Assembly: GCA_041664925.1 (NCBI GenBank)
Contig: JBAYJV010000002.1
Location: 72,302 to 136,301, forward strand
Length of the DNA: 64,000 nucleotides
Source: Minisyncoccota bacterium
GTDB lineage: Bacteria; Patescibacteriota; Minisyncoccia; JBAYJV01
Reading direction: 5' to 3'
This document shows, in pieces, positions 1 through 64,000 of the stretch. The position numbers and the translations under genes were made by a program. The notes beneath the pieces are model-generated. The model was not told the origin of the DNA and ran no database searches. It saw nothing but the letters and a program-made list of their open reading frames with translations. Position 1 is the stretch's first letter. Each line of letters starts with the position of its first letter.

Positions 1-351
1 TATTTCCGCATCTCGAATGCTTTGGCGAGCATCTTTGGTATCAATACTTGCTAAAGTAGCGCCCTTTTTGACTTGTTGGCCATTTTTAATTCCCAAAAAC
101 GTAATATCGCCAGAAGCTTTTGCTTTTAAATCAACCTGACTGGAAACTTCAATTTGGCCAGAGCCAGAAACGGATGAAACAATGCTGCCTTTTTCCGCAG
201 CTTCGGTAGTGTATTGAGTTGTTGCTTTAGCAGTTCCGCCTAGTCCCTTAATAAGAAAAAAAACGCCAATGAAAATAACAATTAAACTAATTGACGAAAT
301 AATTTTATGTTTTTTAAATGGCTTTGAGAATATAGAAAATATTTTTTTCAT
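1..351 (-). CDS. efflux-transporter periplasmic adaptor (membrane-fusion, HlyD/RND-MFP family), N-terminal part; C-terminus lies beyond the window start
   Basis: minus-strand ORF runs off coordinate 1; start ATG at 351-349; translation MKKIFSIFSKPFKKHKIISSISLIVIFIGVFFLIKG...GSGQIEVSSQVDLKAKASGDITFLGIKNGQQVKKGATLASIDTKDA shows signal-anchor plus lipoyl-like hairpin typical of MFP adaptors. Confidence 0.45.
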   Translation of the reverse strand, partial: MKKIFSIFSKPFKKHKIISSISLIVIFIGVFFLIKGLGGTAKATTQYTTEAAEKGSIVSSVSGSGQIEVSSQVDLKAKASGDITFLGIKNGQQVKKGATLASIDTKDARQSIRDAEI

Positions 352-488
352 GTAAATGGATACGATTTAAAATAAGGAGGCCTGAATTATCCTCCATTTA
401 TATATTACAAACTTGATTGACAATTTATTTCAAAAAAACAGAAATTTTTACAATATTTCTGTTTTCCACATTTTTATGCTATTTATTT

Positions 489-1268
489 TTAAAAATCCAT
501 TGGTCTATCTTTTTGAAAAGGCATTAACTTATCTTTCTCAGGAGGGATTGGTGGAATAGGTAATCTATCACCGCCAATATCAATTCCTTTGGCAATAAAT
601 TCTTTTCCCTGCCATTGACCGATTATTCTTACTTGCTGATCTTCTGTAAAATCGGATCCAAAAGGAAAAAGAGTATCTTCACCCCACCTGACAATGATTT
701 TCTTTTCAAAAGGCGTCAATAAAGTCAATTGGCGTTCTGATACTTGAATAATTTTTCCAGCCAGCCAGTCTGGACCAACAGATTCTCTGTGATACATTTC
801 TCTCATTGGAGGAAACTTTGAAGCAGGCTCATTAAAACCGGTCTTATCAATAATAATTCCAAAAATTATAGCAAAAACAATCAAGCCAATAGCGATACCC
901 CAGAAACTTTTTTTATAAGAAATATCATATTTTCTAATAATTACTATGCCGATAACAATACTAGCAATTGCCAAAATTAACATAGGCCAAGGAAAAACGT
1001 GAAGAAAAGGAAGATAGCCAGGCCTTCCGAATCTGAGGTATTGAAAAGGAGCATGAATGCGGAGCCTAAATGATATTAAATTGACCAAAAACGAAGCTAG
1101 CGCAATACTCAAAAACAAACCAAAACTTAAAAATAATGAGCTAATAATGAAAAAGATTCTTGGTTTCATTCGTATGCTTTTTTTATCAATTTCTTTCATG
1201 ACTTTTTGAGCCATTTCTATTTTCTTACCTTCTGCGTTATTTATTTTTATTGATTTAGATTTTGGCAT
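489..1268 (-). CDS. membrane protein directly downstream of ECF sigma factor, putative anti-sigma factor-like (3 TM segments, Pro-rich C-terminus)
   Basis: 259 aa ORF 20 nt after the sigma-factor stop, same strand; hydrophobic stretches (FFIISSLFLSFGLFLSIALASFLV; LILAIASIVIGIVII; IAIGLIVFAIIFGIII); function inferred from gene position only. Confidence 0.4.
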   Translation of the reverse strand: MPKSKSIKINNAEGKKIEMAQKVMKEIDKKSIRMKPRIFFIISSLFLSFGLFLSIALASFLVNLISFRLRIHAPFQYLRFGRPGYLPFLHVFPWPMLILAIASIVIGIVIIRKYDISYKKSFWGIAIGLIVFAIIFGIIIDKTGFNEPASKFPPMREMYHRESVGPDWLAGKIIQVSERQLTLLTPFEKKIIVRWGEDTLFPFGSDFTEDQQVRIIGQWQGKEFIAKGIDIGGDRLPIPPIPPEKDKLMPFQKDRPMDF

Positions 1269-1287
1269 TTATTTTAAATTTAATCGC

Positions 1288-1839
1288 TTATATTTTTATA
1301 TTTTTTTGAAGCATTATTTTAGCTCGATTGATTCTTGCGCCAACACCGCCAATAGAAATTCTTAAAATATCGCTAATTTCCTTATAGGATTTTTCTTCTA
1401 AATAGAACAATGTAATCGGTTCTCGGTATTTCAAGGGCAGAAGGCTTAAATATCTCTTAATTTGCTCTTTCGTTTCTTTGTCCGATACCTGTTTGTAAAT
1501 GTGTCTATCTTCTAATAATTGATGATGATCCCAGCCATCTTTATCCAATAATATCTCTTTTCTATGTTTCTTTATGATATTGATTGCCTCGTTGTGCGCA
1601 ATGCGATAAATCCAGCTAGAAAACTTTTGTTTAGTGCTAAACCCCATAAGATTTATGAACGCTTTTATAAAAGTATTTTGAACCGCATCTTCGGCTTTTT
1701 GCCTATTTTTTATCAAATACAAAACATATCGGAGCAATCGATCCTGATATCGTTTAACAATTTCTGCGTAAAGTTCTTGATCTTTTGTTCGCACCAACTC
1801 TACGAGTTTTTCATCACTCAATTTTTCTATATTTTCCAT
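1288..1839 (-). CDS. ECF-type sigma-70 family RNA polymerase sigma factor
   Basis: 183 aa; region-2 like QDRLLRYVLYLIKNRQKAEDAVQNTFIKAF...FSSWIYRIAHNEAINIIKK and region-4 HTH LPLKYREPITLFYLEEKSYKEISDILRISIGGVGARINRAKIML. Confidence 0.8.
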   Translation of the reverse strand: MENIEKLSDEKLVELVRTKDQELYAEIVKRYQDRLLRYVLYLIKNRQKAEDAVQNTFIKAFINLMGFSTKQKFSSWIYRIAHNEAINIIKKHRKEILLDKDGWDHHQLLEDRHIYKQVSDKETKEQIKRYLSLLPLKYREPITLFYLEEKSYKEISDILRISIGGVGARINRAKIMLQKNIKI

Positions 1840-1938
1840 ATTATATCCACAATCATACTACATCTTCATTATTCAATTTCTTTCACAAATATGCAAGACT
1901 TAAAACAAAAACCCCATATTCTCTATGGGGTTTTCCTA

Positions 1939-2571
1939 TTATGCTCCTAGAATAGCCATAATGTCTTGGAAGACTTTTTCGATCGGCTGTTCTCCATTAA
2001 CTCTCGAGATCAAACCGATGCCCTGATAACAATCTATCATTGGAACTGTAGACAGGACATAGGTGTCAAAGCGACCCTCTACGACTTTTCTATCTAATTC
2101 ATCATCTCTTTGAAATAATCGTCCACCGCACAAAGGACAGGTTTTTGCATCTTGACCAAGAATTAGTTTACTATGAATGGCGCCACATTTTTCACAATTT
2201 AGACGATTCAGTAGTCGCCTGACCGATTCTTTTCTGGAAATATCAATCACGATCACTCTATTTAATGAAGTAATTCGAGCTAACATTTCTATTTGTGACA
2301 CGGTGCGCGGAATTCCGTCAAGAACAAATCCGCCATTTTTAGCCGACTCTATTCTCTTGCGCATCATGGCAAAAATCAATTTATCGGAAACATATTTACC
2401 GGCGTCAATCTTGATTCCAATCTCTTTTCCTAAATCTGATCCTGATTTTCTTTCGTCACGCAGAGCATCTCCGCTGGACAAATGAACAAGCGTTGTACTT
2501 TTGGCGATTTTCTTCGCTTGCGTTCCTTTTCCAGCACCTGGCGCTCCAAGGAACAATATGCGAGATAACAT
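1939..2571 (-). CDS. adk: adenylate kinase with zinc-ribbon LID domain
   Basis: start moved to internal M (MLSRILFLGAPGAGKGTQA, P-loop) because GGAGGAA lies 7 nt upstream; LID CEKCG...CPLCGG; ORF-track start at 2610 would run through the terminator. Confidence 0.9.
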   Translation of the reverse strand: MLSRILFLGAPGAGKGTQAKKIAKSTTLVHLSSGDALRDERKSGSDLGKEIGIKIDAGKYVSDKLIFAMMRKRIESAKNGGFVLDGIPRTVSQIEMLARITSLNRVIVIDISRKESVRRLLNRLNCEKCGAIHSKLILGQDAKTCPLCGGRLFQRDDELDRKVVEGRFDTYVLSTVPMIDCYQGIGLISRVNGEQPIEKVFQDIMAILGA

Positions 2572-2589
2572 TCTATTCCTCCTTTGTTT

Positions 2590-2616
2590 AAAAATCCCAC
2601 ATGCTTTCATGTGGGA
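2590..2616 (-). terminator. intrinsic terminator between tRNA and adk (minus sense CCCACATGaaagcATGTGGG + T5)
   Basis: perfect 8-bp GC-rich stem followed by TTTTT on minus strand. Confidence 0.55.
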
Positions 2617-2620
2617 TTAC

Positions 2621-2697
2621 TGGGCATTGATACAGGATTTGAACCCGTGTCTCCGAGCGGAAAACTCGGTATCCTCGACCGCTAGACGAACCAACGC
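2621..2697 (-). tRNA. tRNA, probably tRNA-Glu (anticodon UUC), encoded CCA; one extra nucleotide between T-stem and acceptor stem
   Basis: minus sense GCGTTGG TT CGTC..GGAT A CCGAG TTTTCCG CTCGG AGAC ACGGG TTCAAAT CCTGT A TCAATGC CCA; strongly parallels bacterial tRNA-Glu (UUCGUCUAG..GGACACC..CUUUC); acceptor pairs only if an A is bulged. Confidence 0.55.
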
Positions 2698-2704
2698 TAA
2701 GAAT

Positions 2705-2733
2705 ATCTTAATCTATAACTGTTTTCTTGTCAA
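2705..2733 (-). promoter_or_regulatory. sigma-70-like promoter for tRNA-Glu (TTGACA-17-TAAGAT)
   Basis: minus sense TTGACAagaaaacagttatagatTAAGAT, 7 nt before tRNA 5' end. Confidence 0.5.
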
Positions 2734-2945
2734 GAACTAGAACTTGCCTCTATTTCTTCATAGCGCCTCATTGGCCATCCAATCATGCTAATAGTCATGC
2801 TTGTTCCCAGAAATTGACTAGGGCTGAAGATGCCGACAATAACGAGAGTTGAACCTGCAGTATAAAGAGCAATGAGAATGACCGCCATACCTCTTAACGA
2901 CCAAAAGAAAAATCTTTTGACGACCATAGAACACCTCCCCTTCAT
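2730..2945 (-). CDS. small hydrophobic hypothetical protein (71 aa)
   Basis: ORF with two hydrophobic stretches (MAVILIALYTAGSTLVIVGIF); no recognisable motif; may be spurious. Confidence 0.25.
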   Translation of the reverse strand: MKGRCSMVVKRFFFWSLRGMAVILIALYTAGSTLVIVGIFSPSQFLGTSMTISMIGWPMRRYEEIEASSSS

Positions 2946-3046
2946 TCATAATTTAATAGATATAGCTCAGGAAGTCAAGGAAACCTCTTTTCGTTGCATT
3001 TTTTTATGTTTTTTGTATAATAATGACATAGTTGTAAATTAACTAT

Positions 3047-3301
3047 ATGGCCGAAAAATTAGTCGGCAAAATTACTCACTACTTTGGAAACATTGGAGTG
3101 GGGATTGTAAAATTGGAAAAAGGGGAAATAAAAATAGGAAGCAAGATAAAAATAAAAACTCACGAAGGCGAGTTTGAGCAGGAAGTAGTGTCAATGCAAG
3201 CTGACCACAAGGACATTACATCTGCCAAAGGCGGCGAAGAATTTGGTACGAAACTAGAACAAAAAGCCCACGAAGGCAACGAAGTCTTTCTAATGGAATA
3301 A
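3047..3301 (+). CDS. small hypothetical protein with EF-Tu/IF2 domain-II-like beta-barrel signature
   Basis: 84 aa; VGKITHYFGNIGVGIVKLEKGEIKIGSKIKIK...VVSMQADHKDITSAKGGEEFGTKL; preceded by TTGCAT-16-TGTATAAT promoter (2994-3023). Confidence 0.45.
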   Translation: MAEKLVGKITHYFGNIGVGIVKLEKGEIKIGSKIKIKTHEGEFEQEVVSMQADHKDITSAKGGEEFGTKLEQKAHEGNEVFLME

Positions 3302-3368
3302 CAAAAATCCTTGTTTCTGGTTTTAACCCTGTTTTTTTGTTGTAGTATGATGTTTTGTTTCCAAAATT

Positions 3369-3402
3369 TTTCACTTTTCACTTTAAATTTTAAACTTTCT
3401 AT
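3369..3402 (+). promoter_or_regulatory. class-II conserved promoter motif TTTTCACTTTAAATTTTAAACTTTCTAT abutting tRNA-His
   Basis: same roughly 30-nt motif recurs at 12668-12700, 12963-12998 and 22568-22600, each ending 0-2 nt before a tRNA 5' end or a start codon. Confidence 0.45.
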
Positions 3403-3481
3403 GGTGGCTGTAGCTCAATTTGGTTAGAGCACTGGGTTGTGGTCCCAGCGGTTGCGCGTTCAAGTCGCGTCAGCCACCCCA
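3403..3481 (+). tRNA. tRNA-His (anticodon GUG) with G-1:C73 and encoded CCA
   Basis: G-1 GTGGCTG TA GCTC AATTTGGTTA GAGC A CTGGG TTGTGGT CCCAG CGGTT GCGCG TTCAAGT CGCGT CAGCCAC C CCA; cloverleaf closes; extra 5' G paired to C73 is the His signature. Confidence 0.85.
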
Positions 3482-3561
3482 TGAACCGCGTTGGGTTCAT
3501 GGTTGTGTACCCTACGCGGTACATAACTCAGCGATACCCGACGGACTGATTTTGAAAACTT

Positions 3562-3822
3562 ATGTGTTACTATGTATATGTTTTGCGCAGCCTAAAAGAC
3601 GGCTGTTTTTATATTGGTTTTACCAATAATCTAAAAAGAAGATTTTCTCAACACAATTCTGGTCAAGTTAAGAGTACAAAAAGCAGGAGACCATTTAAGA
3701 TAATGTATTACGAGGCTCATACTTCAAAAAAAGATGCGAAAAGAAGGGAGCAATATTTCAAATCTACTAAAGGGAAAAGTACCTTAAGGCAAATGCTCAG
3801 AAATGCACTAGATCAAAAGTAA
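3562..3822 (+). CDS. GIY-YIG nuclease superfamily protein (YhbQ-like small endonuclease)
   Basis: YVYVLRSLKDGCFYIGFTNNLKRRFSQHNSG matches GIY-x10-YIG...R...H/N motif; sits directly 3' of tRNA-His. Confidence 0.6.
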   Translation: MCYYVYVLRSLKDGCFYIGFTNNLKRRFSQHNSGQVKSTKSRRPFKIMYYEAHTSKKDAKRREQYFKSTKGKSTLRQMLRNALDQK

Positions 3823-3887
3823 GGCGCGTTTTAGAATATATTGATCCTGAGGAGCGCAAGCGACGAATGGACAACAATAACTTAAAG

Positions 3888-3910
3888 TCACGCCTGGCGT
3901 GGCTTTTTGT
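3888..3910 (+). terminator. intrinsic terminator after GIY-YIG gene (CACGCCtGGCGTG + T-run)
   Basis: hairpin followed by CTTTTTGTT. Confidence 0.45.
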
Positions 3911-3962
3911 TGTACATGGTATCATATATTTTTAGTTTGTTGCGTATAAATTTGTAGGGGTA

Positions 3963-3990
3963 TTGACAAGGTTTATAATTTTGATAGTAT
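3963..3990 (+). promoter_or_regulatory. promoter TTGACA-16-TAGTAT driving an ORF-less GC-rich transcript
   Basis: consensus -35 at 3963-3968, -10 at 3985-3990. Confidence 0.45.
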
Positions 3991-3996
3991 GGTGAT

Positions 3997-4238
3997 ACGG
4001 TTTCGCTAGGGACCCTAGGGAGGTAAGGGGACATTAACTGGAGACAGCAGGTGCTGCTGGTAGATCGAAGGAGGAGGTCCCGGGCAGGGACCGAACGCCC
4101 ACGATCCCTTCGTGAGCATACAGGCCAGATACTCTATTGCCTTAGGGGAATGAGCTGTCATCAGGCGAGTTAACTAACCAAACCTGGCAACTCTAGCGAA
4201 CACCAATGACCGAGGAAAGACTCCTCGGTCATTTTTTA
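3997..4238 (+). ncRNA. candidate structured small RNA (about 240 nt), identity unresolved
   Basis: GC-rich, no ORF, own promoter and terminator (GACCGAGGAaagacTCCTCGGTC+T6 at 4207-4238); 5' GGTTTCGCTAG can pair 3' CTAGCGAAC-ACC; internal hairpins CAGCAGgtgCTGCTG and GGTCCCgggcaGGGACC. Confidence 0.4.
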
Positions 4239-4320
4239 TATAATAAGTTCCAACTAAATCGCATAGCCATCCCATACAAAAAAAGCAAGGAGATTAATCC
4301 TTGCTTTTTATTTTTTAATT

Positions 4321-4677
4321 TTATTTTTCCTCAATTATATTTCTCATTCTTTCTTTAAACGCCCTTATTTGTGTTGCGTATTCTCCTACTTGATTTCTTT
4401 CTCTTTCAGCAGTAGCAGTAGCAGCAATTCTTTCTTTTTTTTTCAGAACATCTGCATAAACTTCATCAAGCCAATCGAGGTAATATTCTCTCTGATTGAC
4501 TTCGTCGTCTGAGTCCATAAATTCTCCCATTTTTTCTATTTCAGTTTCAAGTCTTTTTCTTTTACTTTCGTACTCTTTAATTCTTCTCTCGTCCTCTGGT
4601 GTCCACGTTTCTTCTGCATGTCCTTCTGTTTTATCTTGTTCAATATTTTCTCCAGGCATAAATTTAAAATAAATCAC
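4321..4677 (-). CDS. hypothetical charged coiled-coil protein
   Basis: 118 aa, Glu/Lys/Arg-rich (RRIKEYESKRKRLETEIEKMGEF...); no motif. Confidence 0.35.
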   Translation of the reverse strand: MIYFKFMPGENIEQDKTEGHAEETWTPEDERRIKEYESKRKRLETEIEKMGEFMDSDDEVNQREYYLDWLDEVYADVLKKKERIAATATAERERNQVGEYATQIRAFKERMRNIIEEK

Positions 4678-4805
4678 ATTTAAAAAATCTATTTAATTAT
4701 ATAGTAACAAATTCAACTTCATTAAACAAGAGATATAATCTCTTAAAAGTTCAATAATCATTTAATCAGAAAAGATATAATCCGTAATAAAATAAGTTCT
4801 TATTG

Positions 4806-4876
4806 ACGGGACTTTTTTGCTGTGCCCGTCCGAAGTCCTGCCTGACGCCTGCCTGATGGAGTCAGGGTAGGCAGGT
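4806..4876. repeat. GC-rich palindromic intergenic element (CCTGCCTGA...TCAGGGTAGGCAGG family)
   Basis: locally GC-rich inverted repeats in AT-rich spacer; related cores at 17895-17925, 24089-24135, 48776-48815, 50166-50228. Confidence 0.45.
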
Positions 4877-4910
4877 TTAAACGAAGAAGGGGTTCCAGTC
4901 TTGACTTTGA

Positions 4911-4939
4911 ATATTCTTTGTGATAGAATGCATATAGAA
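4911..4939 (+). promoter_or_regulatory. promoter TTGACT-17-TAGAAT for two-gene small-protein operon
   Basis: consensus hexamers; RBS AAAAGGAGG 5 nt before ATG 4956. Confidence 0.5.
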
Positions 4940-4955
4940 ATCAAAAGGAGGAACC

Positions 4956-5246
4956 ATGTCAGATCTGCAACTAGCGATGATGGAGGAAAATCGTCGTAAT
5001 TTGAAAGTGACTGTCCTACATCGACCTGGCGGGAAATGGACCAATATTGAGGTTGGTAGGCTGATTAACGGTCTTATGACTGAAGCAGTTCAGTGTCGTG
5101 ACCATCCTGAGTACGTTGTGCTTTATGGTCATTACACCAAAGAACAAACACTAGAGGCTCTCGGCGGTGTAATGGCTTATACAGCTATTCAGGTTACGGG
5201 AGCGGATGATCCGAGAATTCCATTTCCGACTGGTTTTTGCTTGTAG
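4956..5246 (+). CDS. hypothetical protein (96 aa)
   Basis: strong RBS AAAGGAGGAACC; no recognisable domain. Confidence 0.55.
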   Translation: MSDLQLAMMEENRRNLKVTVLHRPGGKWTNIEVGRLINGLMTEAVQCRDHPEYVVLYGHYTKEQTLEALGGVMAYTAIQVTGADDPRIPFPTGFCL

Positions 5247-5270
5247 AAAAAACGAACAAGGAGGCAAAAG

Positions 5271-5459
5271 GTGGGCAAGGAGCTTACGCAACTCATCGGA
5301 CAAATCGTGGATATCGTCATGTCTGATGGCGCAACAACGAGACTTGGAAGAAAACTTGAAAAGATTGATGGGAATAGGATTTACTTCTCTTTTAAAGGAC
5401 AAGAGGAGGTTCTTACGCTTGAAGAAATAGATGGAATTTATCCATCAGACGATGATTAA
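5271..5459 (+). CDS. hypothetical small protein (62 aa), possibly Sm-like fold; GTG start
   Basis: GGAGG 7 nt upstream of GTG; IGQIVDIVMSDGATTRLGRKLEKIDGNRIYF; terminator GGGACTGGaaagCCAGTCCC+T8 at 5474-5501. Confidence 0.5.
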   Translation: MGKELTQLIGQIVDIVMSDGATTRLGRKLEKIDGNRIYFSFKGQEEVLTLEEIDGIYPSDDD

Positions 5460-5555
5460 GCAACAGAAGTCATGGGACTGGAAAGCCAGTCCCTCTTTTT
5501 TATACATTTTTATTATGATTGATTTTTTGTTTAACTTGTTATATAATTGTTAGCA

Positions 5556-5786
5556 ATGAAAAAAATAGACGAGGCATATGAATTTAGTAAAACCCAGACT
5601 ACTGTTTCTGTATTTTTGGAAACTTATAATCAAAGCATTCCTGATGTTTTCCCGCATGCCTCCATTGAAAATTTAGGAGAATTTCAGAATTTCCATCCAG
5701 CATTATTCAAAGATAGAAATTTATGGTCTATTGCTCAGCACCGAAAAAAACTTATTGATTGGCTTTTCGAAAATAGTTTTGTTTAA
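5556..5786 (+). CDS. hypothetical protein (76 aa), probably leaderless
   Basis: ATG 5556 lies 7 nt after TATATAAT (-10) with TTGATT -35; ORF-track TTG start 5547 would sit inside the -10 box. Confidence 0.4.
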   Translation: MKKIDEAYEFSKTQTTVSVFLETYNQSIPDVFPHASIENLGEFQNFHPALFKDRNLWSIAQHRKKLIDWLFENSFV

Positions 5787-5903
5787 TAATCGGTTTATTA
5801 TAATCACATAAAAAAAGTCCCTATTAATGGGGCTTTTTACTTTGCCCTTCTGTAACCCTGAGCTTGCTGAAGACCAAAGGAGAGTGTTACCATAATCCTA
5901 CTG

Positions 5904-5932
5904 TTGACATTAAAATATTTAAGTGATAGGAT
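5904..5932 (+). promoter_or_regulatory. class-I promoter TTGACA-17-TAGGAT followed by AGTTCTCAAAA leader
   Basis: near-identical to promoter at 8138-8166. Confidence 0.5.
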
Positions 5933-5968
5933 GTGGTCAGTTCTCAAAAGCCAAGAGGAGGAAACAAA

Positions 5969-6415
5969 ATGGCAAAGAGTTTGCAGGAAATTGCAGATGA
6001 ATTTGGTTATAGTGTGGTTCATGATTTTCACGAGGGCTTAGCCTGTGCAAAAAAGGACGGAAAGTGGTTCCATATCCGTCCCGACGGTACTCCTGCTTAC
6101 GACTATAGATATGACGAAATTGAAGATTTTCACGAGGGCTTAGCCTGCGCAAGAAAAGGCAATGAGTGGTTCCATATTCGTCACGATGGCGTTCCTGCCT
6201 ATGAACAGAGATATGAAGAGACTGGACTTTTTTCTGAAGGCTTAGCCTATGCAATGAAAAATGGTAAAAAGTTCCATATTTGTCATGACGGTACTCCAGC
6301 CTATCAAAGAAGATTTACCAGTCTTGGGGATTTTTCAAATGGTTCAGCATATGCTGCATCAGATGAAGAACCGAGATCATTCCGCATTAATCATGCTGGT
6401 GAAAAAGTAAGCTAG
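5969..6415 (+). CDS. small protein made of four roughly 35-aa WG-like beta repeats (FHEGLAxAxKxGxWFHIRxDGTPAY)
   Basis: start moved to MAKSLQEIADEF after AAGAGGAGGAAAC; four tandem repeats resembling the WG-containing repeat family; paralog at 8207-8446; terminator 6423-6457. Confidence 0.6.
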   Translation: MAKSLQEIADEFGYSVVHDFHEGLACAKKDGKWFHIRPDGTPAYDYRYDEIEDFHEGLACARKGNEWFHIRHDGVPAYEQRYEETGLFSEGLAYAMKNGKKFHICHDGTPAYQRRFTSLGDFSNGSAYAASDEEPRSFRINHAGEKVS

Positions 6416-6496
6416 CATACAGCCCATAGATAAATTATTGTCTATGGGTATTTTTTTATGCTTTCATAGAACTTTTATAGTATAATAATTACTAAC

Positions 6497-6865
6497 ATGA
6501 AAAAAGAATTAATAGCGCCATGTGGAATGAATTGCGGTGTTTGTCTTCATTATCTGCGGGAACATAATAAGTGTCCCGGTTGTTTTACTGGCAGAAAAGT
6601 CAATCAAGCGTGCATAAAATGTGGCATTAAACTTTGCAAAGACAGGCGAGGAGAGTATTGTTTTGATTGTGATAAATTTCCTTGCGAACGGCTTAAGCGC
6701 TTGGATAAAAGATATTGCAATAGACATGGAATGAGCGAAATAGAAAATCTAAAAACCATCAAAACAAAAGGAATAAAATACTTTTTAACTCAGGAAGAAA
6801 AGAGATGGGTAAATCCAGATGGCACATATTGTGTTCATGATAAAAAACGATATTTAATTAAATGA
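6497..6865 (+). CDS. cysteine-rich DUF3795-like protein
   Basis: CGMNCGVCLHY...CPGC...CIKCGIKLC...CFDCDKFPC pattern. Confidence 0.5.
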   Translation: MKKELIAPCGMNCGVCLHYLREHNKCPGCFTGRKVNQACIKCGIKLCKDRRGEYCFDCDKFPCERLKRLDKRYCNRHGMSEIENLKTIKTKGIKYFLTQEEKRWVNPDGTYCVHDKKRYLIK

Positions 6866-6888
6866 TTTTTTTGGTATAATTAAAAAAC

Positions 6889-7404
6889 ATGGAACAACAA
6901 AAATGTTACGAAAACTATCCTTTTTGGATGGTAATAGTTTCAAACATCATTTCATTTGCCATTTATATTATAGGAGGATTTCTTGTTTATCAGGTTGGCT
7001 TATTGTGGTTATTGCTTTATATCTGCTATATCTTGATTTTGGAAATAAAGTTGTTAAAAGGACATTGTGTGAATTGTTATTATTTTGGAAAAACCTGTTT
7101 TTCTGGGAAAGGAAGGCTGAGCAGTCTATTTTTCAAAAGAGGTAAGCCAACAAAATTCATTGATATAAAAATAACTTGGAAAGATATTGTTCCAGACTTT
7201 TTGATTTCAGTCATTCCTATTCTTGTCGGAATTGTTGTCCTTGTGAGAAATTTTAATTGGATAATTCTTTTATTCACAGTAGCGCTCTTTTTCCTAGGAT
7301 TTTTAGGAAATGCATTAGTAAGAGGTCATTTGGCCTGTAAATACTGCAAACAGCGAGAGCTTGGATGTCCGGCTCAAAAATTATTTAATAAAACTAAGCA
7401 ATAA
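6889..7404 (+). CDS. hypothetical 4-TM membrane protein with CxxC pairs
   Basis: hydrophobic helices; HCVNCYYFGKTC and CKYCKQRELGC motifs. Confidence 0.5.
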   Translation: MEQQKCYENYPFWMVIVSNIISFAIYIIGGFLVYQVGLLWLLLYICYILILEIKLLKGHCVNCYYFGKTCFSGKGRLSSLFFKRGKPTKFIDIKITWKDIVPDFLISVIPILVGIVVLVRNFNWIILLFTVALFFLGFLGNALVRGHLACKYCKQRELGCPAQKLFNKTKQ

Positions 7405-7407
7405 AAT

Positions 7408-8121
7408 ATGAAAAAAAATATCATTCCCATCATCTTGATCGTAGTTATCATAATTGCAGGTTTATTTATATGGTATGCCAATACTAAATCAAGCAAAAAA
7501 CTATCCCTGATAACTCAAGTTACTTACACTTGCAACGGCGACAAAACCATAAACGCTACTTTCTATAAAGGAGAATCAAAGCAAGTTGAGCCTGGACAGC
7601 CGCCGATTCCTTCGGGAAGCGTGAAAATTATCTTAAGCGATGGACGAAGTCTTGACCTACTCCAAACAATTTCTGCAGACGGAGCGCGTTATGCCGATAG
7701 TGACGAATCTTTTATCTTTTGGAGCAAGGGAGATAGTGCGCTTGTATTGGAAAACAATGTCGAAAAAGATTATGTAGGATGTATTTTGCCCATAGAAGGA
7801 ATAAAAGTTCTTTCACCGAACGGCGGAGAGACTTGGTCAAAAGGGGAAAAGGTTGAAATATTGTGGAGTACAGCGAAAGAAATAAAATCTGTAAATATAA
7901 GATTGGCAATTTCCGGAAATGAAGATAGTCAAAGTTTTAATGCCGCTATTGTTTCTAATATTCCGAACTCCGGTAGCTACGAGTGGATTGTTCAGGATTT
8001 ATACGCAGAGGTATTGGGTATCAAAGATTTACCTGTATCAGATAAATATCTTATTACAATAGAGGATAGCGAACATAACAATGTGTACGATACGAGCGAT
8101 GCAATATTCAGCATCAAATGA
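7408..8121 (+). CDS. secreted/membrane-anchored protein with MliC-like (C-type lysozyme inhibitor) domain plus C-terminal beta domain
   Basis: N-terminal anchor IIPIILIVVIIIAGLFIWY; YTCNGDKTINATF...ILSDGRSLDLLQTISADGARYADSDESFIFWSKGDSALV resembles MliC fold signature. Confidence 0.45.
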   Translation: MKKNIIPIILIVVIIIAGLFIWYANTKSSKKLSLITQVTYTCNGDKTINATFYKGESKQVEPGQPPIPSGSVKIILSDGRSLDLLQTISADGARYADSDESFIFWSKGDSALVLENNVEKDYVGCILPIEGIKVLSPNGGETWSKGEKVEILWSTAKEIKSVNIRLAISGNEDSQSFNAAIVSNIPNSGSYEWIVQDLYAEVLGIKDLPVSDKYLITIEDSEHNNVYDTSDAIFSIK

Positions 8122-8137
8122 ACTGCTTCTCGTTATA

Positions 8138-8166
8138 TTGACATTAAGATACAAGAGTGATAAGAT
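8138..8166 (+). promoter_or_regulatory. class-I promoter TTGACA-17-TAAGAT followed by AGTTCTCG leader
   Basis: paralogous to 5904-5932. Confidence 0.5.
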
Positions 8167-8206
8167 GTAGGAAGTTCTCGGGGGAAATAAAAGGAGGGCG
8201 AGTAAA

Positions 8207-8446
8207 ATGCCAATGAGTACCCAGGAAGCTAGAAGAAAGTTTAGGTATGATTTTATCGGGCCGTTTGTCGAAGGATTAGCTTGTGTAAAGAAAGGAAATG
8301 AATGGTTCCATGTCCGTCTCGATGATCATATGCCTGCCTATGACCAGCGGTTTGATGATGTTGGGAACTTCCACAATGGAATTGCAACAGTAAAGAAAGA
8401 TGGCAGAGAATTCCAGATTCGTCCGGATGGCACAAGAGTAGGCTAG
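8207..8446 (+). CDS. small WG-like beta-repeat protein (two repeats), paralog of 5969-6415
   Basis: FVEGLACVKKGNEWFHVRLDDHMPAY...FHNGIATVKKDGREFQIRPDGT; RBS AAAAGGAGGG; terminator 8456-8487 near-identical to 6423-6457. Confidence 0.6.
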   Translation: MPMSTQEARRKFRYDFIGPFVEGLACVKKGNEWFHVRLDDHMPAYDQRFDDVGNFHNGIATVKKDGREFQIRPDGTRVG

Positions 8447-8507
8447 TGCGAGTAGCCCATAGATAGGTTATCTATGGGTCTTTTTTTATGGTAAAATATA
8501 AATCAAT

Positions 8508-9098
8508 ATGGATATAAAAATTATTTTTGCAACACTTGCGACTGCAATAGCGGTTTTGGGTTCTTCAATTCCTTATTTTAGAGATATAATATCAAAAAAA
8601 ACACATCCGCATTCATTCACTTGGTTGATTTGGGCTATTACTCAAGGAACTGCAACTGCTGCTTTATGGTGTGGAAAAGGTGGTTTTGGGGTGATTAGTC
8701 CGACAATAGGAACTTGTTCAATTATATTTATATTTCTTTTGTCTCTGCGTTATGGTGAAAAGAATATAACTCGCAGTGACATAATCTGCCTGACCGTAGC
8801 TATTCTTGCAATTCTGGTTTGGTGGCTATTGAATAATCCATTAATATCAGTAATTTTAGTTTGCCTTATTGACGCAATTGCATTTATCCCAACGTTTAGA
8901 AAATCATACAATCATCCTTGGTCAGAGAAACTTTCTGCTTGGGAAGTAGGGGTCATCGCTAGTATTTTTGGAATATTGGCAATTAGTAATTACAATGCAT
9001 TAACCCTACCATATCTCCTTATGACTTTGTTGTCGTCAATAATATTTTCGTTATTTCTCATTATTCGAAGGAGAAAAATTCCAATGGTTGTTAAATAG
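8508..9098 (+). CDS. hypothetical integral membrane protein (6 TM)
   Basis: 196 aa, six hydrophobic segments. Confidence 0.5.
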   Translation: MDIKIIFATLATAIAVLGSSIPYFRDIISKKTHPHSFTWLIWAITQGTATAALWCGKGGFGVISPTIGTCSIIFIFLLSLRYGEKNITRSDIICLTVAILAILVWWLLNNPLISVILVCLIDAIAFIPTFRKSYNHPWSEKLSAWEVGVIASIFGILAISNYNALTLPYLLMTLLSSIIFSLFLIIRRRKIPMVVK

Positions 9099-9169
9099 AA
9101 AAAAATAATTTAGAATTATGTAATAACCCTCAAAGGTCGATTTAATTTATTAACTCAAAAAATAATATT

Positions 9170-9811
9170 ATGAATAAAATATACATAGGCATAGGAGTTG
9201 TAGTGGTCGCAGGTGCAATCGTAGCCGGTGTTCTTTTAAAAAAACCAAGCGATCAAGCTGCTAACACAAATAAAGAAGAAACTAATAGCCAAACAGACGA
9301 AACGGTAAATCCCAACGGTTCGTATTCAATCAATGATTTATTTACTATGAATAGACCATTGAAGTGTACTTGGGTAGAAAGCGCAACGGGAGATAAGGAT
9401 GTAACCAATGTCTTGTACATCAACGGCAAGAAGTTTTATCAAGATGTAACTATGGGCGATATCGGACATGCTTTCACAATAAGCGATGGCGAATATCTTT
9501 ACATTTGGAATGATTTTAATGATACGGCTTCAAAAATGAAGGTCACAGAGACTGAAACTGGCATTAAACAAGAACAGGGAGCTACCGCAACCGATCAGAA
9601 AAAAGATTTTGTTTGCGAAAAATGGTCAGTTGATGCTTCTGTTTTCAATCCACCCCAAGATAAAAACTTTCAAGATGTAACCGAAGAAATGAATCAAGCA
9701 ATGCAAAGTGTGGATTTAGAAAAAACAAAACAGCAAGTCTGTGACTTATGCGAAGGAGCGCCAACTCAAGAATTAAAAGACCAATGCTTAGCAAATTCAC
9801 AGTGTGATTAA
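9170..9811 (+). CDS. hypothetical secreted protein, Cys-rich C-terminus
   Basis: signal anchor IYIGIGVVVVAGAIVAGVLL; C-terminal CDLCEG...CLANSQCD; terminator about 9825-9858. Confidence 0.5.
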   Translation: MNKIYIGIGVVVVAGAIVAGVLLKKPSDQAANTNKEETNSQTDETVNPNGSYSINDLFTMNRPLKCTWVESATGDKDVTNVLYINGKKFYQDVTMGDIGHAFTISDGEYLYIWNDFNDTASKMKVTETETGIKQEQGATATDQKKDFVCEKWSVDASVFNPPQDKNFQDVTEEMNQAMQSVDLEKTKQQVCDLCEGAPTQELKDQCLANSQCD

Positions 9812-9923
9812 TGGTTAAAAAAAACTGCTTTAGATTAAATCAAGGGCAGTTTTTTTAATTTTTAGCTTTTTCTTGACATTTAAATGGTGTTATGATAGGA
9901 TAGTTGCAGCTAAAGGGGGAACT

Positions 9924-11338
9924 ATGAACGGAGATAAAGAAGTTAGTGGTGTAGTTGAGTTAATAACGGCTGCGGCAGAGCATAGGGACGATCAAGGCTA
10001 CAATTATTGTCTCAGTGGAGATCTTGGTCAAATGTCAGTTCAGAAAGAGTTTCTGATGAGCAGAGGAATGGACGTTGGGCAGCGAGATGTCTATCCTGCT
10101 TTAAGAAATGAGGATGACTTTAGAAGAGCCCTTGGGCTTATATGGGGAAATAAGATTGAGGGATGGTGGAATTACTCAAAAAATATTCTTATGGAGTATG
10201 AAATTTGTACCGAAGATGAATTCATGCAAGCCCTTGAAATTGCATGTGCAAGGGAAAATCCAAAAGGAGGTCGAATGGTAACTAGTAGACCATGGTACGA
10301 TTCAAAGGATGGAATTGCGGCATCTCTCGTTTCTCTGGAGAAATTTCTTGAATTAGTTCAGGCGCGACACGAAGCAGGTTATAGTAGGGGCGAAAGGCTT
10401 AGACAATGGGTTGTTTTAGGGCGTTATTGGCTTGACACATGTGGGAATTGCTGGAAAGCAAAAAAGGATGCTCCTTGGAATGTTATTCCAAAGGAAGCGT
10501 TTCCTGATATTCCAGATGTTGTGTCGGAATTTGAAGCAGAATGGGGGCCTGCAATGAAGGACACAATATTCTCTGCGGGTGGTGGCTTGCCTCATCCTCA
10601 TCTTCTTTGTCCTCATTGCCATAAAGGATGGACAATTAGAAATTGCCACGACACGATTGTTCTGCGTAATTTCAAGAGTTTTTCTCTTGTAAACTTCGTA
10701 GGAAAAACTCTTGGAGAAGTTAGAAAAGCTTTTTCTAAAAGACGGGATGCCATTTACGTTCTGCAACCAGACACTATGATTCGCAATGATAGATTTATCG
10801 ATCATTCTCCCGAATATCCCGGAGCCACCGAGGATTGGGAGAAGAATGAGGAAAAAATCGCTATGGGTGGGTTGGTATTGAAGACGGTATTGACGATAAC
10901 TATGTTATTCAGAAGGGCGATGAAGGACTTTTTACCGTTTGGACGTATGAACATACAGATTGCCATAAAGAGCGAATTGCCAGGAAGAAACAGTATCGCT
11001 TTATGGCGATTTTCAAGAGTGCAGGGTTTAAGGTTGTCAGAACAAAACGAATTCCTAACGAATATTGTCCTTGTGATTACTGTGCGCCATGGTTTTTGAT
11101 GGAAACGGAATTCGGAACCATCAAGATTGGTTGGCGCAAGCGAGTTATTAATATAAACTGGAGCGATGTCGCCAAGAAACTTGAAGAACGCGGATACGAG
11201 AATGCTAGTCAGAAAATCTTGGCGCTTTTTGAAAGCGAGGATGTTACAAAAGACGGATCAAACATTCACGCTTGGGGATATGAAAAAGCCAAGGGTTATC
11301 TACGGCAAATCCGCAAATACTTGAAATCTTTGGAATAA
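9924..11338 (+). pseudogene. hypothetical protein gene interrupted by a frameshift at an A6 run (10852-10857); frames 0 and 2 together encode about 470 aa
   Basis: frame-0 ORF (true start ATG 9924 after AAAGGGGGAACT) turns into low-complexity read-through after ...EDWEKNEEK, while frame 2 is open from 10850 and continues as ...YGWVGIEDGIDDNYVIQKGDEGLFTVWTYEHTDCHKE...MAIFKSAGFKVV to 11338; could instead be an assembly indel. Confidence 0.5.
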
Positions 11339-11378
11339 GTATACAAGAGTGGGCAACCTAGTATGGTTGCCCATTTTC

Positions 11379-11407
11379 TTGACATTTGAATATTTACTTG
11401 CTACGAT
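11379..11407 (+). promoter_or_regulatory. class-I promoter TTGACA-17-TACGAT followed by AGTTATTAAAAAAGCCAAGGAGG
   Basis: consensus spacing; leader motif variant. Confidence 0.5.
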
Positions 11408-11440
11408 ATTAGCAGTTATTAAAAAAGCCAAGGAGGAGCA

Positions 11441-11902
11441 ATGGCAGCAGGCGATACTGAAAGAGGACGAAATAGTGCATACGTTGTTGCTATTAGAATA
11501 TTGGCGGTAATAATATTGACTTCAGGAATTTTCTATTTTGGATCTTTGTGTCAAAGTAACAGATTTGCTCGAGATCGAGAGGATCTTGCTTACTATCAGA
11601 AAACTTATCTGCACAAGTCAGGATACATGGAAGGTTATGGAAATTATCTTCTTCGTTCTTTTGATGGTGGAAAAAATTGGTTTGCTATTGACCTTGAACG
11701 AGCCAAAAACCATGAAGTTGTAATTCTGGGTCCAGTCGAAGATATTTATTCTGGACTGATGGCCAAGATTCAAGGATTCGATGATTTGAGCACCTATGTA
11801 AGAGAACATGGACCGATTACTTTGAGTGGCGAGAATGCAGCTCAAGAAAAAGCGATTCTTGAAAAAGCAGGATTTACTGTGACCGAAACAGTCAAGCCAT
11901 AG
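11441..11902 (+). CDS. hypothetical membrane-anchored protein
   Basis: 153 aa; TM VVAIRILAVIILTSGIFYF; terminator GAGGCACTagcaaAGTGCCTC+T7 (11912-11939). Confidence 0.5.
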   Translation: MAAGDTERGRNSAYVVAIRILAVIILTSGIFYFGSLCQSNRFARDREDLAYYQKTYLHKSGYMEGYGNYLLRSFDGGKNWFAIDLERAKNHEVVILGPVEDIYSGLMAKIQGFDDLSTYVREHGPITLSGENAAQEKAILEKAGFTVTETVKP

Positions 11903-11940
11903 ATATGATTCGAGGCACTAGCAAAGTGCCTCTTTTTTTA

Positions 11941-11969
11941 TTGACATACTTTAATGATAAAGGTAGAAT
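11941..11969 (+). promoter_or_regulatory. class-I promoter TTGACA-17-TAGAAT followed by AGTTCTTAAAAAAA
   Basis: consensus. Confidence 0.5.
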
Positions 11970-12016
11970 GCAGATAGTTCTTAAAAAAATCTGATTAAAA
12001 GAGAGAAGGAGAGAAA

Positions 12017-12493
12017 ATGAAAAAAAGAGGAATGAAGTGTTTGGGATGTAGCAAGGCGATAACAACAAAAACAAGATGGACTATTTTTAATTACGATGGT
12101 TTCAGATTTAGAATTGACAGAGGTACCGATATTTGTCCAAAATGTGCAAAGGCTGAAGCAATTAGAACGTTTGAAAAAGTAAGAAAAGGATTCGTGTGGC
12201 TTCGTAACGGTGAAGTTGTTGTTAATTGGAGAGCTTTTGTAGATAATAGAGAAAGAGGCGTTGGAAGAAACATGATAGAAACATTAGAAAATTTAAATAT
12301 TCTATCTCTATACGCTAAAGGACGTTGGAGTCTTGTAGGTATTGGTCCTGTGGAGATTAATCCTCGATCAAGTCTTCTGCCTCATTATTTCACGCGCTTA
12401 AGTGACGCACGTGCCTATGGGAGGGCAAAATTTGGGAGAAGCGGACGTATAGAAATTCGTCATATAGACAGGGTTACCAGTATAGGAGTATAA
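12017..12493 (+). CDS. hypothetical protein with N-terminal zinc-ribbon (CxxC...CxxC)
   Basis: KCLGCSKAI...ICPKCAKAEA; terminator TCCCCGAA...TTCGGGGA+T8 (12501-12538). Confidence 0.5.
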   Translation: MKKRGMKCLGCSKAITTKTRWTIFNYDGFRFRIDRGTDICPKCAKAEAIRTFEKVRKGFVWLRNGEVVVNWRAFVDNRERGVGRNMIETLENLNILSLYAKGRWSLVGIGPVEINPRSSLLPHYFTRLSDARAYGRAKFGRSGRIEIRHIDRVTSIGV

Positions 12494-12667
12494 AAGTTAG
12501 TCCCCGAACTGCACTAGTCTGTTTCGGGGATTTTTTTTATTGTCTTTTATTTCATTATGAATTAAAATAGTATCATGAAATGCAAAATATAAAACGAAAA
12601 CTAGAAACGACGATTTAAGATTTTTAATTTTGCATTGTAATTTTCCACTTCTTGTGGTGAGCTTGTC

Positions 12668-12700
12668 GAACCATTCACTTTAAATTTTTAATTTTCTATT
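12668..12700 (+). promoter_or_regulatory. class-II motif (TTCACTTTAAATTTTTAATTTTCTATT) directly before GTG start
   Basis: see 3369-3402. Confidence 0.4.
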
Positions 12701-12949
12701 GTGCTGGGATATTTAATGCTCGTTTTATTAATCGTGGTTCTCGTCGTATATTTTTTGCTGACGTGGTCGGTAGTTTTTCATTTGAAATCATACGATCTTT
12801 CGCCTAGAGTGACACGCACAATTTTGAGTGTATTTTTAATAGTTGTCTTAATATTATTCATTTTGAATATCATTTTTTATGCCCGAATTCCTTGGAATAA
12901 TATTTCTCAAAATATCGGCAATTTCTTTCAAAACAAATTTCCACAATAA
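12701..12949 (+). CDS. small 2-TM membrane protein, apparently leaderless (GTG start)
   Basis: 82 aa, LMLVLLIVVLVVYFLL and ILSVFLIVVLILFILNIIF. Confidence 0.4.
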   Translation: MLGYLMLVLLIVVLVVYFLLTWSVVFHLKSYDLSPRVTRTILSVFLIVVLILFILNIIFYARIPWNNISQNIGNFFQNKFPQ

Positions 12950-12962
12950 TCTTAATAATTTG

Positions 12963-12998
12963 TAGTTTTCACTTTGCATTTTAAACTTTTAACTTTCT
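12963..12998 (+). promoter_or_regulatory. class-II motif (TTTTCACTTTGCATTTTAAACTTTTAACTTTCT) directly before ATG
   Basis: motif ends at the start codon, implying a leaderless mRNA. Confidence 0.4.
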
Positions 12999-13568
12999 AT
13001 GATTCGCCTAAACCCCAACGAAACAATTTTAGCAGTTTACCACCGACATTGGTTTATTCTTTTCTTGAATCTTTTTTTGATTAGTTTTGTTGGAATTGTT
13101 GCGATTGTCGCGGTTTTTCTTTTAAGAAACTATGTGCCTGTTTTTACTACTTATCCTCTGAGCAATATCTTTCTTTGGGTTGGTGTTGTTGCGCTTCAAG
13201 GCGCTTGGATCGCAGCTTTTGTAAAAATAACTGATTATTGGCTTGACACTTGGGTTGTAACCAATGAACGCATTATTGATATTGAACAAAAAGGTCTTTT
13301 TAAAAGAGATATTGTTGAATTTAAACTAAACAGAATCCAAGATGTTTCTTTTGAGATTAAAGGCATTATTCCAACGCTTCTGGTTTACGGAAATCTTCGT
13401 ATTGATACTGCAGGATTTGATCGCAATTTCATCTTCTGGACAGTACCTAATCCTCAGCAAATAAAAAATGTGATTTTAAAAGCTTGTGATGAATATGTTG
13501 CTATGGAAAAAGCGGAAGCCAAAACGACAACCGCAACCACAATAGAGACACCAACAGAAAACATTTAA
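12999..13568 (+). CDS. bacterial PH-domain (bPH_2/DUF304, YdbS/YdbT-like) membrane protein
   Basis: ILAVYHRHWFILF, two TM helices, then TDYWLDTWVVTNERIIDIEQKGLFKRDIVEFKLNRIQDVSFEIKGII...YGNLRIDTAG. Confidence 0.6.
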   Translation: MIRLNPNETILAVYHRHWFILFLNLFLISFVGIVAIVAVFLLRNYVPVFTTYPLSNIFLWVGVVALQGAWIAAFVKITDYWLDTWVVTNERIIDIEQKGLFKRDIVEFKLNRIQDVSFEIKGIIPTLLVYGNLRIDTAGFDRNFIFWTVPNPQQIKNVILKACDEYVAMEKAEAKTTTATTIETPTENI

Positions 13569-13626
13569 AAATAAAAAAATCGGCTGTATTGCCGATACCT
13601 AACTTCCAACTTCTAGCTTCTGAATT

Positions 13627-14667
13627 CTAGCTATCCTTCGTGGGTAGTTTTTTTGTTTTCTCAGAAGACTCAATGGCAATTAAATTATCATTGAACTTTT
13701 CTAACCTTTTTTGACCGGATTCGTAAGTTGAATTAGCATGATTTAAATGTTTTCCCAAAAGATCAAAATCTTCGGCGAATTTTCCAAAATCATTTTTTAA
13801 GCGGGACAAATTTATAAGAATTTCTTTAGCGCCTTTTTCAATTTGAAGTCCCTTGAGACCGATCAAAATTGCCTGAAGATAAGCATAAAAGCTATTTGGG
13901 GAAACAGGAACGACTTTCTTTGATAGGGCATAACTGGTAATATTTGACGATTCTTTTTCTTTTAGAATAATTTCATAATAGACATTTTCGGCAGGTACAT
14001 ACATCAGAGCAAAATCAGAAGTTCCTTCAGCGGGTCTAATGTATTTTTCAGCGATACTATCAACATGTTTTTTTACATCACGCATAAACTGTTTTTTTGT
14101 GCTGATTTTTTCTTCGTGAGTTTTCGAAGCGATAATTTGTTTGAAATTTTCCAGAGGAAATTTTGAATCAACAGGAATCATCATATCGCGCAATCTCACG
14201 ATGGCATCAACCGTTTCACCATCGCGAAAACTATATTGAAGACTATAGTTTTCTCGCGGAAGAATTTGCTCTAAAATATCTGCTAAAAAATATTCTCCTA
14301 AACCGCCGCGCAATTTCGGCGCTTTTAAAATATCATGAAGCGAAGAAATATCTTTGCCGACTTCAAAAATTTTCTTTGATGATTCCTCAAGTCCAGTAAG
14401 TTTATTGGTTACTGACTGAACGACCCTTTGAGTATTGTCAAGGCGTGAATTTAGGTCTTGTCCTTGGCGTTGCATCATTTCCAAATTTTCTCTAAGCCTC
14501 AGATTAACCTGGCTAGTCACTTCATTTAATTGACCCAACATTTTTTCCGATAAGCCAGTTAAATCATTGGTATTTTTGGCAAAATGTTTTTTTGTAAAAT
14601 AAAAAACCAACCAAGAAAAAAAACCAAGAACAGCGATTAAAATAATAATTAATGAAATATTTTCCAT
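13627..14667 (-). CDS. rmuC: DNA recombination protein RmuC family
   Basis: N-terminal TM, coiled coil, KLRGGLGEYFLADILEQILP...DAIVRL...PVDSKFPLENF matches RmuC core. Confidence 0.75.
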   Translation of the reverse strand: MENISLIIILIAVLGFFSWLVFYFTKKHFAKNTNDLTGLSEKMLGQLNEVTSQVNLRLRENLEMMQRQGQDLNSRLDNTQRVVQSVTNKLTGLEESSKKIFEVGKDISSLHDILKAPKLRGGLGEYFLADILEQILPRENYSLQYSFRDGETVDAIVRLRDMMIPVDSKFPLENFKQIIASKTHEEKISTKKQFMRDVKKHVDSIAEKYIRPAEGTSDFALMYVPAENVYYEIILKEKESSNITSYALSKKVVPVSPNSFYAYLQAILIGLKGLQIEKGAKEILINLSRLKNDFGKFAEDFDLLGKHLNHANSTYESGQKRLEKFNDNLIAIESSEKTKKLPTKDS

Positions 14668-14766
14668 ACAATGATTTTACACGATTTTAATAAGGAGATA
14701 AAGAGGACAACTAACAATTTTTAATTTCTAATTTCTAATTTATAAACAATAAAAAATTTACTAGTA

Positions 14767-14794
14767 TTGACAACACAGAGATTTATAGTAGAAT
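14767..14794 (+). promoter_or_regulatory. class-I promoter TTGACA-16-TAGAAT followed by AGTTCTTAAAAAAGGAGG
   Basis: consensus. Confidence 0.5.
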
Positions 14795-14823
14795 AACAGT
14801 AGTTCTTAAAAAAGGAGGTTTAT

Positions 14824-15480
14824 ATGCTCAGCGAAGAATCGGCGCGAAGATTGGTCAGTAAAGTATCCGAAGGTTCTTTCTGTGTCACCCAGGATAGCAC
14901 TGTAAGAGCTTGTAGTTTTTTGATTAATTCTCGAACAGTTCTTCGAAAAATGATTGCACTAAGAGATTGCGCTCGCGAAGGATTCCCTTTAATATATGAA
15001 TTATTTGACGCTGGTATTCTTGATGTCCGTATTGACAGAAGAACTGCTCCTGAATTTCTTGAAGAATGTGAAAAAGAAGATCCGGAAGCAAGTTTAGTTA
15101 TTGCCGAACTTGATGTTTTTACTCTCTTTCTTGGATTGCTTCTTCCTCTTTATGATGAAGCAAAAGAGCGTTGGATTTTTTCTGACGAGGATGTTGCAAT
15201 AACTCTTCGTGAGAGATTCAAAGAAAGAAGCATTCCCGCTAGAACTGATTTAAGCGAAGATCTCCTTGTTCTTCTTGAGGAAAAACTTGGAGAATATGGA
15301 GAATTCATCAGAAAAGGAAATGACGATCTTTGTGCTGGTGTTGACCCTTGCATTATTGGACTTATTAATGTCGTTTTGACGGCTATCTACGAGTCGGTTA
15401 GTGTTTGGGGATGTGACGTAGACGATGTTCAGGGAGAGGTTAACAAAATTGGAAAGCATGAAAGCAGCGAGGCGCCATAG
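14824..15480 (+). CDS. hypothetical acidic protein (218 aa)
   Basis: no motif recognised; terminator GAGGCGCCatagGGCGCCTC+T6 at about 15463-15495. Confidence 0.5.
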   Translation: MLSEESARRLVSKVSEGSFCVTQDSTVRACSFLINSRTVLRKMIALRDCAREGFPLIYELFDAGILDVRIDRRTAPEFLEECEKEDPEASLVIAELDVFTLFLGLLLPLYDEAKERWIFSDEDVAITLRERFKERSIPARTDLSEDLLVLLEEKLGEYGEFIRKGNDDLCAGVDPCIIGLINVVLTAIYESVSVWGCDVDDVQGEVNKIGKHESSEAP

Positions 15481-15638
15481 GGCGCCTCTTTTTTGTGCAA
15501 AAAACTCGAGAAAATATCTCGAGCATCCGAAGTAATTTATTGAAGTCCGATTTATTCTGAAGAATTGAAGGACTTCAATAAAATTAAATATTTAAATTCC
15601 AAATTCCATATTCCATATTCCAACTTCTACATTCTTAA

Positions 15639-17015
15639 TTAAAACGTGAATCCTTTGTCTCCAGTAATTGTTTCTTTGAAATTCTTTTGAGTTTTGTCAG
15701 GAAAGGTAACGCTAATTTCTACTGGTAGCTCGTCAATACCAGGTTGTTTTTGAATCAGGAGGCCATATTCATTTGTTTTTATATTTTGAGGCAAATCATA
15801 TTCCAAAACAACCGCGTGATCTGAGGAAAGAGGCACTTTTACTAAACCAGCCATAAAAGTTTTTCCAAATTCTTTTCCATACTGCGGATCTGTTGAAAGA
15901 CCGCTGATATTCGTAAACCACGAGCCTTCTGGAGTATAAACCCTAAGCCAGCTTTGATAATCTCTTACCAACCAGCTTTTTTGTTCGGCGCCATGAGAAT
16001 AATTAATCGTTAATCTTGCTTTAGGCGTGGCGCTTGATAAATCAACATCGTATCTGAGGCTTCTTTCAATAAAATAATCAGCTTTAAAAGCATTGACATT
16101 AGCATCAACGACAAAAACATAGTCAGAACTGATTTGTTTTATTTCTCCAGACCAGCCCAATCTTTGAACATCTTTTTGAATTTCTGGATTAGTAAAATAT
16201 AGTAAAATGTCTTTATTTTCTAAGTGTTCGCTGCCAATTGAAATCAATTTTAATGATTTTAAAGGATTCATGGCAATGGTTTTATCTATCAGAATCTGCG
16301 CTAAATCTTTTAGAATATTTTTTCTGTCTGTGCGAGCAATGCCCTGATCTTTGAAATCAATTTCAACTTGTTTTTCCAAAGTGAGCAAGAAATTATCTTT
16401 ATTCACTGTGAGACCGTAGTCTGGTAATTCAACAGGACCATGAAGTTCGAGTAATGCGCCAAGCACTTCAGGCGTAATCGCAATAACGCCATCGAATTGT
16501 TCTTGGCCGCCCTGAGCATGATAAAATTCAATCATTTTCTGCGCAGCAGTAGGGAAGTCAGGAGACCAATTGCCATCCCGAAATTGCCAATTCTTAACGA
16601 ATAAGTATTTATTTATCGGTTCAGGCGGTTCTATCTGAGTTGGCGTTGAAAGTTTTATATCAAAAACAGCGGTGTCGTAAAATTGAAAATCTTTCGGCTT
16701 AGCGCTTTCTATTTTGGCAGTCGCAAAACTAGAAACGAATCCGCCAGTCGGACGAAGTTCTAGATTGTTTTGGAAAAGCATCAAGTAGCTCATTTCCTTT
16801 TCAAATCCCGCTGCTTTTTTTATTAAAGAAAAAACGCTTGGCTGTTCTTCGGGGGCGACCGTTTTTATTTCAGGATTTTCCAAGTAATAAGTTTTTAGTT
16901 CTTTTGCCTTATATTCCTTAGAATTGTTGCTTGTGCTCAAGACAAAAAGAGCTAACCCGATTAGAGCAACAATAAAGGAAAAAGTTGTAACAAATTGTAT
17001 TTTCAGTTTTGACAT
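15639..17015 (-). CDS. DUF4012-domain membrane-anchored protein
   Basis: N-terminal TM then LMLFQNNLELRPTGGFVSSFA...GVIAITPEVLGALLELHGPVELP resembling the DUF4012 signature. Confidence 0.55.
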   Translation of the reverse strand: MSKLKIQFVTTFSFIVALIGLALFVLSTSNNSKEYKAKELKTYYLENPEIKTVAPEEQPSVFSLIKKAAGFEKEMSYLMLFQNNLELRPTGGFVSSFATAKIESAKPKDFQFYDTAVFDIKLSTPTQIEPPEPINKYLFVKNWQFRDGNWSPDFPTAAQKMIEFYHAQGGQEQFDGVIAITPEVLGALLELHGPVELPDYGLTVNKDNFLLTLEKQVEIDFKDQGIARTDRKNILKDLAQILIDKTIAMNPLKSLKLISIGSEHLENKDILLYFTNPEIQKDVQRLGWSGEIKQISSDYVFVVDANVNAFKADYFIERSLRYDVDLSSATPKARLTINYSHGAEQKSWLVRDYQSWLRVYTPEGSWFTNISGLSTDPQYGKEFGKTFMAGLVKVPLSSDHAVVLEYDLPQNIKTNEYGLLIQKQPGIDELPVEISVTFPDKTQKNFKETITGDKGFTF

Positions 17016-17140
17016 TTCTGTAATATAATTCTATAACAAAATATTCATTTGTCAATAGTTCGACCAGCTCACCACAAGTATTCTTGGTATGGCCACTTTT
17101 CTTGAGAATGAAAATTTGTTATACTGGAATTAATTAATTT

Positions 17141-17689
17141 TTGTATAACATCATGATCAGAAATATTATTTTCATTATTATCGGTTTTCTCTTGGGCGTA
17201 TTTTTGACATCCAGTCTTTCTTGGCGCGATATTGATTTTGATAATTTACGCCAGCATCCTTGGCAAGAAGTTGTAAGATTAAGAGGAATTGTTACGGAAC
17301 GACCTCAAATCAGTTCTAATTCGGCAGTTGTAACTAAGATTTTGGACGGTGATTCTGTTTTAATTGAAGGCGGAGACGAAGTGATTCTCCTCGGAATTAT
17401 TGCCGATGAGGTAGGGGAGCCGTGTTATCAGGTAGCGAAAGATAAATTATCAGAATTAACGCTGGGCAAAAAAGCGACTTTAGTAAAAGATGTTAGTGAC
17501 AAAGACGAAGCTGGGCATTTATTGCGATATTTAAAAATTGACGACACGAATATCAATGTTGAATTAGCAAAACTTGGCTTAGTATCGCTTAAAATCAACA
17601 ATAATGTGACAATGTACAAGAATGACCTTATCTTCGCAGAACAAATAGCAAAGAATGGAAAAACAGGGTGCAAGTGGACAGTCAAATAG
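17141..17689 (+). CDS. thermonuclease (SNase-like) family protein, membrane anchored
   Basis: VTKILDGDSVLIEGGDEVILLGIIADE...KATLVKDVSDKDEAGHLLRYL...VELAKLGLV pattern of staphylococcal-nuclease homologs. Confidence 0.55.
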   Translation: MYNIMIRNIIFIIIGFLLGVFLTSSLSWRDIDFDNLRQHPWQEVVRLRGIVTERPQISSNSAVVTKILDGDSVLIEGGDEVILLGIIADEVGEPCYQVAKDKLSELTLGKKATLVKDVSDKDEAGHLLRYLKIDDTNINVELAKLGLVSLKINNNVTMYKNDLIFAEQIAKNGKTGCKWTVK

Positions 17690-17699
17690 CTCAAAGTTC

Positions 17700-17865
17700 A
17701 ACCCCGCAAAATTCTTAGTGAACAATAGTGAACTTAGAATTTAGGGAGTCCCGTGAACTTTCATGTTATTTCCAAGAAATATTAAGAATTCACGGGGTCC
17801 TCGCAAAACTATTTCTTCGTATATACTCAAAAAGTTTTGCGGGAAGTTTAAAATTTAAAACCAAA
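17700..17865. repeat. nested inverted-repeat structure (about 160 nt) 3' of nuclease gene
   Basis: outer CCCCGCAAAA ... TTTTGCGGG, inner GAGTCCCGTGAA ... TTCACGGGGTCCTC, plus CGCAAAACT...AGTTTTGCG; no ORF. Confidence 0.4.
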
Positions 17866-17967
17866 TCTTAAATCTTAAAGTTTTTCAGCCCACACTTTTA
17901 AGTTATCCTGTCTGCCGACAGGCAGAGGTTTTGAGCTTTACGTTTTGAGCTTTAAGTTGGTAATGTA

Positions 17968-18173
17968 TTGACATTTATTCTTTTAAGAATATAATTGATT
18001 TATCAATTGAATACTTCCCAAGACCGTTAGGGTTCCGGCATGCCGGAATTAAACATCCTACGCAGGAAAACACATAGATTTATTTCAATCTGTTTTGCGG
18101 TCTTTGGATCGCAATTTTTAATTGTATAAAACATCAAAGGTCGAAAGTTCGGATTTGTGTAAAATCCAATCAT
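17968..18173 (+). promoter_or_regulatory. rplJ promoter (TTGACA-16-TATAAT) and roughly 170-nt structured 5' UTR (L10-leader-like)
   Basis: consensus promoter 17968-17995; long untranslated leader with palindrome TTCCGGCATGCCGGAA before rplJ, position typical of L10(L12)4 autoregulatory leader. Confidence 0.45.
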
Positions 18174-18692
18174 ATGAAACTAAAAAAGAACGATAAAATA
18201 AAGCTAGTTAAAGAATTAGCTGAAAAAGCGAAACAGGAACAGACTTTTATAATTACAAATTATCACGGTCTTACATCTCAAGATTGCAATGATTTCAGAT
18301 TAAAGCTTTTTGAAAAAGGGATGATGTGCAAGGCAGCCAAGAAAAAGCTTATTGACATCATCTTAAAAAATGCAAAGCTTGAAGATATTGACATAAGGTC
18401 AATCGAAGGACAATTAGCGCTTTCATGGGGCGAGGATGGCGCCGAATTGGCAAAAACCATTAGTCAGTTTGGAAAACAAAAAAGCAAAGACATGATTATT
18501 GCTGGCTTTCTTGACGGCAAATTTCTTTCGAAAGAAAGCGTCATTGCTCTTTCAAATCTTCCAAGTCTTGCAATATTGCGAGCTCAATTCGTTGGTGCTC
18601 TAAAATCAACAATGTTTGGATTAGTTAATGTCTTAAATGGCAATCAAAGAAAACTTGTCTTGACTCTCAATGCAATTGCTAAATCAAGATAG
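18174..18692 (+). CDS. rplJ: 50S ribosomal protein L10
   Basis: 172 aa; gene order L10-L7/L12; typical L10 length and basic N-terminus. Confidence 0.8.
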   Translation: MKLKKNDKIKLVKELAEKAKQEQTFIITNYHGLTSQDCNDFRLKLFEKGMMCKAAKKKLIDIILKNAKLEDIDIRSIEGQLALSWGEDGAELAKTISQFGKQKSKDMIIAGFLDGKFLSKESVIALSNLPSLAILRAQFVGALKSTMFGLVNVLNGNQRKLVLTLNAIAKSR

Positions 18693-18727
18693 TTTAATCT
18701 ACTAAATTGAATTTAATTTATAAAAAC

Positions 18728-19177
18728 ATGACAGATAAAAAAGATATCAAACCAGACGAAACAACAACAAAGTCAGATGACAAAAAAGAAGTTGTTGTTC
18801 CAGAAAAATTCAAGAAATTAGTTGAAGAAATTGAGAAAATGTCAGTTCTCGAATTATCAGAACTCGTTAAGGTCCTAGAAGAAAAATTTGGCGTTTCAGG
18901 CGCGATGGCTTTTGCTGCTGCTCCAGCTGCTGTTGCTGGTGGTGATGCAGGCGCTGCCGCTGAAAAATCAACCGTTGATGTTATGTTAACCAATGCTGGT
19001 CAATCAAAGATCCAAGTTATTAAGGTTGTAAAAGATCTTACCGGAAAAGGCCTTAAAGAAGCTAAGGATTTAGTTGATGCTGCTCCAAAAGCAGTTGCTA
19101 CTGGTATTGGCATGGCTGAAGCTGAAGAAATGAAAAAGAAACTAGAAGAAGCCGGCGCAACAATAGAACTTAAATAA
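18728..19177 (+). CDS. rplL: 50S ribosomal protein L7/L12 (with N-terminal extension)
   Basis: [20 protein letters not shown] ... Ala/Gly hinge ... [31 protein letters not shown]...EAGATIELK; exact start uncertain (18707 or 18728). Confidence 0.8.
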
Positions 19178-19204
19178 TAGAATATGGAATTTAGAAGATA
19201 GAAG

Positions 19205-19250
19205 TTAGAATATAGAAATGGAATAAAAAATTACGGGAGTTCAACTTCCG
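19205..19250. terminator. bidirectional intrinsic terminator between rplL and convergent gene
   Basis: ATTACGGGAGttcaaCTTCCGTAAT flanked by A-run and TTTTGTTTT. Confidence 0.5.
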
Positions 19251-19271
19251 TAATTTTGTTTTATATAAAAA

Positions 19272-21155
19272 TTAGAGATCTATCTTATATACCTTCAATC
19301 CGTCGAGAAGATAAATCGTTTTTTCGTCGGGCGTAATGGAAATGTTTTTTAGCTCTTTCCAATCAGTATTTTCTATAACTCTTGTTTGGATGCGCGACTC
19401 TTTGTTAAAAACAATGATCTTGTTTTGACTCTTGGACATCAAATAAAGATTTTTAAAATCTGCTCTCGTGACAATCTTGTCTCCGCTTTCAGCCATCCCC
19501 TGAACTGTTATTAAATAATCTACATCCATTTCTCCTAAAGTATATTTATGAATAATACCTGCTTTTTCTAAGACATAAACCGATCCGTCAATCGCCAAAG
19601 AAAGAAAATTAACACCAAAGTCGCTGCCCTTATTCATCCATGTTGATGTTTTTGAAAAATCAAGATTAATGTATTTAAGCACTTTTCCTGAGCCTGTAAG
19701 CATGTAAACATTATTACCAAAACCAGCCGTGTCTAAAATAATTTCATCGCCAAGACCACTCGCCTTTTTTACTTCAAGAGATAGAAGATCCTTATCGGCA
19801 ACCAAAGCCTCTCCCTGAGAAGACAAATATACTAAATTGTTATCAGTTTCGGTCTGAAATGCCAGACGATAACCTGGGGTCAGTTCTGGAAAGATAAAAT
19901 CGCCCTTTTGCGTATTTAAATTAAAGACGTAAAGAGAACTTTCGTCAAAAGTCACTATGTTGCTATTTTTTGAAAAAACACCCAATGCATTTGATGAAAG
20001 AGTCTGTTTTGAAATATCAACGAGAAGTTGAATGCCATTAACGCTTTCTTGGGTAGTTTTTTTATTTACAGGTTTATGAGGCAAAGCATAAGTAATCACA
20101 ACAAAAGAGATAATAATCAAAAGAACAATAAAAAGCGCACTATAAATATATTTTTTATCAATTTTTGCCAAAGATATCTTCGTTTTTGGTACTTTTATGT
20201 GTAGTTTTGTAAGAAGTTTTTCTAAATGAAAGCCCTTTAAGCATTTTAAGATGAATGATTTTAATTTTGGCGCATGTTTTTTAGCGAATACTAATCCATT
20301 TTTTGACATTAAAACCAAAAATGCAGCAACAACCAATAAATACTTTTTAGTAATGATCTTTTTTACCGGAGGTTTTTCCTGCGCAACTTGAACTTTTTCA
20401 ATTTCTTCTTTGTCAATTATTACTACTGGCAGTGGTGTTGTCTTTATTTTTTCTGGCTCAGGAGCTTTTGTTAAATCTACAATCAACAGAGCAAGATTAT
20501 CATCCTGATTTAGACTCAGAATTTCTTTAATATGCCCCATTCCAATATAGCGTGATTGATCAATAGCGCTTTTAAGATCTTTAAGGGGAATTTTTTTTTC
20601 TAATTCAGGGGCGCTGAAAATAATCTTATCATCTTGGACAATTTTTCCACTGGCAATTGTTCTGAAGATTTTTATAGTTTCCTGAGAGGTACTTCCACCT
20701 ATTTGTCTGGCGATATCGATTATTTGTCCCTTTCTCCAAAGAAGTCCTTGGATATTGCCATTAAAAACAAAACACAAATCGCCAGTATTTGGGTGCAGGA
20801 GAACAACTGCAATATTAAATTCCTGAATCCACCCTAACTTTCCTGAAGTAATATCATTTTCCAAAATCTGATTCATCTCAGCTAACGTTTTCTCGAGAGC
20901 TTCCTTTGGCGAAAATCCAGTTTTTTTGAAAAAAGCGCGAGATATTTGAGAAGCAACAAAACTCAAAAGGGAAGTGCTTTGTTTGCGCGAGTTTTCTTCG
21001 CCAGTAATCTGTCCTACAACATAAAGATAACCCAATTTCTCTTCCTCAATGTTTTCCGGTTCATAAACAAAAGTCTCGCAAAAACTTTCTGTGTTTTTGG
21101 CGGCATTTAAAACTATTTCACTAGCTTTTGGATAAAATTCTGACATATTTCCCAT
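19272..21155 (-). CDS. membrane protein with N-terminal cytoplasmic PP2C-like phosphatase domain, two TM segments and C-terminal beta-propeller-like repeat domain
   Basis: N-term LGYLYVVGQITGEENSRKQSTSLLSFVAS...NIAVVLLHPNTGDLCFVFNGNIQGLL resembles PPM/SpoIIE fold; TM LLVVAAFLVLM and ALFIVLLIIISFVVI; C-terminal repeated beta-strand segments. Confidence 0.45.
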   Translation of the reverse strand: MGNMSEFYPKASEIVLNAAKNTESFCETFVYEPENIEEEKLGYLYVVGQITGEENSRKQSTSLLSFVASQISRAFFKKTGFSPKEALEKTLAEMNQILENDITSGKLGWIQEFNIAVVLLHPNTGDLCFVFNGNIQGLLWRKGQIIDIARQIGGSTSQETIKIFRTIASGKIVQDDKIIFSAPELEKKIPLKDLKSAIDQSRYIGMGHIKEILSLNQDDNLALLIVDLTKAPEPEKIKTTPLPVVIIDKEEIEKVQVAQEKPPVKKIITKKYLLVVAAFLVLMSKNGLVFAKKHAPKLKSFILKCLKGFHLEKLLTKLHIKVPKTKISLAKIDKKYIYSALFIVLLIIISFVVITYALPHKPVNKKTTQESVNGIQLLVDISKQTLSSNALGVFSKNSNIVTFDESSLYVFNLNTQKGDFIFPELTPGYRLAFQTETDNNLVYLSSQGEALVADKDLLSLEVKKASGLGDEIILDTAGFGNNVYMLTGSGKVLKYINLDFSKTSTWMNKGSDFGVNFLSLAIDGSVYVLEKAGIIHKYTLGEMDVDYLITVQGMAESGDKIVTRADFKNLYLMSKSQNKIIVFNKESRIQTRVIENTDWKELKNISITPDEKTIYLLDGLKVYKIDL

Positions 21156-21310
21156 TATACTAATAAAAGATAAAAAATAAAAGACAATTGGCGGAATGTC
21201 ATTCTGAGTTATTTATAGTGAACCTATCGAACCAAACGAAGAATCTTGAGATTTTTTTGACAAACGAAACGGAATAGTAATGCTTAATTGATGATTTACG
21301 ACGAATTCTC

Positions 21311-21339
21311 TTGACATTTGCGTGATTATGACTTAGGAT
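21311..21339 (+). promoter_or_regulatory. class-I promoter TTGACA-17-TAGGAT followed by AGTTCCTAAAAAC
   Basis: consensus. Confidence 0.5.
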
Positions 21340-21379
21340 ACTATCAGTTCCTAAAAACTTAGCACAAAGGAGAAGAGTT

Positions 21380-21751
21380 ATGGAAGAGGCAAGAATTACG
21401 GGGTTAGTGGTTGAGGATTTCGATCCGGAAAAAGTACAACTAGGAGACTTATTTTTGGTAGCTGGAGGAGGTCTGAACAGTGGCGATAGTTTATATTTAA
21501 CAAGAATGATTGAAAGAACCGGAGATATTCTTAGACTTGAAGTATTGAGCCCAGGAGTGGAAAGATCCGATTCCTCAAGGTTGACTGGAATAATCACTTT
21601 AGCGATTGATCTAACGCAAAAAAGATTCACAAGAGAATTTATTCACATTACTATGGATAGCGACGGAAAAATCGTTTTACGACCCGGTGGACCTGTTCAT
21701 AGTCACATAGAAGGACTTAAGCTTCTTCTGAGTTATTTAGCTAGTCCCTAA
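21380..21751 (+). CDS. hypothetical protein (123 aa)
   Basis: RBS AAAGGAGAAG; terminator ACTCCGCAggtaaTGCGGAGT+T7. Confidence 0.5.
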   Translation: MEEARITGLVVEDFDPEKVQLGDLFLVAGGGLNSGDSLYLTRMIERTGDILRLEVLSPGVERSDSSRLTGIITLAIDLTQKRFTREFIHITMDSDGKIVLRPGGPVHSHIEGLKLLLSYLASP

Positions 21752-21861
21752 TAAGAATTGACTCCGCAGGTAATGCGGAGTTTTTTTATTCTTTTGACAA
21801 AGAAAATTTATGGGTGTAGAATGGTTTTAGGTGAAAAATTGACTTGTAAAATTTTAAAAAT

Positions 21862-22491
21862 ATGAGCGATGTAATTTTGGAGGGGTTATTCGATTCGACA
21901 ATAAAGGTAAGACTTTTGCGTCTCTTTTTTAGAAATGCTCAATCAGAATACACGCTAGACGAGGTTATTGAAAAAATCCACTCTGATCCAAGCTCAACTC
22001 GCTATCAACTAAGGAAATTAAGAGAAATCGGTCTTTTAAAATCAAAGATTATGCGCTTTGAGCCGGGTGAAGAAGAAAAAGAACATACTAAGAAAATTGG
22101 TCGTGAAAGACGCGTTTATCAAGTCAATGTCGCTTTTCAATTCTACGAAGAACTTAAATCGCTCATTCTAAAATCAACTCCAGAAGTTAGAACTTTATTA
22201 GTGGAAGAACTTCAAAAAATTGGAAAAATCAAACTTGCATTAATAACAGGAGTTTTCTTGAATGTTGATAGTACAAAGATAGATTTATTAATAATTTCTG
22301 ATGATATTCAGCGCTTAAAATTAGTTAAAGTCATAAAATTAATCGAATCGGAAATGGGACATGAGATCAGATATGCCGTGATGAATCAAAGAGAATATGA
22401 ATATCGCTTGGATATGTTTGATAATTTCGTAAGAGGGTTAACTCTGATTCCTCACGAAAAACTGATTGATAAAATGAAAGCCGGAAGCTAA
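21862..22491 (+). CDS. winged-helix DNA-binding domain protein with C-terminal alpha/beta domain (putative transcription regulator)
   Basis: TLDEVIEKIHSDPSSTRYQLRKLREIGLLKSK resembles ArsR/MarR-type wHTH; promoter TTGACA-17-TAGAAT at 21794-21822. Confidence 0.4.
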   Translation: MSDVILEGLFDSTIKVRLLRLFFRNAQSEYTLDEVIEKIHSDPSSTRYQLRKLREIGLLKSKIMRFEPGEEEKEHTKKIGRERRVYQVNVAFQFYEELKSLILKSTPEVRTLLVEELQKIGKIKLALITGVFLNVDSTKIDLLIISDDIQRLKLVKVIKLIESEMGHEIRYAVMNQREYEYRLDMFDNFVRGLTLIPHEKLIDKMKAGS

Positions 22492-22512
22492 TTGTTTCAT
22501 TATAAAACATAA

Positions 22513-22556
22513 GTCATCCTGAGTGAAGCGAAGGATCTCATTTGGTCTTTTTTCTG
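22513..22556. repeat. left half of MITE-like element (GTCATCCTGAGTGAAGCGAAGGATCTC...)
   Basis: matches left ends of 27766, 35281 and 62567 copies; truncated by the promoter motif and tRNA. Confidence 0.4.
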
Positions 22557-22567
22557 TTTCATTTTGC

Positions 22568-22600
22568 ACTTTTCACTTTTAATTTTAAACTTTTTTGCAT
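22568..22600 (+). promoter_or_regulatory. class-II motif (CACTTTTCACTTTTAATTTTAAACTTTTTTGCAT) abutting tRNA-Gln
   Basis: see 3369-3402. Confidence 0.4.
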
Positions 22601-22674
22601 TGCGGGGTCGTCTAACGGTAGGACCGCAGACTCTGAATCTGTGTATCCAGGTTCGAATCCTGGCCCCGCAGCAC
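22601..22674 (+). tRNA. tRNA-Gln (anticodon CUG), U1-A72, G73
   Basis: TGCGGGG TC GTCT AACGGTA GGAC C GCAGA CTCTGAA TCTGT GTAT CCAGG TTCGAAT CCTGG CCCCGCA G; anticodon loop CUCUGAA; U1:A72 and G73 typical of tRNA-Gln. Confidence 0.8.
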
Positions 22675-22712
22675 TTCGGCAAGCTCAGTGCAACTTACCT
22701 TTAATTACCCAC

Positions 22713-23195
22713 ATGACAACAATCCTTCTATTTACTATCGCTTTAGTTCTAATGCTTATTGGTTTGATCGGAGTGATTTTGCCTTTTTTGCCCGGAGTAT
22801 CATTGGCGTGGTTGGGACTTTTTATTTACGCGGCTTTTACTCATTTTAAAGATATTTCACTATTAGCAATCTTAGTTTTTCTTGGACTAGCAATTATATC
22901 TACTATTCTAGATCTTATTATTCCTTCTTTGGGTGCCAAGAAATACAAAGCAAGCAAATGGGGAATAATCGGCGCATTCCTGGGTTCTTTATTGGGAGTG
23001 GCCTTCTTTAATTTGCCAGGAGCGATTATTGGCCCATTTCTTGGCGCGCTTATAGGAGAATTACTTGCCCAAAGAACACTTAAACAGGCAACTCAATCAG
23101 CTTTTGGCGCATTTTTGGGATTTATAACAGGAGTCTTAATTAAAACAATTTTGATTTTTATAATGATTGGTTTTTTAATCGCTTCTTTGTTTTAA
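22713..23195 (+). CDS. DUF456-family membrane protein
   Basis: start moved to ATG 22713 (MTTILLFTIALVLMLIGLIGVILPFLPGVSLAWLGLFIYA) because the longer ORF-track start overlaps tRNA-Gln. Confidence 0.6.
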   Translation: MTTILLFTIALVLMLIGLIGVILPFLPGVSLAWLGLFIYAAFTHFKDISLLAILVFLGLAIISTILDLIIPSLGAKKYKASKWGIIGAFLGSLLGVAFFNLPGAIIGPFLGALIGELLAQRTLKQATQSAFGAFLGFITGVLIKTILIFIMIGFLIASLF

Positions 23196-23266
23196 TATTG
23201 GCAGAATAGTGTAAAATACACAAAATAATGCTAAAATGTTTATAGATTAAATTAATTTAAATTATT

Positions 23267-23332
23267 ATGGCAAAAGGAAATAACGCCAGAAGAAAAGAAA
23301 CAAAAAAACCAAAAAAAGATAAGAAGAAATAG
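23267..23332 (+). CDS. possible 21-aa lysine/arginine-rich peptide (MAKGNNARRKETKKPKKDKKK), speculative ribosomal bTHX-like
   Basis: not in ORF track (too short); extended -10 TGCTAAAAT about 30 nt upstream; composition and N-terminus resemble small basic ribosomal peptides. Confidence 0.2.
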   Translation: MAKGNNARRKETKKPKKDKKK

Positions 23333-23395
23333 TTTGGTTCTTTTATGATTAATTAACAATAATGGATACAAGAAGAGTATCTAATTTTTGTTATT

Positions 23396-23983
23396 ATGCG
23401 GATGAATATGAAAATAACGTCAGCTCAATTTATAAAAAGTGTTCGTGGTAGCAACGATATATTTGAAAATGGTATTCCTCAGGTTGCTTTTATTGGTCGG
23501 TCAAATGTAGGAAAGTCTAGTGTTATTAACTCTTTGGTTGACCAAAAAAATCTAGCCAGAACAAGCTCTTTCCCGGGGCGTACCAAAGAAATTAACATAT
23601 TTTTAATCAATGATTCTTTGTATTTTATTGACCTACCGGGTTATGGTTATGCTAGGGTTCCAAATAAATTGAGAGATAGCCTTAGGGCTATGGTAAATTG
23701 GTATTTTTTCGTTTCTAACTACAAACAAAAGAAAGTGATTTTGATAATTGATGCCAGCATTGGCCCGACCAAAGACGACCTAGAGATGCTTTATGCTTTA
23801 GAGGAATATGAAAAAAATATCATCGTCTTGGCGAACAAAATAGATAAAATAAAACAGAAAGAATACAAAAAGCAATTTAAAATGATTAGCGACCTTATTG
23901 GAATTCATCAAATTATCCCTTATTCAGCGAAAAGGAAGATAGGAGTAAGCGAATTATTGAATGTAATATTGTGTACAGAATAG
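23396..23983 (+). CDS. engB: ribosome-biogenesis GTP-binding protein EngB/YsxC
   Basis: G1 GRSNVGKSS, G3 DLPGYG, G4 ANKIDK. Confidence 0.8.
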   Translation: MRMNMKITSAQFIKSVRGSNDIFENGIPQVAFIGRSNVGKSSVINSLVDQKNLARTSSFPGRTKEINIFLINDSLYFIDLPGYGYARVPNKLRDSLRAMVNWYFFVSNYKQKKVILIIDASIGPTKDDLEMLYALEEYEKNIIVLANKIDKIKQKEYKKQFKMISDLIGIHQIIPYSAKRKIGVSELLNVILCTE

Positions 23984-24088
23984 AGAGAAAGAAGATTGTG
24001 AAAAAAATTTGATTTATTTCAAAAAATATTATATCTTTTTGGTAGTTCTTGGAAGAAAAATAAATGTAGTCCTTCGACTAAATCCTTA

Positions 24089-24135
24089 TGTCATTCCTGT
24101 GCCTGCCTACCGTCAGGCAGGAAAACAGGAATCCA
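24089..24135. repeat. GC-rich long hairpin element TGTCATTCCTGTGCCTGCCTaccgtcAGGCAGGaaaACAGGAATCCA
   Basis: nested inverted repeat; homologous copy at 50166-50228. Confidence 0.45.
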
Positions 24136-24258
24136 TAAAGATTTTGTGTATATTTTTCGATGTTATCCTCCTTCACCCGGTCATACCGGGTTACGGACGG
24201 ACGTAAGAATCTTCATTTCTCGTAAACTCGAAAGAATCTTCTAACGGAGGTGAGAAAA

Positions 24259-24657
24259 ATGTTTTGGTGGTTGAATGGCAGTGGCTTAACCGAGATCTAT
24301 GTTAGCGGATTGTCGGCAATCATTGTTGCGATGGCATGGTATATAATCGCAAAATCACAATGGTTAGTCCAAGAAGAAACGATTAAAGGACAAGCGCTAA
24401 TAAGAAGATTGGTTTTTTGGGGAATGTTTTTTTGGACATTTGGCGGACCAGATATCGTTAAAATCTTCCACTTAAAACAAGTAAATTTACATTCACCCGA
24501 ACTATTCTATGTTTCTTTAATTGGGATGAGTTTACTTGCTTCTTATTTGGCGATAATTCATTGGCAAAAGACAAAAATCTTTGGAATGTATCTTGTTCTA
24601 TTTATGTTCTTTATGGGTTGGGCAACGCATCTAATCGTGGATAGTTTTTTCCATTAG
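24259..24657 (+). CDS. hypothetical membrane protein (4 TM)
   Basis: GGAGGTGAGAAAA ATG; terminator GCAGGTCTG...CAGACCTG+T8. Confidence 0.5.
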   Translation: MFWWLNGSGLTEIYVSGLSAIIVAMAWYIIAKSQWLVQEETIKGQALIRRLVFWGMFFWTFGGPDIVKIFHLKQVNLHSPELFYVSLIGMSLLASYLAIIHWQKTKIFGMYLVLFMFFMGWATHLIVDSFFH

Positions 24658-24741
24658 CGCAGGTCTGTCAAAAACGCAGACCTGTTTTTTTTGTACATTG
24701 CTTTTAATTTTAAAAGAGTTAATCTAATAATAGGGGTTAAT

Positions 24742-25239
24742 ATGAAAAAAGAAGAACAAGCGCAATTTATAAGTCCATCGAGAGGACCAATAACGCTCGA
24801 TGGTTCGGTCTACGATATTATTGATTTCATGAGAGCAAATCCTGATGATCAATATGTCGTAGGTGTCGGAACTGACTCAAAACTTTATTCCGACCATTGT
24901 TTGTTCGTGAATGCGATTTTTGTGCATCGCGTAGGTCATGGAGGTCGTTATTACTATAGAAAAGTCTACAAAACGACACACTATGTTCTAAGAACAAGAA
25001 TTCACGAAGAAGCTTGGATGTCTCTTGAGTTAGCGACGAAACTTTTAGAAATGATGCAAAGCGCTTTGTCTCAGACCAGTTTCAATTACAATCTCGAAAT
25101 CCATGTTGATATCGGAGAAAGGGGTAAAACTAGAAGCATTATTAAGGAAATTGTTGGCATGATCCAAGGATCAGGCTTCTTGGTTAGGATCAAGCCAGAC
25201 GCGGTTTGCGCAACCACGGTTGCCGACAAACACACATAA
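24742..25239 (+). CDS. YkuK/DUF458-like RNase H-fold protein
   Basis: start at MKKEEQ after AGGGGT; YVVGVGTDSKLYSDHCLFVNAIFVHRVGHGGRYYY resembles DUF458 core. Confidence 0.45.
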   Translation: MKKEEQAQFISPSRGPITLDGSVYDIIDFMRANPDDQYVVGVGTDSKLYSDHCLFVNAIFVHRVGHGGRYYYRKVYKTTHYVLRTRIHEEAWMSLELATKLLEMMQSALSQTSFNYNLEIHVDIGERGKTRSIIKEIVGMIQGSGFLVRIKPDAVCATTVADKHT

Positions 25240-25293
25240 GCTTTCGGTTTAACTATAAGCAAAGAGAAGAATAGAATTTCTTCTCTTTTTTTC

Positions 25294-25322
25294 TTGACAA
25301 ATAAATATATTTGATATAAGAT
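25294..25322 (+). promoter_or_regulatory. class-I promoter TTGACA-17-TAAGAT with downstream AGTTCTTCAAAAATCAAGGAGG
   Basis: consensus. Confidence 0.5.
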
Positions 25323-25364
25323 AAAAAAGAATCAATTAGTTCTTCAAAAATCAAGGAGGAAAAA

Positions 25365-25901
25365 ATGACAACAGGGGTCGCTCAAGGAGTTTCTGATAGA
25401 GAAATGACATTTGTTGAACTTTGTATTAAGCTTACTCATGATCCCAATATTCCGGAAATCGCCAAGAAGGCAGCTATCTACCTGATTCGTCATACCAATA
25501 ATTTTTCTCATCCGGTCTTTATGCGTGTTCCAAAAACCCACGACAAGCTTTGTCAAGATATTGTTTGGGGTGTGGGCAATATAAGTGATAAATCTTGCAA
25601 TACTCGGATTCACGAGATTTTTAAAAGAATTGGAGTTGAAGGTGTTTTAAGGGGTTATCTTAAATCCCATTCGTATGGCGATAATGTGATTGCTTATGAC
25701 AAAAATCCTGGAGAAGGCACAGAAATTCCTTTTAATGAAGAAGCAATCGAAAAAATTTCTTTGGATGGCACGATTGATCTAGACAAGCTACAAGAAAAAA
25801 TAGAAAGACTTGCGATGTTATTGCGCGATCGGCAAGGAACGATAGCTTGGAATGATTTTGTGCGTGACAGAATCAAAGAATTGCAACAACTTTTGTTCTA
25901 G
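25365..25901 (+). CDS. hypothetical protein (178 aa)
   Basis: RBS CAAGGAGGAAAAA; terminator GCTCCGGTAgttACCGGAGC+T6. Confidence 0.5.
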   Translation: MTTGVAQGVSDREMTFVELCIKLTHDPNIPEIAKKAAIYLIRHTNNFSHPVFMRVPKTHDKLCQDIVWGVGNISDKSCNTRIHEIFKRIGVEGVLRGYLKSHSYGDNVIAYDKNPGEGTEIPFNEEAIEKISLDGTIDLDKLQEKIERLAMLLRDRQGTIAWNDFVRDRIKELQQLLF

Positions 25902-26069
25902 AAGTATTGCTCCGGTAGTTACCGGAGCTTTTTTAATACAATCCTTTACAATTAAAACAAATTATGAAATAATTAAAAGGAAGTGAAAAGTTGAAAGTGA
26001 AAAGTGCAAAATCACAGTTAAAAATTTAAATTATAATTCTTCTAAATTCTAACTTCTATCTTCTACTTA

Positions 26070-27326
26070 ATGTCTGACTTGTTTGAAGAAAAATTTAAAG
26101 AACAATTAACAAAAGAAGCGCCCTTAGCTGATCGCATGAGGCCTTCTGATTTTGATAATTTTTTTGGCCAAGATGATTTGGTTGGTGAGGATAGTCCCTT
26201 GAAGCGTTCTATTCAATCCGATAATTTAGCGTCTTTAATTCTTTGGGGGCCGCCCGGATCAGGAAAAACCACTCTCGCTAGAATTATTGCCAAAAAAACC
26301 AAAGCATATTTTTCTAAATTTTCTGCCGTTACTTCTGGTGTCAAAGATATTCGCTCAGCGATTGCCGATGCCAGAGACAGGCGCAAATTTACTGGACAAA
26401 AAACGATTCTTTTTATTGACGAAATTCATCGCTTCAATAAAGCTCAGCAAGATGCCCTTTTGCCTCATGTTGAAGACGGAACAATTGTTTTAATCGGCGC
26501 AACTACAGAAAACCCATCGTTTTCCGTCATCTCGCCTTTGCTTTCTCGCTCTGCGGTTTATATTTTAAAATCACTCGACAAAGAAGCAATGAAAAAGATT
26601 TTAAAAGTTGCTCTAAAAGATAAAACCAAAGGATTTGGATTATTAAAACTAAAAATTGAAGAAAAAGCGCTTGATCGTTTAGCAAACTACGCTGACGGCG
26701 ATGCAAGAGTTGGTCTTAATGGTCTTGAATTTGCTACCAATTATTTTATAGAAAAAGAGCAAAAGACGATTAAAGACAAAGAACTTTCCTTAATATTAGA
26801 AAAACACGCTTTGCGTTACGATAAGCAAGGCGAAGAACATTACAATGTTATTTCCGCTTTCATCAAATCAATGCGCGACTCTGATCCCGATGGCGCGCTT
26901 TACTGGTTGGCGCGAATGATTGAGTCAGGAGAAGATCCAAGGTTTATCGTCAGGCGCATGGTGATTTTTGCTTCAGAAGATATTGGCAATGCCGATTTCC
27001 GGGCGCTTTTGATTGCCAACGCGGTTGCGCAAGCGGTTGAATTTGTGGGACTTCCTGAAGCGCAAATCAATTTAGCCCACGGCGTAACCTACTTAGCGAC
27101 TGCCAAGAAATCCAACGCTTCTTATGCCGCGCTTCTTGAGGCAAAAGAAGACGCAAAAAAAGGCGCTTTTGGCGTGCCTTTGCATTTAAGAAACGCTACA
27201 ACAAATTTAATGAAAGAATGGGGATATGGCAAAGATTACAAATATGCGCATAATTTTCAAGATTCAAAAGTGAAGCAATCTCATTTTCCTAAAGAAATCG
27301 GCGAAAAGAAATACTATAAATATTAG
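26070..27326 (+). CDS. rarA: replication-associated recombination protein A (AAA+ ATPase RarA/MgsA)
   Basis: Walker A LWGPPGSGKTTLARIIA, Walker B ILFIDEIHRFNKAQQDALLPHVEDGTIVLIGATTENP, RarA C-terminal domain. Confidence 0.85.
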   Translation: MSDLFEEKFKEQLTKEAPLADRMRPSDFDNFFGQDDLVGEDSPLKRSIQSDNLASLILWGPPGSGKTTLARIIAKKTKAYFSKFSAVTSGVKDIRSAIADARDRRKFTGQKTILFIDEIHRFNKAQQDALLPHVEDGTIVLIGATTENPSFSVISPLLSRSAVYILKSLDKEAMKKILKVALKDKTKGFGLLKLKIEEKALDRLANYADGDARVGLNGLEFATNYFIEKEQKTIKDKELSLILEKHALRYDKQGEEHYNVISAFIKSMRDSDPDGALYWLARMIESGEDPRFIVRRMVIFASEDIGNADFRALLIANAVAQAVEFVGLPEAQINLAHGVTYLATAKKSNASYAALLEAKEDAKKGAFGVPLHLRNATTNLMKEWGYGKDYKYAHNFQDSKVKQSHFPKEIGEKKYYKY

Positions 27327-27430
27327 AAACTCTTATTAGTATTACTAATTAGAGTTTCTTTTACCCTGCACCGTATTTATACTGGTACAGGACCGTAAAC
27401 CATAAACTTTATTAGACCTGAATGTCATTA

Positions 27431-27477
27431 AACCCTGAAGTACAATAAATTGACTTCAGGGTTATTGATTGCGTAAT
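27431..27477. repeat. hairpin repeat AACCCTGAAGT-N11-ACTTCAGGGTT + ATTGATTGCGTAAT
   Basis: near-identical inverted copy at 49988-50063. Confidence 0.5.
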
Positions 27478-27505
27478 TTTTCATAAATTCAAAAACACAA
27501 TCAAT

Positions 27506-27643
27506 AAAAAAAGAGGGGGTCCGACCTACTCGTCAGACCCCCCTGGCAAGAGACCTTTGCCGCAGCGCCGGATCATCGGCAAGCAGACTGGCAAAGGAGG
27601 TATGAGAGATACGGCAGGCTCTCGTAAAGTCTCCGCACTCTCA
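27506..27643 (-). ncRNA. candidate small RNA (about 135 nt) with perfect-consensus promoter and intrinsic terminator
   Basis: minus sense TTGACA(27677-27672)-16-TATAAT(27655-27650); GC-rich body with CCUCCUUUGCC anti-SD-like stretch; terminator GGGGGGTCTGacgagtagGTCGGACCCCC+T7; no ORF. Confidence 0.45.
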
Positions 27644-27702
27644 CTATCCATTATACTCCTATTTTAAGTTTTGTCAAGAGTTTTTTGAGAAAAAACGACC
27701 TT

Positions 27703-27731
27703 TTGACATGATATGTTTTTTTTGATAAGAT
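27703..27731 (+). promoter_or_regulatory. class-I promoter TTGACA-17-TAAGAT with AGAACTTAAAAT leader, separated from its gene by a MITE-like insertion
   Basis: consensus. Confidence 0.45.
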
Positions 27732-27765
27732 GAGATAAATAGAACTTAAAATAATATATTAATAT

Positions 27766-27836
27766 GTCATCCTGAACGCAGTGAAGGATCCCGTGTTTAT
27801 GATTATCACGAGATTCTTCGTTTCACTCAGAATGAC
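27766..27836. mobile_element. MITE-like 71-bp element with inverted ends TGTCATCCTGAACG ... CACTCAGAATGAC, in the 5' UTR of the dsbA-like gene
   Basis: full-length related copies at 35281-35355 and 62567-62635; shared core GTCATCCTGAGCGCAGCGAAGGATC. Confidence 0.5.
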
Positions 27837-27846
27837 GGTGAACTTT

Positions 27847-28599
27847 ATGGAATCACAAAAAAATATTTTCGTTATCGCGATTTCAATTATTGTCGCTGGC
27901 TTAGTGATTGGCGGAGCAGTCCTTTACAATGGCTCGCAAGTTGCTAAAGAACAAAAAGCTGATTTAACCGACACTCTTCCTTTGCCACCAGATGAAGTAA
28001 ATGTCCCTACTACCATCACCATAGACACAAAAGGACATCCTTTTATTGGCAAAGAAGATGCGCCTGTAACAATTATTGAGGTCAGTGATTTTGAGTGTCC
28101 ATTTTGTAAGACTTTTGCGGCAGAAACGATGCCGAAACTCAAAGAAACTTACATTGATACTGGCAAGGTGAAATTTTTCTTTGTTGATTTTCCTTTGCCC
28201 TATCATCCTAACGCCCAGAAAGCCGCTGAAGCAGCGTTATGTTATGTTGATCAGGGAAAGGATTACTATGACATTTATAAAAAATTATATGAAAAATCAG
28301 ATGCCCTTGAAGTGGAAAATCTGAAAATCTATGCAAAAGATTTAAAAGTTGATACCAAGAAATTCAATGCTTGTTTAGATGATGGGAAATTTGCTGATCA
28401 AGTTAAGGCAAGCTTTGAGAATATTAATAAAGTTGTTCAGGAATCAAATTTGACTAACTTTGGAACGCCGGCATTTTTTGTCAATGGCAAACCCCTTATC
28501 GGCGCTCAAAAATTTGATGCATTTCAGGGAATGATTGACGATGAATTAGAAACAACAACTACCACAACAAGCACAACAGCCACAAGCACGACAAAGTAA
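27847..28599 (+). CDS. DsbA-family thiol:disulfide oxidoreductase, membrane anchored, Thr/Ser-rich tail
   Basis: start at MESQKN (the longer ORF N-terminus is MITE sequence); TM, then CPFC active site in VTIIEVSDFECPFCKTF and DsbA-like alpha domain. Confidence 0.75.
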   Translation: MESQKNIFVIAISIIVAGLVIGGAVLYNGSQVAKEQKADLTDTLPLPPDEVNVPTTITIDTKGHPFIGKEDAPVTIIEVSDFECPFCKTFAAETMPKLKETYIDTGKVKFFFVDFPLPYHPNAQKAAEAALCYVDQGKDYYDIYKKLYEKSDALEVENLKIYAKDLKVDTKKFNACLDDGKFADQVKASFENINKVVQESNLTNFGTPAFFVNGKPLIGAQKFDAFQGMIDDELETTTTTTSTTATSTTK

Positions 28600-28642
28600 T
28601 TTAAAGATATAAAGATCGGTTCTTACGAACCGGTATTTTTTA

Positions 28643-28671
28643 TTGACTTTTTAATATTAATATGGTAGACT
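28643..28671 (+). promoter_or_regulatory. class-I promoter TTGACT-17-TAGACT followed by AGTTCTTAAACAAA
   Basis: duplicated at 29603-29631. Confidence 0.5.
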
Positions 28672-28708
28672 GACGACAGTTCTTAAACAAATACATAAGG
28701 AGAAGAAA

Positions 28709-29569
28709 ATGACAGGAATAAGAGCAATTGGCATCGATTTTGAGGGTTGTATCTCAGAGGCTGGCGGAGGAAGAGTTTCCTGGCCGACAAGAAACATCTT
28801 GAGACTTGGAGTTCTTCTTAGGGTTCTTTATCAAGAAACTGGTATCTGCGCGTTTCTTGTGACTGGACGCCAGGCACCATACGCAGAAGCAGCTCTTCAA
28901 GCCTTGGGAATTGTGACTGACATTCCAAGCATTGTCGAGAATGGATCAATTCTTTATTATCCAAAGACTAAAAAGTTTAATTTAAATCCTGCTATTACAG
29001 AAAGTGCTCTTTCTCGATTTATTGGAGTAAGACAACAGATCATTGATACAACTAAAATGTATCCATGTGTCAGAGAGCTAGGTAAGGAATTTATGCTTTC
29101 TTTCAGTGTTCAGCATGGGGCTATTGAAGCAAGCGAATTGGCACAAAACATTATTGAAGAAGTAGATGATCTGATCAAACTAGGTATTATTGAAGTAACA
29201 CATTCAAAGTCAGCTGTTGATGTGACTATTCGTGGTGTGAATAAGGGATCGGGTCTTGATTACTGGTCTTCAGAATGTAATATTGCCATAGAAAATTTGG
29301 CAGGTATTGGCGATTCTGAGGGAGATTTGCCAACGCTTGATAGGGTTAAAATGCCAATGTCTCCTGCAAATGTCACGCAGGGAGCCAAGAAAGTTGTTCT
29401 TAATCGTGATGGATATGTATCGCCATATCCTACAACGCAAGGAGTTATTGATTGCGTAACGCGGGTTACGGATAATTCTAGAGTACATCTATTGGCAGCA
29501 AGATTCATTGAAGAGATCACTATTGAGCGACCAACAGAAGATACGCATAAACTAGTTTTTGAAAGATAA
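28709..29569 (+). CDS. HAD-superfamily hydrolase, subfamily IIB (Cof-like phosphatase)
   Basis: motif I IGIDFEG, cap insertion, motif IV GIGDSEGDL. Confidence 0.65.
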   Translation: MTGIRAIGIDFEGCISEAGGGRVSWPTRNILRLGVLLRVLYQETGICAFLVTGRQAPYAEAALQALGIVTDIPSIVENGSILYYPKTKKFNLNPAITESALSRFIGVRQQIIDTTKMYPCVRELGKEFMLSFSVQHGAIEASELAQNIIEEVDDLIKLGIIEVTHSKSAVDVTIRGVNKGSGLDYWSSECNIAIENLAGIGDSEGDLPTLDRVKMPMSPANVTQGAKKVVLNRDGYVSPYPTTQGVIDCVTRVTDNSRVHLLAARFIEEITIERPTEDTHKLVFER

Positions 29570-29602
29570 AGTGAATGCCTGAGTAATATCAGGCATTTTT
29601 TA

Positions 29603-29631
29603 TTGACTTTTTAATATTAATATGGTAAGAT
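29603..29631 (+). promoter_or_regulatory. class-I promoter TTGACT-17-TAAGAT followed by AGTTCTTATACAA
   Basis: 35 bp around the -35 identical to 28630-28665. Confidence 0.5.
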
Positions 29632-29667
29632 AGGAGAGTTCTTATACAATGGATACGAGGAGGGAAG

Positions 29668-30528
29668 ATGGAACGAACAACGATCAAAGGGATCTTGTTT
29701 GATTGGGATGGATCAATGGTTCCGCAGGGCGGTTCAATTGATCCGAAAGTCGCTCAATTTCTCAGATTTCTTCATGAATTAGGAATCAAGATGGGGCCTG
29801 CGACAGGCAAGAATGCTGATTACATGCGAGGCGTCGCCTCTGGTGTCGGCATCTCCATGTGGGACTATGTCGTAGGAGAGAGTGGCGCTTTCTTGCTTCG
29901 ATTGATTGATGCGGGACCTCCGCCAGCCTTTGAAACGACCTGTCTTAGTGGTGATGGCCAAGAGAGTCTTTCTCTCTTTCGCTATCATGCCCGGATAGAC
30001 CAGATCAGAAGAACTCTCTGGGTTCGTGGACGACAAGTATCATACCGTCCAGAACTCAAGGAAATGATCATTACCCTCTTTCCTCCTGACAAAGATATAT
30101 CTGTCACCGAGGAATGGGTTTTGTATTTCGAAGAAATCATCCGAACGCACAGACTCAATCTCAAAGTTCAACGGCATCCTGATGGATGCATTGATATCGT
30201 TCCAATCGGAATCAGTAAGGGGAATGGCGTGTTGATGGTTTGCAAGCTTTTGGAGTGCAAACCGAAAAACATTCTTACGGTAGTTAATGGTTCAAATGAC
30301 AGAGAGCTTGCCGACGGAACAACAGCCATTGCTGTTGGTAATGCAAATCAGGACCTTAAGGAATTAGTGACACAACAAGGAGGTTATGTCGCTGAGCATC
30401 TTGATGGTCTCGGATTTATGGAGGGAGTCTTCTGGTTTGCAACAAAAGAAGCTTTTGGTGAGCTCTCGGGAAAGATCATCGATTATTTCAAAGATCCCGA
30501 GAACGTTCCGCTTTCCATGCGCCAGTAA
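29668..30528 (+). CDS. HAD-superfamily hydrolase, subfamily IIB paralog
   Basis: motif I LFDWDGS, motif IV VVNGSNDRELA; tandem paralog of 28709-29569. Confidence 0.65.
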   Translation: MERTTIKGILFDWDGSMVPQGGSIDPKVAQFLRFLHELGIKMGPATGKNADYMRGVASGVGISMWDYVVGESGAFLLRLIDAGPPPAFETTCLSGDGQESLSLFRYHARIDQIRRTLWVRGRQVSYRPELKEMIITLFPPDKDISVTEEWVLYFEEIIRTHRLNLKVQRHPDGCIDIVPIGISKGNGVLMVCKLLECKPKNILTVVNGSNDRELADGTTAIAVGNANQDLKELVTQQGGYVAEHLDGLGFMEGVFWFATKEAFGELSGKIIDYFKDPENVPLSMRQ

Positions 30529-30656
30529 GAAGCACAATGCCGACCTAACCCGTCGGCATTTTTAATATTAACAAAAAACACGCAAGTCATTGCGTATTTA
30601 ATAAGTTACATTAAATATGTTGAAAGTTGATGGTTGAAAATTTAAAATTATTCAAA

Positions 30657-31529
30657 TTACAATTTGAATAAAGAAGCTGCGCCGATTGCGCCGGCATCTA
30701 AATTGAGTTTGGCTCTAAGAATTTTTGTTTTTTGCTGAGCGATGGGCGAGAAGACATTTTCTTTAAAAGTTTTTAACATGTCTTTTTCAAAAAATTCCCA
30801 AGCTTGGGTGATGCCACCGCCAATAATAATTGCTTCCGGCTCAAACATATTACTAATGTCAGCCAATCCCAATCCTAACCAATAACCATACATTTTCCAA
30901 ACTCGAAGCGCTAACTCATGGCCACTTTGGGCTTTCTCGTAGAGAGTCTTGGGGTTATTGCCAGTTTGCCTTAAAATGAATTGAGAAGAGGCATATTGTT
31001 CCCAACAACCACGATTGCCACAGTTGCATTTTTCACCACCAGCTCGAACGATATTATGTCCCATTTCTGGCGCTGTCCCAAATGATCCTGTCCAAAGCTT
31101 GCCATCGAAAACAAAACCGCTGCCAAGTCCAGTTCCAAGAGTAATCACTACAACCGACTTAAATTTGCTTCCCTCTCCATAAAGATATTCTCCCCAAGCA
31201 AAACAATTAGCATCATTTTCTAGACGAATTTCTGTTGCGAATTCTTTTTCTAAAATTTTCTTAAAATTAATCCCAACGATATTTTTCAAATTTGGCGTTG
31301 CTAAAAGCGCTTCTTTTTTTTCATCTAATACTCCGGGAATGCCAATGCCAATTCCGGAAATTTCATGATCTCCTTTTAATTTCTTTATTAAATCTATTAA
31401 AAAAGTGTCCCAATGATCAGTCGGGGATTTTTCTTTTAACTTTTCTATGATTTTGCCATCACGGAAAACAATGCCAAAAGTTTTTGACCCGCCAATGTCT
31501 ACACCAATATAAGTTTTTATATTTTTCAT
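30657..31529 (-). CDS. ROK-family glucokinase/sugar kinase
   Basis: IGVDIGGSKT N-terminus, EMGH, zinc motif CNCGNRGCWE. Confidence 0.8.
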   Translation of the reverse strand: MKNIKTYIGVDIGGSKTFGIVFRDGKIIEKLKEKSPTDHWDTFLIDLIKKLKGDHEISGIGIGIPGVLDEKKEALLATPNLKNIVGINFKKILEKEFATEIRLENDANCFAWGEYLYGEGSKFKSVVVITLGTGLGSGFVFDGKLWTGSFGTAPEMGHNIVRAGGEKCNCGNRGCWEQYASSQFILRQTGNNPKTLYEKAQSGHELALRVWKMYGYWLGLGLADISNMFEPEAIIIGGGITQAWEFFEKDMLKTFKENVFSPIAQQKTKILRAKLNLDAGAIGAASLFKL

Positions 31530-31579
31530 TTATTTGAAGTGAGCTTTTATCTAAAATAAATTTTATTTAAAATGAGCCT

Positions 31580-32350
31580 TCATTTGAAGTAAAAAAAGCT
31601 TTGAGGAACAAGCTGAACCAAGTATTCTTCAGGATTACTGAGCCAAAAAAACTTTTCGGGATTTTCTTGAAACTGAAATAAAAGCCTAGAAGCATCTATT
31701 TCAAACAACATCAAATCCCGCGGACGAGCCATTCTAGGAATGGTCTTTTTGGGATAATTAGGATTTGGCACTACTTTAAACGAATCTTTGTCTTCTATTA
31801 TATAGGAAATTCCACCTTTGTGGATTTTATAAAAATCATATCCTGACTCAAAAGAAGCATCAAGAAGATTAGCCATGACTAGAGGTCTTTCGTCGAGATT
31901 AATCGTCACATGTCCATAGCCCGGAGGAATGACAACTTTTTCACCTTCAAATGCCTCAACCAAAATCGCATCTTTTAAATTATTTTTTTGTAAAAGATAT
32001 AAGGCGTGACCAGAAACCACTTCATAAATTTCTGGATATGCTACTTTTGTTTTAGGTTTATTTGGGTGATAATGCCCGACAGTTTTATTGAATTCATTGC
32101 CAATCTTTCTTGGAGGCAAAATCGTAATGTCATATCTTAAATTGCTTGACTCAAAAATGCCACGATACATAAGATAAAAGGGTTCTGAATCTTTGATCTC
32201 AGTAAATTTTTTACCATCATTAATAAATTTTTTTAATTCTTTGAATGTGCGAATATCCGGCTCAATCGGTGCAAAATTATTATAAAAATAAAGCTCGCCA
32301 TTGTCTTTGAGTTTTATGGGAATTCCAGATTGTTTTCTTAAATCAAGCAT
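31580..32350 (-). CDS. cupin-type glucose-6-phosphate isomerase (archaeal-type cPGI)
   Basis: TVGHYHPNKPKTKVAYPEIYEVVSGHA matches the TxGHxH...ExY cupin PGI signature; adjacent to glucokinase. Confidence 0.6.
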   Translation of the reverse strand: MLDLRKQSGIPIKLKDNGELYFYNNFAPIEPDIRTFKELKKFINDGKKFTEIKDSEPFYLMYRGIFESSNLRYDITILPPRKIGNEFNKTVGHYHPNKPKTKVAYPEIYEVVSGHALYLLQKNNLKDAILVEAFEGEKVVIPPGYGHVTINLDERPLVMANLLDASFESGYDFYKIHKGGISYIIEDKDSFKVVPNPNYPKKTIPRMARPRDLMLFEIDASRLLFQFQENPEKFFWLSNPEEYLVQLVPQSFFYFK

Positions 32351-32402
32351 GAAGATTAGAATTTGGAAGTTAGAAGTTGGAAGTTAGAATTATTAATTCA
32401 TT

Positions 32403-33884
32403 TTAATCGTTTGGACCAAAAGGACCAGTGGGATTGTTGGGATAAATTCTGTATGGTTTTATGTTTTCAGTTTTTCGCGTACTCGTATCCATAATATTGT
32501 ACCCTTTTGCTTCTATTTTATCTCTAATTTTATCAGCTTCGTTATATTTTTTTTGTTCTTTTAGTTTATATCGTTCTTCTGCAAGTTTTTTTATGTCTTC
32601 AGGGCTATTATTTGTTCTTTTTATTATTCTTTTCAAATCAATTCCAATAATTTGATTAATATCCATAATAAAATCTTCAATTTTTACTGCATCGTTCTTA
32701 GATATTTTACCCTCGTCAATTAGATTATTAACCTTTTCTATAAATTCAAGAACCACAGATAGTGCATTTGGAGCATCAAGATCATTTTTAATAAATTCCA
32801 AAAAATTGGTTTTAGTTGTAAGTATTTTAGAATTCATAGTTTCTTTTTCTGTTTCATGAATATCTTCTCTCAGTCGATCTAAAAAGAATACTATAGTTTC
32901 TAGATTAGCTTTTGCTTGATCCAGCGCTTTCCAGGAAAAATCAAGAGGGGAGCGATAATGCGTTGAAAAGACCAGTAGGCGAAAAACGGAAGCGCCATAA
33001 CCTTTATCCAATATATTTTTTAGAATATAGAAATTGCCTTTTGATTTCGCCATTTTCTCACCATCAACCAAAAGGTGTCTTGGGTGGAACCAGAAATTTG
33101 CAAAAGGCTTGCCAGTTAGATTTTCTGATTGAGCAATTTCGTTTTCATGATGAGGGAAAATATTATCTTCGCCGCCCGTATGAATATCCAAAGTATCCAC
33201 GCCTAAGAATTTTCTGCTCATGACCGAACATTCAATATGCCAACCGGGATAACCTTTTCCCCAAGGAGAATCCCATTGCATCAGATGATCTTTTTCAGCT
33301 GGTCGCCACAAGTAAAAATCGAAAGGATTCTTTTTTCTTGGATCCGGTTTAATGCGACTGCCGGTTTCTAATTTTTCTAGAGTGTTGCCAGAAAGTTTTC
33401 CGTAATCCTTAAATTTAGTAACATCAAAAAAAACAGCACCGTCATTTTCATAAGCAAACTCCTTATCTATCAAGGTCTTTACCGCTTCGATCATTTCTGG
33501 AATATTTTCTGTTGCCCTGGGATAAAATTCTGCCGGTTCAATATTGAGGGTTTTTTCATCACTGCGAAAAGCATCTTCGTAATGCTTGGCAATGTCTTTG
33601 GGACTCAATTTTTCTTTTTTAGCTTTTTCTTCGATTTTATCTGCGCCCTCATCAATATCATCTTGGGTTAAATGACCAACATCAGTAATATTTTTTACTT
33701 GAATAACCTTATAACCTAAATATTCTAAAGTGCGTCTTAAAAAATCAGTTACGATGTAACTTCTAAAATTACCGATATGGGCATAATCATAAACCGTCGG
33801 TCCGCAAGTGTACATGAGCACTTCATTGCTAGATATTGGCCTAAACTCTTCTTTTTGCTTAGTTAAGGTATTGTACAATAACAT
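32403..33884 (-). CDS. cysS: cysteine--tRNA ligase
   Basis: YTCGPTVYDYAHIGNFRSY (HIGH), KMAKSKGNF (KMSKS), Zn-binding Cys/His; C-terminal extension. Confidence 0.9.
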   Translation of the reverse strand: MLLYNTLTKQKEEFRPISSNEVLMYTCGPTVYDYAHIGNFRSYIVTDFLRRTLEYLGYKVIQVKNITDVGHLTQDDIDEGADKIEEKAKKEKLSPKDIAKHYEDAFRSDEKTLNIEPAEFYPRATENIPEMIEAVKTLIDKEFAYENDGAVFFDVTKFKDYGKLSGNTLEKLETGSRIKPDPRKKNPFDFYLWRPAEKDHLMQWDSPWGKGYPGWHIECSVMSRKFLGVDTLDIHTGGEDNIFPHHENEIAQSENLTGKPFANFWFHPRHLLVDGEKMAKSKGNFYILKNILDKGYGASVFRLLVFSTHYRSPLDFSWKALDQAKANLETIVFFLDRLREDIHETEKETMNSKILTTKTNFLEFIKNDLDAPNALSVVLEFIEKVNNLIDEGKISKNDAVKIEDFIMDINQIIGIDLKRIIKRTNNSPEDIKKLAEERYKLKEQKKYNEADKIRDKIEAKGYNIMDTSTRKTENIKPYRIYPNNPTGPFGPND

Positions 33885-33902
33885 GAATTTAGAATTTGGA
33901 AG

Positions 33903-34289
33903 TTAGAATTTAGTAGAATTAAAACTTTTTGATTTCGAAATCAAGCCATTTAACAATTTACCAACACTTATTACTTGTAAATCTATATTATCAAAAACAT
34001 CACTCGAAATATAACTTAGATCCCTGGCAATTAGAATTTGATTTTTGACTTCAGATAAAGATCCTAGAGCTACATAATAAAATTGTATTTTCTCTTTTAA
34101 ACTTTTTCTACAAAATCCTTCTGCAATATTACTTGTTATTGAAATAGAAGCTCTTCTTAATTGATTAGTTAATCCATGAATTTCATTTTTGGGAAAATTA
34201 CTTGTAGTTTTATAAATTAACAAAACAAGTTTATGCCCCTCTTGCCAGACGATCAAATCGCTAAAACTTTTAATTTTTCCTTTATTCAT
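33903..34289 (-). CDS. four-helix-bundle protein (23S rRNA intervening-sequence protein family)
   Basis: FSDLIVWQEGHKLVLLIYKTTSNFPKNEIHGLTNQLRRASISITSNIAEGFCRKS matches the family signature. Confidence 0.75.
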   Translation of the reverse strand: MNKGKIKSFSDLIVWQEGHKLVLLIYKTTSNFPKNEIHGLTNQLRRASISITSNIAEGFCRKSLKEKIQFYYVALGSLSEVKNQILIARDLSYISSDVFDNIDLQVISVGKLLNGLISKSKSFNSTKF

Positions 34290-34347
34290 ATTCTATATTC
34301 CAACTTCTAAAATCTATCTTCTAACTTCCATATTCCATATTCTAATC

Positions 34348-35262
34348 CTAGAGCCACTTTCTCTTTCTAAAATAAGCGTACATCAAAAGGGATAGTATCG
34401 CAAATATTCCGATTAAAATCCAAAAATCATTATCCATGCCGATAATCGGCAAAACCTTAGTATCCCAAGCAAAAATCGCTGCCAGAAGCGATAGGGGAAA
34501 AGTAAAAGCAGAGATTACGGTCAAAACTTTGATTGCCTCATTGGTTTTGGCTGAGAAGAGGGTTTGATTGGTATCGTGAAGCATTTTAGCCGATTCATGA
34601 TAAGTTTCCAGAACATCGGCCACTTGTCTTGCCTGACCGCACAAGCTCTCTAAATAAGGTCTATATTTTGTTCCAAAAAGTTTAGTAATTTCCTTTTGGA
34701 GAGATTCCAAAATTTCATGATGGAATTTTATCATGCGCTTGAAGTTTGAAACATCGCGCATTAAATAGGCGATTTCTTCCAGCATCTGCCTTTCGTTGCC
34801 GCGATAAATTTCGCTTTCGCAGTGAAGAATATTTTTTCTAATATGTTCTAATTGCCTTTGGGAAAATTCAAAATTGGCGCTTAAAATATGATAAAGAAGC
34901 CTGACAGGATCTTTGAAATATTTTTTTTGAAGAATTGTGTCATTTTTCATAACTTCCTCCAATTCGTCCAGTGCCTGAATTTTTGTGTAATGAATCGTAG
35001 CAAGCGCTAAAGTGTTCTTAGTAATCAAAAAATCTAGCTCTCCGGGCTCAACGGTACGTTCTTTTTGATTATATATTGGAAAATGAATCACCATGTAAAT
35101 ATAATCTTTATAGCGCTCAACCTTAGCTCGCAAGGATGGTCTCTTTAGTTCTTCTAGGGTAATAGAATGGAATCCATAACTCTTTTTCAACTCTAACAAT
35201 TCATCCATTTTTGGAGATAAAAGTTGAAGCCAAGTTGTGTTATTGTTTTTTATTTTTTTCAT
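34348..35262 (-). CDS. CorA-like divalent-cation transporter family protein
   Basis: soluble N-domain, two C-terminal TM helices with GMDNDF in place of GMN, KRKWL tail. Confidence 0.55.
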   Translation of the reverse strand: MKKIKNNNTTWLQLLSPKMDELLELKKSYGFHSITLEELKRPSLRAKVERYKDYIYMVIHFPIYNQKERTVEPGELDFLITKNTLALATIHYTKIQALDELEEVMKNDTILQKKYFKDPVRLLYHILSANFEFSQRQLEHIRKNILHCESEIYRGNERQMLEEIAYLMRDVSNFKRMIKFHHEILESLQKEITKLFGTKYRPYLESLCGQARQVADVLETYHESAKMLHDTNQTLFSAKTNEAIKVLTVISAFTFPLSLLAAIFAWDTKVLPIIGMDNDFWILIGIFAILSLLMYAYFRKRKWL

Positions 35263-35280
35263 GATGACTTTGTTTTATGA

Positions 35281-35355
35281 TGTCATCCTGAGCGCAGCGA
35301 AGGATCTCTCTTTTTTACTTGCTATGGGATTCTTTGTCTTCGCCTCAGAATGACA
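35281..35355. mobile_element. MITE-like 75-bp element TGTCATCCTGAGCGCAGCGAAGGATCTC...TTCGCCTCAGAATGACA
   Basis: perfect 12-bp inverted ends; related to 27766 and 62567 copies. Confidence 0.5.
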
Positions 35356-35446
35356 ACAAAATTGTGAATAGCTTAGTGCTTCCCATTTTATCAAAAAATC
35401 TTCAAAAAAACAAAAGCGGAGAAAAACATTCTCCGCTAATCGTTCT

Positions 35447-35614
35447 CTAAAGTGACGCTACTAATCCGTGACAAGCAAGAGCAAAAGAACAAGCGCTAAA
35501 GAAGTATATCGTTCTCTTCGAAGGACCCTCTTGTAATGATAAGAATCTAACAGCAAGACACAGAATTGTTACCGCAATAAGAAAACCGAGCAAAAACAGA
35601 ATTGACTCTTTCAT
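35447..35614 (-). CDS. small membrane peptide (55 aa)
   Basis: internal ATG preceded by AAGGAGGAG (4-nt spacer); MKESILFLLGFLIAVTILCLAV. Confidence 0.45.
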   Translation of the reverse strand: MKESILFLLGFLIAVTILCLAVRFLSLQEGPSKRTIYFFSACSFALACHGLVASL

Positions 35615-35624
35615 TTGCTCCTCC

Positions 35625-35900
35625 TTAATGCGCAATTCCGGAAGATTCTTGCTTGAAACCCTCTGCGTATCTTTTTCTAAGGCGCTCACATTGTTCTGGT
35701 GTTAGACGTTTGTCCATTTTTTTCAACAAATCAGGACTAATGTCTCTCAATGGATTACCATGTAAAGCATCATATCTACCGCAACCATGATAAATAGTTT
35801 CAAGACATTCCATAAATGGCTTTCTACATGTGAATACAACAAACACTAGACCAAAAACCGCACCTAGAATTATTGGAAGATACGCCACGAAAAATTTCAT
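35625..35900 (-). CDS. small membrane-anchored protein (91 aa) with Cys/His-rich soluble part
   Basis: RBS AGGAGGGATT; TM FVAYLPIILGAVFGLVFVVF; CRKPFMECLETIYHGCGRYDALHG. Confidence 0.5.
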   Translation of the reverse strand: MKFFVAYLPIILGAVFGLVFVVFTCRKPFMECLETIYHGCGRYDALHGNPLRDISPDLLKKMDKRLTPEQCERLRKRYAEGFKQESSGIAH

Positions 35901-36061
35901 AATCCCTCCTTTTCTATTTAAAGAACTATAAGTTTATTGTATCAAATATTATTCAAAAATCAATCATATCTTTGTAATATAAATAAAAAAAGAGGCTAGT
36001 CTTCTGCGACTAGCCCTCTTAGTTCTGTCAGCGGCATGCCTGAGATGCCACGCAAGAACTC

Positions 36062-36463
36062 TTAGTCCTTTTCAAAGCGCAATCGAAGACTAAGCCATGC
36101 CAACTTCGGCAATGGCTCCTTGCTGTAAAGCGCCTTGTTTCTGATGTCGATCTTTCCCTTGGGAAAAACCTCCCGCTTAATGACCCGAAGGACCTGCGGA
36201 ATGATTTCGTGCCAAGAGAAAGCCGATCCGATCGTAACTTCTAGTTCGTATGGACGAATCCCTACTTCGGTCACGCCATTGATAGCCATCAAGGCGCGAA
36301 CAACCCTTGCTCCCTGTTCGCCAATCCTTTTAAGATAGGGATCAGAGGTTGGTCTAAGGGGTCCAAAGAATTCATTAAGAGAGTCGTCCGAGATTCGTTC
36401 TGAAACACCAAAAGACATCTTGCCTGGGGTTCCTTCCTCCAATACAACGATCTGCTTCTTCAT
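36062..36463 (-). CDS. hypothetical protein (133 aa), locally GC-rich gene
   Basis: RBS AAAAAGGAGCAACGCA; no confident motif. Confidence 0.45.
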   Translation of the reverse strand: MKKQIVVLEEGTPGKMSFGVSERISDDSLNEFFGPLRPTSDPYLKRIGEQGARVVRALMAINGVTEVGIRPYELEVTIGSAFSWHEIIPQVLRVIKREVFPKGKIDIRNKALYSKEPLPKLAWLSLRLRFEKD

Positions 36464-36677
36464 TGCGTTGCTCCTTTTTCTTCCTCGTCTTCGTCTTCGT
36501 CTTCATCGTCGTCTTGTAGCTTGAGTTCTCAGGCAACTCTCACTACATCTCTATTATAGCATATTCCATTAAAAAAATCAAGCTTTTTAGTGTTTTTTAA
36601 CTAAATTAAAATTACGGAGGACGGACCTCCGTAAAATTAATAAGTTGATATTATTTGTAATTAATGAAATTAATTAT

Positions 36678-38912
36678 TCATTTCTCTTCTAGTTTTGCGC
36701 ACAACTTTCCTGCTGAACAGAATTTCTTGCCTTTAATGTTTTCCACCATCAATGCTCCGCAATCAGAACATTTTTCTCCTGTCGGCTTATTCCACAGCGC
36801 AAATTTACAATCAGGATATTTGTCGCAAGCATAAAAAATGCGTCCTTTTTTAGTGCGTTTTTGGATTATTTCTCCAGAAGAGCAAGCCGGGCAATCAACG
36901 CCAGTTTTTTGAGTTTTGCCGCTTTCAATGTGTTTGCATTTTGGATAATTTTCACACCCTATGAATTCACCAAATCTTCCTTTTTTAAAAACTAATCTTC
37001 CTTGGCAATCAGGACATTTTTTGTCGCTATACTTCGGTTCATTATTTTCTTTGCCGTCAGGCGATTCAATATATTTACAAGCAGGGTAGTTTGAACAAGC
37101 GATAAACTTTCCATAGCGAGAGAATTTTTCAACCATACCACTGCCGCATTTAGGACATTTTTTATCAACCGCTTTTCCATTCTGTGTCTTTACTTTATCA
37201 TAAGTTTCTTTAAGGGTTTTAGAAAATGGTCCATAAAACTCCCTAATGACTGGTACCCATTCTTTTTTGCCTGACGCTATATCATCCAAACTTTCTTCCA
37301 TTGAAGCGGTAAAATCATAATCAACAATAGAATTAAAATGTTTTACTAACAGATCATTCACCATAGAGCCGATCTCAGTTGGCACGAATCTTTTTTCTTC
37401 GTTTTTTTCTACATAACCTCGGGTCTGAATAGTGGTAATCGTTGGAGCATAGGTTGATGGACGGCCAATGCCATATTTTTCAAGAGTTTTTATAAGCATT
37501 GCTTCCGAATAGCGAGCAGGCGGTTGAGTAGATTTCTGTTCTGAGATAATTTCTTTAAGATTTAAAACATCGCCTTGATTCAATTCTGGAAGGATTTTTT
37601 CTTTTGAATTTGATTTATATATTTTAAGAAATCCTTCAAATTTAATAACTTCGCCCTTGGTTTCAAGTTCGTATGTTTTGCTACCATTTGCTTCAATTGT
37701 AATTTTTGTTGTTTCAATTTGAGCAGGTGCCATTTGAGAAGCGATTGCCCGTTTCCAAATAAGCCCATAAAGTCTTGCTTCGTCATTTGAAAGATGCAAT
37801 TTTATACTTTCTGGGTCACGAAAAGCGCTTGTCGGCCTGATCGCTTCGTGAGCTTCTTGGGCCGACTTTGATTTAGTCTTAAAATGGCGCACTCCTTCTG
37901 TAAAATCAGCGCCGATTTTTTCTTTGAGATATTTTTGAGTTTCAAATAAAAACGATTCTGCTAAATTAACAGAATCGGTACGCATGTAAGTTATTAAACC
38001 AGTCGGAGCTCCCTTTTCTAGTTTTATACCTTCATAAAGTTTTTGAGCAACAAACATTGTTTTTTTGGAAGAAAAATGCAACCTGATCGCAGCATCTTGT
38101 TGAAGTGTGCTAGTCGTATAAGGACCAAGGGGATATTTTAAATTCTTTTTTCTTTCGACAGATAAGATTTTATAATTTGCCTTACTTAAATCATTCTTAA
38201 TACTCTGAGCTTCTTTTTCGTTCTTTACGGTAAGTTTATCTAATTTTTTATCGTCGATTTTAGTTAAAATAGCTTCTATCTCTTTATCTTTATTTTTAAA
38301 TAAGATGGCAATAATACTCCAAAATTCTTCCTTTATAAATTTCTTTATTTCTTCTTCTCTCTCGCAAATCAATTTTACAGCAACAGATTGAACTCTTCCT
38401 GCCGATAATCCTCTGGCTATTTTTTTCCATAAAAAGGGCGATAATTTATAACCAACTAGTCGATCGAGAACTCGCCTTGCTTGTTGGGCGTTGACCATTT
38501 TCATGTCAATCTCGCGAGGATTCTTTAGCGCTTCATTGATTGCCTCTTTTGTAATTTCGTGAAATACAATTCTCTCAATTTGTTTTGCGTTTTGCGCTTT
38601 ACGTTTTGAGCTCGAGAGCCCAAGGGCTCTCGTGATATGCCAAGCAATCGCTTCTCCTTCGCGATCCTCGTCAGTTGCTAAAGTAATTGTATCCGCGTTA
38701 CTTGCTTCTTTTTTAAGAAGAGACAGGTTCTTTTTCGCTTTGGTTGGAATGATATATTCAGGCGCAAAATCTTTGGCCTCATCAATGCCAAGTCTTGATT
38801 TTGGTAAATCTCTAACATGACCAAAAGAAGACAGAACTTTATAGTTTTTATCCAAAAATTTGCTAATTGTTCTGGCTTTTGTAGGAGATTCGACTATTAC
38901 AAGATTTTTCAT
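36678..38912 (-). CDS. topA: DNA topoisomerase I with C-terminal zinc ribbons
   Basis: TOPRIM N-terminus (MKNLVIVESPTKARTISKFL, DEDREGE), active-site region, multiple CxxC...CxxC C-terminal repeats. Confidence 0.9.
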   Translation of the reverse strand: MKNLVIVESPTKARTISKFLDKNYKVLSSFGHVRDLPKSRLGIDEAKDFAPEYIIPTKAKKNLSLLKKEASNADTITLATDEDREGEAIAWHITRALGLSSSKRKAQNAKQIERIVFHEITKEAINEALKNPREIDMKMVNAQQARRVLDRLVGYKLSPFLWKKIARGLSAGRVQSVAVKLICEREEEIKKFIKEEFWSIIAILFKNKDKEIEAILTKIDDKKLDKLTVKNEKEAQSIKNDLSKANYKILSVERKKNLKYPLGPYTTSTLQQDAAIRLHFSSKKTMFVAQKLYEGIKLEKGAPTGLITYMRTDSVNLAESFLFETQKYLKEKIGADFTEGVRHFKTKSKSAQEAHEAIRPTSAFRDPESIKLHLSNDEARLYGLIWKRAIASQMAPAQIETTKITIEANGSKTYELETKGEVIKFEGFLKIYKSNSKEKILPELNQGDVLNLKEIISEQKSTQPPARYSEAMLIKTLEKYGIGRPSTYAPTITTIQTRGYVEKNEEKRFVPTEIGSMVNDLLVKHFNSIVDYDFTASMEESLDDIASGKKEWVPVIREFYGPFSKTLKETYDKVKTQNGKAVDKKCPKCGSGMVEKFSRYGKFIACSNYPACKYIESPDGKENNEPKYSDKKCPDCQGRLVFKKGRFGEFIGCENYPKCKHIESGKTQKTGVDCPACSSGEIIQKRTKKGRIFYACDKYPDCKFALWNKPTGEKCSDCGALMVENIKGKKFCSAGKLCAKLEEK

Positions 38913-38923
38913 GTTTATGGTAT

Positions 38924-40012
38924 TTATCTTTTTAATGAATATAATCCGCCACCAAGATTCTTTATTTTTCCTTTCATTTCCATTATGGTTAACAAGGAAT
39001 TGATTTGAGCTACGGGCAATTTGAGTTCTTTAATAATTTTATTAATTTCTTGAGGCACCTCTTCTAAAAGCTTAATGATTTTTTCTTCTTCGGGACTATC
39101 AGCAACTATTTTCTTTGTTTCTTTATAACTTTTAATATTCTTAATTTCAAGCTCAGTAATGATATCTTCTGGTTTAGTGACTAATTTTGCGCCTTGTTTT
39201 AGTAGCTGATGTGTTCCCTCAGAACGAATAGAAAAAATATTTCCTGGAATAGCAAAAACTTCTCGATTTTGTTCAACGGCGTGATTGGCTGTCAGAAGCG
39301 ATCCGCTCTTTTCATTGGCTTCAATGACTAAAACTCCTAGAGAAAGTCCGCTAATAATCCTATTTCTGTTAGGAAAATGATGTTTCAATGGAGGAGAGCC
39401 CAGAGGGTACTCTGAGATAATCACGCCTCCTGATCGTAGAATATCCTGTCCCAATTTCCTATTCGAAGAAGGATAAATCTGATCCAACCCACACCCCAAG
39501 ACACCAACAGTTTTTCCTCCGGCCTCTACCGTTGCTCTATGAGCTAAGGCATCTATACCTAGAGCCAAGCCAGAGACAATTGTAAGCTGCATCTGGGCAA
39601 GTTCTGAAGCAAAATATTCAACAACCTCTTTGCCATAAGGAGTATAACGGCGCGTTCCAACAATTGCAAGAGAAAACTCAGAAAAAGCTTCGCTATTTCC
39701 TAAGTAATATAGTATTTCTGGTGGATCATAAATCTCTTTTAAGAGTTGAGGATAGGCCTTGTCTTGTTTTATTAGAATTTTAACCTTGTATTTTTCCAAG
39801 TGTTCCATTTCTTTTTCAGGATTAATGTTTTTTCTTTCTTTATCAAGATATTCAATAATCTTTCCTTTTAATCCGGCGCCTGTAAAAGATTGAGCAGACG
39901 ATTGCCAGGCTTTTTCGTAAGAACCAAAATATTTCTTTATTTTCTTTAAGGTCTGGGGTCCAATAAGCTCAAATTGATTAAAAGCGTTTAAATATTTTAT
40001 TTCATTGTTCAT
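38924..40012 (-). CDS. dprA: DNA processing protein DprA/Smf
   Basis: Rossmann-like core IVGTRRYTPYGKEVVEYFASELAQMQLTIVSGLALGIDALAHRA...GKTVGVLGCGLD. Confidence 0.85.
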   Translation of the reverse strand: MNNEIKYLNAFNQFELIGPQTLKKIKKYFGSYEKAWQSSAQSFTGAGLKGKIIEYLDKERKNINPEKEMEHLEKYKVKILIKQDKAYPQLLKEIYDPPEILYYLGNSEAFSEFSLAIVGTRRYTPYGKEVVEYFASELAQMQLTIVSGLALGIDALAHRATVEAGGKTVGVLGCGLDQIYPSSNRKLGQDILRSGGVIISEYPLGSPPLKHHFPNRNRIISGLSLGVLVIEANEKSGSLLTANHAVEQNREVFAIPGNIFSIRSEGTHQLLKQGAKLVTKPEDIITELEIKNIKSYKETKKIVADSPEEEKIIKLLEEVPQEINKIIKELKLPVAQINSLLTIMEMKGKIKNLGGGLYSLKR

Positions 40013-40157
40013 GATGCTTTATATGTATAAAAAAATTCACTTACGACTGAAACCATTTTAAGGATAAAATTAAAAAGAAGCAAATTTTTTAGAATATACC
40101 ATTTAAAAAACAACATATTAAAAAATGTCCTTCTATCTTTTTTGACAGAAGGACATA

Positions 40158-40514
40158 TTACGAAAACAGACCAACAATTAACTTAATGCCGATAATCTCA
40201 ATTGTTCCCCAAATAAAGAGCAAAACATATGCCACTTTTAGCCACGCAATATGTTTTCCATAACCAATAACGTAAATAGGAACAATTAGTGCGGCTAGGC
40301 GATTAATAACAATCAACGTTATGTCAACTGATGGATTTGAGTTAAGAAAATCAACGCCTCTTAGAGCAACAGTTACATATCTTGTTATTAGAGTAGAAAG
40401 CCAGAGCCAAAAGAAAATCTTAGAACTGATGTTGTGGCGCAGAGCGAACGCCCTTAGTTTAGACAATAATCTCTTAATAGATTCTTTTGCTTTATTCAGT
40501 AAAAACTTATGCAC
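40158..40514 (-). CDS. hypothetical 3-TM membrane protein
   Basis: 118 aa; terminator ATGTCCTTCTgtcaaaaaagatAGAAGGACAT on minus sense. Confidence 0.45.
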   Translation of the reverse strand: MHKFLLNKAKESIKRLLSKLRAFALRHNISSKIFFWLWLSTLITRYVTVALRGVDFLNSNPSVDITLIVINRLAALIVPIYVIGYGKHIAWLKVAYVLLFIWGTIEIIGIKLIVGLFS

Positions 40515-40742
40515 TTTTCCTCCTTTGTTAGTTTTGTAAAGAACTATAAATTGAATTGTATCAGCAAATGCACCCTAAGTCAATGTTTTTAGTTGCTTTT
40601 TTTAAGAAAGTATGCTAATAATATAATATATATGAGTTCTTTAAAAAATAGGCAGTGTCCGCCTTCATTAAAATTTCGGCGGACTTAAAATCTTCTACAG
40701 CCTCGTTTCACTCGGCAAGAAGCTTTAAAGGAGGAAGAGAAA

Positions 40743-41936
40743 ATGGACAGAGAAAGCGTACGCACTAGTCTAAGAGAACTTATTTCTAGCGACAAACTAA
40801 CTGCGGAAGATTTATTGTCGGCAACAGCAACGGAGAAAGATTTGTTATTACATCTTGCCTGTCAATCAGGAGCAACAAGAGATGAGCTGACTAGAATAAT
40901 CGGATTTGTTCCAGATGCAGTGATGCTGGTTCATCCGAGAAGCATGGAAGATGTTCTTAATCGCTGTTCATTTTTGAAAGAAATGGATCCTGTTCGCCGA
41001 ACTAAATTTCTTGAAGGATTGTGGCCATTAGTACTTGATAGGGCAACCTACGGAAAGCTGAATATTTTAATCTTGACTCTTCCGTTGCTTCCAGAATATT
41101 GGTTCCCTGATGTAAACGATAGAGAAAAACATCGACACAATACTCAAGTCAAAGAAAGAAGTTGGCAGGATGCCCTGGATATTCTTGAAAGAATAGAAAG
41201 AGAATTTGGTCTAATGCCGATTATTTTGGGTGCTCTTACGGGTCGCATGACGAAGTTTCTTAAACATGGTGGCATAAAGAGTCCTATTGTAACAGGAACA
41301 ATTCTGACACCGATTATTATTCAAGACATGATTGAAAAAATCGTTTTTCCTGTCCAGAAAGACTCTGATTTAAAGATTTCTCTAATTGGCGGAGCTGGTG
41401 TTATGGGGCGTGCTATTCTTCTTTGGTTTGCTCAAAAGAGGGTTACTGATAATCTTTTGGTCGTTGAGGCAAACGAACAAGAAGTTAGGCGTCTTAGGGA
41501 TTTGTTTCCAGAAGAAAGTGGTTTTCATTTTGCCTGTACGTGTGACCTGAAAAAGATTAAAGACAGCGATTTAGTAATCGTGGCAACAGCAGCGCCTAAT
41601 GCCATTATTACTCAGGACATGCTATCGCCAAATACTATCATTATTGACGATACTCATCCATCAAACGTAGCTAAGGATGTTACTAATATAGTACTTCGCG
41701 TTATGGCAGTTGTTCCAGGGCTTGAGTATAAGTTTCCCATGGATCAGCAGGAACCTGGAGAGGCCGTAACTTGTTTTGCCGAAGGAATCTTAATTGCTGG
41801 AGAAAAAGAAGCATTCAGGTTTTATGATGATGATCCGTCTACGCCTTGGTATAAACAAATAGGAGCTTTGGTATGGATAAATGAGAGAGTGCACCAACTT
41901 GGCAACGTAACTAGTTCATTTAGAAAATCAACATAA
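40743..41936 (+). CDS. hypothetical protein with C-terminal Rossmann-fold NAD(P)-binding-like domain
   Basis: KISLIGGAGVMGRAILLWFAQK...LVVEANEQEVRRL...SDLVIVATAAPNAII (GxGxxG then acidic residue); RBS AAAGGAGGAAGAG; relatively GC-rich. Confidence 0.4.
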   Translation: MDRESVRTSLRELISSDKLTAEDLLSATATEKDLLLHLACQSGATRDELTRIIGFVPDAVMLVHPRSMEDVLNRCSFLKEMDPVRRTKFLEGLWPLVLDRATYGKLNILILTLPLLPEYWFPDVNDREKHRHNTQVKERSWQDALDILERIEREFGLMPIILGALTGRMTKFLKHGGIKSPIVTGTILTPIIIQDMIEKIVFPVQKDSDLKISLIGGAGVMGRAILLWFAQKRVTDNLLVVEANEQEVRRLRDLFPEESGFHFACTCDLKKIKDSDLVIVATAAPNAIITQDMLSPNTIIIDDTHPSNVAKDVTNIVLRVMAVVPGLEYKFPMDQQEPGEAVTCFAEGILIAGEKEAFRFYDDDPSTPWYKQIGALVWINERVHQLGNVTSSFRKST

Positions 41937-42027
41937 GCAAACAACAGGGGATAAGTCGTCCCCTGTTTCTTTTTGCCTAATTTATCAAAAAAAGTTAAAA
42001 TGTTAAAAAGGAGGTATTTTTTGATTT

Positions 42028-43638
42028 ATGGATTCTGTTAATATATTACTGACGATATCGGCAACTTTCAACCTTGGATTAGGATTTTATATTTATATTC
42101 AACGAAAGAAAAATCCAGTCAATGTCGCTTTTAGTTTAATTACTTTAAGTATATTTTTTTGGACAATAGCCATGATCGCTTATCGGTGGAGTGGTAGTTA
42201 TTATTCGGCGCTTTGGTGGTGCCGAATTTTATATTTCTTTCCGGTCTTTATAGCGCCTAGCCTCTTATATTTTTCTTTAGTTTTTCAAAGAATTGAAGTT
42301 AAAATTAAAAAGTCAGAAATTTTTCTAATTTATCTTTTTCCTTTTATTATTGGTGCCTTATCGTTTGTTCCTAATTTTATTATTAATAATGTTGTTTTAA
42401 GGCATGGAGCGGAAAAAGAAATTTATTTCGGCGCAGGTTATCCTGTTTATTTTGTTTTTTATTTCGTTTATTTTAGCTGGACATTTTTTAACTTTCTAAA
42501 AAAACTCAATCAAGCGGACATTCTTGGCAAAAAACAGATGCGCTGGGTGATTTTAGCAACTTTTACTCCGGTTACTGCTGGTTTAGTAACTAATTTAATT
42601 TTGCCCTGGGGATTTATCTTTTCGTATAACTGGATAGCCCAGGTGAGTACAATCTTTTTTATTGCTGGCATTGCTTATGCAATTGTTAAATACCAGCTTT
42701 TAAATATAAAAATAATTGTTGCTCAAATTATATCTTTGTTTTTAATTTCTATTTTATTTATTAATATTTTTTCTTTTGATAGTTCTTGGAGGTTGATGAT
42801 AAACCTAGGTGTTTTTTTGTTAGGCTTGATCTTCAGCGCAACTCTTATTAGATCAGTTATCAACGAAATGAATCAAAAAGAAGAGATTCAAGATCTTGCA
42901 GGTAATCTTAAAAAAGCCAACGATGAGCTTAAAAAGTTAGATGAAATAAAATCGGAATTCATTTCTATAGCATCACATCAATTACGAACGCCCTTATCCG
43001 CAATTAAGGGTTATGCCGCAATGCTCCTAGACGATGTTCAGGATCCCGAAGAAAAAGAAGCTTTAAATAAAATTTATCTTTCAAATGAGCGGCTAATTAA
43101 GCTAGTTAATGATCTTTTAAATCTATCACGCATCGAGAGAGGAAAACTTGAATTTATCTTTAGACCTTGCCAGCTGGCTGATTTACTTGACTCTGTTGTC
43201 AGTGAATTTCAAATGATTGCCAAAAGACGTGGATTAAAACTTGCGTACGAAAAAGTCAATCTGCCCTTCATTACCGCAGATGAAGACAAATTGCGCCAAG
43301 TTTTTCTAAATATTATAGATAATGCGATAAAATATACACTCAAGGGTAGCGTGACGGTAAAAACTCTTCTCGACAATGATTCTATTGTGGTAGCGATTCA
43401 AGATACTGGCGTTGGCATGAAACCGGGAGATCAAAAGCCGGTATATGAAAAATTCCAAAGAGGCAAAACTAGCGCTGTTGTTAATCCTGATGGAACCGGT
43501 ATCGGTCTTTATATTGCCAATAAGATTATCGAAGCTCATCATGGAAGAATCTGGTTTGAAAGTCCAGGTATTAATTTGGGTACGACTTTTTATGTGAAGC
43601 TTTCTCTAACCAACGATAAATTATCTTCATGGGCATAG
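42028..43638 (+). CDS. sensor histidine kinase with polytopic N-terminal membrane domain
   Basis: H-box ISIASHQLRTPLSAIKGYAAML, N-box IIDNAIKYT, G-boxes DTGVGM and GTGIGLYIANKIIEAHHG. Confidence 0.8.
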   Translation: MDSVNILLTISATFNLGLGFYIYIQRKKNPVNVAFSLITLSIFFWTIAMIAYRWSGSYYSALWWCRILYFFPVFIAPSLLYFSLVFQRIEVKIKKSEIFLIYLFPFIIGALSFVPNFIINNVVLRHGAEKEIYFGAGYPVYFVFYFVYFSWTFFNFLKKLNQADILGKKQMRWVILATFTPVTAGLVTNLILPWGFIFSYNWIAQVSTIFFIAGIAYAIVKYQLLNIKIIVAQIISLFLISILFINIFSFDSSWRLMINLGVFLLGLIFSATLIRSVINEMNQKEEIQDLAGNLKKANDELKKLDEIKSEFISIASHQLRTPLSAIKGYAAMLLDDVQDPEEKEALNKIYLSNERLIKLVNDLLNLSRIERGKLEFIFRPCQLADLLDSVVSEFQMIAKRRGLKLAYEKVNLPFITADEDKLRQVFLNIIDNAIKYTLKGSVTVKTLLDNDSIVVAIQDTGVGMKPGDQKPVYEKFQRGKTSAVVNPDGTGIGLYIANKIIEAHHGRIWFESPGINLGTTFYVKLSLTNDKLSSWA

Positions 43639-45230
43639 CTTTTATTATCGCCATCATTATTCTCGTAGCAGTTTTTGCTTTGGCGCTTTTAGTTTTGGCA
43701 AATAATCGATCTTCTTCTGTTAATCAAAGTTTTTCCGCGCTTATCTTTTTTGTTGGATTTTGGCTAGCTTCTTCTTTGTTTATTGATCTTTCTTTATCTC
43801 TTTCGGGAATTTATTTTTGGGCGCAAATCTCGATAGTTTGGGCAGCTGCCATTCCTGCTATTTGGGTTTATTTTACCCATATTTTCCCAAAATATACAAA
43901 ACTTAATGTATTGAAACAATTAATTATCACCATTCCGCCGCTTGTTTTTTTGGTGCTTTCTCCAACGAATCTCAATATTTCTTCAGTAAGGGTTTTAGGA
44001 GATGGTTCTAGGGAAATTGTTCACGGTCCGCTTTATTTGATTTTAGCGTTTTATTTTATAATTTTTGCTCTTTGGGGTTCAATAAGATTGATGCTGTTTT
44101 ACAGAAAAAGCAGGGGAGTAATTAGAATTCAGTTAAGATATATGTTGATTGGTATAGTGTCATCAAGTCTTCTTGCTATTTCAGGATCAATTATTTTTCC
44201 TTTTCTTGGAGTTGACGCTGTTACTAATTTTTCCTCTTTAACAATTCTTTTCTTCCTAGTGTTTAGTGTTTATGCTGTTTTGAGACATCATCTAATGCAA
44301 ATTCGCGTCATGACAGCAGAGGTTTTTACGGGACTTTTGCTCTTGATCCTTCTTGTAAATGTTTTTACTTTTCGCACCAAAGAACAATTAATTTTAAATC
44401 TCGGTCTTTTCTTTGCCGCCATTATTTTTGGTATTTTCTTGGTTAAATCAGTTCTTCAGGAGGTTAATGCTAGACAAGAAATGGAAGATATGGCAAAAAA
44501 GTTGAAAAGAGCTAATTTTAGGCTTCAAAAATTAGATGAAGCAAAGTCCGAATTCATTTCTATTGCATCGCATCAGCTCCGCACTCCTTTGTCGGCAATC
44601 AAGGGCTATGTTTCAATGATTTTGGATGGAACTTACGGAAAGCTTGATAATGAAAAATCGGAAGTTTTAAGCCGAGTTTATGCATCAAACGAGCGTCTTA
44701 TCACCTTAGTTAACGATTTGCTTAATTTGTCGCGCATTGAAAGAGGCAAGCTTCAATTCGAATTTCAAGACGTCCATGATCTTTCTGATATTTTAGAGTC
44801 TGTTGTGAACGAATTTAAAGTTAATGCTGAAAAAAGAGGATTGTATCTTACTTATAAAACCGCACCGCTTCCAACGATCAGCGCTGATCCTTATAAACTT
44901 CGCCAGATATTTGTGAATATTATTGATAACGCCATTAAATACACAGAAAAAGGCGGTCTAAATATTTCTACAGAAACTACTTCTAAGAAAATTACGATAA
45001 TTTTTAAAGATACTGGCGTGGGCATGTCTCATGAAGAGATTGATTCAATGTACGAAAAATTCAGGAGAGGTCAGGCGGGAGAAAAGTTTCATGCTGGCGG
45101 TATGGGCATTGGACTATATATCTGCCATAAAATTATCGAAGCTCACAATGGTCGAATTTATGCAAAAAGCAAGGGAAAAGATGAAGGATCGACTTTCTAT
45201 GTTGAATTACCAATAAAATCTAAATTTTAA
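43629..45230 (+). CDS. sensor histidine kinase, tandem paralog of 42028-43638
   Basis: same H-box ISIASHQLRTPLSAIKGYVSMIL, IIDNAIKYTEKGG, DTGVGM, GGMGIGLYICHKIIEAHNG; overlaps upstream gene by 10 nt. Confidence 0.8.
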   Translation: MGIAFIIAIIILVAVFALALLVLANNRSSSVNQSFSALIFFVGFWLASSLFIDLSLSLSGIYFWAQISIVWAAAIPAIWVYFTHIFPKYTKLNVLKQLIITIPPLVFLVLSPTNLNISSVRVLGDGSREIVHGPLYLILAFYFIIFALWGSIRLMLFYRKSRGVIRIQLRYMLIGIVSSSLLAISGSIIFPFLGVDAVTNFSSLTILFFLVFSVYAVLRHHLMQIRVMTAEVFTGLLLLILLVNVFTFRTKEQLILNLGLFFAAIIFGIFLVKSVLQEVNARQEMEDMAKKLKRANFRLQKLDEAKSEFISIASHQLRTPLSAIKGYVSMILDGTYGKLDNEKSEVLSRVYASNERLITLVNDLLNLSRIERGKLQFEFQDVHDLSDILESVVNEFKVNAEKRGLYLTYKTAPLPTISADPYKLRQIFVNIIDNAIKYTEKGGLNISTETTSKKITIIFKDTGVGMSHEEIDSMYEKFRRGQAGEKFHAGGMGIGLYICHKIIEAHNGRIYAKSKGKDEGSTFYVELPIKSKF

Positions 45231-45296
45231 ATCTTTATTTATAGATTGGAACTAAAAAAAGACCTCATTTCTGTGAGGTCTTTTATCTTTAATCAA

Positions 45297-45824
45297 TTAG
45301 GCTTCAGTATCGCTACCATGAACAATAGCAAAGACATGTCCTGATGTTACAGGCATCGCTACAACCTTGATTGTTGTTATATTTCCGACGCTGCAATTTT
45401 CTCCAAAAAATCTTACGAGAAACAACCTATCACTAGGTTGAAAATCTAGATGTCTAATGGCTACCATCTTGCTATTTCCATCTTCTTGAACTGGCTCTGT
45501 CATTAATGCTATCCATTGATCATTAGCAACGAGGGTTATCAGTTGGAAAACTGGCTGTAATAATCCTCCTTCACGTTCATTAACATAATCACAAGGATCA
45601 ATGACTGGAATCCCACCTGGCGTTTTGCTGCTATATAGACAAATACACGCAAGTATTAACAAAAATAAAGTCAAGAATATTCCCAATATCAGCAAAAGAT
45701 TATCACTTTTAGGCGATAAATTTGTAATAGCAAACATTCCAAGCGCTATTATTCCACAACAAGCTAATATTCCCATTATTATACCGGCTCTAATCGGCCT
45801 TTTGACGTCCTTGCTCTCGAACAT
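45297..45824 (-). CDS. hypothetical 2-TM membrane protein with C-terminal soluble domain
   Basis: RBS CAGGAGGGAAAA; shares a bidirectional terminator AAAGACCTCAtttctgTGAGGTCTTT with the kinase gene. Confidence 0.5.
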   Translation of the reverse strand: MFESKDVKRPIRAGIIMGILACCGIIALGMFAITNLSPKSDNLLLILGIFLTLFLLILACICLYSSKTPGGIPVIDPCDYVNEREGGLLQPVFQLITLVANDQWIALMTEPVQEDGNSKMVAIRHLDFQPSDRLFLVRFFGENCSVGNITTIKVVAMPVTSGHVFAIVHGSDTEA

Positions 45825-46085
45825 TTTTCCCTCCTGTTAGTTTCTTCTTTTTGAGCCGTAGACGAAAAACAGAAAAACTTACATCCTGAACGAAGTCGAA
45901 GGATTACATTATGTACCAATTTTTAAAGAACCTCTTTTATTCTATAACTAAAATAATGAATGTCAACATTGTCAACAGTTTTACTTGGTTATTTCATTTT
46001 AAAATCAATTTATCTCTCAACTTCTTTTAAAAAATGAAAAATGTGATACAATATTCATAATAATCATCATGTTAAATATAAAGAA

Positions 46086-48746
46086 ATGTTTAATTTTGAA
46101 AACCTAACAACTAAATCTCGTGAAGCATTGATGAGAGCGCAAGAAATTGCCCAAAATTTAGGTCATCCGCAAATCGATTCTCTTCATATGTTGTCATCTT
46201 TGATGGAAGACAAAGAGGGGATTGTTTTAACAATTCTAACTCAACTTGGAATAGATGACAGAAGACTGAAGATTATTATTGGAAACGCCTTAAGGGTTCT
46301 TCCCAGAATGGTTTCTAATATGTCCGTTGGACAACTTTTTATGGGGCAAAATATGATGCGAGTTTTAGAACGTGCCCAAGAAGAAGCCGATCAGATGAAA
46401 GATGATTACGTTAGCGTTGAACATCTTTTTCTTGCTCTTATGAGTGAAGAAGGGATGATTACTGACGCCCTTAGAAGATCGCAGACGCTCGATATGAGTG
46501 ATGAATATAAAGAAATTAGTTATCAAAATGTTTTAAATATTCTAAAAGGAATTCGCGGATCTTCTCGAATCACGGACACAGAGCCAGAGTCGCAATATCA
46601 AGCACTCAAAAGCTATGGTCGTGATTTAACTCAGCTCGCTAAGGAAGAAAAACTTGATCCCATTATCGGCAGAGAAGATGAAATCAGGCGCGTGATGCAA
46701 GTTTTAACGAGACGAAAAAAGAATAATCCTGTTCTTATTGGCGAAGCTGGTGTTGGTAAAACCGCTATTGTAGAAGGATTAGCTCAAAGGATTGTGTCCG
46801 GAGATATTCCTGATAATCTCAAAAATAAAAGAGTTGTTGCTCTTGATTTAGGAGCAATGATTGCGGGAACTAAATTTAGAGGAGAATTTGAAAAACGTCT
46901 CAAGGCGCTTCTTCAGGAAGTCAAAGATGCTTCTGGGGAAGTGATTTTATTTATTGATGAAATGCACACCTTAGTCGGTGCCGGTCAGGCAGAAGGAGCG
47001 ATGGATGCTTCCAATATGCTTAAACCAGCGTTGGCTCGAGGAGAACTTCATGCCATTGGAGCAACTACTATAAAAGAATATCAAAAATATGTAGAAAAAG
47101 ATCCGGCCCTAGAGCGCCGTTTCCAGCAAATTTATGTAAAAGAGCCAAGTGTTGAAGATACGATCGCTATTTTAAGAGGCATAAAAGAAAAATATGAAGT
47201 TCATCATGGTGTCCACATTACCGACAAAGCTCTAGTCTTTGCGACTCAACTTTCTAATCGTTATATTTCTGACAGGTTTTTGCCAGACAAGGCAGTAGAT
47301 CTAATGGATGAGGCCGGTTCCTCTTTGCGTATGGAAATTGACAGTATGCCTGAAGAAATTGATATTTTAAAAAGATCTCTTATAAAACTGGAAATTGAAA
47401 AAAAAGCACTCGAAAAAGAACAAGACGATGACGCGAAAAAAAGACTCAAAAAAATTAAACAAGAAATCAGCGAAATTCAAGAACAAAATAACAAGCTCAT
47501 GGCTAAATGGAAAGCAGAAAAAGAATTAATCAGCAAGATGAATCAGGCAAAAAAAGAGATAGATGATCTAAAAACGAAAGCCGAAATAGCTGAAAGAGCT
47601 TCTAATCTTGAAAGAGTTGCTGAGATTAAATATAGCCAGATTCCTCAAAAAGAAAAAGAGCTTAAAAAGACAGAGGTTGAACTAAAGCGTACCCAAAAAG
47701 GCAATTCTATTTTAAATCGAGAAATAGGAGAGGAAGAAATCGCTAAAGTTGTTTCTCGTTGGACAGGAATTCCTGTTCAGAAAATGCTACAAAACGAAAA
47801 AGAAAAACTTTTAAATATGGAAGATGTTATTTCCGGACGAATTGTAAACCAAAAAAGAGCAATTAAGGCCGTATCGGATGCCATCAGAAGATCAAGAGCT
47901 GATGTTACTTCTCTAAATCGGCCAATTGGAACATTTATTTTCGTTGGACCAACAGGAGTAGGAAAAACTGAATTAGTGAAGGCTTTAGCAGACTTCATGT
48001 TTAATGATGAACACGCTATGGTTAGAATAGACATGTCAGAATACATGGAAAGACACTCAACAGCTCGTCTTATTGGTGCGCCTCCGGGATACGTTGGTTA
48101 TGATGAGGGCGGTCAATTAACAGATAAAATTCGCCGCCGCCCATATTCAGTAGTACTTTTTGATGAAATAGAAAAGGCTCATCCAGAAACATTCAATCTT
48201 TTTCTGCAAATTTTGGACGAAGGGCGCTTAACTGATGCAAAAGGACGTACTGTTAATTTTAACAACACAATTATTATCATGACATCGAATATTGGCAACG
48301 ATGTCATCAGAGACTACGCTCCTATTGGATTTGATAGCGGCAAAAAAGAAGAAAAAGCATCTGAAGATTACGAGGTGATGAAAACCAAAGTTTTGGAAGA
48401 AATTCGCAAGAAATTTAAACCAGAATTTTTAAATAGAATTGATGAAATTATTGTGTTTGAATATCTAAGAAAACAAGAACTTGAAAAAATTGTTGATCTT
48501 GAAATAAAGAAAACCACGAAACAATTATCAACCAAAGGAATTAAGCTTGAAATTACTAAAGACGCCAAACAATTTTTAGCCAATGAAGGTTTTGATCCAG
48601 ATTATGGCGCCAGACCCCTTAAAAGAGCAATTCAGACACATATTCTCAATAAAATTGCTGAACTGATTATTGCTGAAAATATCAAAAAAGGAGAAATAAT
48701 AAAAGTCGGAATTAAAGACAAGAAAATTGAAATTACAAAGACATAA
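46086..48746 (+). CDS. clpB: ATP-dependent chaperone ClpB
   Basis: Clp N-domain repeats, NBD1 Walker [16 protein letters not shown], long middle coiled coil, NBD2 [10 protein letters not shown], sensor-2 region. Confidence 0.9.
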
Positions 48747-48841
48747 TTGTTTAGAATTTTTAATTTAGAAAATTATAATTTGTTTCGAATTTCCCTGCCT
48801 GACGGCAGTCAGGGATATTCGAATTTCGGATTTGACCATCT

Positions 48842-49711
48842 ATGCAAAAAATTCTCATTCTTGGAGCAAAAGGAATGTTGGGACAAGCATTAGTAATAGA
48901 ATTTTCTGATAACAAAAATTATAATTTAATTGCTTGGGATCGAGAAAATTTAGATATTACAGATAGTGAAAAAGTTATAAAATCCATAACAGATATTAAG
49001 CCAGAAGTTATTATTAATGCGGCTGCCTATACTGACGTAGATGGTGCTGAAACCAATAAAGAATTATTGCTGAAAGTCAACACTCAAGCTGTCGGTTATT
49101 TGACAAAAGCGTCACGAATTGTGAACGCTCTTTTTATACACATTAGTACGGATTATATTTTTGATGGTAAAAATAAAAAAGGATACAAAGAAACAGATTT
49201 TTCTAAAAAATCACTAAATACTTACGGAGAATCAAAAAGACTTGGCGAAGAAGCTTTGATAAGAGAAGCTGGAGATAAATTAAAATATTATCTTATTCGT
49301 ACCTCATGGCTTTTTGGGTTAGGAGGAAAAAATTTCGTAAAAACAATGATAAATACTGCTTATCAAAGAAAAGATTTATCTATTGTTGATGACCAGCAAG
49401 GAAAACCAACCTACGCCAAAGATCTTGCTAATACCATAAAATATATGATAGAATCAGATATTGAATCAGGAATATATCATTTTACTAATGAACCGAAATT
49501 GACATGGTATAAATTCGCAAAAATCATCTTTGATACTAAAAAAGAAATTGATTCAAGTTTCCCGGTGCCGAAAGTTTTTCCTATAAGCTCAGAAGAATTT
49601 TCGAGACCGGCAAAACGACCAAAATATTCAGTTCTTTTAAATAAGAAGCTTCCAAAAGGAAGAAATATAAAAATGGCATTGAAAGATTATTTAAGAAATA
49701 CAGATTGTTAA
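48842..49711 (+). CDS. rmlD: dTDP-4-dehydrorhamnose reductase
   Basis: MQKILILGAKGMLGQAL, STDYIFDG, YGESK catalytic motif, RTSWLFG. Confidence 0.8.
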   Translation: MQKILILGAKGMLGQALVIEFSDNKNYNLIAWDRENLDITDSEKVIKSITDIKPEVIINAAAYTDVDGAETNKELLLKVNTQAVGYLTKASRIVNALFIHISTDYIFDGKNKKGYKETDFSKKSLNTYGESKRLGEEALIREAGDKLKYYLIRTSWLFGLGGKNFVKTMINTAYQRKDLSIVDDQQGKPTYAKDLANTIKYMIESDIESGIYHFTNEPKLTWYKFAKIIFDTKKEIDSSFPVPKVFPISSEEFSRPAKRPKYSVLLNKKLPKGRNIKMALKDYLRNTDC

Positions 49712-49737
49712 TATTGCCACAAGTAAAAGGGGGACAA

Positions 49738-49956
49738 GTGAAGGGTTGTGCAAAGATAGTTAAAACAGAAGGTGGTCGATACAAAATAGTTACTAAAAAA
49801 GGTCGAGTTCCTAGAAATTTTGAGAAAGATTCAATAGGAGGAGTAGTAAAAATAAGATCGCGCGAAGATGAACTTTCTTTAAAGCTTAAAGCAGCTACCC
49901 AGCAACATGCTATGCGCTTACATATTCCGTTAATGCAGATCGATGGAATATTGTAA
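49738..49956 (+). CDS. small basic hypothetical protein (72 aa, GTG start)
   Basis: AAAAGGGGGACAA GTG; KIVKTEGGRYKIVTKKGRVPRNFEKDSIGGVVKIRSRE; terminator GGGAGAAaagcacTTCTCCC+T7. Confidence 0.4.
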   Translation: MKGCAKIVKTEGGRYKIVTKKGRVPRNFEKDSIGGVVKIRSREDELSLKLKAATQQHAMRLHIPLMQIDGIL

Positions 49957-49987
49957 GTGGTGGGAGAAAAGCACTTCTCCCTTTTTT

Positions 49988-50063
49988 TATTGATTGCGTT
50001 TTTGAGCTAAGCGAAGATTACGCAATCAATAACCCTGAAGTCAATTCATTGTACTTCAGGGTT
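49988..50063. repeat. double-hairpin repeat (TTATTGATTGCGT..ACGCAATCAATAA then AACCCTGAAGT..ACTTCAGGGTT)
   Basis: inverted copy of 27431-27477. Confidence 0.5.
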
Positions 50064-50165
50064 GGCTACAAGCGTTTTGGCATAAATAGCTTTACGCGAA
50101 GGCGGATATCTATTATTGCATGACTTCTTAAAAGTATGATAAAATTGTGACATAATACATTATTT

Positions 50166-50228
50166 AAGATTTTACTGTCATTCTGATTTGTTTCTGGATT
50201 CTGCCCGCCTACCGGACACGCAGGAAAG
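50166..50228. repeat. GC-rich hairpin element TGTCATTCTG...GGATTCTGCCCGCCTACCGGACACGCAGGAAAGCAGGAATCCA
   Basis: homolog of 24089-24135. Confidence 0.45.
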
Positions 50229-50286
50229 CAGGAATCCAAAGGTTTTACTTTTGTAAATGGTTTAGAATGATATTAAAAACAATCAA

Positions 50287-51564
50287 ATGAAAAAAATAGT
50301 TTTTATTTTGAGTTTTATTGGATTCTTTTTATCGGCGATTGTTGTTTTTGCGGAAATGCCTCCGCCTCCGCCAAATGATGACAATGTTGTTGATACTCCA
50401 TCTTCTACCGCAACCCTAATGCGTGCTACTAACCAATCAAAGGTTTATGAAATAAAGAATGGCAAACGCCATTGGATTCCAACGGCTGGAGTTTTTAATG
50501 ATTACGGTTTTAAATGGAGCGAAATTCAGATAGTTTCCGAGAGCACGCTTAATGCTTATCCCCGAGCAAAGACATTGAGAGCTATTGGTAGTCAGACAGT
50601 TTATTATTTAACTGAATCAGGCATGACCCGTGGAATGCCTTCGTCAGAAGTTTTTCTCTCTTATGGCAATAAATGGGAAGATGTTTTTGAAATCTCTGCA
50701 AAAGAACTTAATGCGTATGAGCATAATAATTTAATCCGTGCCGAAGGCGATTTTAAGGTGTATTTAATAGAAGGTGGCAAAAAACGCTGGATAGAATCTG
50801 TTAAGGATTTTAATGATAGAAAACTTAATTGGTCAAAAATCGCGCCAGTCAATCAAACAGAACTTAATTCATATCCTAATACAAATACGAATAATGCGAA
50901 TACAAATACAACAGTATCGATCTTAGATTGTCAACAAGACCTTCAGTGCTTGATTCAAGCTTCAATAAATTGTAGACCTGCAAAAGTTATTTATACCACA
51001 ACGACTGATGTTTTTGGAATAAAACATACAAATACTTCATTTTTTGAAATTAAAGGCAGTGAAACTGATAAATGTAATTTTTATTTACGAACAGAAAAAA
51101 TAGATTTAACATTTCCGGCAAGCGTCTCTCAGGAAATTGTTAATCAGCAAAAAATACTATATCAAAAACTTGAAGGCCAAGATGGAACTTGCAAATTTAA
51201 AGCAAGTGATTTAACTGACGTGCTAACAAGATGGAGCAAGGGAACTTTTTCAACTGGTAATGTCCATTGCACATTAGGAGCTACTGGTAATGTATGTACA
51301 ACCGAAGGTGGTGATTTTGGCGTTGCAGAATGTCAGGGAACGTATTTTTCTTCATCTATAACAGAAAATTCTCAGACTCAAGCAACAAATTACGCAACAA
51401 CAATGCTGGCAATAATCCCATTAGGAACTTCAACAAATTCAACGGTTGACATGGGCAATTTCTACACACTTCGTACTGCTTATTTATTAAATGCCCAAGA
51501 TAGTAATCGAAATTTTGTGACCGAATTTTATCCTTCCACAAAATTGATACTAAAATACACATAA
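50287..51564 (+). CDS. secreted protein with three tandem roughly 60-aa repeats and a Cys-rich C-terminal domain
   Basis: signal peptide MKKIVFILSFIGFFLSAIVVFA, poly-Pro, repeats KVYEIKNGKRHWIPTAGVFNDYGFKWSEIQ / TVYYLTESGMTRGMPSSEVFLSYGNKWEDV / KVYLIEGGKKRWIESVKDFNDRKLNWSKI. Confidence 0.55.
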   Translation: MKKIVFILSFIGFFLSAIVVFAEMPPPPPNDDNVVDTPSSTATLMRATNQSKVYEIKNGKRHWIPTAGVFNDYGFKWSEIQIVSESTLNAYPRAKTLRAIGSQTVYYLTESGMTRGMPSSEVFLSYGNKWEDVFEISAKELNAYEHNNLIRAEGDFKVYLIEGGKKRWIESVKDFNDRKLNWSKIAPVNQTELNSYPNTNTNNANTNTTVSILDCQQDLQCLIQASINCRPAKVIYTTTTDVFGIKHTNTSFFEIKGSETDKCNFYLRTEKIDLTFPASVSQEIVNQQKILYQKLEGQDGTCKFKASDLTDVLTRWSKGTFSTGNVHCTLGATGNVCTTEGGDFGVAECQGTYFSSSITENSQTQATNYATTMLAIIPLGTSTNSTVDMGNFYTLRTAYLLNAQDSNRNFVTEFYPSTKLILKYT

Positions 51565-51905
51565 AACGAAGTAAGTCAAAGTAATCTTAATTACTCAAAA
51601 AGAGCTAACTTTAAAATATGTATATGGGTATTTCATGATAGCCAAAATAAAGGATGGGAAGAAATGGGCGGATTTAGTAATACCAATGATGATTCCGTCC
51701 AGTTATACGCAACCAAATCCGGTACTTATGTAGTCTGCCAAAACAAGACTCAGTAAATCAAAGATAAATATAAATATCTAGTTTTTAATTATTGGATAAT
51801 GTCTAGTGTGAATTTTTTAGATAATTGGTCATTTGGATTTGATTTGAAATTAGATATTGGAAATTAGAAATTATTTCTCGTAGCTTGTAATAATCATCTA
51901 GTCAG

Positions 51906-52907
51906 ATGTTAATAAAAAAACTCTTTTTTCTGCTTTTCGTTATTACTATTGTAGTTGCAAGTTATTTTTTTTACTTTCAAAAAAACGGATGGGGGATTAA
52001 GAATATTATTGACGGTCAAAAAGAACCAATAAAAATGAGCGATGAAAACAAGACGATTAATATGGTTTTTGTCGGCGACATTATGCTTTCTCGTGCTGTC
52101 GGAGATAAAATGGCAAAAGAAAATAATTGGTCATGGCCATTCTTAAAGATGGATAAATGGCTTGCTGATGCAGATTTAACTTTTGGAAATCTTGAAGGAC
52201 CAATTTCTGATAAGGGTATGAATGTTGGCTCAATTTATTCATTCAGAGCCGATCCCAGAGCCACAGAAGGCCTCAAATTAGCAGGATTTGATGTTTTATC
52301 AATCGCGAATAATCATATGGGTGATTGGTCAACTCCTGCGTTTGAAGATACGCTCAATCGTCTAACTGAAGCAGGTATAGATTATGTTGGTGGTGGTTTC
52401 AATCAGACAGAAGCCTATAGTCCATTAAAAAAGACTATTAAAGACACACTATTCTGTTTTTTTGCCTATACCGATTTAGGTCCTAGGTCATTTGAAGCAG
52501 GCGATGATAAATCCGGTATGGCATTTCTAGATATTGAATCCGCTCAAAATGATATTGAAAAAAATAAGAATTCATGTGATTTAATTATTGTTTCAATCCA
52601 CTTTGGAGAAGAATACAAAGAAAAAGCCGACTCTCGTCAAAAAACAATCACCAAAGCACTCGTTGATTCTGGAGCAAATCTGATCGTTGGACATCATTCC
52701 CACATTATTAGCGAAGTTGAAACGATAGATAATACCCAGGTCTTTTATAGTTTAGGAAATTTTATTTTTGATCAATTATTTTCAGACAAAACAAGAGAAG
52801 GAATGGTTCTTGTTGCTGAAATAAAGGATAAAAAAATTATAAATTTGATTCCTCATCTAACTCGTATTAATAATGATTTTCAGCCCGAACCGGTAATTAG
52901 CGAATAA
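51906..52907 (+). CDS. CapA-family (PGA_cap) metallophosphatase-like protein
   Basis: MVFVGDIMLSRAV, ADLTFGNLEGPIS, SIANNHMGDWS, IVGHHSH, LGNFIFDQ. Confidence 0.7.
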   Translation: MLIKKLFFLLFVITIVVASYFFYFQKNGWGIKNIIDGQKEPIKMSDENKTINMVFVGDIMLSRAVGDKMAKENNWSWPFLKMDKWLADADLTFGNLEGPISDKGMNVGSIYSFRADPRATEGLKLAGFDVLSIANNHMGDWSTPAFEDTLNRLTEAGIDYVGGGFNQTEAYSPLKKTIKDTLFCFFAYTDLGPRSFEAGDDKSGMAFLDIESAQNDIEKNKNSCDLIIVSIHFGEEYKEKADSRQKTITKALVDSGANLIVGHHSHIISEVETIDNTQVFYSLGNFIFDQLFSDKTREGMVLVAEIKDKKIINLIPHLTRINNDFQPEPVISE

Positions 52908-52928
52908 GTTATCAACAGGACTCATTTT

Positions 52929-53180
52929 TTGCTTTATGGTAAAATCAGGGAAAGGAAGTTTTTAAAGTCGTTTTTATTAATAACTATGAAAAGTTTCAAA
53001 GTTATAGTAAAAAAGCAATCTAGGGAGGAACAAAAAGCTAGTATTTTCTTTTGGTTTGTTTTTGTGGCAGCCACAATCATTGTTGCGGTTGTCATGTTTT
53101 TATACTACCAAAACACGGTTAGGGTTATAGACGCACAAGCTAGCTCAGGAGAAATTATTAATCATAACGTCCTTAGATAA
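52929..53180 (+). CDS. small membrane protein (start uncertain: 52929 or 52986)
   Basis: FFWFVFVAATIIVAVVMFLYY; terminator CCTCCGcttatataCGGAGG shared with convergent gene. Confidence 0.35.
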   Translation: MLYGKIRERKFLKSFLLITMKSFKVIVKKQSREEQKASIFFWFVFVAATIIVAVVMFLYYQNTVRVIDAQASSGEIINHNVLR

Positions 53181-53272
53181 ACTTTTAAAAAAACTCGAAG
53201 ATATTATTTTTCGGGTTTTTTGTTTATTAAAAAACCTCCGCTTATATACGGAGGCTATTGCTTATTTCTCTA

Positions 53273-53902
53273 TTAAAGATTCAGAATATCTCTCATTTGA
53301 TTTATGATTAAACGAGACCAATTTTCTATCACGACATCAGAAGATTGCATAAGTTGATCCAACTCTTCTAGGCTATAATATGATCCGCTTTCAACCTCAG
53401 GATCTTTGGGTTGGACTCTAGTTGCTTGCGTTTTTACCAAATAAACGACACCAAAATGAACCTTTCCAACATCATCAGAATCATCATTGATGAATCCAAT
53501 TGGCACGATTTCAGAAGAACCTTCTATAATAACTTCTTCTCCCAACTCTCTAGTGGCGCCTAATCTAATAGGGTTTCCTTCTTGAGTATCTTGTTGTTCT
53601 AGGTGTCCTCCAACTCCACAAGAAAGTTTTCCTTGCAATCTTTTTTCAGGATAACGATCATCGCGATTTGAGCGTCTGAAAACAAAAACTTTTCTGGTTA
53701 CTGGATTAACAATAACTATATATGCTATTGGTTGTTTAAATTTAGGATTTGATTCTGCCTCATCCCTAGCCATAAAAAGATGGTTTTTGAGAATAACATC
53801 CTCAAAATCGCCAGAAAATCTTTTTTGAACAAAACCATGGAAACATCCAGATTGAAAAAGAACTTCACGAGACACAACCATAATCACTTTTTTTGAAGGC
53901 AT
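53273..53902 (-). CDS. NUDIX-hydrolase-like family protein
   Basis: start at MPSKK after GGGAGGAAAT; GKLSCGVGGHLEQQDTQEGNPIRLGATRELGEEVII resembles Nudix box GX5EX7REUXEEXGU. Confidence 0.5.
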   Translation of the reverse strand: MPSKKVIMVVSREVLFQSGCFHGFVQKRFSGDFEDVILKNHLFMARDEAESNPKFKQPIAYIVIVNPVTRKVFVFRRSNRDDRYPEKRLQGKLSCGVGGHLEQQDTQEGNPIRLGATRELGEEVIIEGSSEIVPIGFINDDSDDVGKVHFGVVYLVKTQATRVQPKDPEVESGSYYSLEELDQLMQSSDVVIENWSRLIINQMRDILNL

Positions 53903-53977
53903 ATTTCCTCCCTTACGTAATTCCAATGTATCACATATAAATAAAACTTCAATATTGAATATTAAGATGAGAAACAG

Positions 53978-54006
53978 TTGACATAATCTTGGTTGTGTAA
54001 TAGAAT
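53978..54006 (+). promoter_or_regulatory. class-I promoter TTGACA-17-TAGAAT followed by AATCTTAGTTCTTCA leader
   Basis: leader nearly identical to that at 54595-54625. Confidence 0.5.
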
Positions 54007-54039
54007 AATCTTAGTTCTTCAGTTGACCAAGGAGGAAAG

Positions 54040-54549
54040 ATGAAAAGAACAATGGTTTTGTGGATTAGCGAAGGTGTGTATCATGAAGACTTAAGACTTG
54101 CTATACCACTTATTACTAATGTTGGTTTTGCTACTGACAGAGCTGAGAGTATAAAGGAAGCAATTCATGATCTTGAATTTAGCGAGCGTCCCGATGTAAT
54201 CGTGATTGGGCGTGTCGTTCTCTCAACGGAAAGATATCCGGAAAGAAAAAGAAAAAAGGATCGGACGGTTTGGGAAAAAGCTAATGAAAAAGGTAACCCT
54301 TTACGCATAGAGCTTGTTAAGTGGTTACTTGGCACTCCTGATGCTCTTGAGCAGATCGGAGAAGCTAAGAAATTTGATCCCAAACAAATTTTAGTTTATG
54401 GTTCTTTGAGAGACGATGAAGAAAAGATTTTAAGAAACATGGGAATTGAAAACGTCGTTATAATTGAAAGTAATGATTCTCTAGTTATTCTTAATGCTTT
54501 AAGAAAAATGGTCGCATCAAATCAAGAACAACCCTTGCCCGCAGAATAG
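54040..54549 (+). CDS. hypothetical protein (169 aa)
   Basis: RBS CAAGGAGGAAAG; terminator GCCCGCAGaataGCTGCGGGT+T. Confidence 0.5.
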   Translation: MKRTMVLWISEGVYHEDLRLAIPLITNVGFATDRAESIKEAIHDLEFSERPDVIVIGRVVLSTERYPERKRKKDRTVWEKANEKGNPLRIELVKWLLGTPDALEQIGEAKKFDPKQILVYGSLRDDEEKILRNMGIENVVIIESNDSLVILNALRKMVASNQEQPLPAE

Positions 54550-54571
54550 CTGCGGGTTTTTCTTTTTAGCA

Positions 54572-54600
54572 TTGACATAATGTCGCTTATGCAATAGGAT
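54572..54600 (+). promoter_or_regulatory. class-I promoter TTGACA-17-TAGGAT followed by AATCTTAGTTCTTCA leader
   Basis: paralogous to 53978-54006. Confidence 0.5.
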
Positions 54601-54636
54601 AATCTTAGTTCTTCACAATCAGCCTAAGGAGGCAAA

Positions 54637-55392
54637 ATGTTTCGTGAGGTGGCAAAACAGACGCTGGGAGTAATCGTCGGGGGAGTAATTGGCGGATTAA
54701 TTGCTTTCCTTATCGGAGGATCATTCTGGTGGATTGGCGTTCTTTCTGGAGGATTCATCGGCTATCTGGCCGGAGAACCAAAAGAACTTCTTCAGGGACT
54801 TAGAGCGGCAAGAAGATGCTTTGTGCACTTGAAGCCAATTGATCGACCGGGATATCGGTTTTTGCTCGGTATTCTTTCTAGTTCTTGGGTACTTGTTTGC
54901 GGAATTATCCTTTCAATCCATTTCTCCTCAACGATTTATCATTTTGGAGTAAATATTGCAATCATCACCATTGGAATACTTATGGGGATGGCCTATATTC
55001 TTCCGGCTTTATACATGAAAAATCTTGAAAAAGACTATCTTCCGCTGGTTTGCAAAGATATGGTTAAATTAGATTGGCTAAGCGCATTAATTCATTTTCC
55101 AATTTTCCTTCTGTTTAGTATATGTCTAATTTTTCAAGGTACTTGGAATGACTTCTTATTCCCATGCCTTAAAGCTTCTTGGCGTTTTTTCCGCTACATC
55201 CACTCCCGAAAGAGGGCGATTCGTCTCATTGACTCAATGATAGTCGCTTTCATCGCTTGGAGATTTGGTGGAAATATCCCTGAAATTGCGACTATCGGAA
55301 TTGTCGGTGGACTTGTGGTAGCGCCGATTCACTACTATCTTGTCTCAATCAAACTTCTTGGACTTGTGCCGAATGGCGGAACAAGTCATTAA
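54637..55392 (+). CDS. hypothetical polytopic membrane protein
   Basis: RBS CTAAGGAGGCAAA; multiple TM helices. Confidence 0.5.
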   Translation: MFREVAKQTLGVIVGGVIGGLIAFLIGGSFWWIGVLSGGFIGYLAGEPKELLQGLRAARRCFVHLKPIDRPGYRFLLGILSSSWVLVCGIILSIHFSSTIYHFGVNIAIITIGILMGMAYILPALYMKNLEKDYLPLVCKDMVKLDWLSALIHFPIFLLFSICLIFQGTWNDFLFPCLKASWRFFRYIHSRKRAIRLIDSMIVAFIAWRFGGNIPEIATIGIVGGLVVAPIHYYLVSIKLLGLVPNGGTSH

Positions 55393-55518
55393 CAGCAAGG
55401 GCGTAATAGTAAATTACGCCCATTTTTAATTTGTCATTCTCATTCTGAATTCAATATTCTAAATTCTAGTATGAACCCGATTTGCGATTAGTAAATTTTT
55501 GCGTTAAGATAAAGAGTC

Positions 55519-56598
55519 ATGAAGAAAAATATTTTAAAATTTTTTGATTTTATAAAAAAGCTTGGCAAGAAACCAAAGTGGCTTGAAAAGTTTAGCCCTA
55601 TTATTGGCATTGATTTAGGTACAGTTAATAGCTTGGTCTATGTTTCGGGCAAGGGAATTGTTATTAATGAACCATCGGTCATTGCCATTAATAAAAAAAC
55701 TGGAAAAATTTTGGCTGTTGGAAAAGATGCAAAACAAATGTTAGGAAAAACACCACCGCACATTTCGGCTGTTGAACCATTGGTTGATGGCGTGATTTCA
55801 GATTTTGAGGCAACCGAGCAGATGATCAAATATTTTATTAATTTAGTAAATGATCAAGTTTTCCGTTTTCTTTCTCGCCCTAGAGTAGTTGTCGCCATTC
55901 CCATGTCAGCCACTCCAGTTGAACAAAAATCAGCCCAAGATGCTGTTAAAAGCGCTGGCGCAAGCGAAGTTTATCTTGTCTACGAGCCGGTTGCTGCCAC
56001 TATTGGCGCCAGACTTCCCATAAAAAAAGCTTCAGGCCAATTTGTTGTAGATATTGGCGGTGGCACTACTGAAATTGCAGTTATCTCTTTAGGAGGAGTC
56101 ATTGCGCAAAAAAGCATCCGTATTGCCGGAAACAGGCTCAATAAAGACATTATCCAATTTGCCAGGGAAAAATTGAATCTTCTTGTTGGTGAACAGTCTG
56201 CAGAAAAAATAAAAATAAGCCTTGGATCAACCATAAAGCTTGATGAACATCTTGAGGGTTTTTTGAGAGGACGAGACTTAATAGACGGTCTCCCCAGAGA
56301 AGTTCTTGTGAGCGATGATCATATAAGAAAGGCAATAGAACGATCAGTAACAACTATTATCGCAACTATTCGGATGGTTTTAGAGGAAGTTCCGCCTGAG
56401 CTTTTGCCAGACATTATGAAACAGGGGATTGTGCTAACGGGAGGAGGAGCGCTTCTCCGCGGATTAGATAAATCTATTGGGGAAGCAACTCAAGTCAATG
56501 TAAAAATAGCTGAAGACCCCTTAACGGCAGTAGTTCGTGGAGCCGGTCTTATTTTAGAAAACTTTGATCAGTACAAAGATCTTTTAATTGAACCTTGA
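55519..56598 (+). CDS. mreB: rod-shape-determining protein MreB (actin homolog) with short N-terminal extension
   Basis: IGIDLGTVNSLVYV, VVVAIPMSATPVEQKSAQDAVKSAGA, FVVDIGGGTTEIAVISLGG. Confidence 0.9.
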   Translation: MKKNILKFFDFIKKLGKKPKWLEKFSPIIGIDLGTVNSLVYVSGKGIVINEPSVIAINKKTGKILAVGKDAKQMLGKTPPHISAVEPLVDGVISDFEATEQMIKYFINLVNDQVFRFLSRPRVVVAIPMSATPVEQKSAQDAVKSAGASEVYLVYEPVAATIGARLPIKKASGQFVVDIGGGTTEIAVISLGGVIAQKSIRIAGNRLNKDIIQFAREKLNLLVGEQSAEKIKISLGSTIKLDEHLEGFLRGRDLIDGLPREVLVSDDHIRKAIERSVTTIIATIRMVLEEVPPELLPDIMKQGIVLTGGGALLRGLDKSIGEATQVNVKIAEDPLTAVVRGAGLILENFDQYKDLLIEP

Positions 56599-57401
56599 TG
56601 ATTCAAAAAATTAGCCAGAAAAAGAATTTTTTTGTCTTTTTGTCATTAATTATTATTTCGATTTTAATATTTGCGCTTGACCAGAGCGCTTTTTTGAATT
56701 CTTTTAAATCTTTCTTGTTCTCTGGAGCAAAACCAATTCTTAGCCTATCAGATAAAAATCTCTATATTTTAACTAAGCCGTTTGAGATACTAATTAATTA
56801 TCAGAAAAATAAAGATGAATTGACTAGCTTAATGCAAAAGAAATTAGATTTAACCAGTATACAGGTAGAAATTGACGAAATCAGAAGAGAAAATGATTTT
56901 CTAAGAAAAGCTCTTGGCCTTAAAGAACAGAAAAAACAAGATTTCTTTATAGCAAAAGTAATCGGAAGATCTTCTGAGGCAAATCAATCTGTCATTGTTA
57001 ATGTAGGAAAAGGAGATGGTTTGACTGGTAGTGAAACCATGATTCTTCCTGATAAATTTTTAATAGGAAAAGTTACCGACACTTATGAAAGCATATCGCA
57101 GGCTAAGTTGTTGAATAGTTCTGATTTTTCTGTATCTGTTATGGGAGAAAAAACTAGAACTGATGCCTTGTGTACTGGCGCCGGAGATTCTTTGGAGATC
57201 GAGATTATTAATTATCAAGATCAGCCAGAAATAGGAGAAATTTTTATTACATCAGGCATTGATGGTTATTCCCCTGGATTAATTGTTGGCCAACTGGAAA
57301 AAATTATTGTAAAACCTTCCGCAGTCTCAAGAATCGGCGTATTAAAACCATTGGTTAATTTAAATCAATTTGAACAAGTTTTACTTTTAAAGAATGATTA
57401 A
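56595..57401 (+). CDS. mreC: rod-shape-determining protein MreC
   Basis: TM, coiled coil (EIDEIRRENDFLRKAL), beta domain VIGRSSEANQSVIVNVGKGDGL; overlaps mreB stop. Confidence 0.75.
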   Translation: MMIQKISQKKNFFVFLSLIIISILIFALDQSAFLNSFKSFLFSGAKPILSLSDKNLYILTKPFEILINYQKNKDELTSLMQKKLDLTSIQVEIDEIRRENDFLRKALGLKEQKKQDFFIAKVIGRSSEANQSVIVNVGKGDGLTGSETMILPDKFLIGKVTDTYESISQAKLLNSSDFSVSVMGEKTRTDALCTGAGDSLEIEIINYQDQPEIGEIFITSGIDGYSPGLIVGQLEKIIVKPSAVSRIGVLKPLVNLNQFEQVLLLKND

Positions 57402-57870
57402 GAGCTTTTTTCTAAAATTAATTATTGTTTTTTTGGCAATATTTATTCAATTTTCTGTATTGTCACGTTTTGGTATTGATAAATATTTTGATCCACTTTT
57501 TTTGATTATTTTTATATGGATCATTTTGGAAAACTATGATTTTATTTTTCTTTTAACATTTATTGGTGGTTTGCTTTTTGATCTTTTTTCTGCAATTCCT
57601 TTGGGATCAAAAACAATTATTTATTTAATTTTTTGTTTTGCATTAATATTAATTCGTCAAAACTTTTTAAGATCGCTGACATTTTTAACATTACTAGGAT
57701 TATCTTTTGTTAGTACCTGTCTGTATTTTATTGTAAAAAATATTTTTTTCGTAATTCTTTCCATAGATGGTCGTTTTGGAATATTAATTCTTATTCAAAT
57801 TTTACTAACAAATCTAGTTATTATTTTATTGGCTCTGTTGTTTAAGAAAAAACTGTTCGTTAATGATTAA
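57394..57870 (+). CDS. mreD: rod-shape-determining protein MreD-like polytopic membrane protein
   Basis: 158 aa all-hydrophobic protein between mreC and mrdA. Confidence 0.55.
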   Translation: MIKSFFLKLIIVFLAIFIQFSVLSRFGIDKYFDPLFLIIFIWIILENYDFIFLLTFIGGLLFDLFSAIPLGSKTIIYLIFCFALILIRQNFLRSLTFLTLLGLSFVSTCLYFIVKNIFFVILSIDGRFGILILIQILLTNLVIILLALLFKKKLFVND

Positions 57871-57872
57871 TT

Positions 57873-59804
57873 ATGCGATTTTTTAAAAATAAAATTAAAA
57901 AAAGCTTAGAGAATATCGACTTAGAAGATGTCTTTATTGAAGGTTCTTCGTCAAATAAGCGAAACGAACACATTCCCGAAAGAATGCCTGTTTTAATAAA
58001 AAAATCAGCTATCAGCTTACCGTTTATTTTAATTGCTTTTTTGTTCGGAACTATTATTATCAGAGTGGCTTTTTTACAACTCAGAGGATCGTCTTATTAT
58101 GAAATATTGGCAGAAAAAAATCGTTCTCAAATTGAATTGATAACGCCTCGTCGCGGTATTATTTATGATCGCAATCATAAACAAATTGCTTATAATATTC
58201 CGGCATACGACCTCATTTGGAACAAAAAAAATGCTCCGAAGAATGATTCGGAAATTGAGCAGGCACTAGAAAAAATTTCTTCCATCGTAAAAACTAGTAC
58301 AGATGAACTTAAAAAAACAATTAATGATTCGTCAGACAGCATTGTAAGGCTTGTTACCGATATTAGCTCAGAAGAAGTTTTTACATTAAAAAGTCTTAAG
58401 GATAATTGGTCGCCTAGCATAGAGATCAAACAACGCAATAGAAGGGATTATCCTTATTCCTATAGCCTTTCTCACGTCTTAGGTTATGTCGGAAAAATAA
58501 CAGATCAAGAATATCAAATAAAAAAAGACAACTATTCTGTAGATGATTATATTGGAAAAAGTGGGATAGAACTTCAATATGAGGATTTATTGCGAGGAAA
58601 AATTGGAATCAAAAGCACCGAAGTTTCTCCGTTAAGAAATGAAGTTAGACCGATATCAGAAATGGAACCTAAAGACGGTTTTGATATTTCTCTTACGATA
58701 GACAGTGATCTTCAAAATAAAATTTATGAAACTTTAACAGATACTCTCAAAAAAAATAATCTCAAAGCAGGCGCTGCAGTTGCTCTTGATCCAAGAAACG
58801 GAGATATTCTAAGTTTAGTCAGTATCCCAAGTTTTAATAATAGCGAATTGAGCCAAGGAATGGATCAAGAAAAATTTACAAGTCTTATTGAATCACCAAA
58901 TAGACCGTTTTTTAATCGTACTATTTCTGGCACCTATCCTCCCGGTTCGACTTTTAAACCTGTTATTGCTATTGGAGCGCTTGAAGAAAAAATAATCTCA
59001 CCAGAAAAAGGTTTTAATTGCGAAGGTTTTCTTCGTGTCGCTAATGTTTATAATCAAAATGTTTCTTATGTTTTTCGCGATTGGAAAATTCATGGATGGG
59101 TTACGCTTAAAAAAGCAATTTCTCAGTCTTGTAATGTTTATTTTTATATGATTGGTGGAGGATACGAAGATTTTAAAGGACTAGGAATTGGCAAAATCAA
59201 ATATTATGCAAAAAAAATCGGCATGATGGAAAAAACCGGAATCGATCTTCCCGGAGAAGTTTCAGGCTTTGTGCCTGACAGTGATTGGAAAAAATCCGTC
59301 AAAAATGAAGCTTGGTATATAGGAGATACTTATCATGCCTCAATTGGACAAGGAGACGTAGCTCTAACCCCTCTTGAAGTGGCTCAACTCTACGCATTTT
59401 TTGCTAATGGTGGCAAAATTTACAAGCCCCGATTACTTTCTTCCGTAGAGGAAACTTCAGGTGGAATTTTTAATCAGATTGAACCAGAAATTTTAATCAA
59501 TGATATTTTTAATAAGAAAAATATTGACTACATCAGAGATGGATTGAAGGAAACTGTGATTTCTGGTTCAGCTCAAATTCTGCAAGGATTGCCAGTATCA
59601 TCAGCTGCCAAAACAGGAACTGCTCAATTCGGTGATGGAACAAAATCTCATGCTTGGTTTGCTGCTTTCGCTCCTTATGAAAATCCTGAAATCGTTCTGG
59701 TAATCTTGGCTGAAGAGGGTGGGGGCGGATCAACAACTGCGGCACCTATAGCTTACGATGTTTTAAAATGGTACTTCGAACAAAAACTTAAAGTTCAAAA
59801 CTAA
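57873..59804 (+). CDS. mrdA: penicillin-binding protein 2 (peptidoglycan D,D-transpeptidase)
   Basis: TM anchor, dimerisation domain, transpeptidase motifs STFKP, SQSCN, KTGTAQ. Confidence 0.85.
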   Translation: MRFFKNKIKKSLENIDLEDVFIEGSSSNKRNEHIPERMPVLIKKSAISLPFILIAFLFGTIIIRVAFLQLRGSSYYEILAEKNRSQIELITPRRGIIYDRNHKQIAYNIPAYDLIWNKKNAPKNDSEIEQALEKISSIVKTSTDELKKTINDSSDSIVRLVTDISSEEVFTLKSLKDNWSPSIEIKQRNRRDYPYSYSLSHVLGYVGKITDQEYQIKKDNYSVDDYIGKSGIELQYEDLLRGKIGIKSTEVSPLRNEVRPISEMEPKDGFDISLTIDSDLQNKIYETLTDTLKKNNLKAGAAVALDPRNGDILSLVSIPSFNNSELSQGMDQEKFTSLIESPNRPFFNRTISGTYPPGSTFKPVIAIGALEEKIISPEKGFNCEGFLRVANVYNQNVSYVFRDWKIHGWVTLKKAISQSCNVYFYMIGGGYEDFKGLGIGKIKYYAKKIGMMEKTGIDLPGEVSGFVPDSDWKKSVKNEAWYIGDTYHASIGQGDVALTPLEVAQLYAFFANGGKIYKPRLLSSVEETSGGIFNQIEPEILINDIFNKKNIDYIRDGLKETVISGSAQILQGLPVSSAAKTGTAQFGDGTKSHAWFAAFAPYENPEIVLVILAEEGGGGSTTAAPIAYDVLKWYFEQKLKVQN

Positions 59805-59941
59805 AAGCTTAGAATTATAACTTAAAATTCAAAACTTGGAATTTCAAATATACAAAAGTAATTTTAAAAATGAATTGTTTTATAGTTTTAAGTTTTAAAT
59901 TATTGTTTTGAGTTTTAACTTTTACGTTTTGACTTATCTTT

Positions 59942-61717
59942 ATGGATAAAGTGTGGGAAATTAAAAAAGAAGTTCCAAAAAAGTTTTTAGAAAAATACAA
60001 AAACTATCCGTCTTTGCTTTTGCGGTTATTATACGATCGAGACATAAAAACTAAGAAAGAAATAGATGATTTTCTCTCGATTGACTACAAAAAAGATGTT
60101 TATGACCCTTTTTTGTTATCTGGCATAAAAAAAGCAGTCAATCGAATAAAAGAGGCAATGTTGAATAATGAAAAAATCGCTATTTTTGGTGATTATGATG
60201 CCGACGGAATTTGCGCTTCTACTGTTCTTTATCAAACGCTTAAAAAAATAGGTACGGATCCATTAATTTATATTCCTGACAGGAAAAAGGGTTATGGTTT
60301 AAATAATAGCGCCATAAGAGAACTTTCGGAAAAAAATATAAAATTAATTATTACTGTTGATTGCGGTATTTCAGATAAAGAAGAAACTGATTTGGCTAAT
60401 TTTCTTGGTCTTGATGTCATCATAACCGATCATCATCTAATTCCAGATATTTTGCCAAAAGCATATGTCATTATTAATCCTAAAAAGAAAGGAGAAAAAT
60501 ATCCAAACAAAGATTTATCTGGCGCCGGAGTGGCGTTTAAATTAGCGACTGCGATTATTAAAACTTATAACAATATTTTCCAAGAAGAAGAAGAGAAATG
60601 GCTTCTTGATTTGGTTGCTATTGCAACAGTCGCCGACATGATGAATCTTAAAGGAGAAAACCGCACTTTGGTAAAATATGGTCTTTTGGTACTCGCCAAA
60701 ACCCGCCGATTAGGACTGAAAGCTCTATTGAAAGAAGCTGGCGTTAAAGATATAAAAGTAAAATGGATTGATAAAAAAAGTAATCGTTTTCGCGTTCAGA
60801 ATGTTGATGCTTATACGATTGGTTTTGTGATTGGACCTCGATTAAATGCTGCTGGTCGAATGGATCACGCCAACAAAGCTTTTTTCTTAGTTAACACTGA
60901 TACCGAAAAAGAAGCAACTGAGATTGCTAAAGAATTAAGCTTAAAAAATCAAGCTCGCCAGCGACTTCAACTTAAAATTTTTAAAGAAATTCAATCAACT
61001 GTCTTTCAAGAAGAAATTGATGATAAAAAAGTTATTATTAGAGGACATAAAAATTATCCGAAAGGAATAGTGGGGTTAATTTCAGGAAAAGTAACAGATA
61101 AATACTATCGCCCAAGTTTTATATACCAAGAGGAAGAAGAAATCTCTAAAGGATCTTGTCGTGGTATCCCAGAAGTAAATATTGTTGAAGTTTTAAGCGA
61201 ATGCAAATCCTACCTCAAGGAATTTGGAGGACACAAGGCAGCCGCAGGCTTTTCCTTCAAAACTACTGAAGCAAAGAAGCTAACCGAATGTCTTTGTAGC
61301 ACAATTAAAAAAGTTCTGCGTGGTAAAAAATTATTAAAAAAAGTTAAAATTGATGCAATTCTAAATTTCTCTGATATTGATTATGACCTAAAGAAAACCC
61401 TTGAAGAACTAGAGCCATTTGGACAAGGAAATCCCGAGCCAATCTTCGCGATTGAGAATGTCCAAATAATGGATATAAAGAAAATTGGCGCCAAAGAACA
61501 GCACCTTTTATTAAATATCAGAAAAAATGAAGAAGGAAAAGAATATTATTTGCGAGCGATTCTTTTCGAAAATGCCATTAGCTTTGAAGGCATCAATAAA
61601 GAAGATGCTTACGATTTTGCCTTCACGCCAATGTTTGATGAGTGGCAAGGAGAGAAGAGAATTACGCTGAAAATAATAGATTGGAAATTATCTTTCGACA
61701 AAAGAAAAAAGGCTTAA
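59942..61717 (+). CDS. recJ: single-stranded-DNA-specific exonuclease RecJ
   Basis: DHH motifs IFGDYDADGI, DCGI, ITDHH; DHHA1 GGHKAAAG. Confidence 0.85.
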   Translation: MDKVWEIKKEVPKKFLEKYKNYPSLLLRLLYDRDIKTKKEIDDFLSIDYKKDVYDPFLLSGIKKAVNRIKEAMLNNEKIAIFGDYDADGICASTVLYQTLKKIGTDPLIYIPDRKKGYGLNNSAIRELSEKNIKLIITVDCGISDKEETDLANFLGLDVIITDHHLIPDILPKAYVIINPKKKGEKYPNKDLSGAGVAFKLATAIIKTYNNIFQEEEEKWLLDLVAIATVADMMNLKGENRTLVKYGLLVLAKTRRLGLKALLKEAGVKDIKVKWIDKKSNRFRVQNVDAYTIGFVIGPRLNAAGRMDHANKAFFLVNTDTEKEATEIAKELSLKNQARQRLQLKIFKEIQSTVFQEEIDDKKVIIRGHKNYPKGIVGLISGKVTDKYYRPSFIYQEEEEISKGSCRGIPEVNIVEVLSECKSYLKEFGGHKAAAGFSFKTTEAKKLTECLCSTIKKVLRGKKLLKKVKIDAILNFSDIDYDLKKTLEELEPFGQGNPEPIFAIENVQIMDIKKIGAKEQHLLLNIRKNEEGKEYYLRAILFENAISFEGINKEDAYDFAFTPMFDEWQGEKRITLKIIDWKLSFDKRKKA

Positions 61718-61725
61718 CAACTTTG

Positions 61726-61983
61726 TTAAGCCCCACTGTTATCAGTTCCTACTAAACGTTTGAGAAAATGATCTGGCCAATAGATAAATAATCGCCAAAG
61801 AAAGTGACATGGCCAATATATCCACCAAAAAAAAGAAAAACCAGTCAATGATGAATCTCCTTCATATGCGTGCCAATTTTCTTTACTATGTTTGTCAATC
61901 CATAGATATGTAAATCGCCATACATATCCATAAACGACAAAACTTCCAATACTGATCAACAGCCATATAGACGATGGAAACAT
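61726..61983 (-). CDS. small Trp-rich hydrophobic protein (85 aa)
   Basis: RBS AAAAGGAGGAACT; 10 Trp in 85 aa, one TM. Confidence 0.45.
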   Translation of the reverse strand: MFPSSIWLLISIGSFVVYGYVWRFTYLWIDKHSKENWHAYEGDSSLTGFSFFWWIYWPCHFLWRLFIYWPDHFLKRLVGTDNSGA

Positions 61984-62139
61984 AGTTCCTCCTTTTGGAA
62001 TTCCTTTGTAAGTATCAACACACCTAGAAAAGAACTATTTATTTTTAATTAACCTTTATTATTATTATTGTAGTATTTTTACATTAAAAATCAATAATTT
62101 TAACACATTTTATTTAAAATCGTTATAATCTGTAATAAC

Positions 62140-62556
62140 ATGAAACTATTAAAAGTATATACCGACGGAGCTTCTCGTGGTAATCCCGGACCAGCTTCAA
62201 TTGGGATTGTTTTTAAAGACGAATCAAATAAGATTATTTGGCAGGAACATAAAGAAATTGGCGAAACAACCAATAATGAAGCTGAATATCAGGCGCTTAT
62301 TTTTGCCATGAAACATGTTAATTGCCATCATCCTGAAAAAATTATTTTTCATTCCGATTCAGAGCTTATGATTCGCCAAATGAGAGGGGAGTACAAAATA
62401 AAAGAGCCGAATATCCAGAAGCTCTTTCTTGAAGCCTGGAATCGCAAAATTGATTTTGCCAGACCAATTGAGTTTGTGATTATTCCCAGAGAAGAAAATC
62501 AAGAAGCCGATAGAATGGCAAACAAAGCACTGGACCAAGGAAAGCTGGAAATATGA
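62140..62556 (+). CDS. rnhA: ribonuclease HI
   Basis: YTDGASRGNPGPASIGIV, TNNEAEYQALIFAM, HSDSELMIRQM (DEDD catalytic residues). Confidence 0.85.
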   Translation: MKLLKVYTDGASRGNPGPASIGIVFKDESNKIIWQEHKEIGETTNNEAEYQALIFAMKHVNCHHPEKIIFHSDSELMIRQMRGEYKIKEPNIQKLFLEAWNRKIDFARPIEFVIIPREENQEADRMANKALDQGKLEI

Positions 62557-62566
62557 CACTTCAAAG

Positions 62567-62635
62567 TGTCATCCTGAATAAAATGAAGGATCCCGTATGT
62601 TCCCTGAGATTCTTCGGCTCCACCTCAGAATGACA
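62567..62635. mobile_element. MITE-like 69-bp element TGTCATCCTGAATAAAATGAAGGATCCCG...CCACCTCAGAATGACA, followed by a second truncated copy (62649-62685)
   Basis: same family as 27766 and 35281. Confidence 0.5.
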
Positions 62636-62748
62636 AGTTTTAGTTTATTGTCATCTTGAGCAAAGCGAAAGATCTCGTTTCTTTGTTAAAATTTATTCAC
62701 AAAAAAAATGAGAGGACTTCTTGTCCTCTCTTGCTTTATACCACTAAC

Positions 62749-62952
62749 CTATCTAAGAACTTGGGATCTTTGAGATCCTTGTTCAATACATACGTTTTCA
62801 AAATAAGCATCGAGGCCTTCTGTTACAAAATCTGTGAGTGTTTTCCTTTCAATAGCTGCTCTTATTTTAAAAGCAGTAACATGACAAGGAAAAAAATAGG
62901 TCGTAGACCGAACTCCTTTTCTCTTACGATCCCTTTTCTTTAGGCCAAACAT
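62749..62952 (-). CDS. small basic protein, possible ribbon-helix-helix (CopG/Arc-type) DNA-binding protein
   Basis: RBS AAAAGGAGGAAAG; KGVRSTTYFFPCHVTAFKIRAAIERKTLTDFVTEGLDAYFE (beta-strand then two helices); terminator GAGAGGACaagaaGTCCTCTC+T8 on minus sense. Confidence 0.4.
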   Translation of the reverse strand: MFGLKKRDRKRKGVRSTTYFFPCHVTAFKIRAAIERKTLTDFVTEGLDAYFENVCIEQGSQRSQVLR

Positions 62953-63014
62953 CTTTCCTCCTTTTAAAGAACCATTATTAGTTTATCTTAAAATCCACAA
63001 AAGTCAAAAAAAAG

Positions 63015-63566
63015 AAGATTAAAAAAGGACTCAGCTGACCTGAGTCCTTGTTGTTCCGAAGAGAAGATAGAGAACTAGTAAGGGATTGCCCTTTGGCGTT
63101 CCCTCGACAAGGGTCTGTTTCCATTTTAGGCTGGACTCGCCTAAAATTCACCTTGTTCAACTTTCTGACTCCGACCAGGAGACAGAATGATATCCCCGAT
63201 GGGATATTGTCCTAGCTACCAATTCTCGAGGTTTCCGGAAACTGGGAATCCTCACGTCCCTTCTCTTCGAGATCGCGAGATGCTTCGTCTCGCGCCTTTC
63301 CACGAAAAAGCAAGAAACGATCGTGCCTAAACCCCTTTGAGCGTAGAGCACATACTCGTGCCTTCTCTGTTATATCCAAGTTGCGCCTTAGATACAACGG
63401 CACTTTCTTGATCCTTATAGCGCCAGCGCAACAGTAGGATCAGACGTTTCCTCTAGGGTTTTGAGAAAAACCCAGCTTCTTCGTGTACCGAGTCATCCCG
63501 AGATGATCAGCTTCCGCCGCATCAAATCGGTATCGGATCTTCGAATATTATTTAGGAACTAATTAT
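63015..63566 (-). ncRNA. candidate large (about 550 nt) GC-rich structured RNA or long structured leader, identity unresolved
   Basis: minus-sense promoter TTGACA(63600-63595)-16-TAGAAT(63578-63573); GC-rich body with only short overlapping low-complexity ORFs; many local GC hairpins; ends at AAGGACTCAGgtcagcTGAGTCCTT + T6 (63048-63016). Confidence 0.4.
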
Positions 63567-63605
63567 ATAACCATTCTAGTCAATAAATATTTTTTGTCAA
63601 TACCT

Positions 63606-63636
63606 AAAACAAAACCCCGGAATACCGGGGTTTTTA
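63606..63636. terminator. bidirectional terminator AAAACCCCGGaataCCGGGGTTTT
   Basis: perfect GC stem flanked by A/T runs on both strands. Confidence 0.55.
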
Positions 63637-63684
63637 TTGAATAATTTTATTTAAATTATTGAAGTCCGACTTCAATAATTTTTA

Positions 63685-63966
63685 TTACTTTCTAACTGTA
63701 TCGCTCAAGATTTTTAAGTGATCTTCGCTTTTTCTCAAGATATCGTGAATACTAAACAATACTATCCAAAGCTCACAGATAACTCGCCAAATGAGATTTC
63801 CAAAGATTAAAACCAAAAAACCGGCAACAATGCTAATTCCATTACCTTTTATAAAAAAATCTATTGCCCAGATGATTAAAGCCGCAATTCCCACAAGATA
63901 AACAAATCTCAAAAGAAAAGAGCTTACCATCTTCTTGAATGTTAAATAGTTTATTAATTTTTCCAT
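63685..63966 (-). CDS. DUF4282-like small membrane protein
   Basis: two TM helices (LVGIAALIIWAIDFFI; IVAGFLVLIFGNLIWRVICELWIVLF) in the arrangement of DUF4282 proteins. Confidence 0.45.
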   Translation of the reverse strand: MEKLINYLTFKKMVSSFLLRFVYLVGIAALIIWAIDFFIKGNGISIVAGFLVLIFGNLIWRVICELWIVLFSIHDILRKSEDHLKILSDTVRK

Positions 63967-64000
63967 AGTATATAAAATTACATTTATAATTCAATTATAC

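Follow-up and report, generated by a model that had tools for sequence, protein, structure and literature searches.

The minus strand of the window (the whole 64,000-nt stretch of DNA analysed here) probably carries, at positions 63600-63021, an independent gene for a two-module structured non-coding RNA (ncRNA) of approximately 540 nt, which is best read as a trans-acting, non-essential member of a narrow and previously undescribed family in the uncultured Paceibacterota (CPR). The case is built from the signals of the gene, the fold of its product, homology and covariation with RNAs of related genomes, and the variability of the chromosomal slot in which the gene is located; judged from its sequence, the RNA matches no catalogued RNA family, leader, pseudogene or known housekeeping RNA. 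The CPR, or Patescibacteria, represent a large share of bacterial diversity, and their ncRNAs are almost unexplored: a literature search on CPR/Patescibacteria ncRNAs found no paper.

The RNA gene is composed of a near-consensus promoter, a GC-rich body and an intrinsic terminator. The promoter (TTGACA-16-TAGAAT; 63573..63600, minus strand) matches 11 of the 12 consensus positions and is the top-scoring one in the region, which would place the start of transcription near 63566, and the terminator (AAGGACUCAGGUCAGCUGAGUCCUU plus U6; 63021..63049, minus strand) comprises a 10-bp GC hairpin and a T-run (63049..63025); promoter, start site and terminator are all predictions. The GC content between 63000 and 63500 is 0.44-0.50 versus 0.357 for the whole window. 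The first-pass annotation had drawn attention to the interval for its GC richness, its minus-strand promoter and its terminator, and each of these was recovered. Every relative that possesses an RNA unit has a comparable promoter (TTGACA...TA(G/A)(A/G)AT) ahead of it. Since 586 nt are 100% identical between the JGI/NCBI contig and an independent Logan assembly (L002), the RNA locus is not an assembly artefact.

On the upstream side, the DUF4282 gene (63685-63966, minus strand) is followed by an AT-rich inverted repeat (ATTATTGAAGTCGGACTTCAATAAT) and by a terminator hairpin (AAAACCCCGGTATTCCGGGGTTTT) with a T-run (63611..63690, minus strand, with the terminator at 63634..63611), which together would insulate the two genes from each other; the sub-threshold Rfam matches in this stretch are terminator look-alikes only. 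Downstream, and outside the RNA, the minus strand displays a promoter-like site (63007-62980), a ribosome-binding site and an orphan ORF of 67 aa (62952-62749), the whole spanning 62749..63007; the ORF is co-oriented with the RNA and located 70 nt beyond the RNA terminator. It had been labelled a ribbon-helix-helix (RHH) gene, of which a weak resemblance stands, while the label itself goes back to sub-threshold Pfam matches only (E = 0.045). Used as a search anchor, the 67-aa ORF retrieved no homologue besides itself.

The full RNA has a minimum free energy (MFE) of -213.5 kcal/mol, compared with -160.8 +/- 5.9 in 100 dinucleotide shuffles (z = -9.0), and its halves also fold significantly when taken separately (z = -5.3 for the 5' 295 nt and -4.6 for the other half); the GC hairpins quoted earlier are all present. 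The 3' module, domain B (63057..63272, minus strand, about 215 nt), has a conserved fold, designated type 1, which was defined by nhmmer homology, a covariance model and covariation. Its purine/pyrimidine closing helix P1 (63269-63259 with 63067-63057) closes a junction of four minus-strand hairpins: P2 (63253-63228), P3, whose outer AGCU:AGUU pairing encloses two hairpins, one inserted (63207-63190) and one inner (63185-63165), P4 (63146-63124), which is the hairpin TTTTAGGCGAGTCCAGCCTAAAA of the earlier annotation, and P5 (63105-63080). The P2 loop (GUUUCC, 63242-63237) forms a pseudoknot with GGAAAC in the strand joining P4 and P5 (within 63122-63115). One further candidate, a long-range RGUAR:UUACU helix reminiscent of P4 in RNase P, was rejected: its strands overlap P3 and P5, and the changes are one-sided only.

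The 5' module (about 290 nt) appears to be a lineage-specific addition. It begins with an MFE-predicted hairpin (63488..63536, minus strand; RNA positions about 31-79) that matches in position the variable hairpin found 5' of the closing helix in related RNAs. Next comes domain A (63301..63485, minus strand), a closed multi-hairpin extra domain in the MFE structure with closing pairs CACGAAGAAGC:GCUUUUUCGUG and AGGAAACG:CGUUUCUU, and a linker hairpin (GCGCGAGACGAAGCAUCUCGCG; 63274..63295, minus strand) connects domain A to domain B; the linker is not a terminator because no U-tract follows it. Domain A was found in this genome only, with no homologue returned by nhmmer or by a covariance model, and as a single sequence it does not lend itself to a covariation test. 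The 12-nt direct repeat AGAGAAGG(C/G)ACG, present in domain A (63368-63357) and again at 63266-63255, hints at a partial duplication.

Homologues of domain B were identified by nhmmer in the same slot of three related loci (L097, L099 and L102), each with its own TTGACA/TAnAAT promoter and terminator. Five helices and the loop-to-junction pseudoknot are common to the four distinct type-1 sequences. Over 41 pairs in 7 helices, 97.6% of the cells are paired and 17 pairs show compensatory changes, against 44-52% paired cells and 0-3 compensatory pairs for slid alignments and no equally good result in 500 shuffles, although these pair counts are inflated, since the four sequences were aligned manually to fit the structure proposed. 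In three sequences the pseudoknot reads GUUUC:GAAAC, and in L097 it reads GUUGU:ACAAC. Positions 63272-63057 of the window display P1-P5, the P2-loop pseudoknot and the conserved joining segments of type 1 (GAGAARGUA; GGAAAC or ACAAC; UUGYYGAGG-N18-CCUUACU; AUCUUCUCU), an assignment that is partly circular since the window helped to define the family, and that has independent support from the nhmmer matches between the window and L097. The location agrees as well, between dus/DUF4282 and the convergent rnhA-recJ, with a sigma-70-type promoter and an intrinsic terminator of its own. The type-1 covariance model (R1) scores domain B at 134 bits, the window sequence being part of its training set. 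Type 2 (L089, L096 and L115), tested separately, is 93.8% paired, with compensatory changes in 13 of 66 pairs and none of 500 shuffles as good. R1 provides no link between type 1 and type 2, L005, L107, domain A or other RNA units; synteny and a shared layout suggest one family with several types. The homologues differ from one another by pair-preserving double substitutions and hairpin-sized insertions, and the RNAs of the relatives measure 250-300 nt versus about 540 nt in the window.

The distribution of type 1 looks very narrow. On 0.8 Mb the trimmed-core R1 model recovered its four training members only, and the exact type-1 pattern, strict enough for diverged members to be missed, had one match among 185,579 species genomes, namely the MAG of L102. 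Looser type-1 patterns gave 53 chance matches in IMG/VR that had no nhmmer support, and the type-2 pattern gave none. The useful homologues came from individual Dus relatives; a Dus alignment returned 80 metagenomic loci, mostly too distant, of which L004 and L005 alone were useful, and RecJ as an anchor returned no close relative from the species genomes.

Comparison with the 4227 families of Rfam 15 gave no match in 62600-63800, either at the gathering threshold or at E<=10, and over the window, the extended contig and the homologues (L102 included) the search yielded tRNAs only, plus sub-threshold terminator look-alikes. The same search detected the tmRNA of CPR locus L025, and CPR RNAs are therefore within the reach of Rfam. 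ARAGORN found no tRNA or tmRNA in 62500-64000. The window RNA matched neither the SRP RNA models (domain IV) nor those of 6S RNA, and while 6S RNA is a rod of about 180-200 nt with a central bubble, the present RNA is about 540 nt long (250-300 nt in relatives) with a branched junction and a pseudoknot. Models of known riboswitch classes gave no match, and those of OLE, ROOL, GOLLD, HEARO/omega RNA and raiA gave none even at E<=10. The earlier exclusion of RNase P, tmRNA, SRP and 6S RNA is upheld by these covariance-model searches, and the empty Rfam and ARAGORN results, together with compensatory changes in five helices and the pseudoknot, support the novel large ncRNA suggested by the first-pass annotation. 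As a separate candidate, a CsrA sponge was set aside, a rough count of GGA motifs giving no striking enrichment.

The short ORFs of the interval, given as three in the first-pass annotation, number at least six (34-64 aa, on both strands), and none is convincing: Pfam had no family match for them, and the concatenated six-frame translation of the interval against 5.8 billion proteins returned nothing at E<=10. Small conserved ORFs in the 5' regions of the RNAs (AUGGG motif) were considered and rejected, as they vary in length and sequence and, by inspection, have no ribosome-binding site.

The slot between dus/DUF4282 and the convergent rnhA-recJ is occupied in related Paceibacteria contigs by a unit of promoter, GC-rich RNA and terminator, and across related genomes it contains a type-1 RNA, a type-2 RNA, other GC-rich RNA units, small RHH-like genes, or nothing. 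Loci L096 and L097 have flanks that are 99.4-99.9% identical, yet each carries a cassette of about 335 nt with an RNA of a different type. The sister species (Dus 88-91% identical) have extra small RHH-like genes in the slot and retain only the last 60 nt or so of the RNA, i.e. the terminator and the 3' strand of P1, directly past the DUF4282 stop codon; this relic was seen in L004 and L084-L087. The slots of L109 and L110 are without an RNA. Three genus-level clades have type 1 at this slot, and no target-site duplications or terminal repeats, inverted or direct, were found around the unit. Beyond the unit lies the convergent rnhA in L005, L089, L096, L097, L099, L102 and L115, and a co-oriented ORF in L107. 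The RNA terminator of L096 and L097 is followed by a second hairpin, the rnhA terminator, and in the window the 67-aa gene and its terminator separate the RNA from rnhA.

A dispensable role that is specific to each type is suggested by the swaps of whole cassettes between near-identical strains and by the substitution of repressor-like genes for the RNA in the sister species. We infer that the RNA would act in trans as a stably folded molecule, probably as a binding platform for a protein or a small ligand and possibly as a catalyst, rather than as a leader or an antisense regulator, and that the cell could do without it; one speculative option is that it takes part in interactions with phages or mobile elements. 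It is conceivable, though doubtful, that the slot houses interchangeable, strongly promoted RNA "alleles", sometimes fused as in the window, which would serve as type-specific determinants, for example in RNA-based immunity or exclusion directed against mobile elements or phages, with RHH proteins standing in for the RNA in the sister species, or else that type 1 represents a new class of ribozyme or ligand-binding RNA.

An unlikely explanation is that the RNA is a part or relic of a mobile or selfish element, such as an orphaned guide or scaffold RNA, an intron-derived RNA or a non-autonomous cassette at a hotspot. The presence, absence and replacement of whole cassettes amid an otherwise conserved gene order would fit such an origin, as would a GC content foreign to the genome, the dispersed hairpin repeats that adjoin other RNA units, and the GIY-YIG gene located beside another RNA unit in the sister species. 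However, the neighbouring genes include no transposase, reverse transcriptase, nuclease or recombinase, the ends of the unit have no terminal repeats, and the window contains one copy per locus; blastn of the RNA against 50,697 phage and 72,556 plasmid records gave no match, and the IMG/VR pattern matches are attributable to chance. Finding type 1 at one slot across three genus-level clades agrees with vertical descent and subsequent loss.

Riboswitch-controlled antisense RNAs provide known precedents for a sensor RNA whose terminator would gate antisense transcription into the convergent rnhA-recJ operon, and in most relatives the unit does point at the 3' end of rnhA, with an aptamer-like fold made of a P1-closed junction and a pseudoknot. 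This reading is nevertheless quite improbable here: the 67-aa gene and its terminator intervene before rnhA in the window, the rnhA terminator follows that of the RNA in L096 and L097, and no antiterminator was seen. Moreover, ligand-sensing cores are normally conserved, whereas in this slot whole types replace one another between strains and have disappeared from the sister species.

The first-pass annotation had also offered an attenuator-type leader of the small RHH gene. As a cis-acting attenuator or riboswitch, it would have the terminator at 63049-63021 as its expression platform. The succession of an aptamer-like closed fold, an intrinsic terminator and a co-oriented ORF 70 nt further on is suggestive, and the unit of L107 is likewise followed by a co-oriented ORF; synteny, however, largely refutes the proposal, as seven relatives have the convergent rnhA, and no co-oriented ORF, next to the unit. 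The small gene is preceded by a promoter-like site and a ribosome-binding site of its own, a stretch that is kept, along with such a gene, in sister species that have no RNA. By eye, no competitor of the terminator stem was found in the four type-1 members, and no known riboswitch class matched. A leader function is highly improbable.

Equally remote is a very divergent housekeeping RNA, for instance a minimised RNase P RNA. Its attraction is that the Rfam search of the 64 kb and its flanks turned up none of RNase P, SRP and 6S RNA, that the promoter is strong, and that the order of closing helix, hairpin, GAGAARGUA, interior, CCUUACU and closing helix loosely recalls P1/P3, conserved regions CR-I and CR-V, and P1 of the RNase P catalytic domain, a similarity of layout and two short motifs seen by eye. 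Against it, neither the window RNA nor L102 is picked up by any RNase P model, even at E<=10, there is no equivalent of the specificity domain, and the would-be P4 strand pairs by 3-5 bp only, overlapping P3/P5. An essential RNA such as RNase P RNA would be kept in all close relatives, whereas the slot copy is deleted in the sister species, absent from the slot of L109 and L110, and substituted by a different fold between the near-identical L096 and L097.

The last reading, the remnant of a protein-coding gene from a foreign, GC-richer source, could appeal to the GC island and its several short overlapping ORFs, but its likelihood is negligible given the empty protein and Pfam searches, the dedicated and conserved promoter and terminator, and substitutions among homologues that preserve base pairs instead of codons.

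The independent, trans-acting structured RNA favoured here can be compared with several known systems. The orphan structured ncRNAs raiA, OLE, ROOL and GOLLD (described in part in PMC10861870) resemble the window RNA in being stand-alone genes that are GC-rich relative to an AT-rich genome, in having multi-helix, pseudoknotted folds of 200-600 nt with covariation and a genomic context silent on function, and in having been discovered as GC-rich intergenic regions; raiA and OLE are stably inherited, while the window RNA is lost or swapped between close relatives. Compared via Rfam models alone, they showed no match, and the window RNA is far narrower in distribution, being confined to a few Paceibacteria lineages.

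The topology of the SAM-I (S-box) riboswitch, which serves as a lead only, is similar in its P1 closing helix, its multi-helix junction, its pseudoknot between the P2 loop and a downstream joining strand, and a terminator directly after; it differs in that no sequence or model match was obtained, in size (five helices and about 215 nt in domain B versus four helices and about 110 nt), and in the lack, in most genomes with the window-type RNA, of a regulated downstream ORF, and no antiterminator was seen. The catalytic domain of RNase P has a similar succession of elements, from the closing helix at the termini and the 5' hairpin to a GAG-purine-rich joiner and, ahead of the 3' closing strand, a conserved pyrimidine-rich ...CUUAC... 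strand, but the window RNA gives no covariance-model signal, has no specificity domain, is not kept in the sister species and has its type swapped between strains. Small RNAs of the Qrr, PrrF and LhrC families are 50-150 nt long and act via an unstructured seed region. They are likewise encoded by compact promoter-RNA-terminator cassettes, sometimes in series (as are units X1/X2, or the fused modules of the window RNA), whereas the window-type RNAs measure 250-540 nt and are almost fully structured.

What is new is a covariation-supported, pseudoknotted fold of about 215 nt, enlarged here to about 540 nt, that none of the 4227 Rfam families matches. Complex RNA folds are seldom discovered, and new ones have time and again proved to be ribozymes or riboswitches, or to form the core of RNA-protein complexes. 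For structured RNAs it is unusual that strains exchange entire cassettes at one position, and this provides a concrete handle on the roles of such RNAs in minimal-genome bacteria. Unknown RNAs may be numerous in this lineage. At least four more units of promoter, RNA and terminator, none with an Rfam match, were observed in approximately 75 kb around the locus, and units X1 and X2, upstream of dus, are compact cassettes of this kind arranged in series.

The window RNA, a predicted non-coding RNA gene at 63600-63021 on the minus strand, is delimited by a predicted promoter (TTGACA-16-TAGAAT, 63600..63573) and a predicted intrinsic terminator comprised of a 10-bp GC hairpin and a T-run (63049..63025). 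Its body of approximately 540 nt has a G+C content of 44-50%, against 35.7% for the whole window, and contains only short, overlapping ORFs, all of 64 aa or less, so that promoter, GC, ORF and terminator scans bear out the GC-rich, short-ORF minus-strand unit described in the first-pass annotation. The minimum free energy (MFE) of the 552-nt transcript is -213.5 kcal/mol, compared with a mean of -160.8 +/- 5.9 for 100 dinucleotide shuffles (z = -9.0), and both halves fold significantly alone (5' 295 nt, z = -5.3; 3' 236 nt, z = -4.6). As 586 nt of the locus are also 100% identical between the JGI/NCBI contig and an independent Logan assembly, the feature is real.

The gene is located in a slot flanked by mreBCD, PBP2, recJ and rnhA on one side, and by DUF4282, dus, mfd and pth on the other. 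Upstream lies the co-oriented gene for a DUF4282 membrane protein of 93 aa (Pfam, E = 7e-8), and a separate hairpin and terminator (63690-63611) belong to its unit. On the downstream side, an orphan ORF of 67 aa (62952-62749) comes with a promoter-like site and an RBS of its own; it is recorded in NCBI as a protein of a 'Candidatus Paceibacterota' MAG, which assigns the window to a CPR/Patescibacteria genome, and its RHH character is hinted at by matches that are all sub-threshold. Two copies of a short palindromic motif, TCATTCTGAGG-N-GAAGAATC, were found at window positions 62608-62633 and 35328-35353 (-) (chance expectation 0.02), one of them between rnhA and the terminator of the 67-aa ORF, and a sequence resembling it, GTCATCCTGAACGCAGTGAAGGATCC, is present near 27765.

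The 4227 models of Rfam 15, a check proposed in the first-pass annotation, gave no match within the interval, whether the gathering score or E<=10 was applied; the only sub-threshold matches close by are terminator look-alikes at 63580-63700. ARAGORN detected no tRNA or tmRNA in the region. CPR RNAs are within reach of the Rfam search, as it detected the tmRNA of a CPR locus (L025) with 89 bits. No account of ncRNAs from this CPR lineage was found in the literature searched.

Using the neighbouring dus as an anchor, complemented by the lookup of individual Dus relatives, the syntenic region was obtained from about 10 lineages (Dus identity 53-91%). Most relatives possess, on the dus strand between dus/DUF4282 and the convergent rnhA, a compact unit composed of a TTGACA...TA(G/A)(A/G)AT promoter, 250-300 nt of GC-rich sequence without ORF, and an intrinsic terminator. 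The folds of these RNAs are better than those of shuffled sequences (z between -2.4 and -5.8), and none of them matches Rfam. A distant CPR contig (L026, Dus 42% identical) carries, directly downstream of dus, a unit of about 450 nt (1819-2290, 51% GC) with a TTGACA promoter and a terminator; it has no Rfam match and no relationship to type 1, the fold described below, by nhmmer or covariance model.

By nhmmer, the 3' portion of this RNA in the window matches the syntenic locus L097 (E about 3e-5), and a profile joins four distinct type-1 sequences (window 63300-63015, L097:6299-6574, L099:4656-4962 and L102:4342-4643), which span three genus-level clades as judged by Dus identities. In the window RNA, type 1 corresponds to domain B (63272-63057, minus strand). 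The common closing helix P1 (AGAGAAGA:UCUUCUCU) encloses, in order, the P2 hairpin, the joiner GAGAARGUA, P3, P4, the joiner GGGAAACAC and P5 (UUGYYGAGG-N18-CCUUAC, with the N18 spacing exact in all four sequences), followed by the P1 3' strand. The P2 loop is complementary over 5 bp to the P4/P5 joiner, forming a pseudoknot whose sequence is GUUGU:ACAAC in L097 and GUUUC:GAAAC in the other three, hence two compensatory pairs. In a hand-made alignment of only these four sequences, fitted to the structure (A7, gaps entered as N so that MAFFT preserved the columns), 41 pairs in seven helices were counted with 97.6% of the cells paired, and 17 pairs had changed on both sides, including seven of the eight pairs of P4. 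None of 500 shuffles equalled type 1 on any main measure, and sliding the partners by 1-3 columns left 44-52% paired and 0-3 compensatory pairs. The syntenic alignment advocated in the first-pass annotation therefore reveals, for four sequences, compensatory changes in both the helices and the pseudoknot. The topology is reminiscent of that of SAM-I aptamers and, more remotely, of the catalytic domain of RNase P, whose models do not score.

The 5' half of the window RNA (RNA positions ~1-295, 63566-63272) consists, by MFE folding, of three elements: a 5' hairpin in the same place as the variable 5' hairpin of the relatives, a second closed multi-hairpin domain (domain A, 63485-63301, minus strand), and a GC linker hairpin without U-tract. 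As domain A, for which nhmmer and covariance-model searches of the fetched loci found no homologue, lies beside the type-1 domain, the window RNA is a fusion of two modules, roughly double the length of the related RNAs. Inside domain A, the P1 5' strand recurs as a 12-nt repeat, a hint of partial duplication.

The content of the slot is variable. L096 and L097 are 99.4-99.9% identical over ~10 kb and encode an identical Dus protein, yet their ~335-nt promoter-to-terminator cassettes are unalignable, L096 having a type-2 and L097 a type-1 RNA. The two strains also differ upstream of dus by a 432-nt insertion (L096 4468-4899 vs L097 4899) that bears an oppositely oriented ORF of 112 aa; this is a second indel hotspot next to dus. 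Type 2 (L089, L096, L115) also covaries (66 pairs, 93.8% paired, 13 compensatory, 0/500 shuffles as good), and its layout, which combines P1, a hairpin on the 5' side and the long-range pairing UYUGCC:GGCARA, is analogous to that of type 1. GC-rich units belonging to neither type occur in L005, which also contains the ...GAGGGAAU...CUUAC... motif, and in L107; in L109 and L110 the slot lacks an RNA. Since R1, a covariance model from the trimmed type-1 core, found only the four type-1 members over 0.8 Mb, we infer homology between the RNA types from synteny and layout. Among 185,579 species-representative genomes, only the MAG from which L102 derives contained the exact type-1 pattern (GAGG-N18-CCTTACT-N5-7-TATCTTCTC), and matches of looser patterns in IMG/VR were due to chance; the type-1 family thus seems to be rare, or at any rate sparsely sampled.

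The window genome has sister species (Dus identity 88-91%) in which the RNA body is absent, and just the P1 3' strand and the terminator (~60 nt) are kept, immediately after the DUF4282 stop codon; the most plausible reading is a deletion in their lineage. Instead of the RNA, their slot contains between one and three small, paralogous genes of RHH-like character. L004 (2600-3133) and L084 (7434-8086) carry two to three such genes in tandem (52-83 aa), each with its own promoter/RBS; a TY.F-P.H...GKT..Q motif and an EQ..QRS.VLR tail are common to the sister-species genes and the 67-aa ORF of the window, and the matches to RHH families are sub-threshold only.

Three observations together make the window RNA a bona fide structured ncRNA gene: its predicted promoter and terminator stand alone, in most genomes the gene downstream is convergent, and its evolution preserves base pairs. 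The covariation and the lack of an Rfam match likewise favour the novel large ncRNA initially proposed. Its proposal as a long leader of the small RHH gene is contradicted by this synteny, and by the small gene's promoter and RBS being conserved where the RNA is absent. A decayed foreign gene is rejected, since Pfam contains no family for the short ORFs and the concatenated six-frame translation of 63010-63610 has no counterpart at E<=10 in a set of 5.8 billion proteins. A housekeeping RNA is at odds with the lack of any model signal, with the loss of the RNA in sister species and with its swapping between strains. A mobile-element origin appears unlikely, and nothing supports it: no enzyme gene is adjacent, terminal repeats were not found, each locus has one copy, and blastn against phage and plasmid collections gave no match.

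In the reading that we favour, the window RNA would act in trans as a folded molecule and would be non-essential. Compact pseudoknotted junctions are characteristic of protein- or ligand-binding or catalytic RNAs, and the cassette-like replacement, together with the substitution by repressor-like genes, suggests a dispensable, type-specific role, which may lie in conflicts with mobile elements. In its behaviour the window RNA comes closest to raiA, OLE, ROOL and GOLLD, which are orphan structured ncRNAs, but is not a member of these families, as their Rfam models do not match. It constitutes a new RNA family within a known kind, the stand-alone structured bacterial ncRNAs of unknown function; the family is narrow, with few supporting sequences, while its fold is new, its population-level behaviour unusual and its lineage under-explored.

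Several other candidate units were observed. W1 (window 3965-4240, +) has a TTGACA-17-TAGTAT promoter, ~250 nt without ORF (GC up to 0.59) and a terminator (GACCGAGGAAAGACTCCTCGGTC plus T-run), with no Rfam match (gathering or E<=0.05) and no nhmmer relative in the fetched loci. W2 (~27676-27505, -) combines a TTGACA-17-TATAAT promoter, ~130 GC-rich nt and a terminator (GGGGGTCTGACGAGTAGGTCGGACCCCC), and has no Rfam match. On the extended window contig (L003), upstream of dus and 1-2 kb past the window end, two promoter-RNA-terminator units without Rfam match were found: X1 (7927-8165, ~200 nt, closing helix AGGAAGGGGUAG:CUACCCCUUCCU), conserved in L088, and X2 (8334-8740, ~370 nt, promoter 12/12), which is also conserved among sister species (L084 5012-5362) and is followed there by a GIY-YIG gene. 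A dispersed, REP-like element of ~55-105 nt is made up of an inverted repeat (ATTGATTGCGT...ACGCAATCAAT), to which some copies add a GC hairpin behind it. It is located directly after terminators, including that of W2, with five copies in ~75 kb (L003 8155-8260, 8732-8833 and 182-234; window 27459-27515 and 49982-50035). Further sub-threshold Rfam matches lie on the plus strand of the window. A weak one to hammerhead ribozyme HH9 (16911-16989, 24.9 bits, gathering score 52, E = 0.029) is probably noise. One to PrrB/RsmZ, a protein-sequestering sRNA family (5388-5500, 30.3 bits, gathering score 44, E = 0.0014), sits in a moderately GC-rich stretch with short ORFs only. The third, to the ribosomal protein L10 leader (17999-18129, 35.6 bits, gathering score 44, E = 0.016), is probably genuine though divergent, given the perfect TTGACA-16-TATAAT promoter immediately before it, at 17968.
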